From: Callorhinchus milii
Taxonomy: Eukaryota
Length of the DNA: 64,000 bases
Direction: 5' to 3'
Assembly: GCF_018977255.1 (NCBI RefSeq)
Contig: NW_024704742.1
Coordinates: 16,680,001 to 16,744,000, forward strand
Shown: positions 1-64,000 of the stretch, piece by piece
Layout of the letters: every line of letters begins with the position of its first letter
How positions within the stretch are numbered: position 1 is the first letter of the stretch
Notes under the pieces: model-generated
The model's input: the letters and a program-made list of their open reading frames with translations, nothing else
What the model was told of the DNA's origin: nothing
The model's database searches: none
Translations under genes and position numbers: made by a program

Positions 1-1219
1 ATGTAAATATTGTTCTATGCAACTCTTGTCTCAAATCCAATATATTACACCTGGCAGGTCTTGGCAATTGTGTCCTTTGAGACTGACAATGTAAAGCCCC
101 TTATTTTGTATCTGCCAGATTTCCTAGTGCCTTATATAACAGCTGCTTACATTTACTTTTGCGTAGTATCTGTGGTGTAATGTCTGTTGATCACTGTGAG
201 CAATTATATAGCTGAGGGGACCCTGCAGAAGAACATAGGCCTAGTCACAATTCAAACCAGATTTAGCAGACTTTCTAACTGTTATATTGGATTAGAATTA
301 AGTTAGGATTTATTGCCTTATTACTTCAATTGCAAAATCCCTGAAGTACCACAGCTTTATGTCCAAAGTGGATGTTTAGATAGATTTAAGTCTGTTGTTA
401 AATGTAATTTGTGTCTTGCAGAAAATAAAGCATGTAGTAATCTGTGTGGTTGCAGATATATTGCAGGATATGGTGATATACATCAAGACAGTCAGTTACA
501 ATCATTTTTGTGTTTGTAACAGTTTTCTCATAAGCAATACATCATTACAGCTATTATATCAAGTTTCCAAAGTTATGAAATCCCCTAACATTAGTTAGGT
601 ACAACAACAACAACAACAAGATTGCATTTATAGAGCGCCTTTCACGTCGGGAGGACGTCCCAAGGCGCTGGACAGTTGGTTCGGGACCCGAGCAGGGGGG
701 AAATGGTCAGGGTGAGGGAAAGAAGGGAGGGATTGAGGAGGGGTAGAGAGTTGAGAGGGGGGGGGTGAAGGCACGGTTGAAGAGAAATTGGGCTTTTTTG
801 GTACTTTTCCACAGAAGCTACCACTTAGATATAGCCTTTAAATGCAGCTAAAATAAGTGAAGGTAACTTGCTAATAGTGGAGAAACAATTACTGTATACT
901 AGAGAGAATCTATGCCTTTGCTTTGCCACTGAAAATATTCTATATCTGCTCCTGGGCAGCAGGTTATCCTCTATCATTTTTATTTCCATCAGGGACAAAT
1001 GCCTTGTAACTTTTCCTTCTACATCACAGGAAGATCTATCTGCTCAGTGAGCTTCTAGCAGTATATTCTCCATAGGAATGGTGCTTATTTAAAGAGTGTG
1101 TTGGAGTCTAATCCCTCACACCCCTGCAGTAGACAAATGAGAGATGGCTCAACGTTGGTTGATAAATTTATCAACTTTGCTGGGTGAACGTTTCTTATTC
1201 TCTGTTAGTTGGCAAATCT

Positions 1220-1735
1220 ATAACAACAGAATGACATTTGTAAAGCGCCTTTCAAGTCGGGAGGGCGTCCCAAAGCTCTGAACAGTCAGGGATCAGGACC
1301 CGAGCGTGGGGGCGCAGGGATGGGATGAGGGAAAGCAGAGAGGTAGGAGGGCGGCTGAAGGCACGGTCAAAAAGGAGGGTCTTGAGTCGTGCCTTGAAGT
1401 AGGCAAGGGAGGGAGCAATGCGAAGGGATTGAGGGATGGAGTTCCAAAGGATGGGACAGAGAGGTTGAAAGCCCAACCGACTTTGGTAGGGCTGGTTGGG
1501 TGGGAGACATGGAGCAGGCCGGAGCTTGCTGAACGGAGAGACAGACAAGTTGATACGGAGTTAGCAGGTCAGAGAGGTAGAAGGGGCCAAGGTGGTGGAG
1601 GGCTTTGAAAGTGAGGATGAGGATTTGAATTCTATCCTCTGAGAGATGCAGAACCAGCCGGGCAAGGGTGGGGGTGATGGGGTCACTGAGTCTAGTGTGG
1701 GAGACGACACAAGCTGCAGAGTTCTGGATAAGTTT
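1220..1735 (-). mobile_element. L2 3' fragment
   Basis: LWNSIPQSLR..FKARLKTLLFDRAF. Another L2 3' end lies at about 600-790. Confidence 0.85.
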
Positions 1736-2439
1736 ACCTGTATGAGATAACTTGTAGGTTACCTGTATAATGTCAGTTTTATTTGTCCTGTGGTTACCTT
1801 ACTGTTTATGGATAGAAATTGCTATGGTTAAAGCTAGCACTCACTCTTAATGGGAGGAAACATGTCTACAGTTTCATTTCTTCCCCATCTATAATACTGG
1901 TGATTCATGAGAAGGTATTTCTATTTTATTTTCTATTTATTTTGTGTGGAATAAGTTAAAAATAATAATAAGAAGAAGAATTTGGTCACTCAATGCACAA
2001 CTGTTTGTGAGACACTGCTGTGTGCAATTGGCTGCGGCATTTCACCCACAAAATATACTTCAATTCACTTTACAGTATATTACTGTGAAGAGCTTTGAGA
2101 CGTCATGAAGACGTGATAAGGTACTATATCAAATGCAAGGATTATTTTTGTTATAGAGTGCCTCATCTAACACCAGTCTGCCTCCTCCAAGAGCAGACTC
2201 AGCTCTCTAATACCAGACTGCTGCCTCTAATACCATACTGCCCCATGAGGTGGATATAAATTTAAAAGGTATTTTTAAAATTCCACATCAATGTAATCTT
2301 TAACAGCTGAAAACAGTAAGTTTGAGTAGGCAATCAGCATTCTTAACAGACTGATGCAAACCGAGGGTACCAATGCTTTTTTATTGCTAATTGTATAAAG
2401 AAACATTTCCTGGAGTAAAGAGAAGCTTCCTTGTGTTGA

Positions 2440-2516
2440 TTCCCATATCGGGAGTTGAACCCGGGCCTGAGTGAAAACCTCTAACTGGAATCCTCTAACT
2501 GCTGGATAATATGGGA
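2440..2516 (-). pseudogene. Degenerate tRNA-Glu(TTC) pseudogene
   Basis: Reverse strand reads TCCCATAT..tccagcagttag..GGATTCC..GGTTTTCACTCAGGCCCGGGTTCAACTCCCGATATGGGAA, which resembles vertebrate tRNA-Glu-TTC. It is disrupted by a 10-bp internal duplication. Confidence 0.7.
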
Positions 2517-3756
2517 AAACCACGATCAACCACAAAGCAAATGTATTCACTGAGCAGTTGGGGAATGTGATGGATCCGGTTCATAATGATTGTTGGTTGG
2601 AAAAAAAATGAACTGAATGATGTCTCTATTACAGTAACTTATTGGTCACAAGGAGACTTTGAGTCCTGACTTCCTTTGGATAACAAATGTGGGATACAGC
2701 TAAAACAGTATAATGTTTGACCATATAACCAATTTAAATCAAGTTACGAGTCCCTGAAGACTCATTTCCACTATCAAATTTGTATATGTCAACCAATTTA
2801 TAGAAACTGGAGGCCTGATCGATAGAAACCACTGCCTCCATTGATGCAATATCTAATCTCTGCCTGCACGCTTATGGATTGTCTTAATGCACTTTGTTTT
2901 CTAAAATAAAAGTGTTCATTCCAGTTCAGTTACTGGAAACAAGAAGCTAAAGGAGTTTGACCAAACTTTGTAAAATATGCTCTCACTTCAGGTTCAGCTC
3001 ATAACCTGATGAACCAGAGAAGCAGCTGTTTCATTGCATTAATGAGTTCTTAAATCTCTATAACCTGCCATTTGTAAGTTGTATTGACTCGTTTACTCTA
3101 TAGAACAATCTTATTGTGTTATATGCTTCATCCAACCACTATATCGACTACTAACTCTTTAGAAGCAGCCCCCTGGTATAGCACAACAATTAAAATCACC
3201 TTAGATGCAGTATGAATATGCTGCCAGCAGGGGTTAAACCTATGGCTTTGTGATTTTGTGAAACATGATAATGTGCATCGCTCCCTAAGGATCTGTAAAA
3301 TGTTTCATGTGGGTTGTAAGAATGCATAATCTAGTATTTCAAGAGAAATCTATACCACTATTTAGAACGATTCAGTTTAAGTCATGCCAGCTTCTGTTTG
3401 TTTACCTTAGTGGGAAGATAGCACATTAAAGGATAAAGAATGCCTAGGAGTACTATCAGTGCAAATTATTCCCCCACGTGCAAACATAAACTAACTGTAC
3501 TGGCAGAAGACAGCTTTGTTTTATTTATCATACTAATCCTTGCATTTGATATAGCGCCTTATCATGTCATTGAAGTGTTTCAAAGCACTTCACAAGAAGC
3601 ACTGGAGTGTTGTACCTGTGTACTTTGTTGGTGAAAGCAGCAACTAATTTACGCACGGCAATGTCCTGCAAACAGACAAGACGTAAATGACCAGTTTTAT
3701 CTGGGGGTTGTCAGCAAAGACACAATCCCCCATTTTTGATTTTTGATGAACTTGAT

Positions 3757-3835
3757 CAGTGTGGTCCAACTGGCGGCCCGTGCACTGCATCCGGCCCGGC
3801 AGGTGATTTAATCCGTCCCAAGACCATTTTTGACT
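3757..3835 (+). mobile_element. Possible hAT/Charlie-like DNA transposon end
   Basis: CAGTGTGGTCCAAC followed by ggcccg subterminal repeats. No partner end was found. Confidence 0.3.
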
Positions 3836-4054
3836 TCAGGACACTCGCTCCCTCCTTGTGGCTTCTCATGGCAGGAGCCAACAGTTGGAAGGACGCAGTG
3901 CGAGGAGTAGAAATAATGACCAGCCGTTACTGCAGACTGTCAGGAAACTGCTCTCGAGCTGAGGGGCTTCCTGACAGCCAAGCACGTGTCCTTATTCACC
4001 ACGTCCTTACCAACGCCAGCTCCTGCCGCTGCAGACAGTGACCCTCGTGGCTGA

Positions 4055-4245
4055 GTGAGATAAAGTCGAGAGGTAGGGAGGGAAGGAGAGAGATAGAAGG
4101 AGGGGAGGAGAGAGACAGAGAGAGTGACTTAGAGAGAGAGAATGTGTGAGGAGAGAGAGTCTGTGTGTGTGAGGAAAGAGACTGATTGAGAATGAGAGGG
4201 GAGAGAGAATCTGTGTGGTTGAGAGAGGGGAGAGTGAGTGGGAGT
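4055..4245. repeat. GA-rich low-complexity tract
   Basis: Degenerate (GA)n/(GAGT)n. Confidence 0.85.
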
Positions 4246-5769
4246 GTAATATACTAGATGGTTTGTATTGTACTACATTATTTGAGATGATTAGATATAA
4301 TTTTTGGTATACTGGATGATTTGTGGAGTAGTAGATGGATTGTGGAACAGTGGATGACTTGAACATTTTCTAATATTTTACGTTCATCAATTTTTTTAAA
4401 TGTAATCTTTAATTTTGAAGGTGCTTTTCTGCATGTTTATTTTAAGAATGATAGAAAACTGGCTTCAAAGTTAAAATTAAGTTTAACAATTTGCCAAATT
4501 GTGCACACTCCGAAATGCTATGTTAATAGTGTAAATCTAGACAAGTTCTGCCCAGATGGAATTTCTACCCCAACGATGGGCTAAATAAAGCCTTTCATTA
4601 ATACAATTCATTAAGAACTTCTGCGAACTTCAACTTTATCTTGAAAATTCACCTTTTGCAGCTTTCAGTAATGTGCAGTACTGAAGTGGACTTTTTTTTG
4701 GTTGGTTTCATGATGAAAATGATGAGCATTGAAAATCAACAGTAGAATCCTGATTTTTTGGGGTCTAAATGCAGAACTGTAGTTTGATCTCAAAGTCCTC
4801 CACCTAGTCTGTGCTTCGCCTTTTTAAACAAAACTACTTTATAACCATTTTCAATATTAAAACACAGCATACTCATTCCCTTTCCCTTGAGAGGCAGGAA
4901 ATGCATGGATGTGCTGCTTGGATTGAAATTATTTCACACTCAGTTAAATGTAGAGGCTGAGGAATGAAATTCAACTAATGTTCTAGTTCTTTTAATAAAG
5001 TCATAGGCACGATATTTCTCATGGTCTTAGCCTTAAGAGCATCAACATAAGATTTAAGACCGTGCAGCATGTTGGAAAATTCTTTCATTCGGTTTTAATT
5101 TGGAAGCCAGATTTTTACAGTGCCAGAAAAGATCCAGCAAATTAATAAGCCTGTCAGCTTTACATCTATAAAAGGAAAATCATTGAGATCTTTGGTAAAG
5201 GAAGCAGTTCATACACATTTTAATAGACAAGGTAATAACTTTAAACCAACATGGATTTATGAAAGGCTGAGTAAGTTTATTGGAAATATTTAAGGATGTA
5301 ACAGAGCTAGTAGAGGATGGTAATGTGGTGGATATTTTAGATGTTGATTTCAGCTGAACAAGAGATTTAAGGCTAAAGTGAAGGCTGTTGAGATAATTTT
5401 TAAAAAAAAGTTTCACCCACAAATGTACAGTCAATTAACTTTCCAGTATATTCTGTGAAGCGCCTTGAGATGTTTAGAAGACGTGAAAAGCGCTATATCA
5501 AATGCAAGGATAATAATAATCATAGTAATAATGAAGGAAGTAGTATATTGTATAATAAATCGGCTAAGTAAAAGGAAACCAAGGGTGTGATTGATGAGGT
5601 GGGACTGATTGGATAACTGTAACTGGCAGATTACCCCAGAGATAGCCCGTGGACATTTGTTTATTAGTTTTACAAATAATCATGAAGCAGAAGAATCACG
5701 ATGACAGATATTTGAAGGGCAGTACCTAAGTCTACCGACACTACTTATCATTTTGTGTGGGAAATATAA

Positions 5770-6868
5770 TAATCTTTGCATTTGGTATGGCATCTTTCAT
5801 ATTGCGAGAATATCTCAACCAAATACTTCAGAAGACTGTAAAGTGAAGTAACTGTGTGTTTGTAGGTAACCATGCCATCCCATTTGCATACAGTAATGTC
5901 TAACAAACAGTCAAGAAACAAATGACCAATTTTATTTGGGGACTGCTGGTAAGAACACTGGAGAAACTCCCTTCTTTATTTAAGCAGTGCCAAGCGAACT
6001 TTAACTTCACCTGAACAGCTAGGCAGTACCTCAGTTTAATGTATCAACAAGTCAATCAGGAACTTAGGTGTCTTGTTTGACCCTCAACTGTTCTTTCTCC
6101 CCCAATTCCGTGCTATGATCTGCTCTGTCTTCCTCCATCTCCACAACATTGCCCAACTCCACCACTGCCTCACCCTTCAGGCCGCCGAAACCTTCATACA
6201 TGCCTTTGTTACAATCAGGCTCGACTATGCCAAAGCCTTCCCAACTCTTCCCTCCACAAGCTGCAGATCATCCAGAACTCTGCAGCTTGTGTCCTCTGCT
6301 GCACCAGGCTCCGTGATCCCATCACACCCACCCTCGCAGGTTCAAAATTCTCATCCTCACCTTCAAGACCCTCCATGGCCTTGCCCCCCTCCTACCTCTC
6401 CAACCTGCTAACCCCTTATCAACTTGTCCGCTACCTACACTCAGCAGGCTCCGGCCTGTTCCATATCCCCTGCCAGGCCAGACCCACCATCGGCGGTCAG
6501 GCCATCAGCTCTCTGCTCCCACCCTCTGGAACTCCAGCCCACATTCCCTGTGGCTCGGAGGCACACTTCAAAAATCTCCTTTTCGACTGTGCATTCAGCC
6601 ACCCTCCTACCCTCTCTGCCCTCCACCCTCCCTGATTAACCCCCCACCCCGCTCAGGTCCTAATCTCTGACTGATCAGCGTCTTGGGATGTAATAGGTGC
6701 TTTACAAATGTAATTTTGTATTGTATCTTCTGAAGGACAGCACCTCCGGCAATGCAAACCCCCCACTTCCCCACAGCATGGCACTGGAGTGTCATCTTGA
6801 TGTGGGGTTTGAACCCATACCTTCTGATTCAGAGGTGAGAGTGCTGCCAGTTGAACCAGGCTGATACA
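5770..6868 (-). mobile_element. Deu-domain SINE split by an L2 fragment (about 6050-6722, +)
   Basis: The SINE halves (...cctcagtttaatgtatc and tgaaggacagcacctcc...) are contiguous in other copies. Confidence 0.65.
6050..6722 (+). mobile_element. L2-clade LINE 3' fragment
   Basis: RNLGVLFD...ETFIHAFVTIRLDY, followed by a C-rich 3' UTR and tail. Confidence 0.85.
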
Positions 6869-8134
6869 CAAGCACAATGTTTTGAAGAATTTTTGTTTTC
6901 TTTCAATCAGCTGGGTGTCTCACTCAAACAAAAACCATGCTTAACAGAATCCAAATCAGACTTGATAGTTCCACATATGTATGCTACCTACACATGGAAA
7001 TTTCAATGTGAATGGAATGGAATGTGTGCTCTCTCGCTGGATGGATGTACCATGCTTCTTTAATACTGGAGAGTATTGGGCCCAAGTTGGCAAGGCCTAA
7101 ACAAGTCTTGGAGATGTATGATGGTGTACTGCTGGAGTTTAACCAGTCAAACCACATGGTTCGCCAATGTCTGGCAAGCTTCCCATCAAACTAAACAAAA
7201 TAAATAAAAATAAACTAATAATAATAATTTGGTCACTCAATCCACAGCTGTTTGTGGGACACTCCTGTGCCAAATTGGCTGCCACATTTCACCCACAAAA
7301 TATAAAGTTGAATACACAAAATATTCTGTGAAGTGCTTCACAGGCGTGATAAGGCACTATATTCAATGCTAGGATTATTATTATTTCCACTTACCATTCT
7401 CCTTCTCCAAGACCTGCCAATGAGCAAGGTTGACTGGTCTGTTTTAAAGGGAAGCTTCAAAATCAAAAGATCAAAACACGATTTAAAACTCGATCACATA
7501 AGTCACTAATAGGATTTCACAAACAAATAGAATTTATTAACCAAACATGTAGAATGTTAAAAGCAGAAAAAGATGATTACAAATTTAAGGATATATTAAA
7601 TGAATTAAAGATTAAATTTTTTTTTGCATTGGATTCCTAATTTAATTGGGTTATTCATCTACTTTGTAGAATGCTTATTGAACTTATGCTTATTTTCTTT
7701 GGTGTACACTTAACGCGCTTACTCACCATTACTGTTTTAAAAGCATTTCATTTTTTCTCAACTGTGATGACTTTCAGCAACATTCAGCAACAAGGAAGTT
7801 ACCCCCAGATAAAATTAGTCATTCATTTTATGGCCATTGTGGGATATTGCTGTGCACAAATTGGCTTTCACGTTCACCTACAAAATACATAATCACTACA
7901 CTTCGCAGTAATTCCTGTGAAGTGCTTTGAGACATTCTCCTGATGTGAAAGGCCCTTCATCAAATGCAAAGATTATTGTTCCCTAGTTAAATGTATTTTA
8001 ATACTTCTTTCATTTCTTTGAAGTTTACTATTTTGCTACTGATTCCGCCCTTGTTTGTCTGTCCCTCGCTGGTGCTCACTCATTAGTTTTCTCTTCCTCC
8101 TCATGCTCAATAACACTTTCAGTTTTAATATTGA

Positions 8135-8500
8135 TAATATATAATCCTTGCATTTGATATAGCACCTCATCACGTTAGCAGAATAGCTCAAAGTGCTTCA
8201 CAGTATATACTGTAAAGTGAGTTGACTGTATTTTGTGAGCAAAATGCTGCACCCAACTGCACACAGCAGTGACCCACAAACAATTGCACTCGTTCTAAGT
8301 AGTGAGTGAACACATTTTTTTTTGAGCGGATTATTACCCCCGGAAAAACAATCTGCCAATCAACTAATGACAGAGATCCTACTTACTGCCAGGTAAGCAG
8401 GGCTGTGTGGAGTAAGGAAATTGCCTAACATTTCGCCCTGCTGGGAATCGAATCCAGGTCCTTAGGAGGAAGTGCTTTAACCAACAAAGCTACAGGATAT
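8135..8500 (-). mobile_element. tRNA-derived SINE, long variant, diverged
   Basis: Tail at 8135 and head with B and A boxes near 8440-8497. Confidence 0.75.
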
Positions 8501-11084
8501 TTTCTCTGCATAACAAAAGCAATGTATAATTTATTGTAACGCAATTCAACCACCAGACTTGATTTAGAACTGCAGTGGAGAGTTGAAAGAAAAGAACGGA
8601 AAATTTGAATGAAAATTAATGAAATGAAACCCGTTTCTTCTTGGTATTTAATGAAGGCAGCCCCGGAGTGGAGTTCAGTTCTGGGAATCTCATACGTGCA
8701 AGCATAAAGGAAGAAATATAGCAATTAAAGATGGGGGTAGTACTGGTGTTGACAACTTTGATGCAGAATTATTGAATGTTGGAGGTGAACCTGCGGTCAA
8801 ATAACTTTACAATGCTTGTTTATTTTTTTTAGACAAATGAGTCTCCAGTAGATGACTGAACGGTTGGGAATAATGGCTCCATTGTTTAAGAAAGGCGAAC
8901 ACTTTAATTGAAAGGACTATAGTCACGTAGTGCTCCTTTCTGATCTGAGAAAAGTGTTATGTCAGGTTGTATTAAATTGTTTGCAAGTAGCCATGAATGA
9001 TATATTATGAGAAAATAAGCAACATTTCATAGCAAATTACTCATTTACACAATATCTTGCTGTCAATTGTTAATATTCTACCCATTGTAATTTTATCAAC
9101 CTTTAACATTGCTCGTTCATCACTCTGGAATCTTAGAATAATCCTTGCATTCAGTATAGAACCTTTAACATCAAGAGGATGTCTCATAATGCTTCACAGG
9201 AATTATTGTAAAGTGTCGCGATTGTAGCAAACCTGTCTGCCAATTTGTGCACAGGAATGTTCCACAAGAGCTATAAATTGAACGACCGATTTTATCTGGG
9301 GGGCTGTTGACCTTAATACCAGGAGAAACTTCCTCCTCTTTCTAACTAGTGCTATGGGCCATGGACTTTAGTTTAACATCTCATCCAAAGGACAGCACCT
9401 CCGACATTGCAGTGCTTCCCCAATCCTACGCTCTGAAGTATCAGCGTAGATGAGAGTCTCTGCTATCTGAGACTGTGATACCAATTGAGTCAGGCTGACA
9501 TACAATCTGCTGCATTAAATGAATACATGGTTCCTTATTTGTTCAAATAATTGAGAAAGTTATTTTTAATGGGAGATATTCAGATGATAGCAAAAAGCAA
9601 ACCCTATGTTGTGTGGTTATGTAGACAATTGGATGATCCTGTATGCATACATATCGATGTGAATATGCTGTATGGATAAATACTGTTTTTACATTCATAT
9701 TCTAGCCTTTACAATTCATTAAAGAGTGGAAGAACAGTAAAGAATGTTACACACCTATTTGTGAATGAAAAATTAGGAAATTCACTGCACTTTTCACAAT
9801 ATTGAATTTAATTCCACTGACATATCAAAAAAAAAAGATATTTTAGTTGCGCTAAGGGGAAAAAAATTGTTGACTTTTCTTACTTCTAAATATGTTTTTT
9901 TTTAAATGAACTTCAAAGTGAAGCGCTTTAAGGCATACCTGCAACGTGAAATCCACTAATATGAATGTAAGCTTTTGTTCTTGTGCAAAATGACTATGAG
10001 GTAAAAACAAATTGACATTCCAGCAACAGGATTCTATATTTCAGACCATCCATGTTAGTCTACAAAAGTTGCAGGGAGAGTATCTCAGGAAGAATTACAT
10101 TAATTTTTTTATGCCACATTTCACCCACAAAATATACAGTCAATTCACTTTACGAAATATTCTGTGAAGCGTTTTGAGATGTCTAGAAAACGTAATAAGG
10201 TGCTATATCAAATGCAAGGATTATTTTTAGTATTATTTTCTTGGATATGGGGAGGCCTATTTTGTGAGAGCTGAAGTAGAATAATTGCCTGTGAGGGTCA
10301 AAATTCCACCTAATCTTAGCCCATTAGACCATTTATTGTTCTTAAAATGTAAGGTGGTGCAGAAAAAAGGGCCAGCTTCTAAATTAAGATTGAATTTAAG
10401 AATTTTCCATAATTTAGATAATCCTTCATTTCAATATTTTACAGACTGAGTAACAGTAGATGGAATTACAAACCAGGTTACAAAGGGCAGCATAAGTGAA
10501 GTGCATCAGGTGTCTGGCCTCCAATGTGACAGCCATTTATATAATTGGGTTGAACTTTGTGGTTCATGGAATACCTATCACATCAAAAGGAATGGAAACT
10601 GGAGATCCCCACCTCCGCAAATGCAGTTCTTAATGGTGAGGTCTGATCAGTCAGCCTGTGTTGGATTTCCAGTGTTGACGGGCTTTTTGAGTGTTTGGGT
10701 TTGTTCAAAGGCAGTTTTCTGCAGTCGAAGCTAAATGTTCAAAATTGCAGATACAGCTTCTCAGACTTCATCAGTGGGTGGAGGGCGGGAGAGGGGCAGT
10801 GGGGAGAGGGCAGGAAGAGAAGCTATCTGCCTCCATGCTGTTCAGTTCGAAATGTCATTGCAAATTTGATCTCGGTATCTCCAAGCAGGAGTTAAGACTA
10901 GGTGCTGTTCACATCTGGTATGTATTTATCACCTCATGTCTGCCTTTGGCTTTTTTTTCTGTTTGATTACTTTCACTTTCAGTGTTACTCTTAGATGCTA
11001 GAATCCTTTTAGCCTCTCAGGGAAGGAGTCCTTCATTTTATTTAAATTGGTACACGTTCTAAAATCAAACCAGGTGTATAACTA

Positions 11085-11410
11085 GTGTTAGCCTGGCACT
11101 CTTTCATCTGAGCCAGAAGGTTATGGATTCAAATTCCATTTTTTGGGGTCTTTGAATTGACAGTCCAGGCTGATACTCCAGTGCAGTGCTGCATTGTCAG
11201 ATGTGCCGTCCTTCAGAATTAGATGTTAAACCAAGGTCTGGCCTGCTTGTTCCAGTGAATGTTAAAGATCCCATGGTACTATTGAAAAGAGGAGGGAGTT
11301 TCTCCCGGCGTCCTTACCAAAAATCCTCCATATAAAATTGGTCACTCACTTCATGACTGTTTGTAGAACATTGCTGCATGCAAATTAGCTGCCTAATTTG
11401 CCTATAAATA
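11085..11410 (+). mobile_element. Deu-domain SINE (SacSINE1/AmnSINE1-like)
   Basis: actccagtgcagtgctgcattgtcagatgtgccgtccttcag...gatgttaaaccaagg...taaagatcccatgg...gagggagtttctccc is the Deu-domain pattern. Confidence 0.75.
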
Positions 11411-12519
11411 CATGTCGCTACACTTTATAGTAGACCCTGTGCAACAAGATTCCATTTATAGAACGCCTTTCATGTCGGGAGGACATCCCAAGGCGCTGAT
11501 AGGTGTCTGAATCTCTTAGTTGCCCATTGGGTTGGGATTTTTTTGTAGTTGCTGTAGAGGAGAAAACTGCAGAACTAAGTGGAGCATGCAAATAGCCAAT
11601 CTGTCTTAAACTTAAAACATGCTGCAATGCCCATCCTAAAGGTGCCCTAGGTTGCAAGGTGTTGGAGCAGAACATGCACAAATCATTTTGCTGCTGCTAC
11701 ACTTGGTATAATGCTATGTTTGACAGTAACCAACATTTGTAAATTGCGTACCATGCATGAGGAAAGAAAAATGGGGCTTTTATTTCTTAATGTAAAACTT
11801 CAAATGTATGGGCCATAAATGTTATCAATGTATTCCATTGATACGAGTCATTAAGCAAATTATTAACTTCACAGATTGATGAAGTGATTATTTAAAAAAT
11901 CTTTTGGTTGTATGCTAGACTTTAACATCACACTGGTATATAGTTTGTTTATGATGGACTCTCTCATCCTTGCGTTCTGCCTTCATTAATGAAATACAAT
12001 TATTAAAGCCCAGTATCACTTGCTGCTGAAGGGGTCTCAGCACTGACATCAGCCATTTGTTTGATTTATATTTCCACAAACACTGAGAATTGAGAGAATC
12101 AAGAAACTGCTTATAAGAAGTACAGTATATTAATATTATTAGAAGTTCACTTCCTCAAATTGCTCCTGAAATGTTCTGGGATGCTCCCCCCGGTGAGGGA
12201 CGCAATATAAACACAAGTTATTGTTGCTGTTATTGAAATTGAGATTTGAGAATTGAAGTGTCTTCATTTTCAAAAAATTGGTGCTTCCAGTTAATTATTT
12301 AAAATATTTTTCCTATTTGAATATGCTCCTCGTCTCCAACCTCCTTTTAATAGGATGCAATTCCACGGGCAATGGTTCCCATCCATCCAGGATCTCCCCC
12401 CCCCCCACGTTCATGTGCACACGTTGGCTGCCACATTCATCTACACTTACCCAGTCACTACATTTTATAGTACATCCCATAAAGCACTTTGAGATGTCCT
12501 TCTGATGTAAAGATATTAA

Positions 12520-12890
12520 TAACAATTTGCATTTATATAGCGCGCCTCACGCACGGTAGCATCCCGGAGTGCTTGACAGTGGCAGACCACGACACCGAGG
12601 CGGAGGGAGGGGGAGGTGACCGTAGGCACTGTCGAATAGCATGGTCTTCAGGTGCGACCTGAGAAAGGGGAAGGATGGGACAAGACGAAGGGATAGAGGA
12701 AGAGTGATCCAGAGTTTCGGGGCATAGTGGCTGAAAGCACAGCCACCAGTGGTGGAAAGGGCATGAGGGACATGCAGAAGGCTAGAAAGAGCGGGTTGTG
12801 GTTTGGGGGTTAAGCAGGTCGGAGAGGTAGGGAGGTGCCAGAACATGAACGGATTTCAAAACAAGTGTGAGGATCTTGAAATCAATCTGT
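12520..12890 (-). mobile_element. L2 3' fragment
   Basis: GGCAFSHYAPKLW...LKTMLFDSAY, followed by the tail. Confidence 0.8.
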
Positions 12891-13214
12891 GAAATCAAAT
12901 GTTAGAATCGTTATATTTTTATACCATCGGGTCTGTGAAATTTCTCTTGGTTTTAGTTTAAAGATTGTTGCCTTAAATTAAGGATCGTGTGGAATTTTTA
13001 AATATTTTTCATCTGAGTCTGAAAGCCAATTTTCCACAGGTCTTTTTAAGAATTGCTGTCAAAATCCAAATGAATTTCACTGATCTGTGGCTTGTTAGGG
13101 TGTCAAAGTATGAGTAATTGGAATGAAATTCTTCCTGAAAGCTGCATTGTGGACTATTCACTCCTTCTATAGTGTCAGAAAGTTACCACAAACCAATCAA
13201 TCTTTAGTTTATAA

Positions 13215-13660
13215 TTTTTTGAGGTCAGCCCAAATGTCTGACACATGCAGAAAGCCACCAAACAAAGAATTCCATGCATTCCACCTACACATGGAAATTT
13301 TAGAGATATGTATTGGAATGAACTCTCTCCCTGGAGGGATGCATCCTGCTTACCAAATTCAGGAGTATTATGTACAGGATGGCAAGACTGTAGGCTTGAG
13401 GACCCCATAATGTGTGTTGGGGTACAGCTGGAGTCTAACCAGCTAAAACCGCATACCTTACCGTTGAAAGTACTGTCTGGTAAATTATCCTGCTGCTTGT
13501 CCAACTAGTACAACTCTACCAGTTAAAGCTTTGGCTTGCAATGTTAAGAGGAGCTGAGTGGAAGAATCTCTACTCCCAGGACTGGTCTGTCCTTCCAGTC
13601 CTGCTATTGAGCCAGGCTGTCTGTGCCCTGGAGTACTGCAGACCCATCTAGCTCAATAAC
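13215..13660 (+). repeat. Unclassified interspersed repeat (family X)
   Basis: Shares ggtcagcc..tgtctga..cagaaa..catggaaatt..ctctccc.ggagggatgcat..accagctaaaacc with copies at about 6925-7190, 43708-44700 (interrupted) and 49345-49890. Confidence 0.75.
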
Positions 13661-14044
13661 TGAATTATAAAATGGCCACATTGCTTGAATCTGACAATTA
13701 CCTAATAAATTAATTTAATTTATTAAATTAATGACAATGAAATTAGTTTAATTGATTATGATTCAATAAATTCAAATTCTGAAGTGCTGCAGACCGTTAC
13801 AGAGGAATTAGTATTCTTAATGTTACAATTTGTTTACTCTTTTGATGTTTAATTTTTGAGTTAAAGTTCTAAGGACTTAATGGCTGAAGTGGGACATTGC
13901 TGCGTGGAAATTGTCTGCCACGTTTGCCTACAGAATACAGTCACTGCATTTGGCAGTAAATCCTGCGAAGCATTTTGAAACATCTTCCTGACATAACAGC
14001 TTCTATGTCAAATTCTAGGATTATTAATTTTATATAACTACCAC

Positions 14045-14450
14045 CACCAACAACTTGAATTTATATAGCACCTTTCACATAGGGTAATGTCTTGGAGCAT
14101 TTACAAAGACAGACTTGAACAGCCAGCAAGGGAGAGGAGGGAAATGGGAGATGGGCTTAAACACAGTCAAGAGATAAGAAGAGAAGGGCTGTGACAGAGT
14201 GATAAAGGCACAGAATCTACAGGCTCAGCCACCGATCCAGGATGAGAGACACGCAGCAAGCTTGAGTTTCCCAAGTAGTGATTGGCGAGCAGGGACCATT
14301 GATCTGCTGCGAGACAGGAAACCAATGGAGCTTGGTGAGAACTGGGGTAACGTGCGTCCAGAGTTTGGTATGGGTGAGGAAGTGGGTAAGTTGGAAGCTA
14401 TAGGTGGTGGAACTAGGGAGACCAGCAAGGAGACGACTGAACTGAAGGGT
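14045..14450 (-). mobile_element. L2 3' fragment, internally deleted
   Basis: HVTPVLTKLHWFPV, followed by the L2 tail. Confidence 0.75.
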
Positions 14451-17400
14451 TTTTATATTTATATTTTTCAAACAGTTGCAGCATTATTGTATAGATTCCT
14501 AGTTGAAGAATCAAATCTCAGAGCATTTTTATGCTTTTATCTTGAGGAAATAAATGTATCTCATGTGTGGCTGAATCTCATATTATCTTATTCATTTAAT
14601 GCTTGTTTGTGGCACATTGCTACGCACAAATTGGCAGTCTTGTTTGTCTACAAATACAAGTACCAAAGCTTACAATAAAATCCTGTGAAGAACTTTGAGA
14701 TATCCTACTAACTATATCAAAGGGAAGGATTATTATTCTTGAAAACAATGGGAATGTAAGAGTTTATTCAAAAGTAAATCAATTGACTGAGAGGGAGAAG
14801 AGATTTATTGGGTATTGGTGAGGGGATTCGGAGGGTAGAGTGTAAGCAGAGCCTAAATTGATTAGTTGGACTGAATGGCCTGTTTCTATACTGTAAAGTT
14901 CTATATAATTCATATTAATAGGCCCCACCCCCAGCTCAGGCTCTCACTCAGTTGCATGAAGTGCTTTAAGGTGTCCTCTCAACATGCAATGTAAAATTGC
15001 TGTGCTGTACACTGTATACTCTTCCTAATGTTGGCCCTTGACGTGCAAGAGATATTTTGTTGAGGGCAAAGATCAAGCTATCACTTCTATTTCCCCACTG
15101 TGGGAGTAATTTTATTATTTACTCTATATCATTTAGTTAGCCACAGATGCTGATACAAGTCTCCACTTTCTTCATGCACGAGGAAAATAGAATTGTTTTG
15201 TCAAATATCCTTCTCCAGGAATTTCTGAGTTCATCTGTACAATCCAATCCCAGGGGGAAGTGCCCCAGTTAAGCACATGTTTGTGGTTTATAATTCTTGA
15301 CTGCCCGAGCATCTGGTTCACATAGGGACTGCACCTCTCAGGTCTTATTTCTCCTGAGGTCCTGGACAAACAGTAACCTAAGCACTTTGTTTTTGTAAAA
15401 CAGCTGACGTATGTGTCGCTCAGGGACACACTTCCAATTCCTGTTCTTTTCTACATCACTTCTTTCATGTAAGAGACAAAACAATTTTATCTTTCAGAGA
15501 TCTCAGAATGAATATATGTTTTCGAGTTAAACTAACAATCAATGGTTTGCCCTCTTCTGCCTTGTCTGTCTTATATTGCAAACTAAAAAATTCTCAAGCT
15601 GAATTGCCTCTGCCACGAGTATCCAAGGGCCAGAGGCCAGTAAACCATGCATTGTCTTTTACTTGTAATGGTCTTCGCTGTGTTAACTGAGGTCTTGTAA
15701 CTTGAACAAAATAATTGCTACAAAGTAAATGCAGTAAAATATCATGACATTTTTGGTTGCATGTCTTACAAAATTTGAAGGTACCCTTTCGTCACAGTTT
15801 ACCTGCAAGTACACAGTCACTATACTTCACAGCTGAATCCTGTGAAGCGTTTTGAGACACATGGATGATGTGATTAGACTCTATCAAACGCAATGGTTAT
15901 TTATTGTTAAGATTTAACAAAAATAAAACATTCCAAAATTTTGATGTAATAATTCACCCATGATTGAAAAATGTCATCAATGTGGCCAATCAATAACTGA
16001 AAGCATAAACTTGTGCCAGTTCTTAGGATACCAGCTTTATTCATAAAATGAATCAATATATTTTGTATCTCATGACTTTTGCTAACAAAATGATAAGAGT
16101 GTTCCAATTCCCATCACTTACATTCCTCATTTTTATGAAAACACCATTCATGAAAAGAATGGCAGTGATGATTAAGGGCAGCTAAATGCAGGAATAAAGT
16201 GAACATTTGCAAGGAGTATTAATTAGGTATAAAAATCATATAGTAACAGATTCCTAATACAATATAGACAGTTGAAGTACATTTAGATGAATTATGGAAG
16301 AGTAATTTTGATAGGTATTATGCAAGTACTGTATAGATAATTATGAACACTCCATATTACACTACATGTCATGAACATGCTTATATTTAAAGAATTAATA
16401 TTTACACTGATATTTATAGTGTTGACGCAGTACTTATATTAACTTCTGTCTCTTTTCACGAAAATGGAATACTTCTCCTGCAGCGCTTTGCTTTGGTGTC
16501 CTGAACCTATTTTCTATGAATACAATATACTAATTATGATAATTGCAGTTTATAGTTATCACCACAGGGAAAACCATGTCATGATTTACACAGATTGTGT
16601 GAAGAGAGGGTTCTGTATCTCCTGGAGTTTAATCCTCAATTTGGTTATTAAACTGTTTCCTAATGTTAGTTAATCATGTATTCCCAAGAGATTTCAAATG
16701 GCTTTTATAATTCTGTGTGTTCTTGAATGTTTTCTTAATCATTAAAGACAATGGATTCAATGTATTTTCTTTGCTGTGCAGAATGGTTATTGCAACCCTG
16801 CAGTGATTAATAGCAGTTCATATCCAAGTAGCACATCCATGTAGAACAACAAGTGGGTCATAGACTGTTACTGTTGATTAGTGAGGTACTCAAAGCAACT
16901 AAGGAGTGAAACATTGCATTAATAAGACATTGTTCTCTGGCCTCACAAAATAAACCAAAATCTTATGGTCAGTTCCAGTTGTAGAGTATACTGAATAAAT
17001 ATGATTTACAGTTAATACTGTTTAGATACTTTACAGTAAATCCTAAGATTTTGACGATGTGATGAGGGGCCACATAAGTGCAAGAATTATTATAAATATC
17101 ATACAAAATTAGAATTTTGTTCTTGAATTATAAGTGAAATCATACCTTCGGTTTTAGATTAGCAGAATAAATCCTCAGTTGCTTTCCAACTCCAATCAAC
17201 CTCATATATTTCCCCCTTTAGTTTTGTCAAATACTACTTTCCACGTTAATAATGCATTAACCTTTTGAACTATTTTCAATTGTTGAATTAGATGAATGCC
17301 AAATTAGTTCAAAAAAGACAAATGCACTTTCATGGATAGTGTAAGTTAATAACTCAGCACTGAACCTCCTTTGCAAACTTTCCCTTACTGCAGTCTCTCT

Positions 17401-18648
17401 GAAGAGTTTCACGTGAGTATTATTATTTTAATGGAGCATCAGAAACCAAATGCTGATTGGCTGCATCCTCTTCATAGATCAATAAAATCAATTTAATGTT
17501 GTAGATGTGAATATTTCAAGAGTTAACTGGAGTTTGTTAGAAAACATAGGGAATGTTAACAACTTTGTTATTTTGAAAGCAAGTTAATGCAGTCTTATGT
17601 TGAAAGGAGAACCCGATCTTGACATGGACATGGGTCCATAAAATCAGTTATTATCCAGTCATAATGTATTAAAAAGAATTGTAAGAAAATGCATATGCGT
17701 AGTTTATTCAACATAATAATATTTTAAATCCATTTCATAGCTGTAGGGACCATCTTTAAAACATTTGATTAGGTTTATATCTCTAAAAACCCTGGGAGTT
17801 TAGACAATAACAAGACTCCACTTACACTATACTATTAACATACTGATGGCTGTCACCTCCTAAAAGTCATACTGGCCTGGACTACTTTGGCTGAATGGCC
17901 TGTTTTGGTCCAGTAGATTATTTGTAATTTTATGTAAAGATTCTAAACATTGGGCGGTTGTAAAGCTTCTTCATGTTCTTAGCCCCAAGATCATATGTTA
18001 AAATAATAACATCTGAATTTAAGAGTTGTCCAAAACTTGCATGCTGCGAAGTACTATGAAAAAAGTCTGAATCTAGACAGAGTTGAATTTCTTCCCCTTG
18101 GCCTGAAAATATTGAGATGAGCTAACTTACTTGGAATTGAACCTGGAACCTTATCGTTTAATATTACACTAAAAGAACCTCTACCCACACAGCCACTAAG
18201 GAGCTGGTGAAGTAGTTTGTATGGTAAATCATACTTCAGCAGTCACTAATTCAATGCATTCCTTTACATTCCATAATTTTCAAAATAGGATAAAGTTTGT
18301 TTCTCTAAAACTAGAACAAAAAGCTTAGTCTAAATATTTTGCAAAATCTGACACCTAATGCAAAGGCCAAGAATGATTTTGCTAAAGATTAGCGTTCGAT
18401 TTGGAGGTACACTTGCTTCATATTTGAGTCTTTTCCAATATCTTATTGAAGAATGTGCATGATGATGTTTTTTCATTCACAAACAAGTAATATTGAAGTA
18501 TTATGCAAATAATGTTTATTACTATAATCTTACAAAGTGATGTTGGAGGTAATTCTGTTGACTTTATACATTTGTATATAATCAATTTTACTGGCTTGTT
18601 ATTTAACCTGGTATTTTTTTTTCTTGTTTGTGATGCTTGCCCTTACAG

Positions 18649-18657
18649 GAGGTTGAG
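18649..18657 (+). CDS. SPOCK3: 9-nt microexon (Glu-Val-Glu) of the testican/SPOCK gene
   Basis: Sequence reads ...ttttttttttcttgtttgtgatgcttgcccttacAG|GAG GTT GAG|GTttgt. It is a phase 0-0 exon 128 nt upstream of the DDYF exon. It matches the alternatively included EVE in testican WNKFRD(EVE)DDYF. Confidence 0.85.
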
Positions 18658-18785
18658 GTTTGTATTAATTTTCAATCGTGCATTTATTGCAATTTGTTTG
18701 ATTCATATATAAGTCATGAATTTCTTTGGGCATGTGAAATACCATAATCATTAAACACTGTATGCCTTGTTTAATTTTCTTTTAG

Positions 18786-18831
18786 GACGATTATTTCAGG
18801 AGCTGGAACACTGGCAGGCATTTGAACCAAG
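18786..18831 (+). CDS. SPOCK3: Testican (SPOCK) internal coding exon, 46 nt, DDYFRSWNTGRHLNQ-G
   Basis: ttttctttttAG|GAC GAT TAT TTC AGG AGC TGG...CAA G|GTac. Resembles testican DDYFRTWSPGKPFDQ. Ends in phase 1, compatible with the next exon. Confidence 0.9.
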
Positions 18832-19992
18832 GTACATTTTCCATTGAATTCCATGAATAAATTCCACTTATCTAAAGACATTTTTTAAACAGCAATGAAC
18901 CTTGTATTTTGCAGTCCTATCATTGTAAAATACATGTGGACTGTAAGTTGCATTGCCATGAACATAGCTACATGAGCTTTATGCACGGTTCAAGAAAAAT
19001 AGTTAACATTGACGAGTGAGGTACAGAGCTATAATGTAGCTAAAAGCTGACAATGTTATGAAATTTCTTACCACTTACTCCTTTTTTGTTTCTCGCTAGG
19101 TATTTGATGTTTTTGCCTTTGTTAGGTTCATGCATTTTGATAGCACAATAGGAATGTGTGAAGAAACTGCCAGTGAAAAGCAATTTATAAAAAATTGATT
19201 AATGTTTGCACCATTGTGGTTCAAATCAATAATTTCTTGCTTTGAGCTCATGTTTTTGCCCCCATTGAATTGCGTAGCATTGATGCAAATATTTGCCAAA
19301 GGCAAAGAGTACTGGAGAAGGTTAAATTGGCTAGAGGAATTCAGATAAAATCAGGGGATAGTGCATAGGTGGCAGTTGAAAATATTCTTTGAGAGGTGGG
19401 GGGAGTAAAATTCAGTTTAAAGCTTTGGTGTCCTTTAAGACTGGTGAGCCATTGGTTCGACTGATAGATCCATTGGCCAGCCAGAGGTGAGAATGCCCCG
19501 ATGAACGCACTCCAGACCAGAAGTGGGTGGGCACCGATGAGGAGTTGAGAGAGGACTAAGAGCTGGGCCGTGGGTGCCACGATTTGGGGCTGCTCGGAGG
19601 ACTGGCTGTGGTCGTCCTCAGGAAATTCCCCTCCCAGCTCCCCTCAAAGAGCTGAACTGTAGGTACCTTAGGCAAGTTTCCTTACTCCAAGACCTCTGTT
19701 TAGTTAGCAGTAATTAGGAAACTCTCGTTAGTCGATTGGTGGATCGCTTTCTGGGGGTAATAATCCCTTCAAAATAATAAATAATAATGATTTGATCACT
19801 CAATCCATGACTGTTTGTGGGACACAGCCGTGTGCAATTGGCTGCTGTGTGTCTCCCACAAAATATATGATCAATTCACTTTACAGTATAAACAAAATGC
19901 AAAATACTGCAGATGCTGGAAATCTGAAACAAAAACAGAAGTCGCTGGGAACACTCAGCGGGTCAGGCAGCATAAATGGAGAGAGGAAAGTG

Positions 19993-20028
19993 AGTCAACG
20001 TTTCGGGTCCACAACCCTTCGTCAGAAC
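19993..20028 (-). ncRNA. Minimal hammerhead ribozyme-like motif (mirror copy)
   Basis: Reverse strand reads gtt-CTGACGA-a-gggt(tgtgg)accc-GAAAC-GTT-gact. Confidence 0.55.
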
Positions 20029-20046
20029 ATAGTCCTGACAAATTTT

Positions 20047-20087
20047 AGTTCTGACGAAGGGTTGGTTGTGGACCCGAAACGTTGACT
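20047..20087 (+). ncRNA. Minimal type I hammerhead ribozyme-like motif
   Basis: agtt-CTGACGA-a-gggt(tggttgtgg)accc-GAAAC-GTT-gact. Has both core boxes, a stem II, a short palindromic stem III and a 4-bp stem I. Confidence 0.6.
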
Positions 20088-20967
20088 CACTTTCCTTTCT
20101 CCATAGATGCTGTCTGACCCGCTGATTATTCCCAGAAACTTCTGGTTTTGTTTCACTTTGCAGTACATTCTGTGAGGTGGTTTGAGACGCCTCAGCAGCA
20201 TGATAATGCACCTAGATTTGTATAGCGCCTTTCACGTCGGGAGGACGTCACAAGGTGCTGGACAGTGTACAGCATTTCAATGCACTATAACAAATACAAG
20301 GATTATTATTATTTATTTGGCTGAACCCCCTCTAGCCCTAGCTACCCACTGTTTATGGGGTGGGGTGGAACATTAAATTCAAGGAAATGTTATAAGTTTT
20401 CAGTATGCGTATACCTGGTCGTAAATTCATTTGGGAATTTCAAACATCCCTTTGGAAACATCAGAAATAAAAAGGGAAAGAAAAATCTATGAATACTAGA
20501 AATCTGAAATTAAAATAGAAAACTCTGGGAAGTGCACAGTGGGTAAATTAATATGTGAAAGACAAAACATTTAACATTTTGATGCATACCCTAATCACAA
20601 CTGGAGGAAAGGTCACACCTTGGTTTTGGTGCTGTACCTCAATATTTGTTGTGTTTATTTCGAAAATGCTACATTGATTTCTAAGACTGCTGCAAATCTG
20701 GTTAACAAAATAAATATTTTATCACATTCCTGGAAGATGGTATTCTGTTTACAGTTTCTTGGTTTACAGAGTTGCATTTATTTATGCAGTGACTGTTGTT
20801 CATTTGTTTGATGAAGACCTATTGGATGTTGGGATACACACTATTTTATTTTGTGTTTTATTGAATTTAATAAGAACATAAGAGCATAAGAATTAGGAGC
20901 AGGAGTAGGCCATTCGGCCCTTCGTGCCTGCTCTGCCATTCAATAAGATCATGGCTGATCTTCTCAC

Positions 20968-23600
20968 CTAACTCTGATTACCTGCCCTATCCCGATATCC
21001 CCTAATCCCTCTATTTTTCAAGAATCTATCAGTCTCAGCCTTGAAAATGTTCAAGGACTGATCATCTACATCCTTCTGGGGTAGTGAATTCCATAAGTTC
21101 ACTACCCTCTGAGTGAAGAAATGTTTCCTCAACTCTGTTCTAAGAAGCTGACCCTTAATTTTCAGACTGTGACTCATGGTTATAGATTCTCCTACCAGGG
21201 GAAACAGTCCCTCGGTGTCTACTTTATCAGCCCTTAAAGAATCTTATAAGTTTCAATAAGATCTCCCCTAATTCTTCTGTACTCTAGAGAATACAGCCCT
21301 AGTTTATTCAGCCTATCCTCATAGGTCAGTCCTCTCATCCCAGGAACTAACCGAGTGAATCTACGCTGCACCCCCTCCAGGGCAAGTATGTCCTTTTTTA
21401 AATAAGGAGACCAAACGTGCACACAATACTCTAGGTGCGGTCTCACCAAAGCCCTATACAGTTGCAGCAAGACTTCCCTACTCTTATATTCTAAACCTTT
21501 CGAAATGAACGCTAACATGCCATTCGCCTTCTTAGTTGCTTGCTGCACCTGCAAACTAACTTTTTGGGACTGGTGTACAAGGACACCCAAATCCCTTTGA
21601 ATACTAACACTATCTGACTTCTCCCCTTCCAGAAAATAATCTGTTCTTTTATTCTTGCTACTTAGGTGAATAATTTCACACTTGCTAACATTGAATTCCA
21701 TCTGCCACCTACTCGCCCACTCCCCTAGCCTATCTATATCTTGTTGCAATCTTTTTGCATCATCTTGAGAGCTCACTCTGCTACCTAGTTTAGTATCATC
21801 CGCGAATTTAGACACATTACATTCAATGTCCTCGTCCAGATCATTGATGTAAATGGTAAATAGCTGAGGCCCAAGCACTGATCCTTGTGGCACTCCACTA
21901 GTCACATCCTGCCAGTTCGAGAATGATCCGTTTATCACTACTCTCTGCTTTCTACCCGATAGCCACTCTTCTATCTTTTGTAAAGCCATGTTGACTCTGC
22001 CTAATCTTTTTATGGTCTTCCAGGTATCCCATAACTACATCTTTTATTAAGGACTCAAGAATTTTCCCTACAACTGACGTCAAACTAACTGGTCTATAAT
22101 TTTCCCTATTTTCTCTCCCACCCTTCTTAAATAGTGGAGTTACGTTTGCAATCTTCCAATCAATGGGAACTTTTCCAGTATCCACAGACTTTTGGAAGAT
22201 TATAGACATGCCATCCACTATCTCAGTAGCCACCTCCTTTAAAACTCTCGGATGCAGGCCATCCGGTCCAGGGGATTTATCGGTTTTAAGACCCGACAAT
22301 TTACCTAGAACCATCTCTTTACCAATGTTAATCTCCCTAAGTTGCTCGCTAACATTGTCTTCTTGGTCCTCTATTTTTGGTATGTTTCCAGTGTCTTATA
22401 CTTGTTTAATGACTCTGCCATGTCTTTGTCCCCTATCATAATTCCTCTGGTCTCTGCCTGTAATGGACCCACATTCACCCTCGCTAGCCTCTTCCTCTTT
22501 ATATATTTGTAAAAACTCTTGGAGTCTGTTTTTATGTTCTTTGCTAGTTTGCCCTCGTAATCTATTTTCTCCCTCTTGATCAATTTTTTGGTCCTCCTCT
22601 GTTGTTCCCTAAAGTTCTCCCAATCCTCGGGTTTACTACTCATCTTCGCTGTTTTATAGGCTTTTTCTTTTGATTTGATACTTTCCCTAACTGCTCTAGT
22701 TAGCCATGGCTGCACCACCTTTCCCATGGCATTCTTATTCCTCAAAGGAATATGTGCTCGTTGGGAATTTTGCACTATCTCCTTGAATGTCTGCCATTGC
22801 TGGTCTACCGTCAAATCTTTAAGTTTAGTCTCCCAGTTTATTCTGGCTAAATCCTCTCTCATACCAGCAAAGTTGGCTCGATTTAAATTGAAGACTTTTG
22901 CTTCAGACTTAACTACTTCCCTCTCTAACTTAACGCTAAATTCCATCATATTATGATCGCTTTGCCCTCGAGGAGCCTTAAGTTCCAGTTTGCTGATCAG
23001 CCCTGTTTCATTACACAAAACAAGGTCTAATATGGCTTGTTCCCTGGTCGGCTCCTCAGCATATTGATCTAGAAAATTATCTCTAATACATTCTATAAAC
23101 TCCTCTTCTATGTTACCTTTCCCAATTTGGTTGTCCCAGTCTATGTGCAGGTTAAAATCACCCACAATTAGTGTCTTTCCTTTGCTACATGCTCCACTAA
23201 TCTCTTGATTTATACCTTGAGCGATACTTTGACCACTGTTTGGGGGTCTATAAACTACTCCCACTATAGTTTTCTGCCCCTTGAAGTTACGTATCTCTAC
23301 CCATACTGACTCTACATCTTGCTTTTCAGATTTAAAATCTTTCCTCTCTACTGTTTTTATCCCATCCTTTATTAGCAGGGCCACTCCCCCTCCTCGTTTA
23401 CCACATCGCCTATCTTTCCTATATACCACGTAGCCGGGAATATTCAGTTCCCATCCCTGATCACCCTGTAACCATGTCTCGGTGATGGCTACTAGATCAT
23501 ACCGGTTTGTCTCTATTTGTGCAACTAATTCATCTATCTTGTTACGAATGCTTCGTGCATTCAGATATAGCGCCCTTAATTCTGACCTCCGGCTATTAAC
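20968..23600 (-). pseudogene. CR1 ORF2 (APE endonuclease + reverse transcriptase), disrupted
   Basis: APE motifs YLNARSIRNK, ITETWL, GVVYRPP, VGDFN and SDH. RT motifs KSPGPDG, NYRPVSLTS, GVPQGSVLGP and FADDTK. Frameshifting deletions near 22400 and near 21977 (SQHGFTK joined to IEEWL; the SCLTN...DFxKAFD block is missing), plus a break near 21235. Confidence 0.93.
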
Positions 23601-23747
23601 CCTATTCACCAGCACTCTATCACTGTACTTCCTTTCGCTGCTTGACACACTTTGCTCTTCTCTATTGTTAATCTGCTCTCTTGCTTTTGTTGATCTCAAG
23701 TTTAACTGTGGTGGACTATACTTTACTATGTTTTTACCTCCTCCCCC

Positions 23748-24120
23748 TTAGTAATTTAAAGCCCTTTCTACCTCCCTATTTATTCGTGTAGCCAGGACAT
23801 TTGTCCCAGCCCTATGTAGGTGGAGCCCATTCCTTTGGAAAAGCTCCCATCTTCCCCAATACTCGTGCCAGTGGCCCATGAATTGGAATTCCTGCTCTCC
23901 GCACCACTCTTTTAGCCAGGCATTCAGATCTATGATCTTCTTTTGCCTGTACCAATTAGCTTCTGGCTCAGGTAACAGTCCCGATATCATCACTTTGGAA
24001 GTTCTATTCCTTAGTTTAATTCCCAATTCCCGGAACTCGCTCCTTAACTCGTCCCTACTGGTCCTACCAATGTCATTGGTCCCTATATGTACCATTACGA
24101 TTGGAAACTCTCCCTCATGC
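23748..24120 (-). pseudogene. CR1 ORF1 SGNH-esterase domain, C-terminal part
   Basis: HEGEFPIVMVHIGTNDIG...ISGLLP...NGLHLHRAG, typical of CR1 ORF1 esterase blocks. Confidence 0.88.
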
Positions 24121-24694
24121 TGTGGAAGGTGAATTCAGCACATTCTGCAAAGTTGGCAAATTAAGCAAGAGGCCAGGGGGCCCTGGCCTTAAGTGAAAAA
24201 TATGTTGTCATGAAGTTAGTCACAATGCTCGTGATTGGCATTGTTTAAGATAGATAAGCAGATGTCTGGTATCAGTACCGCATCCTGGAATCATGTCTGG
24301 AATCGGTTCTGGGTTTAGATAACGTTCAGCAGCTTCAGCATTTTCGCATTCTCTAAATGTCGTCTTTCTCTATATGTATCTAATCACGAGGGACAGAGTA
24401 ATTGTCTCCCAAAAACAGACACCCTGTCACGAGGCAGACTATATCGAAATGTAACCAATTTAGAGGGCCCCCTCGTGATTATTGATTGACGCATAGCTCG
24501 ATAAGATTTTGTATGAAGGTGAGGTGCTTGCTCCCATTTGGTGTGCAGTGTTGGGAGCATCATTAGTTGTTGCTACATTACTGTACCTCATATATATATA
24601 TGAAATTAAAGTGTGTTAAGTGAACGCCGCACTGACTCCGTTGTTGAGCCTCTGGTCTTCTGAGAGCAACCGCACATCGCAACTGGGTTCGACA
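24121..24694 (+). repeat. 5' LTR (574 bp)
   Basis: Begins TG and ends ...gggttcgaCA, 3 nt before the PBS. Contains a CCAAT near 24455 and an ATTAAA poly(A)-like signal at 24605-24610. Confidence 0.85.
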
Positions 24695-24697
24695 ATT

Positions 24698-24715
24698 TGG
24701 AGGTTCCACCGAGAT
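24698..24715 (+). promoter_or_regulatory. Retroviral primer-binding site complementary to the tRNA-Gln 3' end
   Basis: TGGAGGTTCCACCGAGAT, the 18-nt Gln-type PBS known from endogenous MLV-like proviruses, directly after LTR-terminal CA-att. Confidence 0.88.
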
Positions 24716-24780
24716 CGAAAGACTGGGTTTCTCCTTCGACTTCTCACGGCTCTTCGGACGCTCGGCACAAACATCGCGCA

Positions 24781-24789
24781 CAGGTAAGC
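24781..24789 (+). promoter_or_regulatory. Retroviral major splice donor in the leader
   Basis: CAG|GTAAGC, a near-consensus donor about 70 nt after the PBS. Confidence 0.65.
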
Positions 24790-25098
24790 ATTCTTACCAT
24801 TGTTTGTGTCTGATGTGTTGATGAGACGTGGTTGCCGAAGGACTCCTGGCCTCTTCGATTTAAGGTACAAAATTTGCGATTTGTTACACCTAAATAATTT
24901 CAGGCGGCTTAGTACTGTAAGGTATAGTACTTGGGTATAAGGAATTGGCCAGAGATACTATAAGAAATAGTATATAGACGTCTTAAGTAAAATAAAGTCT
25001 TGCATGCATAAGGAATCGGCCGTTGAAAATAGAAATAGATAATTGCTTGTATTTTGACTGTGTTGGGGCAACCACTTGTTTCGTTGTTAAACTATACC

Positions 25099-25436
25099 AT
25101 GGGACAATCATTTAGCTCGGCTAAAAAGGGCGATAAGGGACTCCAGCGGCTTAAATGGAAACCCATTTTGGCCAACACAGTGTTCGCTATCTGCGGAGCT
25201 GGACTAAATTAACTAAGGGTCAGCCTTGCTCCTGGCCTCCAGACGGGTTCTTTAATAAAGACCGTATTGCCGCTCTTCAGGCAGCGGTACATGCCAAATC
25301 GGAGCAGAGTGGGTGTGGTAGCAGTATCTGCAGGAAACATAACCTATCCCCACAAATAGCGGCGCTTAAAAAGAAACCAGAAAGAGGGGAAAGAGATGCA
25401 GCTGAGGAAGTCGCCCTCTTAACAGGATATAGGTGA
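25099..25436 (+). pseudogene. gag: Truncated gag (matrix region)
   Basis: accATGG Kozak context, MGQSFSS myristoylation-type start. A frameshift and TAA near 25140-25154 precede METHFG...WTKLT...WPPDGFF (WPxxGxF matrix motif). CA and NC are absent. Confidence 0.7.
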
Positions 25437-26154
25437 CGGTACGATTGAGGGTTATCATCAGTTTTTGGTAAATAGCGAATTACCAATTGATCTGTGTGGG
25501 CGAGATCTGCTCTGTAAAATGGGGATAATCATCCAATGTACCCCGGATGGCATTACCTTATTGGCACCCGAACGCGAATACCTAAAACTGTGCTCCTTGG
25601 TTTCTCCCAGCTCTCAGAAACTACAATCCCCAGGTTATTTTTGTTGGACATTGAAAAGGCCTGAGGTGTTATATTCTATCATGTTACTTTATGTTAGTGA
25701 GCCACTTCTTGAATGTTATTTTTTGGAGCATGTTTTAACACCACCTACTTCCCCATTGCATTGTACGGCCTTCTACGTCGACAACAAGGAAGTGGACATA
25801 ACTCGTTTCAAAGAGCATGTCGCGGTTGCTTCCACTATTCAGGCTCATTTCCTCTATTTGGGACCGCAGGGTATTGCAGCTGCATGTACTCTGATAACGG
25901 AGGAGCAGCTTTATTTTAAAGGTAATAATTCTGACCCTCATGTAACATTAAGAATAGCGGATGGGTTCAGCCCAAAGGACTTAGGGCAAATGGTCAGGAA
26001 TGCAAACTGGTCACCAAATTTCACCGAACTTTGCCCTGACATTTTATACGACCCGTGCTTGCGGATTTATAAACTGTGTATTGATCCCCTCTCACTTTTT
26101 ACCATGTTTGAGTTTATTCGGCACACTCACAATTCACCTTCCACAATGCCTTAA
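25426..26154 (+). CDS. Open frame: retroviral protease C-terminus followed by a CNPase-like 2H phosphoesterase domain
   Basis: HQFLVNSELPIDLCGRDLL is the protease tail. It is followed by GYFCWTL, LHCTAF (His 25759), FLYLGPQGIAAACTLITEEQL and PHVTL (His 25939), giving two HxT motifs 60 aa apart. The stop lies in the CR1 flank. Expression is unknown. Confidence 0.8.
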   Translation, partial: DIGDGTIEGYHQFLVNSELPIDLCGRDLLCKMGIIIQCTPDGITLLAPEREYLKLCSLVSPSSQKLQSPGYFCWTLKRPEVLYSIMLLYVSEPLLECYFLEHVLTPPTSPLHCTAFYVDNKEVDITRFKEHVAVASTIQAHFLYLGPQGIAAACTLITEEQLYFKGNNSDPHVTLRIADGFSPKDLGQMVRNANWSPNFTELCPDILYDPCLRIYKLCIDPLSLFTMFEFIRHTHNSPSTMP

Positions 26155-26263
26155 ATTTATTTCCAGCCCGGCGGTGACATCCTTCACCCTGGCCCCAGGA
26201 AGACAACAGAGTCTTCTTTTCTTCCTGCTACGGCTACAGAAAACTGTATCAGTCCTCCCGACT
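26146..26263 (-). pseudogene. CR1 ORF1 SGNH-esterase domain, N-terminal part
   Basis: Reverse strand reads GRTDTVFCSRSRKKRRLCCLPGARVKDVTAGLEINLRH. It joins in frame to EGEFPIVMVHIGTND once the insert and one ATGC are removed. Confidence 0.88.
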
Positions 26264-26324
26264 GAGATTTTTGAAGGGAAGCATCATGGCTGGTTTTGTT
26301 GTTCACTTTTGTTAAAAAAATTTA

Positions 26325-26418
26325 TGAATTATATATATAATTATATATATATATAATTATATATATATATATAATTATATATACAATATATATATATATA
26401 TAAAATTATATAATTTAA
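26325..26418. repeat. (TA)n microsatellite
   Basis: Imperfect TA repeats. Confidence 0.9.
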
Positions 26419-29400
26419 TCTCCCCTTCGAGCATGATAGTCAAACCAATTAAAAATGTACCTACATTGGTGTTCTTCCCAATGAACATTCCTCATGAGGT
26501 TAGATGTTCAATTATCTCTGTACTTTGCTATTTAAAGCATGTACCAGGTCAGTAAATCAAACAGTTTCTAATGATTTGGTTGATAGACTTTTATTATTGA
26601 TAGACTCTTGCATTAGAAATTAGCAATACAACTTTAAAATCAAACCAGAGGTTCACGTTGTAGCACAAATATTGTTTGGCAAAACACACTTTCTCCAATG
26701 GCCAAAGTTGCAGCATTTCAGGTAAGAAGTGACTTAAAGTTCATAAGACCTTTCTTTTCAACCACACTTTTGGTTCGCTTTTCCCCTCTCCTACCAATCG
26801 CCCCCATGCCCCCCTCCCCACCCCCCCCCGGCCTCACACCTTTGTCTGACACACCTTTGTCTTCGTATTCCCCATCCTAGTCTAGCAGTTATCTCTGTGA
26901 AGAGCTTTGAGACACCCTCCTGATGTGAAAGGTGCTATATACGCCCACAAAATACAATCAATTCACTTTACAATATATTCTGTCTCAAAGACGTGATAAA
27001 GTGCTATATCAAATGCAAGGATTATTATTATATACATCTAAGTTGTTGTTGAAACTAGGAAGAAGAAAATGCAGTTTATTGACTTTCTAATCGCGGATGA
27101 GGGCAGTTTAGATACACATGCAGGAGACATGATGATGTCAGCCACATTGTTGAGTGTCTTTTTAAAAATAAGAATTCAACACTTGTGATGAGATTTAGAT
27201 ACTTAAATCTGAAGGAATATTGGAACAGAAGTGTTTCAAACCTATCGAGAGACATTAATACATGCAGCATTTCTTTCAGGTGATGGTCTCAGGGAATGAA
27301 TCAGTTGCATTTGGGAAATGGGGCATTTTTGTGATACGCAGTAATAATATCTTTCCAAATGAAATACACTTTGTTTTGATGCTAACATTCATTTGACAGT
27401 AGCGTAGTGGAGGCGACCTGTCAGAATTCAGCTATTGGTGAGAAAAGGCAATACATGAGGAAATATAATTTGCATTGCAAGATTTGGTGTTGAAAATGGC
27501 TGCAGTCTAATGCGGGACATTAACAGACTTATGTCCAAGAAGTATTTAAATGTGAAAAATCATGACAACATTCATTTCCCAACAGACTCTTGCAGATGAA
27601 TTGTACAGTTTCCTCATCTAAAATGACTTGTATAATCACGTCCCTCAAATATATGCAAAATTGTTTTGCGTGAGCCAGGACATTATTTTAGACAATGTAA
27701 ACCTATACCTGGATGAGATAATCCCAGTATTCCAGTTCACTTCTCATATTTGCCATCAAGTTATGTTTGGAATAAATTAGACAACTTGCTTCTGTCACTT
27801 GTGGGCCTGAGTGCTTTTACAGCAGTATAATTATTACTAATTAGTCTAGTTTATGCAGTCTTCTACAAACTACCCAGGTGTACAGATTCCGGTCAGGAAA
27901 AATCCCAGTCAAGATAAAGTGTTGATTTTCCGAAAAGAGAGTGACAAAAACTGTATAGCAGTGGTTTAAGACTATATTATCAAGGCACTTGCAGATGGAA
28001 ATGGCTTCTTACCAGGCTCTTTGAGTCAAGGTAATGCATAAACAAATCAGCCAGATCAATGTGCTACAGCACAAACTCCGCATTAATCAGGCACAGTAGA
28101 CCGGCTGATGTAGATAACATTACACAAATTACCAAACTGTTGCACAGAGCTTTAGATATCTTTGTCGCAGGGGTCAGGCCAGCAGCCTGAGGCAACCTGC
28201 TGTGCGAGCATAGAGGGCTCAGCATTTCAGATTTCCTTGTGGACCTCCACATTAAACTTTTGGAAGAATGACTCAGAGCTTCAGTTGATATTGTGGTTCT
28301 TGAAAGGAACATCTTAACCAAACAAGGCTTCTTACCCTCAGTCGTCAAAATGTTTCTGACATCTGAGAAAACCTCAAATCGCAAGTTGAAGTGTTATGTA
28401 AGAAAACATGCATTGATGCTGACATCATAACTCTAGTCCATTGGGATTGATAGAGCAGAAAGTTTGTTGTACTCAGAATGCTATTAAATGAGGAATTTTT
28501 ACCTCATTCACTAAACTTCTGCTTGGCAGCTACATGGCTTATCGTGAATAGGCAGAAAATTCCACTTGGAGAATATCGTGCTTGTGCAGATACATATCGA
28601 AACTTTGGTCAGGCTTTGTTTTTTTAAAAAAATGCACATCCAGCATTACAGCAAACATGATGTCTCCTGCATTAATGTGAGTATGTGATCAAAGTGTGAT
28701 CAAAGTTGCCACAGTTTGAGATTTGCCAGGATTATTATTTGCCATTAGAAATCTTGTGACTCTCACAAACCAATATGCAGTGGCAATTAATGCAACAAAT
28801 CCAGTTTATGAATTAGACTTCACTGTTAAGTTAACTCATTGGGATCTTCATGGTTAGAGAACTAAGGTTATGATCCAAGAAGAGGTCTTATGAACAGGTT
28901 GGCAGGAAAGTTGGTAGAGGCCAGAACACATTTTAAAAGCAGCTTCATGCAGTGAAGATGTGAGTGTAGGGTGGATGTTCTCGAGGAATAAGATTGGAAG
29001 GGCAGAAGGGCTTCTTCATACAGACCAATTTTGTAATTTTGTGATCTTGTGAAATTGGTTTCGGAAAGATCAACTGTGTAAAATTGATGAGGAATTGTAC
29101 ATGTTTCATCAAAGCTGTCCACGGGTGATTATGCATGAAATGCTTATTGAATTTTGATGAAGAGGACTATATTTGCAGTACATAATCTAATAAGTATTCA
29201 CATTGAATTTGCTTTGCTCCTCAAGACTTACATCATCCCCAGTCGGGTAGAAGACAAAGTATTAAGGACTCAGCTTTCAAACTGATTAGGTTGTAATTAG
29301 AGTACTGTGTACACATTTGGTGACATAGGGGGCTGCCCGGGCTTAGCCTAGAGGCAATACATTATGTGCAGATATCAGAATCCCATTATTTTGCAAAAAG

Positions 29401-32400
29401 CATGAAAAATACAGAATTGTGGGAAACATTAGCTTAGAAATTGATTGGCTGTAGAACTGAAAGCATTGATGAATTAGTTACATCAGGCTCATTCTTGTGC
29501 AACATTTGTATGTCACACTTAATGATGTTGTTATCACACATCAGCCTTGATATCTGAGATAGCAGAGGCTGTTGGATTTAGCATTTCTTCTTATAGATGG
29601 GTTAGTTAGGGTGTTAATTGAATCTTGAGGGTTCCTTAGAATGTGTCCAACCTGACAAAGGTGCTGCTGGTGTCTGATTTCTGATCAGGGTTAAATTTCC
29701 ATGTGTGAGTAGACATTGCAATTAGTAATTCTAGGCATTGAAATTAATTTTAAATTATATCAACTGATCATAAATTTACGATTATAGGTAATAACCCAGC
29801 TTGAGCCATCGTTGAGCAAGTCTAAAATGTATGAGACTGTACAGGTGATTAACTATGGTTAATTGTGCTTCTAAACCATCACCTAATCTAGGGCTGAAAT
29901 CTTCTATGTAAATTTCAGTGTCACTTAAGAATCAAGATATGTATAGTAAATGATTTTATTTATATCTCATTGCCAATTGCTGGGCATGGAACAATTGCCA
30001 CATGATTGCCACATTTATGTGCTTCCAGTATTTTGAGCTATCTTCTTCTCCATCTGTGCTATTTTCTATGACAGCAATTTAATTTGCAAAATTGGGTCGG
30101 TTCTGAATTTTCAGTGCATTATTTTCTCTACCTTTATAAGTGTGATATAAAATCGTAAACGTACTCTGACATACTCAACATGCTAAAAACATCAGTTTTG
30201 CATATTTACTAAAACAACCGGTTTACCAATTCTGAAATTTTTGTGAAAAATGATTTGAAGAAGGGAATCTGTACAACGTAAAATACCACAGGAACGGGAA
30301 CATAAGCATTCTAAAGGTTTCCATTCCTCATATTTACAAAGACTAAATGGTCATTGATGCTGAGCAAATGCAACCACTCATATCAAACTGAAAATTTAAA
30401 TGTATCTCTGCATATAGACAGCTGGCATTTAGAAAACTGTTTTGTGCACCTGTGTATTAGCAAACACGTTTGTTTGCTTGTTTGCACATATTTAGTGTGC
30501 ATAAAGGTAATACTTATCCCTTTTTCCAATTTGATTGGTGAATATAAATGTTCTCTTATTTTAAAAACCCTTTTTAATTTTTTTTGACATGGTGAAAAAT
30601 TACATTGTGCATGTAAACTGGAAACATTACAGCTTTAAAATGCACTGCAAAGCATGTCATTCTGGGAGCTGTATGATGGTTAGTTTACTGATCAATAATG
30701 TAATAATACACATCATTGCTTTCAAATGATGCACAGCTGTACGCTTCATGAGCTTTTTAAGAAAAAGCATCGTCAGGTTTTAGATTTTCATAACAGTTCA
30801 TTTAAAACAAACAGGAAACAAATTAAAATGAAATTCAGACCCAGTTAACATCTTCATAAGCTGTATTAAATGTATCTTTGGAGGCTACTGAAATTGTATC
30901 ATGTGTAATGCCTGAGGTACATAGTATTACAGTTGATCCAGATTGTACGTGATCTTTGGGCATGAATACTCTCACTTGAACTACAGGTTTAAAATAATTA
31001 TCAATGCCTAATGCTGTAAATTACATTCTGTATTGAAACAAATACACAGTGCAGAACAATTACAAATTGTACTTCTATTTATTTGCAATCAGCTTATTTG
31101 TCAAAACGGTTCAGGATAGATTAAAGCTTTATTTAAACATTCATTAGTACAGTTGCATGTTGCGTTATAATTTGCATAAATCTGGAATAGAACCTTCCTT
31201 TTATATAACCTCATGCATATGGAGAGAGTATTTGGGATTACTCTGCTTCACTAAGTGTGTTTTATCAGAGTGGTTCTGACTGGCTAGCTGTTTTTTGTTT
31301 TGAAATGGTCAGACATAGCAGGAGCAAAAATCTCACAAATTTAGAAAAAAGATTTGAATGAAGAAGGCCTTTTGGCCCATTTGATCTCATCCTTCCAGAA
31401 TACCCACCCTACCATCTTCACAATACAGCATCACACTATTTCTTGAATGAGCCTAGCATCCACACAGCCACTTTTCTTGTAAGAATAAAGATAAGAGAGG
31501 AATAGAATGAATGCAGTGTTGTCAGTTGGACAATCAGTGTAATTTGAATGGCAATACGGTGCAAAATGCAAGTATTCCTTTAGGAAAATACAATGATGCA
31601 CAATGTGGGAATGTGTGCTTCAGTATTCAGTATTATAATAGTTTGAAGGCAGGATTTGTAACACTGAATAATACCCTGCCATACTGTGAATGTTGTAATT
31701 AGTAATCCATGTAAATCCTGATTTAGTAAATCAAATACAGTTCTGTCATTTACACTTGCTTTTTCATTTGATAGTGCATAGGTTCATGATACATAATACA
31801 TGCAGCTGTACTGATGATCACATTTTAATATACTGAATCCTAAATGCATGTCAGGTTAATATTTTACCTTTTTTATATACAATATAAGAGATCACTTTAT
31901 TTTCATTTAATAATTATGTTCACTGTTTCACTATCATTAATGAGTTCATGTTATAGTCAACATAATGAGGCTAGAACAAAAGTGTTGCTACAGTTGATAT
32001 CACAATACTTTTATAGTTTTACACTGACCAATAGAAATATTGGATATCATGGCAGCTAAGATAAACGAAAAGTAATTTTTTTTTGGTCAGCCAGATGTCT
32101 GACACATGTGGAAACCCAGAGCCGTTGGGGCGAGCTGAGGAAGGAGAGACCAAAATCATGTGTCAAAAAGAAAACTCTTAGGGTAGGCTGTAAAGGTGGG
32201 GAGGGAAGGGGCCAAGGTACTCCGGGATGGAGGCCCACAAAATGGGGACAGAATGGTTGAAAGCTCACCCTCCGATGGTGAGATGGGTCAGGCGGGGAAC
32301 AACAAGCAGGGCAGTGTTTATTGAGCAGAGAGTGGCTGAGGTGGTAGATTTGTAGGAGGTAGGTAGGGTGGGGCAAGACCATGGAGGGATTTAAACATAA

Positions 32401-33354
32401 AACTGCTTATTGAATTCAGTCTATTAGGTAAAATCACTTGAAAGGCCAAGCGAATTTCATTGACTTCTTCAGAGATTTTATTTTAAGACATACTATAAAA
32501 GGCATGTTGAACAGGCAATATAACACTCTCATTGCATCTTCTTTATATGGCTCAGAGGCACTATTTTTAAAAACAATACTGGCATTTGATTGGCAGTGAG
32601 TGACACAGAACAGTTTAGATATGCACATTAATGTAGGACTTGATATTTCCCATTGAGGCTATTCTTCATATTTGATGAAATATGTTTATTTATCAAATGG
32701 GGATACATATGCAGGAACTTGAGAAAAAAAACACAACGGTATAATTTTTGATTGAATGACATGAAAAATGTTTGTAAAATATAGGGCAGTCAGAATGGAC
32801 AAGATAGTTTAATGCAACATTGTCTGTGAGTGAGCATATTTGATATTAGTGATATTTTAGCCAGTACGTATCACAATTTTATTTGCTGTGGGCTCTAAAA
32901 AGTCTTTCAAATTTGCATAGAATGTAACTGAATACATTAGTTTACTGAAAACTAAGTAAGCATTGTGCATAGCCTTTGGATAATTCTTGGCTCCTTATAA
33001 TAATTTTATATGTGCAAGAGAAAAAGTTCAACTTAGGCAACTAATTAAGATTTTAAAAGAGCTCTGAGATTTTACCATAATACTGTAACTAGAGAACATA
33101 TTTTTGTAAAACCTGTTTTCTACCACTAGACACTGCTTGTTTAACCTGGATGCTATGCTGCACTGTCAAATATTTTTTGCAGGTTTGCTGAAAATAGCTT
33201 TTGGCAAATTGAAGGTCGGATGTAAAATTGTAAATCTAGAATCTTGCTATCTCTAGGCCTTCTGATGAATATTGGATATTCTGTCATGTTGTTGACAATG
33301 CTTGATACCGACATGTAGATGGAGATACCATACAGATGTAGGGTGGGATTATAC

Positions 33355-33612
33355 TACCCGGCAGGACGAAACCTTGGGCAACTTTCCTTAGTCCACACGC
33401 CTGATAATAATCCCTCATGAAAACAAACCAAAAAAAAAAAATAATTTGGTCACTCAATCCATGACTGTTTGTGGGACACTGCTGTGCGCAATTGGCTGCT
33501 GCATTTCACCCACAAATATACAGTCAATTCACTTTACGTATATTCTGTGAAGCGCTTTGCGATGTCTAGAAGACGTTAAAAGCGCTATGTCAAATGCAAG
33601 GATTATTATTAT
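33355..33612 (+). mobile_element. 5'-truncated tRNA-derived SINE
   Basis: Runs cgaaaccttgggcaa...AAATGCAAGGATTATTATT. Further 3' fragments lie near 1960-2150, 5410-5520, 7210-7385, 10110-10235, 26940-27030, 48740-48860(-) and 59030-59180(-). Confidence 0.8.
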
Positions 33613-35889
33613 AATACTTTCAACCTGAGTAGGGTGTTGGGATTACCTTTGTGTTTAAAAAGATTAGTTTTGCTGTAGAACATAAATTATCATTATTTCT
33701 CCAAAATGCAGCACTATAGCTCTGCCTTCAAACTGTGCAGATTTTGATATTTGAAGATGTTTTTCGTGTGACTTGTTACTTTGGGTTGTAGATATGCTGG
33801 ATGCTTTGGGGCTAACTTACAAGGTTATTTAGCACTTTTGGAACGAAACAGCAGCAGAATGAGAAACATCAAATGAGTGGAATTTGGACAAGGGAATCCC
33901 TTTGCTCCCTACTTCCTTTTTACTATGCTGCTTGATGCATACTTTTCAGTACAGATAAATATTTGATGATAATACTGCACCAGAATTCACTGTTTCTCCT
34001 TGTTGGCTTAATAATACAGAATTTATTATACCCTGAGGATGCTTGATGCCATGTAGCATGAGTATGGGACAGATGAACTCTCAATTGAATCTGTAACATA
34101 CAGGCTCTTACAGAATGTTTAATGATGTCAGAGGCAGCAGGCTGACGTCTTCATTTCTTTGTGGTTGAAAGCTGAATGATCTTTGCATTACTGGTGAAGC
34201 TATAGAATTGTTCCAGGTATTCTACTTCAGAGCACATTTTCACGGCTTAAAACCCAATGCTGCATTTAGGTGGGCAAAGGCATTATCACTAAAAAGGAAT
34301 ATAGAGACCAAAATTCCACTGATGCTATTAAACATAGAGATGTATGTAAACAAAAGCAATAGTGGACAAACATGCTGACAAAATTGCTGAGTGCTACTCC
34401 TAGCAATACTCCTCAAAAACAAATGTAACAACAGTTTGTGGAAAATGAAAGGTCATTTCAGTTTCTTACGAGCTGTTGAGGTGCAAAATTCTGCTGTTGA
34501 AAAAACACATTGAAAATTGAATATTTAACCCCAGTTCAGATTAGTAATGAGAACAAAAACTATGAGTTAGGAGTAAGAAGTGAGATTTGCATGGAGTGAA
34601 AGAGTGTAGATTGAAAAGATCAATATTGCTCCTTATGATTTTGTTTTTTGAATTCCATTGAAGAACTCCATTCATATCCATCCTGACCAGAATTCTGTTC
34701 AAAGATTGAATTCCAATACAATTGCAATCTGCTTAATATCAATGCAACTTAAACACCAAATGTTGAGTTTGTTAAATAATCTTGTGAAGCAAATTTGGCA
34801 TTTTCTGATCTGCAGAGGTCACCGCAGATGGATGAGGACATCTTTATAGTATAGCTTTGGAAACACGTCTTGAATTGAGCTGACTTCTATTATCTGCTTG
34901 GTACATTTAAAGCCAGATTAATTGTATTAATAGAAACGCGCCAAGATTCAACAAGCTAAGATGAAGTAAGGCTTTACCAGCCATTTCCCCAGTGAATGTG
35001 TATTCTCAAACATAGTATTGTATTGCCAGGATAAATTTAGAGTGAGAAACAGAGGGCATAACAGTATTTTTAACGGGTGTCTGACTTTTACGACTAATTT
35101 GATCTTTTGTGTGGCTGTCTATCACATTTAAACTCATTGACTGTGATGGCAATTCATAGGTGGTGCAGTCTTACACTCTACTAACCATCAGAAAATTAGC
35201 TGAGTTTTCACAATATCACATTGGTAAACATACAACAGAAATTCAGGTCCAGTGTATTGGTAATTGTTTGTAGGCAAATGTTGCAGTCATTTTGTGCATG
35301 GCAAGGTGCCTCAAACAGCAATGACAAGAATGGCCAATTAATTTGGAAGAAGAATGGCCAATTAATTTGGAAGATTGTTGACCAAGTCGTTAAGAGGATC
35401 TCAGTTCTCTTTCCAAACAAAAAAGTCGCATGACAGGCCATGTGGCTCATCATCATTGTTTCATGATCCTTAGCATCCAACGGATCTCCATTAATATCTC
35501 AACTGAAAAACAACACGTCCAACATTGGAATGCTTATGGTATGAGACGGGGCCAGTGCTGTGCTGGAGTATTGGTCTAGACTAGAGTGGCAATGATCTTG
35601 ATTCTGATGGGGTCTTGAAACCATAACATTTTGACAAAAAACCTTCAAACTCAAATGAAAAAGGACTCTGGAAGCATTATTATTATTTTATTATTATGAT
35701 AATATCCATTATTACTATAATAGCCAGAGACTAATTAGTATTTGTAGGAGTTTATTCAACTCTTTATTAAGTAAGCCAGTAACTCCATGGTCCTTTACAG
35801 TTTTTCAAATATTGTCAGGTGGTCTCCCTTTAAAATCATTAATAAATGTTATATATTATGTATCTGTGTACTAAAAGGCAATCTGTGAT

Positions 35890-36330
35890 TCAGGCTAGCT
35901 CAGTTGATCTCACTCTCACCCCTGTGTCAGAAGGTTGTAAGTTCAAGCCCACGTCAGGACTTGAACTCACGTAGTTTATCTGACACTCCAGTAAATTGCT
36001 GGGGCTATGTTGCATTGTTGGAGATGCTGTACTTTGTTTGAGACATTAAATCAAGGTCCCATCTGCCTGTTCAGGTGGACGTTAAAGATTCCCTGGCACT
36101 ACTCAAAAAGAAAAGGGAGTTTCTCCCAGTGTCCCAGGCAACGGGAGACACAATTTTTTTTAAAAAAATGATCATTTGTTTTAAGGTTGTTTGTGTGACA
36201 TTGCTGCTAGGCTGCTGTATTCCCCTACAAATACAGTCACTACATTTCACAATATATCATGTGAAGCACTTTGGGAAGTTCTCCCAATATGAAAGGTGTT
36301 ATATCAAAATGCAAGGATTACTATTATTCT
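35890..36330 (+). mobile_element. Deu-domain SINE, near full length
   Basis: tRNA-like head, Deu domain and L2-like tail. Confidence 0.75.
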
Positions 36331-37582
36331 AGCAAAACTAGAATTAAAAATAAATGATAGAATCCACAATTTCTTGTTGCAGATTATTCTTGGAACAAGT
36401 TGAAAAATTCCAATTGTTTTGTTTTTATTTTCATACAGTTATGCCATTGCAAAGGGTTAACTCCAGTAGATTGCAGCTAAAAAAGAATTTCCATTTGATA
36501 CACGCGTCATGACAGATAGAACAAAATGTTTGAAATAATTGTTTGAAAGCAATATGATTATGTGACTTGAATTAATGTTACGGTTAATAAAGTGGATTTA
36601 ATATCCTCAGCAAGACAGATGATTTATATAGTTTACGTTATTAAGAGGAACATCCCAATATTTTATTCTTTTATCTCACTGGTAGTCAGTCTTCACTTCT
36701 GTTTAATCTTTGATGTTTTATTTCAAAAGATAGATATTCTTGGTACAAATCTATGAGCACTTGAATTATAAATGTAAAGGTTTTGCTGTGCATTCTGAGT
36801 GTGTCTTACTGCAGTATATTATCAATGCTTGTCTTGCATCCTTCGTCATGGTGGGTACAGTTCACAAATAGAGATATTCATGGGTTTGGCGAAAGCATAA
36901 AGTGGAGAATTAGGATTAAAAGGTTTGCCAAAATCTAATAAACTGGTGCAACAAGTTTGATGAGCTGAATGGCCTCCTCCTATTCCCGTTTTCCTATGTT
37001 TCTAAATACATTATAGCAATAATAATTCTTGAATTTGATATTGTGCCTTTTTACATCGTCGAGACTTCTCAAAATGCTTCGCAAGAATTTTATTGTGAAG
37101 AGTAGTGACTGTGTATTTGAAGCTGAGCTAAGTTGCACACAGCAATGTCCCACAAGCATCCATGGAGTGAATGACCATTTAAAAAGATTGTACCCTGTTC
37201 TATGTTAAAGGCTGACAAGAGTTAGTCGGCACTGACTCTGAGCCTGCCGGAGTATTGGGGCTTCCTGACTTTCAAGATCCAATCACATCTTTGCAAAACA
37301 TATTTAATTGTAAATTCCAGTTGTTGGATTATCTTGTAATTTTTTATTTGGTTTAATATTTATTTTCAAGCTATTATGTTGTGAGTCATGGTGATATGTC
37401 CCATAAATAGCATTTTACCGATTGGACAAGAAATCTGTCTTGACCAGTAAAATGTGGTGTTAAAGGACTCCAACAGCTGGAGTTTTACAGAGTTTACTGT
37501 GAAATTTCTCTTGCAGATAAAATATCAAAAATGGCATTGAATCTTGATCTAAAAAACAAGAAACATCACTCTGGGGGAGCTG

Positions 37583-37597
37583 TTGCCACCTAGTGGT
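37583..37597 (-). promoter_or_regulatory. Candidate CTCF site
   Basis: Reverse strand ACCACTAGGTGGCAA matches the CCAC(C/T)AG(G/A)(G/T)GGC core. Confidence 0.5.
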
Positions 37598-37754
37598 CAT
37601 TTAGTTTTAAAAACTAAACATCACAAATTATTAGTATTAGTCACCATCAGCAATAGTTGGGAAAAGTCATATATTCAGGCCTTTTATGTGACATGTTAAA
37701 TAATGTGATATTCTCCCATACTCATAGTACCTAATATTATGGAATGCTTTGTAA

Positions 37755-38175
37755 TAATAATCCTTACATGTGGTATAGCCATTCATGTGAAGAGAACTTC
37801 TCAAAGCAAAGCAGGTGATACTGTGCTGCAGTGATATTGCGTTTTGTGGGTGAACATGATGGCCAATTTGTACAAAATAATGTCCCACAAATAGCCGTGA
37901 AATGAATTAGCAAATTTGGGGTTTGTTGGCTAGGACACCAGGAGGAACTTTCCCTTTTCTTTTTGAGCAATGCCATGGGATCTATAACATCCACTTGGTT
38001 TATTATCTCATATGAAGGATGGCATCTCCAACTACAAGGTTTGCATTGGATTGGAGCACTGTATTGGAGAGTCAGGCTAGATTATCTATATTCAAAGTCT
38101 CAAACGCACGTGGGTTTCAAACACACAATCTTTTACCTCAGAAGTGAGAGTGTTAGAAACTGAGCCCGGCTGACA
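37755..38175 (-). mobile_element. Deu-domain SINE
   Basis: Reverse-complement Deu domain and head. Similar copies at about 9140-9500(-), 35180-35630(-), 55420-55770(+) and 60140-60470(+). Confidence 0.7.
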
Positions 38176-38199
38176 ACTAAGTGGGTCTGAGGCAAAGAA

Positions 38200-39080
38200 A
38201 AGAGAATAAAGTTCAGTGCTGATTAGAAAATTGGCTTAAAAAGGAAAGAAAGAGTAGCTATCAAAAAAAGCTTTTTTGGGTTGAACAAAGTTACTAACCA
38301 GGTTACCTTGAGATCCTTACTGTTTTAAGTGTCTAAATTAAAGACTTGGATGAGAGAATCTAAGTAAAATCTCCATGATATCAAAATAGGTGGCAAAGTA
38401 ATTAGAGAAAGAATTCAATTAGATTTAGAATGATTTGGACCTTCTTGAAAGTTGGGCTGGAAGGTGGCAGATTCAGTTCAATGTGGATAATGTAAAATAA
38501 TTTGTGTGTTAGCAAAGAACCAACAGACAAAATGGTAACTGGAACAGTTATACAATATGATGATGAGGAAAAAGATCCTGGGTTTATTTGCCAGGGAGCA
38601 ATTATCAGTACTTCAGTCGAGTATTAGAAAAAAGCAAATAAAGTACTAGGTTACGTTGTCAGAGGAACAGAGGACAAATCAAAAGAAGTTGTGTTATTGC
38701 TTTGGAAATTGTTGAGCAGACCTCACCTGGAATGAATGCTATGTGCAGTGGGTATCTAATTTTGGGAAGGAGATTATTGGCCTTGAGCAGTGCAGAAGCA
38801 AGAATCAAAGAAGATATCCGGTTTTAAGAATGAAAGTTATGAGGAAGAGTTAATGAAGTGAGTCTTGTTTGAAGGAAAGGCACTGTGAGGTGACTTGCTA
38901 AAAACTGCCAAATTAATTAAGGAGCTTGACAAGATTCATTCTGACAAATTGTTCATTATGCTATAGATTTAAAAAAACTGTATTGGGAGCAAAAGTTATA
39001 AAACAGAAAGGTACATCAGGGGAATGTTTTTTCACAGAGATAATAGAATTATGCAGTACTATTGCAGGGATAGATTCATT
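38200..39080 (+). mobile_element. Highly decayed CR1 RT fragment
   Basis: Remnants of WQxQFNVDKC, DLG, RPHLE and LxGDL in broken frames. Other old CR1 pieces at about 5120-5400, 8700-9030, 39340-39435, 53600-53760(-) and 58240-58480. Confidence 0.65.
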
Positions 39081-41659
39081 GAAATATTCCGGGATGCTAT
39101 CCCGTATGAAGGGCGCTATATAAATGCAAGTTGTTGTCGAAACAGTTCACGAGTCATCAAGAAGTGTTTCTGAAAGAGAAGGACATGAGGATGTATTGAA
39201 GAGGCAGGTAGCTGGGTTTGAATTATAAATACCAGGGGGGCTTTTTGGTCCAACCGTTATGATGCCGCCTTTCTCCTCCCTCCTATTCCTCCCTCCATCT
39301 CTCACCCTGTTCGGGTTCACGCTCTCTGTCAATGAAGTGAGATACACAGTTGAGGTATAGATCAGCCATGATCTAATAGAATGGCAGAACAGACTTGGGG
39401 GACTGAATGGACTGCCCCTGTTCCCATGTTCTTAAGTGCTCTGAGATGGTATCCTACATGAACAGTTCTATATAAATGCCGGTTCTTGGAATTGCTGCTA
39501 TTTTTTGTATGGTTATGGTCAGCTGGGATGATTTCCTATCTTAAAATTTCTTACATTCATGACGTTTTCCTTATAGTTGCTTGGTAGCCACGTTTGTTTC
39601 AGCAACTATTCCCCTAACCTCTAGAACTCCTTCTATCTACCCCTCCTCCTCACCTCCCCATCTATCTTTAAATCCCTACCTCTTCAACAGTGCCTATTGT
39701 TATTTCCATCCTCTCCTTTCCCTTTCTCCCTTTCTTGGTACCTGACTCCATCTGTGTCAGCTTCTCCAAGACATAAAGGGCCCTATGCAAATGAAAGTTG
39801 TTTCAATGAGTACTTTACAGAAGAGATTTTTACATATCACTATAATTTGGAACTCAACCAAATTACAGAGATTAAGTATGTTACTATAATGCTAAAAAGT
39901 CTATAATGAAAAATGATTTGGAAACTGTTCTAGTAAATTACTTTTTATACCTCAATAAAGAGTGATCTGTTCACTCTGTAAAATCAATATTGGTAAGTGA
40001 TACTTTAGAGGCATCAATTTCTAGGAAGGACAAATGCCTCAACTTTTGTTTTAGTATGAATGAGGAATTGCATTATTACCAATATGCACATGCTGTGCAA
40101 TGCATTATTTCTTTTTCTATTGATATACTGATAACATCAGCTATTTTGTATTTGGAATTTATTAAGCTACACTGTGAAGACTTGGGTTAAGAAGGGTACG
40201 ATTAAATTACTCTGAAGAATTGTTACATTGTAATTTACAGGTATTATTAACCCATGTTAATAATACAGTATCAGTTGTAGAAATTGAACTAATTCATAAA
40301 GAAAAATGATAAATATACGGTAAATAAATAGTATAGGATGGTTATCTAAATGCAGATACGTTTGGGCATACTTTCATTTCTCTGGTGTCGACCCCACACC
40401 CCCAGCAATTTATTCCTCTATTTTTCCTGTAATTAGTTTTTTCTTTCTGGCGGCTTAGTTCCACAGAGTATATTGTCCAAGTGTCCAATATTCATTAACC
40501 TTGATGTGAATCATGGCACAGATCCCCTTCTTGACCTCACTTGTCATCCACATATCTTCCACAAGAACCTCCTAGATGACACTCAGAAGGGAGAATCCTG
40601 GCCGATTTTCCCTTCCTAGCCCAGCTGAATCCGCTTGCTTCAGCACACTTACTGCCCGGTCAAAATGCACTAGCTCAGCATATTTTGTTATTTGAACCTG
40701 TGTGCACTGCTGCTGTTCTGTGTAAATTTAAAGCAAAAGTAACTGAAGGCAGCATGATTCCTATATAAGGTACTCATCCTTTTTTAAACACATTTAAAGA
40801 ATCTAAGACCGCAGTTGCTTCTATAGAATAATGTTTCCATTCTTGCTTCACTCATAGAGGGTGTGTTAAGCAGAAACCAGGCACTCTTCTCTTGAGAAGG
40901 ACATGCATAACAGTGAAACACTACATCATTGCACTCTGCTGCTGGGTTCCTCGACTCACTAATATAGGAGCCGAAATGATACAGTCCTTGGAGGAAATGC
41001 CAACCAAAGGAAGTGGAAAATTATAAGATTATCTAAAATTGTGGAGACAAATGCATCAGAGTACAAATGCATCCTCCCATTTGCTCAGCTCATAGTTTTG
41101 AGCAGTACTACATTCTTTCAATGTAGAGGAAAAAAGCGCTCTAGTTTGTTCTGAGAGCACTTTATATTGTTTTATTTTAAATTCAAATAATTGTCAAATT
41201 GAGCTATTAACCCCAGAGAGATTAACATGTGTTCCCACCAAATCTGCCATTATACAATACTCTGCATTACCAATGAAATTAGGTCAGGTTACAGCTGGCT
41301 GGTAATGGGCAGCATCTGTTTGTTTCATCCAACCATATGCAAACTTGCAACCCTGGTGAGTAAGCTGAAATACTACTCTGCTTGAAATGTAAGACCTTTG
41401 GGGTGATTCTTGTGCTGATAAATATGATGGATGCCACTTATTAGGGAACGGTAATTTTTTAAAAAACAATCCAATTTTGACATTTCCAGAAAGCTTTGAA
41501 ACATCCAGTGCACAATAAAGCTTTCACTCTTCTCCCAACTTTTCTTTATTGTAACCTCACAAAGACTCAATTTGGTATCGAGACCTTAGAGGAAATGCCA
41601 ACCAAAAGAAGTGAAAGATTATCCAAAACTGTGGGAAACTAGGTGTTTTAACTCAGTGT

Positions 41660-42025
41660 GATTTTGCTCAGCAGCATCCATCAAATCCCTTCATGCCCGA
41701 GCACCTCCCTACCTCTCCTACCTGCTTATTTCCCAACCAGATACCCACAGCTCCCGCTTGACTGGCTCCATCCTCCTGCTTGTCCCTCGTGCCCTCCGTT
41801 CCACCATTGGTGGCCACTCTTCCAGCCACTATGTCCCAAAACTCTGGAACACTCTTCCTCTACCCCTCCGCCTTGTCCCCTCTTTCCCCATCTTCAGTTC
41901 GGGCCTGAAGACTTTCCTATTCGACCGTGCCTACAATCACCTCCTCATGTCTCGGCGTCATGCTCCACCACTGAGGGTGATACCCTGCATGAGGGGCTCT
42001 ATATAAATGCAAGTTGTTGTTGTAA
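41660..42025 (+). mobile_element. L2 3' fragment
   Basis: PKLWNTLPL..LKTFLFDRAY, ending tataaatgcaag(ttg)n. Confidence 0.8.
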
Positions 42026-43987
42026 GTAGAAATTCACCTCGGGTCTAGATTCATACTTCTCTCCAAAAGTGTATTTTTTTCAACTCCCAGTGATATAATT
42101 ACCTTGTAACTAATTATTGTTTGGTAGGTATTTTATTTTGGTCACAATCTGTATACTGTAGAATTGTTTTTGTTCGCATATGTATTATGTGTATGTACAT
42201 GAATGTGTATTTTCATGCAATGAATTGCGCTTGTCTTGGTTACTTTAATGATGGTGTAACTCACTTGATGTAATTTTTATTTACATTTCATTTTGCAGAA
42301 TTTTTTTTACAAGTGTGTATAAAGCAAAAATATTGAGGCTACAAAGATTGAGGCTAAAATAATTACACAATATTTATTTTACTATAAGAATGCTAAATTT
42401 AGGTAAGAGACTCACTTGTAACCCGTTTTCCTATATAAAAAGACATTTTTGCATTTAACTGAATCGGCTCTGTTGAAGGTATAAATTAGAAAACTGACAT
42501 CTCATTGACATGTCTTCTGCTTTTTTTCATAGCAAAGTGCAGAGAAAAGGCTCTTGGTACAAAAAATCCAACAAGGTTGAAAAGATTAGATTAAAACAAA
42601 GGGAAATCGAAAGTAGTGGTATGATGATAGAAAGCTTGCACATAAGTTATGCAGAGGTTTGTAATTAGAAGAAAATAGGTAGGTAAGATAGATAAGGGAC
42701 CAAGAATCAAGCGTCTGGGAAAGAATAAGTTGGAGTTGAAGCCAGACTCGTGTTTTAATTGTAGTACACTGAGAATGTGCTGGGGGTGGTGGTGGGGAGT
42801 GGGAGGTGAGGGGAGAATATGTTGACTGATGTATTTCGAGTTTCGAAAGAACAATATTGATCAAACAGAGGAAAATAGGATAGTTTGTGATTTAGAGGGA
42901 GGGAGAGAGGTAAGAGTTGAGGGAAGGATCTTTTAGATAACAAACGCCTGATACTGCACTTTAAGTGTTAGGAATATCTAATGCAATATTATTGCTTTGG
43001 AGCTAAATAAAATCTTAATTTTGTGAACTACTTTAACTTTTGAAAACTTAGTTTCTGCCCTGCTTTTTTTTCAATTATCTTTCTACGTCTCTCATTTTGT
43101 TTGCTCCTGATCTTCCATATTTATTGTGTATTACTTGCTACTGGATTTTAACAGTTATTGTTACCTTTTTGATTGAACTCTTCAACATTCCACTGCATGC
43201 CATTTTGCTCTTCTTGTGCTTCTAAAGACCTGACTGAATGACCTACTGATATTTGTCAGCTGGGACAGATAAGTGTGATTCCTGATAAGTGAAGTCGGTC
43301 ATAAACGAAGCTGATCATAGACATAGCCATTCCACCACTTTGCCAGTTCCTGCAGCTGACTGTTCTTTGCCACTCATTCTATTTCATGTCCTCCTGTGCA
43401 CAGTTCCATTATCTTAGTTTCGGCATTCCACTTGGTCTTTTCCCTTTCCATCAATTGTTAAGGGTATTGATCTTACACTTTAAGGCAAAAACGTGCCACC
43501 CATTATAACCTTCTTGTCTTAACTCTTTATTACTGCATGCAAGCTGGTCATTTTTTTCTCCTTGTTTCAGTATTTGTTGTTCTGTTGTTATGAGGATAAG
43601 TAGGGACAATGATGAATTGATGTTCTGTAAAAGATGATGATTGCTCAGCTGGCAAACACCAGCACACACCAGTACTTTCAGAAGAGGAGATAATGGGGAA
43701 AAACATTTTTTTGGTCAGCCGGGTGTCTGATAAGCAGAAACCCATTACCATGCTTAAGAGTTTTCAAACCAAACAGAGTTCCACGCATCCCGCCTATACA
43801 TATATATATATAGCGTTAATATTTTATATTGCACATCAGTCAAGCTTCTTTCACCATGGGATTGCTGGTTCATGTTTGCTCTACAGACTTGTGCCCATTA
43901 CGAACTATATTCAGCCTGCCCAGAATGCATTCACATCAGATCTCTGCAGCTGATGGAGAGAATAGAGACTTGCCATGTCCGAGGTAA

Positions 43988-44308
43988 AGTCCTGTAGCTC
44001 AGTGGTTAGAGCACTCGCTTTGCAAGTGAGAGACCTGGGTTCAATTCCAGGCAGGGCGAAACCTTGGGCAAGTTTCCTTACTCCATACACCTAATAATAA
44101 TCCCTTCAAAACAAAACAATAATAAATTGGTCATTTTCAATCCATGACTGTTTGTGGGACATTGCTGTGCGCAATTGGCTGCCACGTTCGCCCACAAATA
44201 TACAGTCAATTAACTTTACAGTATATTCTGTGAAGCACTTTGGGACGTCTAGAAGACGTAAAAAGCGCTATATCAAATGCAAGGATTATTATTATTATTA
44301 TTATTATA
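43988..44308 (+). mobile_element. tRNA(Ala, TGC)-derived SINE, young full-length copy
   Basis: A box GTAGCTCAGTGG, anticodon arm ctcgc-tttgcaa, B box GGTTCAATTCC. L2-like tail ...AAATGCAAGGA(TTA)n. Near-identical to the copies at 53079 and 62255. Confidence 0.9.
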
Positions 44309-45879
44309 CATGGAAATTCCAGAGATATTTATTAGAATGGAATGCGCATTCTCTCCCAGGAGGGATGCATTTTGCTTCTAATTCCGGAAAGTATTAGGTG
44401 CAGGTTGGCAAGAGTTAAGGTTTGGGGTCCCCAGAGTGTGTGCTGGGATACTGCTGGAGTCTTACCAGCTAAAACCACATGTCTTGCCATTGAAAGTACT
44501 GCCTGGCAAGCTTTCCTACTGCTTGTCCAGCGACGACTACACTATTCATTAGGGATTTTGCTTCCAGGATTAACGGAAGCTGAGTGGGAAGAGTCCCTGC
44601 CTCCAGTGAGTGGCCTGCCTTCCAAAGTCCTGCTGTTGAACCAGCCTGGCTGGGGTACTGCTGGAGATCTGACTCAATTCTGACATTCCGTTGCCAAACA
44701 TCACCATTTTAGCTCCAAGGAGACCCCACTTGCCTCCACCCTGAGGAGACATAACATAAAACTTAAATGTTTGGAGCACATGATACAGTGAATGACTGTC
44801 TGTGTTGGCAATAAATTTGGAGTGAATGATCTTTTCTTGTTTCACTCTTTATCATGTTCTCTTTTTTCATATTTCTTTTGCCTGGCAAAGAACATCCCAG
44901 ATGAATAAAAGCAATACATACTCATCTCCTCATTGAACATTGGCTCCATTCCTTCTAGGACAATCTAGGGAATCACGGCTATGCGACACATTTGATAGGA
45001 TTAAATCCAAATCCTGTATCGATATCCTTCAAATTTCCATGAATTACAATTGTGGATTAGTTTGCATTTTTTTGTGTTCCAAACTCTTATCTGTAAACTC
45101 AAACTGTCAATTTCCATTAGACAGTACAGATAAGAGGACAAAACTAATATGAGCCCATAATTTAATTTTGACTTATAATTTAAGGTCACACTGAATTTTT
45201 GAAGGTCCTTAAATTCAATCTTCATTGGATTCTGCAGTTTTCAAATAAATTTGGAGGGGGGACCTTCAGCCTCTCTGCCCCCACCCTCTGAAATCTCCAT
45301 CCCACAGTCCCTACGCCTCCCCCACCAACCCCCTCTCCCCTCGCCTCCTTCAAAACCTGTCTCAAGAATCTCCTCGTCGACCGCACCTTCGGGCACCCTC
45401 CTACGTCTACCCTCCTTGCCCTCCACCTCTCCTGATCCCAACCACCAGCTCAGGTGCGGATTCCTGATTGTCCAATGCCTTGGGATGTCCTCCCGATGTG
45501 AAAGGCACTAAACAAATGTTTGTTTCATTCTGTTTTGTTATCTTGTTGCTGATATTAAAAAATCATCAAAAAGTCAATACAATAAAACAATTTTAGTGTA
45601 AAAAGAACAATATTCATTATAGTGATACATTTCCTTACTGAAAAATATAAAGGATATGTTGGACCCAGACTTGTTCAAGTTGTTCAAGTCAAGAAGAATG
45701 ACTTCCTGTCTATTGTGAATTAGACAGAATTACAGTTACTCTATACGGATTCTACTGCAGTTTCTGCAACAATGTTTTGCAGTTTTCATATTGCGTCAGT
45801 AAAGAAACTGATCAATTACACAGCATGATGTGTGTGAAGAAAACGCCACTTAAAGAATGCATCATTGAAATTTAAGCGA

Positions 45880-46625
45880 AGGCAGAGAGGTGGGAGGGTG
45901 ACCGAAGGCACGATCGAAGAGGAGGGTCTAGAGACCGGCCTTGAAAGAGACAATGGAGAAAGTGAGACGAAGAGATGGAGTCCCAGAGTGTGGGGGCAGA
46001 GAGGCTGAAAGCTCAGCCACCGATGGTAGAGCTGGTCGGGCGGGAGACATGGAGCAGGCCGGAGCCCGCTGATCGGAGGGAATGGGCAGATTGGTAGGGA
46101 GTCAGCAGTCAGAGAGGTAGGAGGGGGCAAGACTATGGATGGCCTTGAAAGTGAGGACGAGGATCTTGAATTCGATCCTCTGAGGGATGGAGAGCCAGTG
46201 GAGTCGGGTGATGGTGGAATTGATGGGGTCACGGAGCCTGATGCGTGAGAGTACACAAGCTGCAGAGTTTTGGATGATCTGCAGTTTGCGAAGGGAAGAG
46301 TTGTAAAGGCCGACGAGGAGGGAATTTCCATAATCGAGCCTTGATGTGACGAATGTGTGGGTGAGGGTTTCGGCAGCCTGAGGGGTGTGGCAGTGGCAGA
46401 GTATGGCAATGTTGCGAAGGTGGTGGTAGGCAGTGCCAGTCATGGCGCAGATGTGGGGAAGTTCAGAGTCAAACAAAACACCCAGGATCCTGACTGGCTT
46501 AGTGAGGTTGAGTGTGCAGCCATGGATGCTGATTCCAGCGCCCGAGGTGTGGAGGCGCTGGCACGAGCCAATCAGGAGGGCCTCGGTCTTGCTGACGTTC
46601 AGTTGAAGAAAGTTGTCCAACGTTA
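45880..46625 (-). mobile_element. L2 ORF2 C-terminal fragment
   Basis: NFLQLNVSKTE...FVTSRLDYGNSLL...LHWL..RIEFKIL. Confidence 0.9.
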
Positions 46626-46639
46626 CAAATCCCTTAATT

Positions 46640-47275
46640 CCCTGGTCTCCATGGCCTTGCCCCACCCTATCTCTATGACCTCCTAACCCCCTACCAACCT
46701 GCCCACTCCCTCCGCTCAGCTGGCTCCAGCCTGCTCCACGTGGCGGGAAGCCTTCAGCCACACTGCCCCCAACCTCTGGAATTCCATCTTCCAATCACTC
46801 CGCCTCGCCCCCCTCCTTAGCTTCCTTCAAGTCCCACCTCGAAACCTTCCTCTTCAACCATGCCATCGGTCACTCCACTTCCTCTCCCTTCTCCCTCCCT
46901 AACCCCAGCTCGGGTCTGAAATGCCTTGGGACATCCTCCCCGACGTGAAAGGCGCTATACAAATGTAATCTTGTTGTTGTTGTAAGCAGACCACTCCACT
47001 ACCTGCCACCTTGCTCGTCTAGCCCTGGTCTCCTTCTTGTCCCTCGTTCTCTCCACTCCACCATCGGAAGCTGTGCTTTCAGGTACTACGCCCTAAAACT
47101 TTGGAACTCTCTCTCAATTCCTCCACCTTGCCCTCTCCTTCCCCATTTTCAGATTACGTTTGAAGACCTTACTCTTCGACCAGGTTTACGGTTACCTCCC
47201 CCAGGCTCGACGACAGCCTCCGCCATTGTTCAGCACTCTGAGATGCTATCCTATATAAATGCTAGTTGTTGTTCT
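46640..47275 (+). mobile_element. Two tandem L2 3' ends
   Basis: Tails near 46985 and 47275. Another L2 3' end lies at about 45250-45530. Confidence 0.75.
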
Positions 47276-49344
47276 AATTAGATGACTACTGTAGATTTTA
47301 GGATTATGGGAAGACTGAAGGAAGTAAGGAATGTTACAGACTTGCTATCCTGCAAAGAAATGAATAGCAAACACCAGAACATATTCAACACAGTGAAGAC
47401 TCAGGCAGGAAGGACCACATGTGTTAACATCATACATACAGGGTAGGAGGAATTAGTTGAAGTAAGTTCAGAGGATATATATATGATAGTATTGAGACTT
47501 TTTTTAAAAAATGCGAATTGCAAAGGAGGAAATAGTGGTTTGAGTCTGGAGATGAGGGAAGGATGATGTGGAAATTGATTTTTTTTTGCATCACATTCAT
47601 GAGTGCAATCAAGGAGCTAGAAGATGTTCCCCTGATGGGAGAGCAGGATTGAAGTCTTGAACAAAGGTGAAGTTTATACATCTCTTTGAGTATTGAAGGG
47701 AAAAGGGTTTTGTTGTGTGCCACTAAAGAGGAAACCAGTTTTCTATGAAGCAGGATTCGAATGGAAGAAATGTAAAATTTGCCATTCAGACCACTAAATC
47801 AGTAGAGTTATAAAGAGTTGGTTAAACCAAGAGGCATGAAAATTCTTTGTTTTTTGAAAAGTTGAAAGATTGTGCATCATGCTGATTCACATGACTTTTG
47901 CTCCAAATTCAAATCTCAAAGTTGAGGTTTGATGTGGTTGGAATGACATATGGGGAATTCCCTGAAGAAAACGCAGTTTATATCATGGATATATTTTACA
48001 TTGCTTATGCCTTCAAAGCTCTGTTTCACCTCAAAACCATTTTAGCTGCAATGTCCTTTAAACCAGAATGTAAAATGTATTTGCTTCAAATATTGTATTT
48101 CCAGCCCTATAAGCAAAAACAATTCATTGTGCAGTGAATCAGAGTATTATAAAAATCAGTCAAGTTTCACATGCATTTAAATTTGTGATATGCATAACTT
48201 TACATGTAACATCATCAAAATGAAGACTGTTAGGCATATGGATTTGGACGCTTGACAGTAATGAACACTATTCTGAACTGAAGAGCCTATCGACAAATAC
48301 CAAGAGCTTTGGACATGTTTCATTAACAATGCTAGAACTACTGCCAATTTGTTCATTGAGTTGTTCAAAATATTTGGGAAAAAACCTTAAGATCAAAAGC
48401 ACTGAAAAGAGCTGAAATAAGGGAGAATTTGTTCTCATTTGTAATTTTATTTAGTGCTTATACTATTGAAAGAGAAGTCAGCGATTCAGGCTGTGGAGCA
48501 ATGTAAGGCAGAAAGCCTGGTTTATATTTCTTGATATTGTAATTGACTGATATGTTGAAGAGTTGTCTGAACAGCCAGTCCTTTAACAATATTGCAGAAT
48601 AATTCCATGCAAGTTTCTGGGCCATCTCCTGGGCGACCTGAGGGTTTTAAAGGGCTCACGAGAGTCACATCACTGCAGTTATACCACAACAGGAAAAATC
48701 AGTCTGTTTCTAAAAGCACCTCCTCCAGGTGGTGTCCATAATAATAAGCATCCTTGCATTTGATATAGCGCTTTATTACTTCTTCGAGACGTCTCAAAGG
48801 GCTTCACAGAATACACTGTAAAGTGAATTGACTGTGCATTTTGTGGGCAAAACGTAGCGCTTTAGTGCAATTAATGCTGGCTCCACACTGCATATTTCAT
48901 GCTAAAAATGCTGCCAAACTGCAGTGATTTGCCATGGTGGCCACAGTATAAATGCATTATTTGTAATTCCTCTCCCCTCCCCCCCAGTAAAAATTCTAAA
49001 AGCTGTTTTTAATTTACGAATTTTATTTTGTGATGTAATTCATTCATTTGACAAGTTTACGTTTAGTCTGGGTATTGAGCAAATGTGCAATAAAGTTTCC
49101 TCTCAAAAAGCGTTTAGCAGTGAGTTGTAAGCAGAGAAAATATGTCACTACTTAGCACAGAGTACAGTTTGAATTGCAGCAATGTGGTACAGCACCCTCT
49201 AGAGATGAAACAACATTGTCTGGAGGATGTGTGGAAATTGCCTCAGTATCGGACAATTGCAGTTTCCACGACGATAGTTTCCTTGCAAAGAAAAATGCAT
49301 ACATTATTTATCATTGAAGAAGGCAACATATTCATTTTATACTT

Positions 49345-49890
49345 TTTTTGGTCAGCCGTGTGTGCGATACATACAGAAACCCATCGCCATGCTTAAGAGT
49401 ATCCAAACCAAACTGAGAGTTCCATGTATCCCACCTTACATTGGAAATTCCCATTTCAGGAATAGAATGAGCACTTCTCTCCCCAGAGGGGTGTATCCGT
49501 CTTACTAATCCTGGAAAGTAATAGGCATGGGTTGGCAAGAGCCAAGGCTTGAGGATCCCAGAGTACGTGTTACGGTACAGTTGGAGTTTAACCAGCTAAA
49601 ACTATGAAGCTTGCCATTGAAAACACTGTCTGTATTGCTTGACTAGCTAGGACCAATCTAACCATTAAGGGTATAATTTGCTGGATTAACAGGAGTTAAA
49701 TGGGAAGAATTCCTGCTCCGAGTGACTGATCTACCCCTCCAAGTCCAGCCTAGCTGGTCTGGCATCAGAGATGCCCTGGAGTACTGCGGGCCTGCCCGGA
49801 TCAGGAACTGGACTATCAAGACTGCAGAGAGGATTGATTGAACTCCAGCATTCTTTGCCAAGAACACTATCTTGGAGCCAGTTCAGCTCC
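49345..49890 (+). repeat. Unclassified interspersed repeat (family X)
   Basis: Collinear with the 13215 and 43708/44309 copies. Confidence 0.75.
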
Positions 49891-51003
49891 AAGGAGATCC
49901 TAATAATAATAATCCTTGCATTTCATTTAATGCCCTTTATGTCAAGGAGGATGTCTCAAAGCGCTTTACAGGATATATTGAAAAAGAGTAATAGTATAGT
50001 ACAAATAGTATTTGTAGGTGAAAATGTGGAAGCTCGCGTGCACCAATGTTGTCCCATAAACAGCCATGAAGTGAATGAACAATTCTAATTGGGGGATTGT
50101 TGGCCACGACACCAGGAGAAACTCAGCTCTCTTCTCACCTTAGTAATTTTGCCTTGTGTTTACGTGGCATTACAATAGTATGCAGTCTGACATCAGTCTA
50201 ACAAACGGAGATCTCCTGGTGATCATGCTAGTGGTTGTGAGCAGCACTGAAAAGTGATGTAGATTTTCCATACCTCATTGCATTGTCAAGCAATTGTTGA
50301 GTTAACGTAAGCTTTGTTGAATCTCCTGCATACAAGGTACAGAGTTCCAGGAAAGGTCACTGTCCAGGAAAGAGTTCTTCAGGCTTGTTGCAATGGTGTG
50401 AAACTACGCTACTAGTAACAATTGCAGATTGCTTGAGCTGGCACAGAGCATTGAGAGGCAGTTACAGAGTTCTTGTATCCTAGAGTAACCACATGTAGGC
50501 ATGTCTCGAGGGACAGCAACTTTATGGTGCTACTTCAGATTCTGACAGCCCGGTTACATCTCTTCAAAGTTGAGGATGATGAACTCTGGCATGGTGTAAA
50601 CCATCTTATCAAGTCGACTGGTCCGCACAGCTTGTGAATTTGTTAATCTGCAAGCGGGAGCTGGGTATTTTTTTTGACGATAATAGTTAACATCTCAACA
50701 ATAGACAGATGTAGATTTTATGGAAAACTAAAGTTGTCAACAGTGACAAATAAGACTCGATTTTCTTGAAGATTTTTACTCTGCTGTTTTTAAAACAATC
50801 TCTTAAATTCATTGCTCCAGTAGATATTGAATATGATTACCAATCTGAATGTTTTTAACTGAAATTACAATCCTTATAGTGTGGGTAAATAGCATCATAG
50901 CTCATCTTCCTTGACAGACTTACTGGGTCACGAGGAGTCTGACCCTGTCTTTGTAAAGTGCTTTTATCATATGTGAAGGGTGCTAAATAAATGCAAATAA
51001 ATG

Positions 51004-51350
51004 TGGAGTCCCGTTGCGTATTGGAGCTCTTATCTCGCAAACGAGAGGCCCTGGGTTCAATTCCCGGGCAGGGCGAAACCTTAGGCATGTTTCTTTACTC
51101 CAAAAGCCTCTGTTTACCCAGCAGTAAGTAGGAACCTAGTTGTTAGTTGATTGGTGTATTGCATTCGGTGGGATAATAATCCCTAAAAAAAAAGTCTCTC
51201 AATCTCTGACTGTTTGTGGAACACTGCTGAGCGCAATTGGCTGCTGCGTTTTGCCCACAAAATATATAGTCAATTCACTTTACCGTATATTCTGTGAAGT
51301 CCCTTGAGACATCTCAATGATGCGATAAGACACTATATTATTATCTTATT
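51004..51350 (+). mobile_element. tRNA-derived SINE, long variant with an extra central block
   Basis: Same head and tail, plus ctctgtttacccagcagtaagtagg...gattgg, which the young copies lack. Confidence 0.8.
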
Positions 51351-51789
51351 GTTAAGTGTTTATTGTGGTATTGATTTGCATGGTGGTCTGCTAAATGTCA
51401 GAGGGCATTTGTATGCCCAACGGATGTACCCATTATTGTCAGCTCCATACATTATGCTTAAATACCAATGAACTGCCTGTTAGGCTGAACAGTCACAGCA
51501 GGGAGTAAATATAAATGCAATAAACTCTTGAGTAATGTGTCAGTTTCAGGCATTAACGTTTAGCTTACAAAATGCGATTGTATGAACACCTATGTCAGTC
51601 TCACTCATTATGGCACAATTAAAAGCAGCAATGCAGAAAACAAATTTACATTTAATGTTGCATTTGCAATTATGTGGCTCCAAAAGTTAAATACAATGGT
51701 GGTATCTATTTGATGATAGTGCATTACATAAAGCATTAATGTGTTTAGCAATCTATTGATAATAGATAATGATAATCTAACAATAAATT

Positions 51790-52400
51790 ACCAATTTACA
51801 TTTACATAGTGCCTCTTACATCGGAAGGGCAAAGCACTTTACACTATTCTATGGGAGCTTGAACTGAAGGGGAAGATGAGGGGTGGGATCAAGCCCAAGA
51901 AAGTCGGGTATAATGGTTGAAAATATATCCACTGATGGTGGTACGGGCAGGTGACATGAAACTGCCAGTTATTTGTGTGGGGGGGGGTACAATAGGATCA
52001 CAGGAGGTTGTAGAGATAGAGTGGGGCAAGTTCATGCGGGAATTTGAAAGCGAGCACAGGAATCTTGAATTTGATGCACTAGGAGTTGGAGAGTCAGTAT
52101 AGCCGAGCATGCTTTTGGATGATAAACTCGCAGATCTGGTGTGGGAGCGGGGGCACGGAGTTCTGGATGGGCTGAGTTTGTGTAGGGAGGCGCTAGGGAG
52201 TTTAGCAAGTAGGGCATTAGTGTAGTTGAGCCTGTGGGTGATAAAGATATGAGTGTGTGTCTTCGCAGCCAGAGTGGGGAAAGATAATGATGGAGCTGGA
52301 CAATGTTGCAGAAATAAGAAAGAGCTGAGCAATTGCGAGCCTGAATGTAAGGTTTGAAGAATAGTTGGGGTCAAAGAAGACCTGACGTTCAACATGTGTT
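51790..52400 (-). mobile_element. Old L2 fragment
   Basis: HIFITHRLNYTNALLAKLP, with the tail near 51800. Confidence 0.75.
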
Positions 52401-52568
52401 TGCATAGTCAATAGTTAATATTTCTCTATGTGGAGCGTGAATAACTGAGTTGTTTCTTACATTTCCTTGTTTTGAGGTTTTTGCATTTTATAATTGTTTA
52501 TGTATGATTGGGATTGACAGAAATTCTTTTGTCATTTTTCATAATAATTAGGGTTTTTTTATCCATAG

Positions 52569-52683
52569 GGCTGGACTCCACAAAAGATCCTTGTCTAAAT
52601 GTGAAATGCAGTCGACACAAAGTGTGCATTGCTCAAGACAACCAGAGAGCTCTCTGCGTTAGTCACAGGCGGCTAACGCACAG
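52569..52683 (+). CDS. SPOCK3: Testican (SPOCK) exon, 115 nt, follistatin-N domain: GLDSTKDPCLNVKCSRHKVCIAQDNQRALCVSHRRLTHR
   Basis: catAG|GG CTG GAC...CAC AG|GTaaag. Starts in phase 1 and joins the previous exon in frame. KCSRHKVCIAQD and SHRRLTHR match SPOCK3 better than SPOCK1 or SPOCK2 as recalled; the paralog call is less certain than the family. Confidence 0.92.
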
Positions 52684-53078
52684 GTAAAGGACATTTGTTT
52701 TCTCTCATTTTGTCTCAGATTCACATTTTCCATGGTTTATTTATGGTACAATGAAGTCGAAAAACCAGTTGACAAACAGATTAACTGAGAGTGACATTGA
52801 GTCACTCATGGGAATCCTGTCAGTATCCAGAGGTTTGGTACGGCCAACACGCAAGAACACCGTGGTCCACTTTCTCATGTTTCAGAGCAGAAATCTCACT
52901 TGATCTGCTCAGATATGTTAAAGATCCTATGGCATTACTCGAAAAGAGAAGGGAGTTTCTCCTTATGTCCTGGCCAATAATATATATAATTATATAATTG
53001 ATTATTCATTTCATGTCTATTATGGGACATTGTTATGCACAAATTGGTTGCTGCGTTCTCGTAGAAAATACAGTCACT

Positions 53079-53400
53079 GGATTTTCCTGTAGCTCAGTGG
53101 TTAGAGCACTCGCTTTGCAAGTGAGAGACCTGAGTTCAATTCCAGGCAGAGGGCGAAACCTTGGGCAAGTTTCCTTACTCCACACAATGCCTAATAATAA
53201 TCCCTCCAAAACCAAAAACAATAATAAATTGGTCATTTTCAATCTACGACTGTTTGTGGGACATTGCTGTGCGCAATTGGCTGCCGCGTTCGCCCACAAA
53301 TATACAGTCAATTCACTTTACAGTGTGTTCTGTGAAGCACTTTGGGACGTCCTCCCGACATGAAAAGCGCTATATCAAATGCAAGGATTATTATTATAAT
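53079..53400 (+). mobile_element. tRNA-Ala-derived SINE, inserted in the tail of an older Deu-type SINE
   Basis: Same head, body and tail as the 43988 copy. Confidence 0.9.
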
Positions 53401-56400
53401 ACGAGTGAATCCCACTGCTTTTTCGAACCCACCTATTTATTCTTTTTCCAGAGAGGTTTTTCTGAACTCTAAAAGTCTATTTAAAATTTTCAAAGCTTGT
53501 AATTAAATGGTCACTTAATTTTATTGAATGAAGACAATGGTTTACATAATTCATACATTTTTAAAATGCTGACTTTCCAATCTTTTACTGAGAATATACA
53601 GTACAGAAACAGGCCATTCGGCCCAACTGGCATTTATGCTTCACATGGGCCTCCTGCCCTTTCTCAACTAAGCCTATCAGCATAACCTTCTATTTGTTTC
53701 TCCCTCATGTACTTATATAGCTTCCCCTTAAATGCATCTATGCTATTAGATCTACTCCAGTTTTGTTCAGTAGACTTTATACCGTGGATGCATATCATTA
53801 TTGAACATATTATGCAGGAACTGCTCTGTTTGAACTCAGAAATTTCTAACATATATTTAGTTAAATTTGCTATACTTTAAATGTTTTTCTACAACCTTTG
53901 ATAGTGGATGAAAACAATAAATGTATTGTACAACAGCAAAGTGTTTTATATTCAACAGCAATGCATTTGATATTCATAGGTTATTAAAAAGTGCTTGGAA
54001 ACACTATATATGGGAGGGGAAGGAAGAAGAGTTATATAACATTTTTGTCATGAAGCTACACGCAAGAGACGTGATCAAGTGCTTCATTTCCATTGTGTCA
54101 TGTGTTGAAATTGGATCCCTTTAATATGTACTGAATAACAAACAAGGTAGATCTACAGTCCAACTCCATGTTCAAATGGGATACATGACTCACCTTTTCA
54201 ATTCAATCAGAAAAACAAGGTTCCACAGGGTTTCATTCTTTCTTTCTCAGACTGACAAATTTTATTCTCACTGGGATTCTTATTGTGTTTTCTAGGAGAG
54301 GTAATTTACTTGTAATACCACCTAAGAACTGTCATGAACACTGGCACATTACAAGTTCCATTATGTAATGGTTCTCTGCACTCAAGGACTTTGTTTAATA
54401 AAGTTTTCAACGCCTTGAATGCTGAACCATGTTATATATTTGAGCTGGAAACAAACACGCACTTTTCTGACACCTTGCTTCACCTGCTCAATGTTTGCAA
54501 TAATCATTTCAGAACCTTATTTTTGCATTATAACTTTTTTAATCTGTGTTTAGATGGCAGTTGTTCATAGTGACTTGCTGTGAAGAGAGTGGGTCATTTA
54601 TAGTTGAGCACTAGGATCCTTCAATTGAGGCATTAAATTGTGGGGCAAACTGTGCGCCACACTTTTAGAGAAATGAATAAACCTGCTTGGGCTCTGGAAG
54701 AATGCATCTGTCACTGTGAAAAGTTCCTGCAGCATCATCATAATAACACTTAATGTCTGCAATGCCTTTGATAGCCACGAGCAAAGTGGTTTGAATCACC
54801 CACATGACCTCCGAAATAGTTGTAGGATTTTGATCTGCATCTGAGATTCAGTAGTATCCTGGTTGCTTGCACCTCGATGGACACTGGTCAGTAAATGCAA
54901 AATAGTTTGTCTTTGTTTTTTAAAAAACTTTCACAAGGACATGCATGCCTTCTTCAAAATACCTCTGGAGATGCATTCCTCTCCATCTCCCCAACTCGTA
55001 TATTGTCTACTGCTACAGCAAAAGAAAAGACATCTTGCAAATGGCTCTAAATGTTATTGAATGGTAATAAAACCCAGCTGGAGAGTGATTTTCGGAACCG
55101 ATGGCATAATGGGTTTAAAATAACAGAAAATTGCAGCCTGGCTAAGGTTAATTGCCGTTGTTTTATTCCTGCCAGTTGTTAAGGCTTTTTGATCCACAAT
55201 TGGGTAATAAATTGGCTCAGTTAGGGACATGGGGGCCGTTACATGTTTCCTCTCAGGAACGTCGTGCTGCTTGAGGTTCATAAAATGTACGTAACCAATT
55301 CGAAGAAGCAATGAGACATACTTTAATGAGTTTCAAGCAAGGCTAGTAATGCTTTTCAAGAAACATGCAGCGTCTGTAATACAAGAAGAAAATAGGCAAT
55401 TATGCCTGTTTGTCAGCTTATGGTTTCATCCTGGCTCGGTTGGTGTTCAAGCCCTACTTCAGGAATTGAGCTCATAGTCTAAGATGACACTCCAATACAA
55501 AGCTGGAGGCACTGTCAGAGGTGCCGTCCATCAGATGAGACAGATGAAACTGGCCATGTGTCTGTTCCGCTGGCAATATTTCAAAAGAGAACAAGGTTTC
55601 TTCCAGTGTCCTGGCCAACAATTTCTTCATGTAAATTTGACCATTTACTTTTTCACTGTTGGTTATTACTGTATACAAATTGGCTGCTAGTTTCTGCACT
55701 TTACTATAAGATCTTGTGAAATGTTTTGACAGTGTGATAAGGCACTGCAGCAAATGCAAGGATTATTTTTATTATTTCAGATACTGAAGTGTTGGCAAAG
55801 CCTGATCAAGTTTATATTCTGCTCATTACTTTATTTACATGTGTTCAGATTCTGTAGTATTTCAGAGAATAGTTTTACAAAATACAGTCATTACACCTTA
55901 TAGTAAATCTATTAAAGCACCGTGAGACATCCTTCTGAAATGAAAGATGCTATATAAAATGCAAGAATTATGATATATATTATATATTAGTAGTAATAAA
56001 TTGATTAAGTAGCAAACTAAAGATGCTGGGAGACTGGCTCACCAATCTGTGCTTGGTTTGGAATTCTGTCTAAGGCGATTACTACATTCACCTACAAAAT
56101 ACAGTGATTAAACTTTACAGTAATTGCTGTGAAGCACTTTGAGATGTTTCCATGACGTGATAAGGGGCTATGGCAAATGCAGGGATAACTATTATTTTAC
56201 ACTTAGTCTTAGCACTCTGCATTTAAGAAGAGTAAAGAATGCAATGGATTCCTTTTCCTGATCACTATCCAACGAGTCCCATTTAAAGTCAATGCGGTTG
56301 GACAATGGGATGAAGTCAGGATCAGAATAGACTATATTGGCTCTATTACACAGAACACAAACATGGAAATATGCTATTCAGCCCAACAAGTCCATGCCGG

Positions 56401-57184
56401 TGTTTACATTTCACAGGAGCTTCGCCACCATACCTCCCCTTCCCTTTATTCCATTTGAGCCTTATCAATACTAAAACAGGTTCAATTATTCTGAAACAAT
56501 GTAGAGATTTGGCATTGACATGTCAGGTCTTTCGCAAATCCACGATATAGACATGCCTAGAATGTGAACTACAGCATTACATTGTGCATGGATGGGGTTT
56601 GATCAACATTTTCAATTGCTTCTTGTATTTGCTTCTGAATTGCACTCCGTGCACAAAACATTCATATTATGAACCATCACAACATACTGGCCTCAAGCGC
56701 AATATTAACCTTAAAACCTCTATACTTCAAATTCTGTTTGCCTTGAGAATTGTTACAGGACAAGAGGAATACAGTAGTTTAAATAAATGCGCAAGTACCC
56801 TTGCCGAAAATCACTGTCATGACTCACACATGAATAATGGACCAGTCGAAAGAAAGAAAAGAAATTCTCATAGAAGTCTCTTTGGCTTCATTATCTCAAT
56901 CAAATTATCTTGTCTTGCACAGAATGAAAATGAAGGTCATCAGATGACTTTTATGAATTTTTTTATCAGCTTAATTTTGCACTTTTGAAATGATTGCTGC
57001 CGCACTGAAAATAGTTGGCGTCCCTTGTTTCTCAAAGGAACTCAACTCCTGTGTTCATTGGAAATGCCCGATTGACATTTCTGTGGCATCAGATTAAAAC
57101 CAAAAGAAGAAACTCACATGGCAACCATATCCTGATGCTGCAGGCCATAGTTTTAGCTGTTGTGATGTGGTCAAATCCATCTAC

Positions 57185-57236
57185 TCACCCACCCACCCAC
57201 CCACCCATCCATCCATCCATCCATCCATCCATCAAT
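57185..57236. repeat. (CCAC)n(CCAT)n microsatellite
   Basis: Directly visible. Confidence 0.9.
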
Positions 57237-60200
57237 CAGCCAGTGTATGTCAATGAAACCTGGAATTGTCATTTGGAAAGATGGAGAGTGAACCAGTAGA
57301 AAGCTACATCAGTATACTGCCTGAGAAAAGTAAAGATTAATAACCATCCCAAAAGTCTGCTTTATTTTTTCTTACACATGTAATCTCTGCGATCTCCTTC
57401 AATCCAACTGACCAGGCAGCTATCTTCGCTCAGTGAGAACCAGCTTGCTTCATGTCTCCTACTTTGTCCACCCCACCACCAGTGGGTGAGCTTTCAGTCA
57501 TTATGCCCCTACTCTCTGGAACTTCATCGGAGTCCCCCGTCTCACTCACTCCCTTCACTCTTTCAAAACATGTCTCAAAAATTCTTGTAGTATTGATGAT
57601 TGAAAACATTAGGTTTGTAACACTCTCATAATTTGTAGGAAATAAATGCTGTATGTATTCAGACAGATAAACGAATTGCAGAACCATACTTTATTTTGCT
57701 GTTTTATAAGAATAGAGTTGTATGTAACTTTTTTCTCAGTCTAGTTAGGTAGAGTGTAGGAGAAGGCACAAGAATCACTTGGTGTTGTCATGGTTCAGAC
57801 CAAGTTTTCCAAAGTTTTATTAATAAATCAAACGTGGTAGGTTTTAACTTTTGATATATGAAAGGTATATTTATTATGCTAATCTGGATAGGGTTTTGAA
57901 TGCATATGCTAATTAAGCATAATTTGTATCTTGGGTTAATTACAAAGCAGCCTTCCTTTGTAAATTTGAATTTTTTTAAACTGGAAGTTTACACTTTTAT
58001 GTTAAAGATTAAATCAAATCCAAATACAAATTAGGTATGTTACAAAATTGTTTCTCCTTCATAATGTATTTACTAAAAATACCTGAGACACAAGTAAATA
58101 AATGGAATACAAAAACAGTTAAGTTTATCAGGCCATTTATATTTGATGATTCATATTTTAAGCAAATCTCGCTTAATTCTTTTCTTCCTGTCTGATGCTA
58201 AGAGAATGAAATGACGGTGCCACCGAAATAGCAGAACAAGAGGACACAGGCTCTAAAGTGCAATTTTAGGGCAGATATTAGGAAGTATTTGTTTACCCAA
58301 AGGGTAATTAATGACTGGAACAAGTTACCAGGAAGGATGGTTGAGGACAGGACAATGGATTTAGTTATAAAAACAGATTGATGCAGCGATGAGAAGATGG
58401 TAGAATGGGTATTCTGGAAGGATGAGATTGAAAAGAGCGACTGGCCTTCGTCATCCGATCCAATCTTGTGATTTTGTGAGATTGGCTTCAGGGCTCAGCA
58501 CTTGGAAAAAAATAGCTAGCTCAGCAGAAATTAATTTGATAGGAAGCATTCAGCTTTCACACTACGAGTAAGTGTGGCTGCAGATGTGGCAACAATAAGC
58601 GGAATATCTAACTGCAGCCCTTTCTCATTGTAACAGATGTTCAGGACACCAAATGAGCCGCATTTGAGTTAATTGAGTATTTTATGTATATTTATGCATA
58701 GTTTTTTTTCAAATATATGTTTCACAGTATTACTGTTGTAATAGTTAATCAACTACAACAATAACAAATTCACATTGGAGGATGTCCAAAGTCTCATAAA
58801 TATGAACACTGATTAAATAATCTTGCTGATGTTTTTGACGAGATTTGGCCCTCTTTTTGAGGTGGTTCTCTTGAAACTACATAGAATTAACAAGGCTTTT
58901 CCTGAAAACCTTTTGCTGTATTTTGATATTTATTTGGAAATCGGTTTAACAAACAAGCTCAGAGGATTACTATTAAGTATTTTAATTGTATTATTTAATC
59001 ATTTATTTAAAAAGAAACTTACATATATTTACACAGAACGTTATAGCACACAAACAGATCATACCACAAAGTGTGGTGACTATGTATTATGTGGGTGAAG
59101 TGTGGCAGCCAATTGCCCACAGCATTGTCCCACAAACAGTCATGGATTCAGTAACCACATTTTTTTGGAGGGATTATACGAGTCATTCATTCCATTTCTA
59201 ATTCATTTTGTGTAAGAATAGCAAAAATTATCCCAAATACGAATTTGGTCTATATTCAGAAAAACAGTGAATTTGGGTCCAGCACTTCATGTTTATTTGA
59301 AATATTTTTTTCAGAATGCCATTACTTTAGAATATTGTGGGGACATTTCACAGCTCATGCCCGTTGAATGCCTCCACATTTAGCAGACTGCTTCCAGTGG
59401 CTGTCAGGGAAGGGCTGCTGGGAGTGGGTGAATTAATATTTAATTTAAGAAATGTCATTTGACCTTCCTATGTAGCTAGTGATTCGGTTAAGCTATCTGT
59501 CAGTTGTGGAGGAATGAGGAAAGGAATATATTTGAGGTTTGCCGATTTACTGTATCCATGTTATCTAGTGATCACAGGAGGCTTGTGTTGTCAGCTGGAT
59601 GCGAGATTGAATTGAATCTGGAATGTATTTGCCAAAAAATCCTCTACCTAATTTTTATAAATTAGTAATTTATTTTTTGGATCACAATGGATTTTTTTCT
59701 GATATAATCTCTATTTCTCTAGAAACAGATGGCCCGCTAATTTTTGAAACATATTTGATTAATCCTGATTTGTTTTACATGATTGTTAATAGTGAAACAT
59801 TTTATTAAATATCTTCTCCATGCTGTTGCAATCATAGAAAGCAAAATGATGAAGTTTTGCAAACTACTTTTCTCCAATAGTTTAACGTGGTGACAATGCT
59901 GTTTTAAATGGACAACCTGATTCAGTTGGCTCAAGCTCCATGACATGATTTTGAGGTGATAGTCTAGGCCAATGGCTCATGGGTCAAAAGCGACCCGTGC
60001 GAGCATCAAGAAATGACCCGCCGAACATTCGAACTATTATAAGTATGTCTGTACTAAATAAATTTTGTTTCCAGTAGCTACAATATTTAGGGCATGGCCA
60101 TAAATTGAGAAATATTCAATCAAGGAAAATGTATTTGGTTTAGGCTGACACTCCAGTGCAGTGCTGCTTTGTCAGAGGTACAGTCCTTTAGCTAAGATGG

Positions 60201-62254
60201 TAAACCAAGATCCCATCTGCCTGTTCAGGTGGACATAAAAGATCCTGTGGGACTATTCAAAAAAAGAAGGGAGTTTCTCCTGGTGTACTGAGCAACAGTC
60301 CCCCAGATAAAAAAGTGATCATTCACTTCATGGCCTTTTGTGCAATATTACTGCATGCAAATTAGTTGAAATGTTTGCCGAGAAATACACGACACACTTT
60401 GCAGGAAACTGTGAATCATTTGAGATGCTTTAGTGTGATAACCCACTATATTAAATATAAGGATTATATTTGTCCCTTGAAAAATCGTAATCTTTGCTAC
60501 GGAAATAACTGAGCACATTAACCCTCTTCCTCTTCTGAAGAATTTTTTGAGAGGAAATAGTGGCTTTGATATGTTCATTTATTTTCTGGAATTAACTAAC
60601 TCAAAGAAGACATTCTAGACATCCTAGACAGAAAGAGTCAGTGAATGACCCTATGCACATATTTGTGTAGTAATCTGAAGCTCTCATGAATCGACCTGAA
60701 CACCTTTAATTGAAAGTCATTAGATTATAATGAATGTGAATCCTGGAAAATTGTTTTCTAACCTTCTCTCTTTGACCATGCTAGTGGTTGCTGAGCCAAG
60801 TTTAATATCCTTGAGAAAGAGTCAGAGAGGGAAAAAGACTGGCACTATTTGAGGTCTTGACAGCCATAGAAAAAACTCCAAATTGCCAGTGTTTTAGAAT
60901 TAGGAAAACATTATCTCTGTTACATTGCAGTCCTGTTTATAGCATGCTTTTTGTAGCACAAATTTGGTTATAGCTGCTGTAGTCTTTGCCCCAATTACTG
61001 TGCAAGAGTGAGGGCAGGCTGTTCGATTCCTGCAGGTCAACCAGCTCTTGCTGCAGAATGCCGACTTTCAGGTAATTTGGCCATCACAGATGTCGTTTCT
61101 CATTTGTTGGGACGTTCTCCCAACGTGAAAGGTGCTATACAAATGTAATCTTGTTGTTGTTGTTGTTGTTGCTGCTGCATTTGTTTGTGCGTTTGTTAAG
61201 CACAGTGATGGGTTTCCGCGTGTGCCAGACCCCCCAGCTGACCAAATAAAAGGACGTCTCAAAGTGATTGAGACAATTATTAGCAAATGCTTATTCGTAA
61301 ATATTTTGCAGTCAAGGAAGAGTCGCTAATATGAATGTACTATTTTAATCTTGATATGATTACGGAGATAGATGATAAAGCAAAATCGCGCTTAAAGGTT
61401 AAGCTGCTGACAGACTGAGCTGTGAAGTGCTCCAGCAACAGAATGCGATGGCCGGCTCAGAGCGTTGTGAGGTCGTATCCTGATCTATTTATAGGAAACG
61501 ACTGAATTACAGACGATCAATGTATCATTAATCTAAAGTGTCCACTATGTGCACAAGGTTCCGGTGATCTATGCACATCAGAAAGTTGTTGGATCCATTC
61601 ATGTGGCCACGGGAACATCTCCAGTGACACTGTTTGTTTAAGTTAGTTCCACTGTGTGGCCCCATAGCATAAAGGACAGTCTCCCATTGGAGTCACTATC
61701 ACCAGATATCTCAAGCCACAGGAGGGGCTTGAATTCTCATTGATCAGTTCACTGCAATTATTCACTTATAATAGTCCTTGATCTCATTTTCCTGCAAATT
61801 TTACTTTGTCATAACTCCTCTGACACAGATTCATTTGTAGCCCCTTATCCCATCTATTATAGGCTTTCAGTATTTCAAATTTGATTACATGGCATATCTC
61901 AGCTTTGTTTGTGACCTTCTCTAATGCATGGTGTTTCTCTCCTTAAATTCATATTTCAGGGTAAATGCATTATCAGTGCTTCCCAGTTTATTTTACTCAG
62001 TGTATTTTGACTGTACATAACAGCAGGACTTGATGACTCAGGCTGTGATCATTCCCAGAGATGCATGGAGCCCTCAACCTATGTTTGATAGAAATAAGGT
62101 CTTTTGTTTAGCATCAGAAGTTCAACAAATACATGACAAATTTAAGTGATGGGTCACTCATAGTGGTGATCTTCCCCCTTATAACTGCCTCTGAGCCATT
62201 ACGTTAGATCTCCAACAAGGGCACTCAAGACACAGGAGATTGGCGGATTGCTTT

Positions 62255-62579
62255 TAATAATAATAATAATAATAATCCTTGCATTTGATATAGCGCTTTT
62301 CATGTCGGGCGGACGTCCCAAAGCGCTTCACACAGCACACTGTAAAGTGAATTGACTGTATATTTGTGGGCGAACGCGGCAGCCAATTGCGCACAGCAAT
62401 GTCCCACAAACAGTCATAGATTGAAAATAACCAATTTATTATTGTTTTTGGTTTTGGAGGGATTATTATTAGGCGTGTGGAGTAAGGAAACTTGCCCAAG
62501 GTTTCGACCTCTGCTTGGAATTGAACTCAGGTCTCTCGCTTGCAAAGCGAGTGCTCTAACCACTGAGCTACAGGACTCC
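62255..62579 (-). mobile_element. tRNA-Ala-derived SINE, full length
   Basis: Reverse-complement copy with a (TAA)n tail at 62255-62277. Confidence 0.9.
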
Positions 62580-64000
62580 ACTTTTCCAGGGATAATAATC
62601 CTTAAAAAAATACAATAATAATTTGGTCACTAAATCCACAACTGTTTGACCCGGGAGAGAGTGCTACTTGTTTTTTGCTTCAGCCATCATTTTGATTGGC
62701 CATTCTGTGCTCTAAAAATCCTCTGATGTAAAATGGATCTCCACACCTCTCCCTTTATAATTTTTTAGTAATGATCTTAATTGATGTCCTCCTGTTACCA
62801 ATTCACCGATCATCAGAAATAATTTCTTCCCATTTCCCTTTTCAAAATCCCTTTTATAATTTTGAACGAATCTATCAGGTCTCCTGGCAACAGTCTCTAT
62901 TGCAGTGAAAACAGTTCCAATTTCTCCCGTCCTCTATTCTGGAGGTGTGTAGCATAATAACTGATAACATCAGTGCTGCCTTTTAAAAGTGGTTTCTTTA
63001 TTTTCAGTTGTGCTTTGGTTGACAGGTTTAGCATTGAAAAGCCTTCCTGTGTGTTCAGTAAAATTACAATCTATCATGAACTGAACCTTATTATAGCCCC
63101 AAACCCATTGTGAAAGTCAGGGAATGATATACATTCTATTAAGTTCTCCGATTTATCTATGTTTTATCCAATTTGCTGACTACCTCTCTGACAATAATAT
63201 TCAATTAAAGTAGAATCATAAAAAAAATTGGAAGGCTGAATACAAATGATGGGGTCAACAGAGTTTATTTAATGCCTTCTCACTGCAATGACAGAGTATG
63301 TTAGGACAAATATGTTTCTGTCTCTTTCTGCAGTTCAACATAGTTCATTCAGTTGAAAGTAATTGAAGGAAAACTTATTTTGGTGGCACTGTAAAAAAAA
63401 TTAAAGAATATGTTGCACTGAAATGGAATTGCTTCATAGACTACACCAATGGCTTGCTGATGTTTTCTGGTAAAAGGAAATGGTAAAAACAAAATGTCTA
63501 CATAGCAGCTATGAGGCGACTTTCTCTTTCTCTTGCAGTGATGTATTATCAAATGCCTTGAAATGGCAGGTCATACTTTTGTAGTACAATTACATATAGG
63601 ATTTTTGCCAATGAGTTATTGTTAACCTCTTTTCTTCAGTAATGTACAACAACTGAAAATACAAAGGTCATTCATCACTTCTTCAGCTTCTTCCTGAACT
63701 GAAAAAAACCCTCAAGTATTACTACAATTCTGAAGAATTGTATTTAGTAGTTTGGGATAACACCTGAACTATACTAAGTCTTTCAGTGGGGTGAAAATTG
63801 TAAACTGAGATGTGTTAATTAATAACAATGTCAGTTATTAGATTGTTGGCAAATCTGCTCAGTTGTTAATTAAAGAGCTGTTTTGTACATCCCAGTTTTA
63901 CTGTCTTTTTTTTAGTTAAGCTTGTGCTGAGCTTGCTGCAGACTATGACTGAAAGTATGACTGTTGTTTGGCATGGTTAGTAGCACTCTCATGCTTTAGT

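Follow-up and report, generated by a model that had tools for sequence, protein, structure and literature searches.

The 2,025-bp insert at positions 24121 to 26145 of the window, i.e., the whole 64-kb stretch of DNA that was analyzed, is a defective endogenous retrovirus (ERV) located inside a young CR1 element with ATGC on either side, and the right end of this dead-end class I provirus probably arose during reverse transcription (RT) and not after integration. The insert begins with TGTGGAAGGTGAATT (24121 to 24135) and ends with the exact reverse complement of these 15 bp, AATTCACCTTCCACA (26131 to 26145), and the inverted complementarity between the termini stops at 15 bp. Both termini correspond in 15 of 15 bases to the 5' end of U3, in inverted orientation and with CA next to the target site duplication (TSD). 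With up to two mismatches allowed, the 15-mer TGTGGAAGGTGAATT was found in two places of the window only, namely, at both insert termini (control: 0.35 occurrences expected, at least two occurrences in 3 of 100 shuffles). The sequence-only reading from which the analysis started had described a 2,025-bp insert with 15-bp inverted ends and a clean 4-bp TSD, and both descriptions were borne out. Its interpretation is supported with respect to a right end that is not a remnant, an insertion as one piece, and a template switch in RT, but not with respect to a MITE-like amplifying family. The insert is a one-off event and not a new type of mobile element.

The state of the target site before the insertion can be read from paralogous CR1 loci (98 to 99% identical), 29 of 29 of which contain CTCCCTC-ATGC-CTCAAATTT with a single ATGC and contiguous flanks, so that the 4-bp duplication is real. 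CR1 sequence was neither gained nor lost at the insertion site. In the CR1 paralog L041, the minus-strand ORF1 is uninterrupted over the site and ORF2 is located downstream of ORF1, in line with the initial observation that excision restores the ORF1 frame. This ORF1 is of the GDSL/SGNH esterase type (Pfam PF13472; E value of 1.7e-7, slightly short of the Pfam cutoff). In the ERV family itself, all 10 solo LTRs and all 3 proviruses examined have a TSD of 4 bp, and the TSD of its member L072 is apparently 5 bp long, or one extra base was kept. The combination of 2,025 bp with the family's own 4-bp TSD supports the earlier view that the insert was integrated as a single piece.

With its TG...CA LTR followed by a primer binding site (PBS), its 4-bp TSD, and a full-length relative (L070) encoding the Gag and Pol domains zf-CCHC, RVP, RVT_1, RNase_H, rve, and MLVIN_C, the last of which is the C-terminal domain of MLV-type integrases, the insert is a class I (gamma/epsilon-like) ERV. 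The 18-nt PBS is one that we take to be of the tRNA-Gln type. At its 3' end, the LTR of the window reads ...GGGTTCGACA (position 24694). Normal LTRs of the family all end with GGGTTC(G/A)ACA, and the inverted motif was present at 0 of the 31 LTR 3' ends seen; the right end of the insert is therefore not what is left of a deleted 3' LTR, as had been stated from the outset. A comparison with the parent provirus, which had been suggested as a check, was achieved in part: U3 and U5 ends were read in family proviruses and the full-length relative L070 was recovered, but an LTR closer than that of L019 (about 91% identity overall, bases 1 to 421 only; 95 to 99% per 100-bp bin over bases 1 to 400) was sought in the assembly and not found. 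In the closest internal relatives, L071 (C1:81.37 Mb) and L072 (C5:55.7 Mb), U3 starts differently, with TGTGGAAGGCAAATT, so that the parent must be taken to have been mixed or recombinant. Since the copy is a mosaic of lineages, it belongs to a lineage with a record of template switching.

The proposed gag'-'pro-2H layout of the internal region was likewise confirmed (Table 1). Relative to the full-length provirus L070, by which both deletions are defined, segments of 88 bp and 1.8 kb are gone, and the last 180 codons have a predicted 2H-like fold. The 1.8-kb gag-pro deletion is common to the window, L071, and L072. No Pfam family was matched by the gag remnant, and the Pol content of the copy is limited to the protease tail and the 2H domain. 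The HCT and HVT motifs of this domain are invariant in six of six family copies, and H53 and H113 occur in at least 90% of 35 alignment rows. The model of the 180 codons has a pLDDT of 87.3, compared to 39 for an earlier fold from six sequences only; it gave 51 structure matches at an E value of ≤0.001, the best of which were CNPase catalytic domains (mouse CNPase, E value of 5e-8, TM of 0.70), and the domain's atlas features pointed to PF08302 and PF22547 (0.93 to 0.95). Searches of the domain by Pfam, PDB sequence comparison, and a word-indexed protein search returned no match. Based on the HxT motifs and the fold, the extra Pol domain is a predicted member of the 2H phosphoesterase superfamily. 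The insert contains neither a polypurine tract (PPT) nor a 3' R, so that renewed replication is impossible.

Table 1. Features of the ERV insert and the interrupted CR1 element (positions in the window)
Feature	Position	Strand	Evidence
Host CR1 ORF1 (esterase type), downstream half of interrupted ORF	23748-24120	-	ORF list, Pfam, L041
TSD, left copy, ATGC	24117-24120		ATGC once in 29/29 paralogous CR1 copies
U3 5' terminus (left att end), TGTGGAAGGTGAATT	24121-24135	+	Directly follows polypurine tract AAAAGGGAGGAG in 3' LTRs of relatives
Single LTR, 574 bp, TG...CA, mosaic of lineages	24121-24694	+	Termini TGTGGAAGG... and ...GGGTTCGACA also in solo LTRs and proviruses of the family
PBS, 18 nt, 3 nt past the terminal CA of the LTR	24698-24715	+	Identical sequence in L070
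N-terminal gag remnant, starts MGQSF..., two overlapping frames	25099-25369	+	ORFs 25039-25212 and 25155-25436
88-bp deletion junction, 2- to 3-nt microhomology, this copy only	25369-25370	+	L070, L071, and L072 retain the 88 bp
1.8-kb gag-pro deletion junction, 7-nt microhomology GGATATA	25425-25431	+	Also in two other proviruses
C-terminal remnant of protease region, in frame with 2H domain	25432-25602	+	Aligns to L070 pol ORF just after/within RVP residues 21-115
Predicted CNPase-like 2H phosphoesterase domain of Pol, two HxT motifs, open to insert end	25603-26142	+	Motifs, fold, structure search
Right end, inverted copy of U3 terminus on internal site X	26131-26145	-	Comparison with relatives
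TSD, right copy, ATGC	26146-26149		Sequence and paralogous CR1 copies
Host CR1 ORF1, upstream half of interrupted ORF	26146-26283	-	ORF list, paralogs, L041

The internal sequence at the break, designated site X, is AATTCATCTTCC/CATG in six of six relatives, i.e., (A/C)..ATCTTCC/CATG-like (the slash marks the break). In these relatives, X already agrees with the inverted start of U3 in 11 of 12 bases, and searches of L071 and of L072 (10 kb) for matches of at least 10/12 to the inverted 12-mer gave X alone. The window differs from the relatives by a C at position 26137 (T in the relatives) and by ACA at positions 26143 to 26145 (CAT in the relatives), in both cases with the bases of U3; within the first 12 bases of the right repeat, the sole difference from all six relatives examined is the U3 base. 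In the comparison with L071 (98.6% identical), 11 of 775 positions differ, the last of them being the T-to-C change in X. The original description of the right-hand repeat as an inverted U3 terminus is correct with regard to the 15/15 match, but 11 of its first 12 bases are native internal viral sequence, and the repeat was therefore not added in its entirety. Pairing between X and the last 12 bases at the 3' end of the U3 15-mer covers all 12 positions (-15.5 kcal/mol) and places X at the top of the sites ranked in L072. With respect to the duplex energy of the full 15-mer, X is in third place in L072 (-16.4, behind -18.3 and -16.8) and in second place in L071, and the sites outranking it leave the 3' end of the primer unpaired, as judged by inspection of the sequences. 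The preexisting 11/12 microhomology precisely at the break speaks for mispriming in RT or for the template switch in RT that had been considered at first, and the pattern is supported by the two other deletions in the copy, both of which have junction microhomology (7 nt and 2 to 3 nt).

The parental RNA may have come from a gag-pro-deleted, trans-complemented lineage, with site X (AATTCATCTTCC) lying within the 2H coding region and 12 of its positions being pairable, one of them through a G:U wobble, with the 3' portion of the U3 start. Nascent plus-strand DNA started at the PPT (TGTGGAAGGTGA..., approximately 12 to 15 nt) would have become detached from the template and paired with X on plus-sense RNA that had not yet been copied, where it could have primed a minus-sense strand back via pro', gag', PBS, U5, and R. 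Pairing with the strong-stop DNA of the plus strand, followed by run-off copying, would then have yielded a double-stranded molecule of 2 kb with authentic U3 att ends on both sides, and the processing of both ends by integrase would have been followed by concerted insertion into CR1 ORF1, leaving the 4-bp TSD. In a close variant, the growing plus strand would have jumped from X to the 5' end of another plus strand. The sequence fits mispriming by a nascent plus strand and a jump of a plus-strand 3' end alike, so that either may have been the switching strand. It is the exact 4-bp TSD, and this only, that suggests joining by the viral integrase. For HIV-1 integrase complexes, about 15 bp of the viral end are enough according to passages of PMC12657518. 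Against this course of events, the terminal ACA is equally derivable from the U5 end (...TTCGACA), and a 12-nt pause is on record for HIV-1 but not for the ERV family of the window. The more specific proposal, that the insert is a germ line fossil of a seemingly undescribed route to defective proviruses in which a released 12- to 15-nt plus-strand initiation product re-primes on genomic RNA at a complementary site within it and gives rise to a short genome with a U3 att end on each side, is therefore made tentatively, as a possibility that falls somewhat short of being probable.

The strongest competitor of an origin of the right end by strand switching in RT, albeit an unlikely one, is a deletion from X to the last three bases of U5, which could have occurred in RT or after normal integration and would have created a chance mimic of a U3 att end (AATTCATCTTCC plus ACA). 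It has to be added that only such a mimic would have been integrated or noticed and that a later T-to-C change would have perfected the repeat. Given the U5 end ...TTCGACA, the ACA and the ATGC duplication would outlast a deletion of this kind, internal-to-3' LTR deletions are common in HIV-1 (24 of 88 proviruses in PMC9278108), and the 11 differences from L071 testify to scattered substitutions in the window. However, U5 alone does not explain the right junction, where only ACA is possibly derived from U5 and the preceding 12 bases match inverted U3. The breakpoint would have to lie, by coincidence, exactly next to the sole 11/12 inverted-U3 match in about 10 kb, the junction would be free of microhomology, unlike those of the two other deletions in the copy, and one particular substitution would have happened to perfect the repeat. 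Moreover, a junction in the shared TTC predicts a G, whereas the window has a C, so that a second change is needed.

A one-ended integration, in which the integrase acted on the normal U3 end alone and a broken internal end at X was attached by host repair, the 4-bp repeat and the inverted match being fortuitous, is very unlikely. For Rous sarcoma virus (RSV; cited in a passage of PMC12657518), it is reported that the host is able to attach a second end that is mutated or truncated after the first has integrated, but the TSD has exactly the 4 bp of the family, no CR1 bases were gained or lost, and the end is exactly ...CA with a 15/15 U3 match that includes two places unlike all six relatives examined. 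Even less credible is a chimeric join at the right junction as an artifact of assembly or sequencing. Both CR1 and ERV sequences are repetitive in the assembly, and four sequencing runs of one study contain 0.44 to 0.48 of the sampled words from anywhere in the stretch; a base-exact 4-bp duplication of the CR1 site and a terminal CA with U3-type bases are nevertheless not expected from an artifact. Autointegration was also considered and rejected, as it should by reasoning join an inverted U3 of more than 15 bp to sequence downstream of the target, and the identity with L071 reaches the repeat. Recombination between inverted repeats after integration should, again by reasoning, invert the interval and not delete it.

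The proposed amplifying, MITE-like nonautonomous family moved via the 15-bp inverted ends can practically be dismissed: inverted ends and a TSD are present, and the gag-pro-deleted lineage occupies at least three loci (window, L071, and L072), but L071 and L072 start with a normal 5' LTR, L072 has a normal 3' LTR as well, and PPT and 3' R are missing from the insert. A genome search with the junction 18-mer and up to one mismatch gave 9 matches, compared to 7 for the reversed control, and the 8 matches outside the window were unrelated. Among 32 exact genomic copies of the 15-mer, the window holds the sole convergent pair within 12 kb. The right junction is thus unique in the 991-Mb assembly (one assembly, with the count of related copies being a lower bound since the genome search scores best candidates only), so that there is no MITE-like family, and the genome check proposed at the beginning favored its one-off alternative.

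The insert is a rare natural record of an RT error in which all three breakpoints are still readable. The copy combines two microhomology deletions with one probably microhomology-guided end that was, judging from the TSD, still accepted by integrase. From a wild germ line, it supports points mostly known from the laboratory, namely, that integrase can use two U3 ends and that very short att sequences suffice. If the re-priming route were true, 15 bp of U3 would be enough for concerted integration in the germ line of a natural host. For genome annotation, the caution is that inverted ends and a TSD on an ERV with a single LTR do not necessarily point to a new class of transposon. No major question is opened, because the copy is single and nonreplicating.

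Colicelli and Goff (J Virol 1988; 62:633) reportedly described a MoMLV provirus with inverted LTRs that had integrated through two U3 sequences, indicating that integrase is able to use two U3 ends in vivo. In this provirus, as in the window, both integrated ends are inverted U3 termini and the integrase is of the MLV type; the MoMLV case is said to comprise whole LTRs and to be of laboratory origin, whereas the window contains 15 bp of U3 on an internal microhomology in a natural germ line copy. In concerted integration in vitro, mini-donor DNAs with two U3 ends establish that short identical viral ends on both sides suffice, but these are artificial substrates, unlike the natural insert of the window. 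Solo LTRs and ERVs truncated after integration likewise have one LTR left, but a solo LTR still has both of its termini (10 of 10 here) and genomic truncations do not keep a TSD beside a new att-like CA end. Defective HIV-1 proviruses with asymmetric LTRs or 3' LTR deletions (Joseph et al. 2022 [PMC9278108]; Hardy et al. 2025 [PMC12657518]) resemble the insert, as far as the available portions of these papers go, in their intact 5' LTR and their lost or damaged 3' LTR, ascribed to aberrant RT strand transfers, and differ in that the U5 end is kept or a proper end is missing. The word stem "invert" is absent from the text of PMC12657518, inversions come up in few passages of PMC9278108, and neither paper, in these portions, describes a right end formed by an inverted U3 terminus. 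MITEs and DNA transposons with terminal inverted repeats share with the insert such repeats and a short duplication, but the insert of the window is retroviral and single copy, its repeat is an integrase att site, and its structure follows no transposase logic.

The 2,025-bp endogenous retroviral insert begins with TGTGGAAGGTGAATT and ends with its exact reverse complement, AATTCACCTTCCACA. The end-to-end complementarity is limited to these 15 bp, and the 15-mer, with up to two mismatches allowed, has no third site in the 64-kb window (0.35 expected; 3 of 100 shuffles reached 2). In all six relatives compared (L071, L072, and four more distant copies), homology to the insert extends into the right-hand repeat rather than ending before it, so 11 of the first 12 repeat bases are not an addition but native coding sequence from the domain between protease and reverse transcriptase (RT). 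The relatives' internal sequence at this place, site X, reads ...CACACTCAC AATTCATCTTCC and directly CATGTTCTGCC..., or a diverged form of it, and runs on into the polymerase gene. Only two differences separate the window from X, a C at 26137 (T in 6/6 relatives) and a terminal ACA (CAT in the relatives), and at both positions the window has the U3 base. Of 775 bases aligned to L071, 11 differ, and the T-to-C change at X is the last of them. X is the sole site with a match of at least 10/12 to the inverted U3 12-mer in 10 kb each of L071 and L072. Judged from these alignments, the break at X is most likely not coincidental but an event guided by similarity, and the right end was most likely copied from U3 or is itself U3 sequence.

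Coordinates of the insert, its parts and the interrupted host gene in the window
Feature	Position	Strand	Remark
Host CR1 ORF1 halves	23748-24120 and 26146-26283	-	interrupted by insert
ATGC duplication copies	24117-24120 and 26146-26149		flank insert on either side
Insert	24121-26145	+	2,025 bp
LTR	24121-24694	+	3' terminus ...GGGTTCGACA
Primer-binding site, 18 nt	24698-24715	+	downstream of LTR
1.8-kb deletion junction	25425-25431	+	7-nt microhomology GGATATA
CNPase-like 2H domain	25603-26142	+	L070 3927-4478; also L071, L072, L073, L075

The insert lies antisense within a CR1-like element with an ORF1 of GDSL/SGNH esterase type (PF13472 at E 1.7e-7, slightly short of the Pfam cut-off). For a 261-bp piece of the left CR1 flank, the best 40 of 377 genomic candidates were scored and all are 97-100% identical; by this measure, the host CR1-like LINE family is very young and was active very recently. 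The flanks are contiguous around a single ATGC in 29/29 empty-site paralogs, e.g., at locus L041, where the minus-strand ORF1 is uninterrupted across the insertion site and ORF2 follows. The locus therefore gained the 2,025 bp of the insert, a 4-bp duplication, and nothing else, and the clean duplication proposed in the sequence-only reading is genuine. Just past the CR1 5' region, the window contains an imperfect AT-rich (TA)n/(TATAA)n microsatellite (26313-26415). Three tRNA-Ala(TGC)-like ARAGORN calls (43989-44058 and 53083-53154 on the plus strand, 62505-62578 on the minus strand) may be tRNA-derived SINEs and not genes.

The right end might instead have arisen by a deletion that started at X, ran to the final three bases of U5, and preserved the duplication. 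The terminal ACA is equally compatible with a U5 origin, and asymmetric-LTR proviruses of HIV-1 described in PMC9278108 are precedents, but this explanation requires a breakpoint at the unique site X, a microhomology-free junction, and one specific additional substitution, and we consider it improbable. Integration of one end followed by host joining of the other, reported for RSV as cited in PMC12657518, predicts neither the exact 4-bp duplication nor the perfect U3 end and is very improbable. The same two features would be unexpected if the right junction were an assembly artefact, which is unlikely. Two further routes, autointegration and recombination between the inverted repeats, were discarded by argument.

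The search of the species' own assembly (991 Mb, 1,762 contigs) yielded at least 54 matches to related proviruses and solo LTRs, with 40 of 97 candidates scored. A full-length relative of about 9.5 kb (L070, C2:67543266-67552751) encodes a Gag zinc knuckle, protease, RT, RNase H, and an integrase with an MLV-type C-terminal domain. In counts that include some overlapping loci, the LTRs start with TGTGGAA(G/A)G(TG/CA)AATT in 25/25 cases seen and end with GGGTTC(G/A)ACA in 31/31, and the U3 start of 3' LTRs abuts the polypurine tract AAAAGGGAGGAG. None of the 31 3' ends carries the inverted motif, so no family 3' LTR seen ends naturally in this way and the right end of the insert is, as already supposed from the sequence, not a 3' LTR remnant. 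Matching 4-bp duplications flank 10/10 solo LTRs and 3/3 proviruses. L072 is flanked on both sides by ATGGG (positions 1110 and 9825), versus 4 bp in these 13 other members, so that its duplication is 5 bp long or an additional A was kept at the U5 end. L070, an unrelated insertion, shares the ATGC duplication with the window insert, which looks like chance given the 13 other duplications. Two same-strand pairs of LTR starts about 4.45 kb apart (C4:36621701/36626151 and C4:36940830/36945269), located 319 kb from each other, are short proviruses and may belong to a segmental duplication.

Two segments present in L070 are missing from the insert, one of 88 bp and one of 1.8 kb in gag-pro. Both deletion junctions show microhomology (TAA/AA for the 88-bp deletion; GGATATA, 7 nt, for the 1.8-kb one). 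The primer-binding site of the insert is presumably of the tRNA-Gln type. The insert is a mosaic that is 95-99% identical to L019 in bases 1-400, 96-98% to L073 and L074 in parts of bases 500-900, and 97-100% to L071 and L072 from base 900 onward. The 1.8-kb deletion is shared with L071 (C1:81.37 Mb) and L072 (C5:55.7 Mb), whose identity to insert bases 855-2022 is 97-99%. A normal 5' LTR is present in both, and L072 has a normal 3' LTR as well; for L071, no 3' LTR was found within the 10 kb examined. The occurrence of the gag-pro-deleted lineage at no fewer than three loci suggests spread by trans-complementation. The env regions of L072 (at about 8544, or 7435 counted from the LTR start) and L071 (reverse strand, about 9714) contain CC(C/T)TTGCCTTCCACA, which nearly repeats, in inverted orientation, the U3 start TGTGGAAGGCAA... 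of the same two proviruses.

The favoured route to integration through two U3 ends would begin with plus-strand DNA initiated at the polypurine tract shortly after passage of the minus strand, with the upstream RNA still uncopied. For HIV-1, PMC3185654 describes extension of the primer by about 12 nt, an RT pause, and cutting away of the primer, which leaves a free 12-mer. A released DNA of 12-15 nt (TGTGGAAGGTGA...) could anneal to plus-sense RNA at X in a way that engages its 3' end: each of the 12 bases at the 3' terminus is paired, one through a G:U wobble (-15.5 kcal/mol; the best-ranked 12-mer site in L072). For the full 15-mer, duplex energies place X third among the L072 sites and second among those of L071, and the sites outranking it would, from their sequences, leave the primer 3' end unpaired. 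Extension from X would yield exactly the window bottom strand, with the authentic U3 end as its 5' end, and the primer's own bases would account for the C at 26137 and the terminal ACA. Once copying had reached the RNA 5' end, the product would pair with plus-strand strong-stop DNA, and both strands would be completed by run-off synthesis. The resulting duplex, bounded by a U3 att end on either side, would be inserted by integrase with the usual 4-bp stagger. Alternatively, the growing plus strand might have jumped from X onto a second plus strand at its 5' end, with 6 nt of pairing ahead of the diagnostic base; both routes appear to fit the sequence equally. The U3 start of L071 and L072 differs from that of the insert (13/15 positions alike), so a mixed virion or recombinant parent would be needed, and no close LTR parent was found among the assembly candidates scored. 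The template switch proposed earlier is backed by the microhomology of X at the break; the switching strand and the integrase step are what we infer.

The alternative of a MITE-like amplifying family found no support among the best candidates scored in this one assembly. The 18-base junction with at most one mismatch has nine genome matches versus seven for a reversed control, and the eight outside the window are unrelated sequence. Exact 15-mer copies number 32 (18 forward, 14 reverse; controls 2 and 2), and among them the two in the window alone form a convergent pair within 12 kb. Since the insert lacks both a polypurine tract and a 3' R, its transcript could not be reverse-transcribed into a new copy. 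In this one assembly, searched by scoring the best candidates only, the insert is a dead end and a single event.

The coding region containing X was rightly labelled 2H, given the two invariant HxT motifs, the predicted fold, and the structural match to CNPase. Its 180 residues lie between protease and RT. The model (pLDDT 87; six family rows and 29 remote homologues) matches CNPase catalytic domains in Foldseek (E 5e-8, TM 0.70), and Atlas features agree with this assignment; Pfam did not recognise the domain. A profile search returned 59 homologues at E ≤0.001; among 20 scanned with Pfam, 9 were Pol-like with protease and/or RT, 10 had no family, and 1 had a weak unrelated match. Judged by titles and abstract openings, no paper among those listed on 2H phosphoesterases and retroviruses deals with a Pol domain of this type. 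In some RNA viruses, 2H proteins have 2'-5' oligoadenylate or cyclic phosphates as substrates, and by analogy the Pol domain might act on these.

In HIV-1 integrase complexes, about 15 bp of viral end are sufficient, according to PMC12657518. No natural provirus with a 15-bp inverted U3 right end on an internal microhomology was found in the literature covered, which mostly excluded subscription journals. Colicelli and Goff reportedly described in 1988 a MoMLV provirus with inverted LTRs that had integrated through two U3 sequences. The insert is an aberrant defective provirus.
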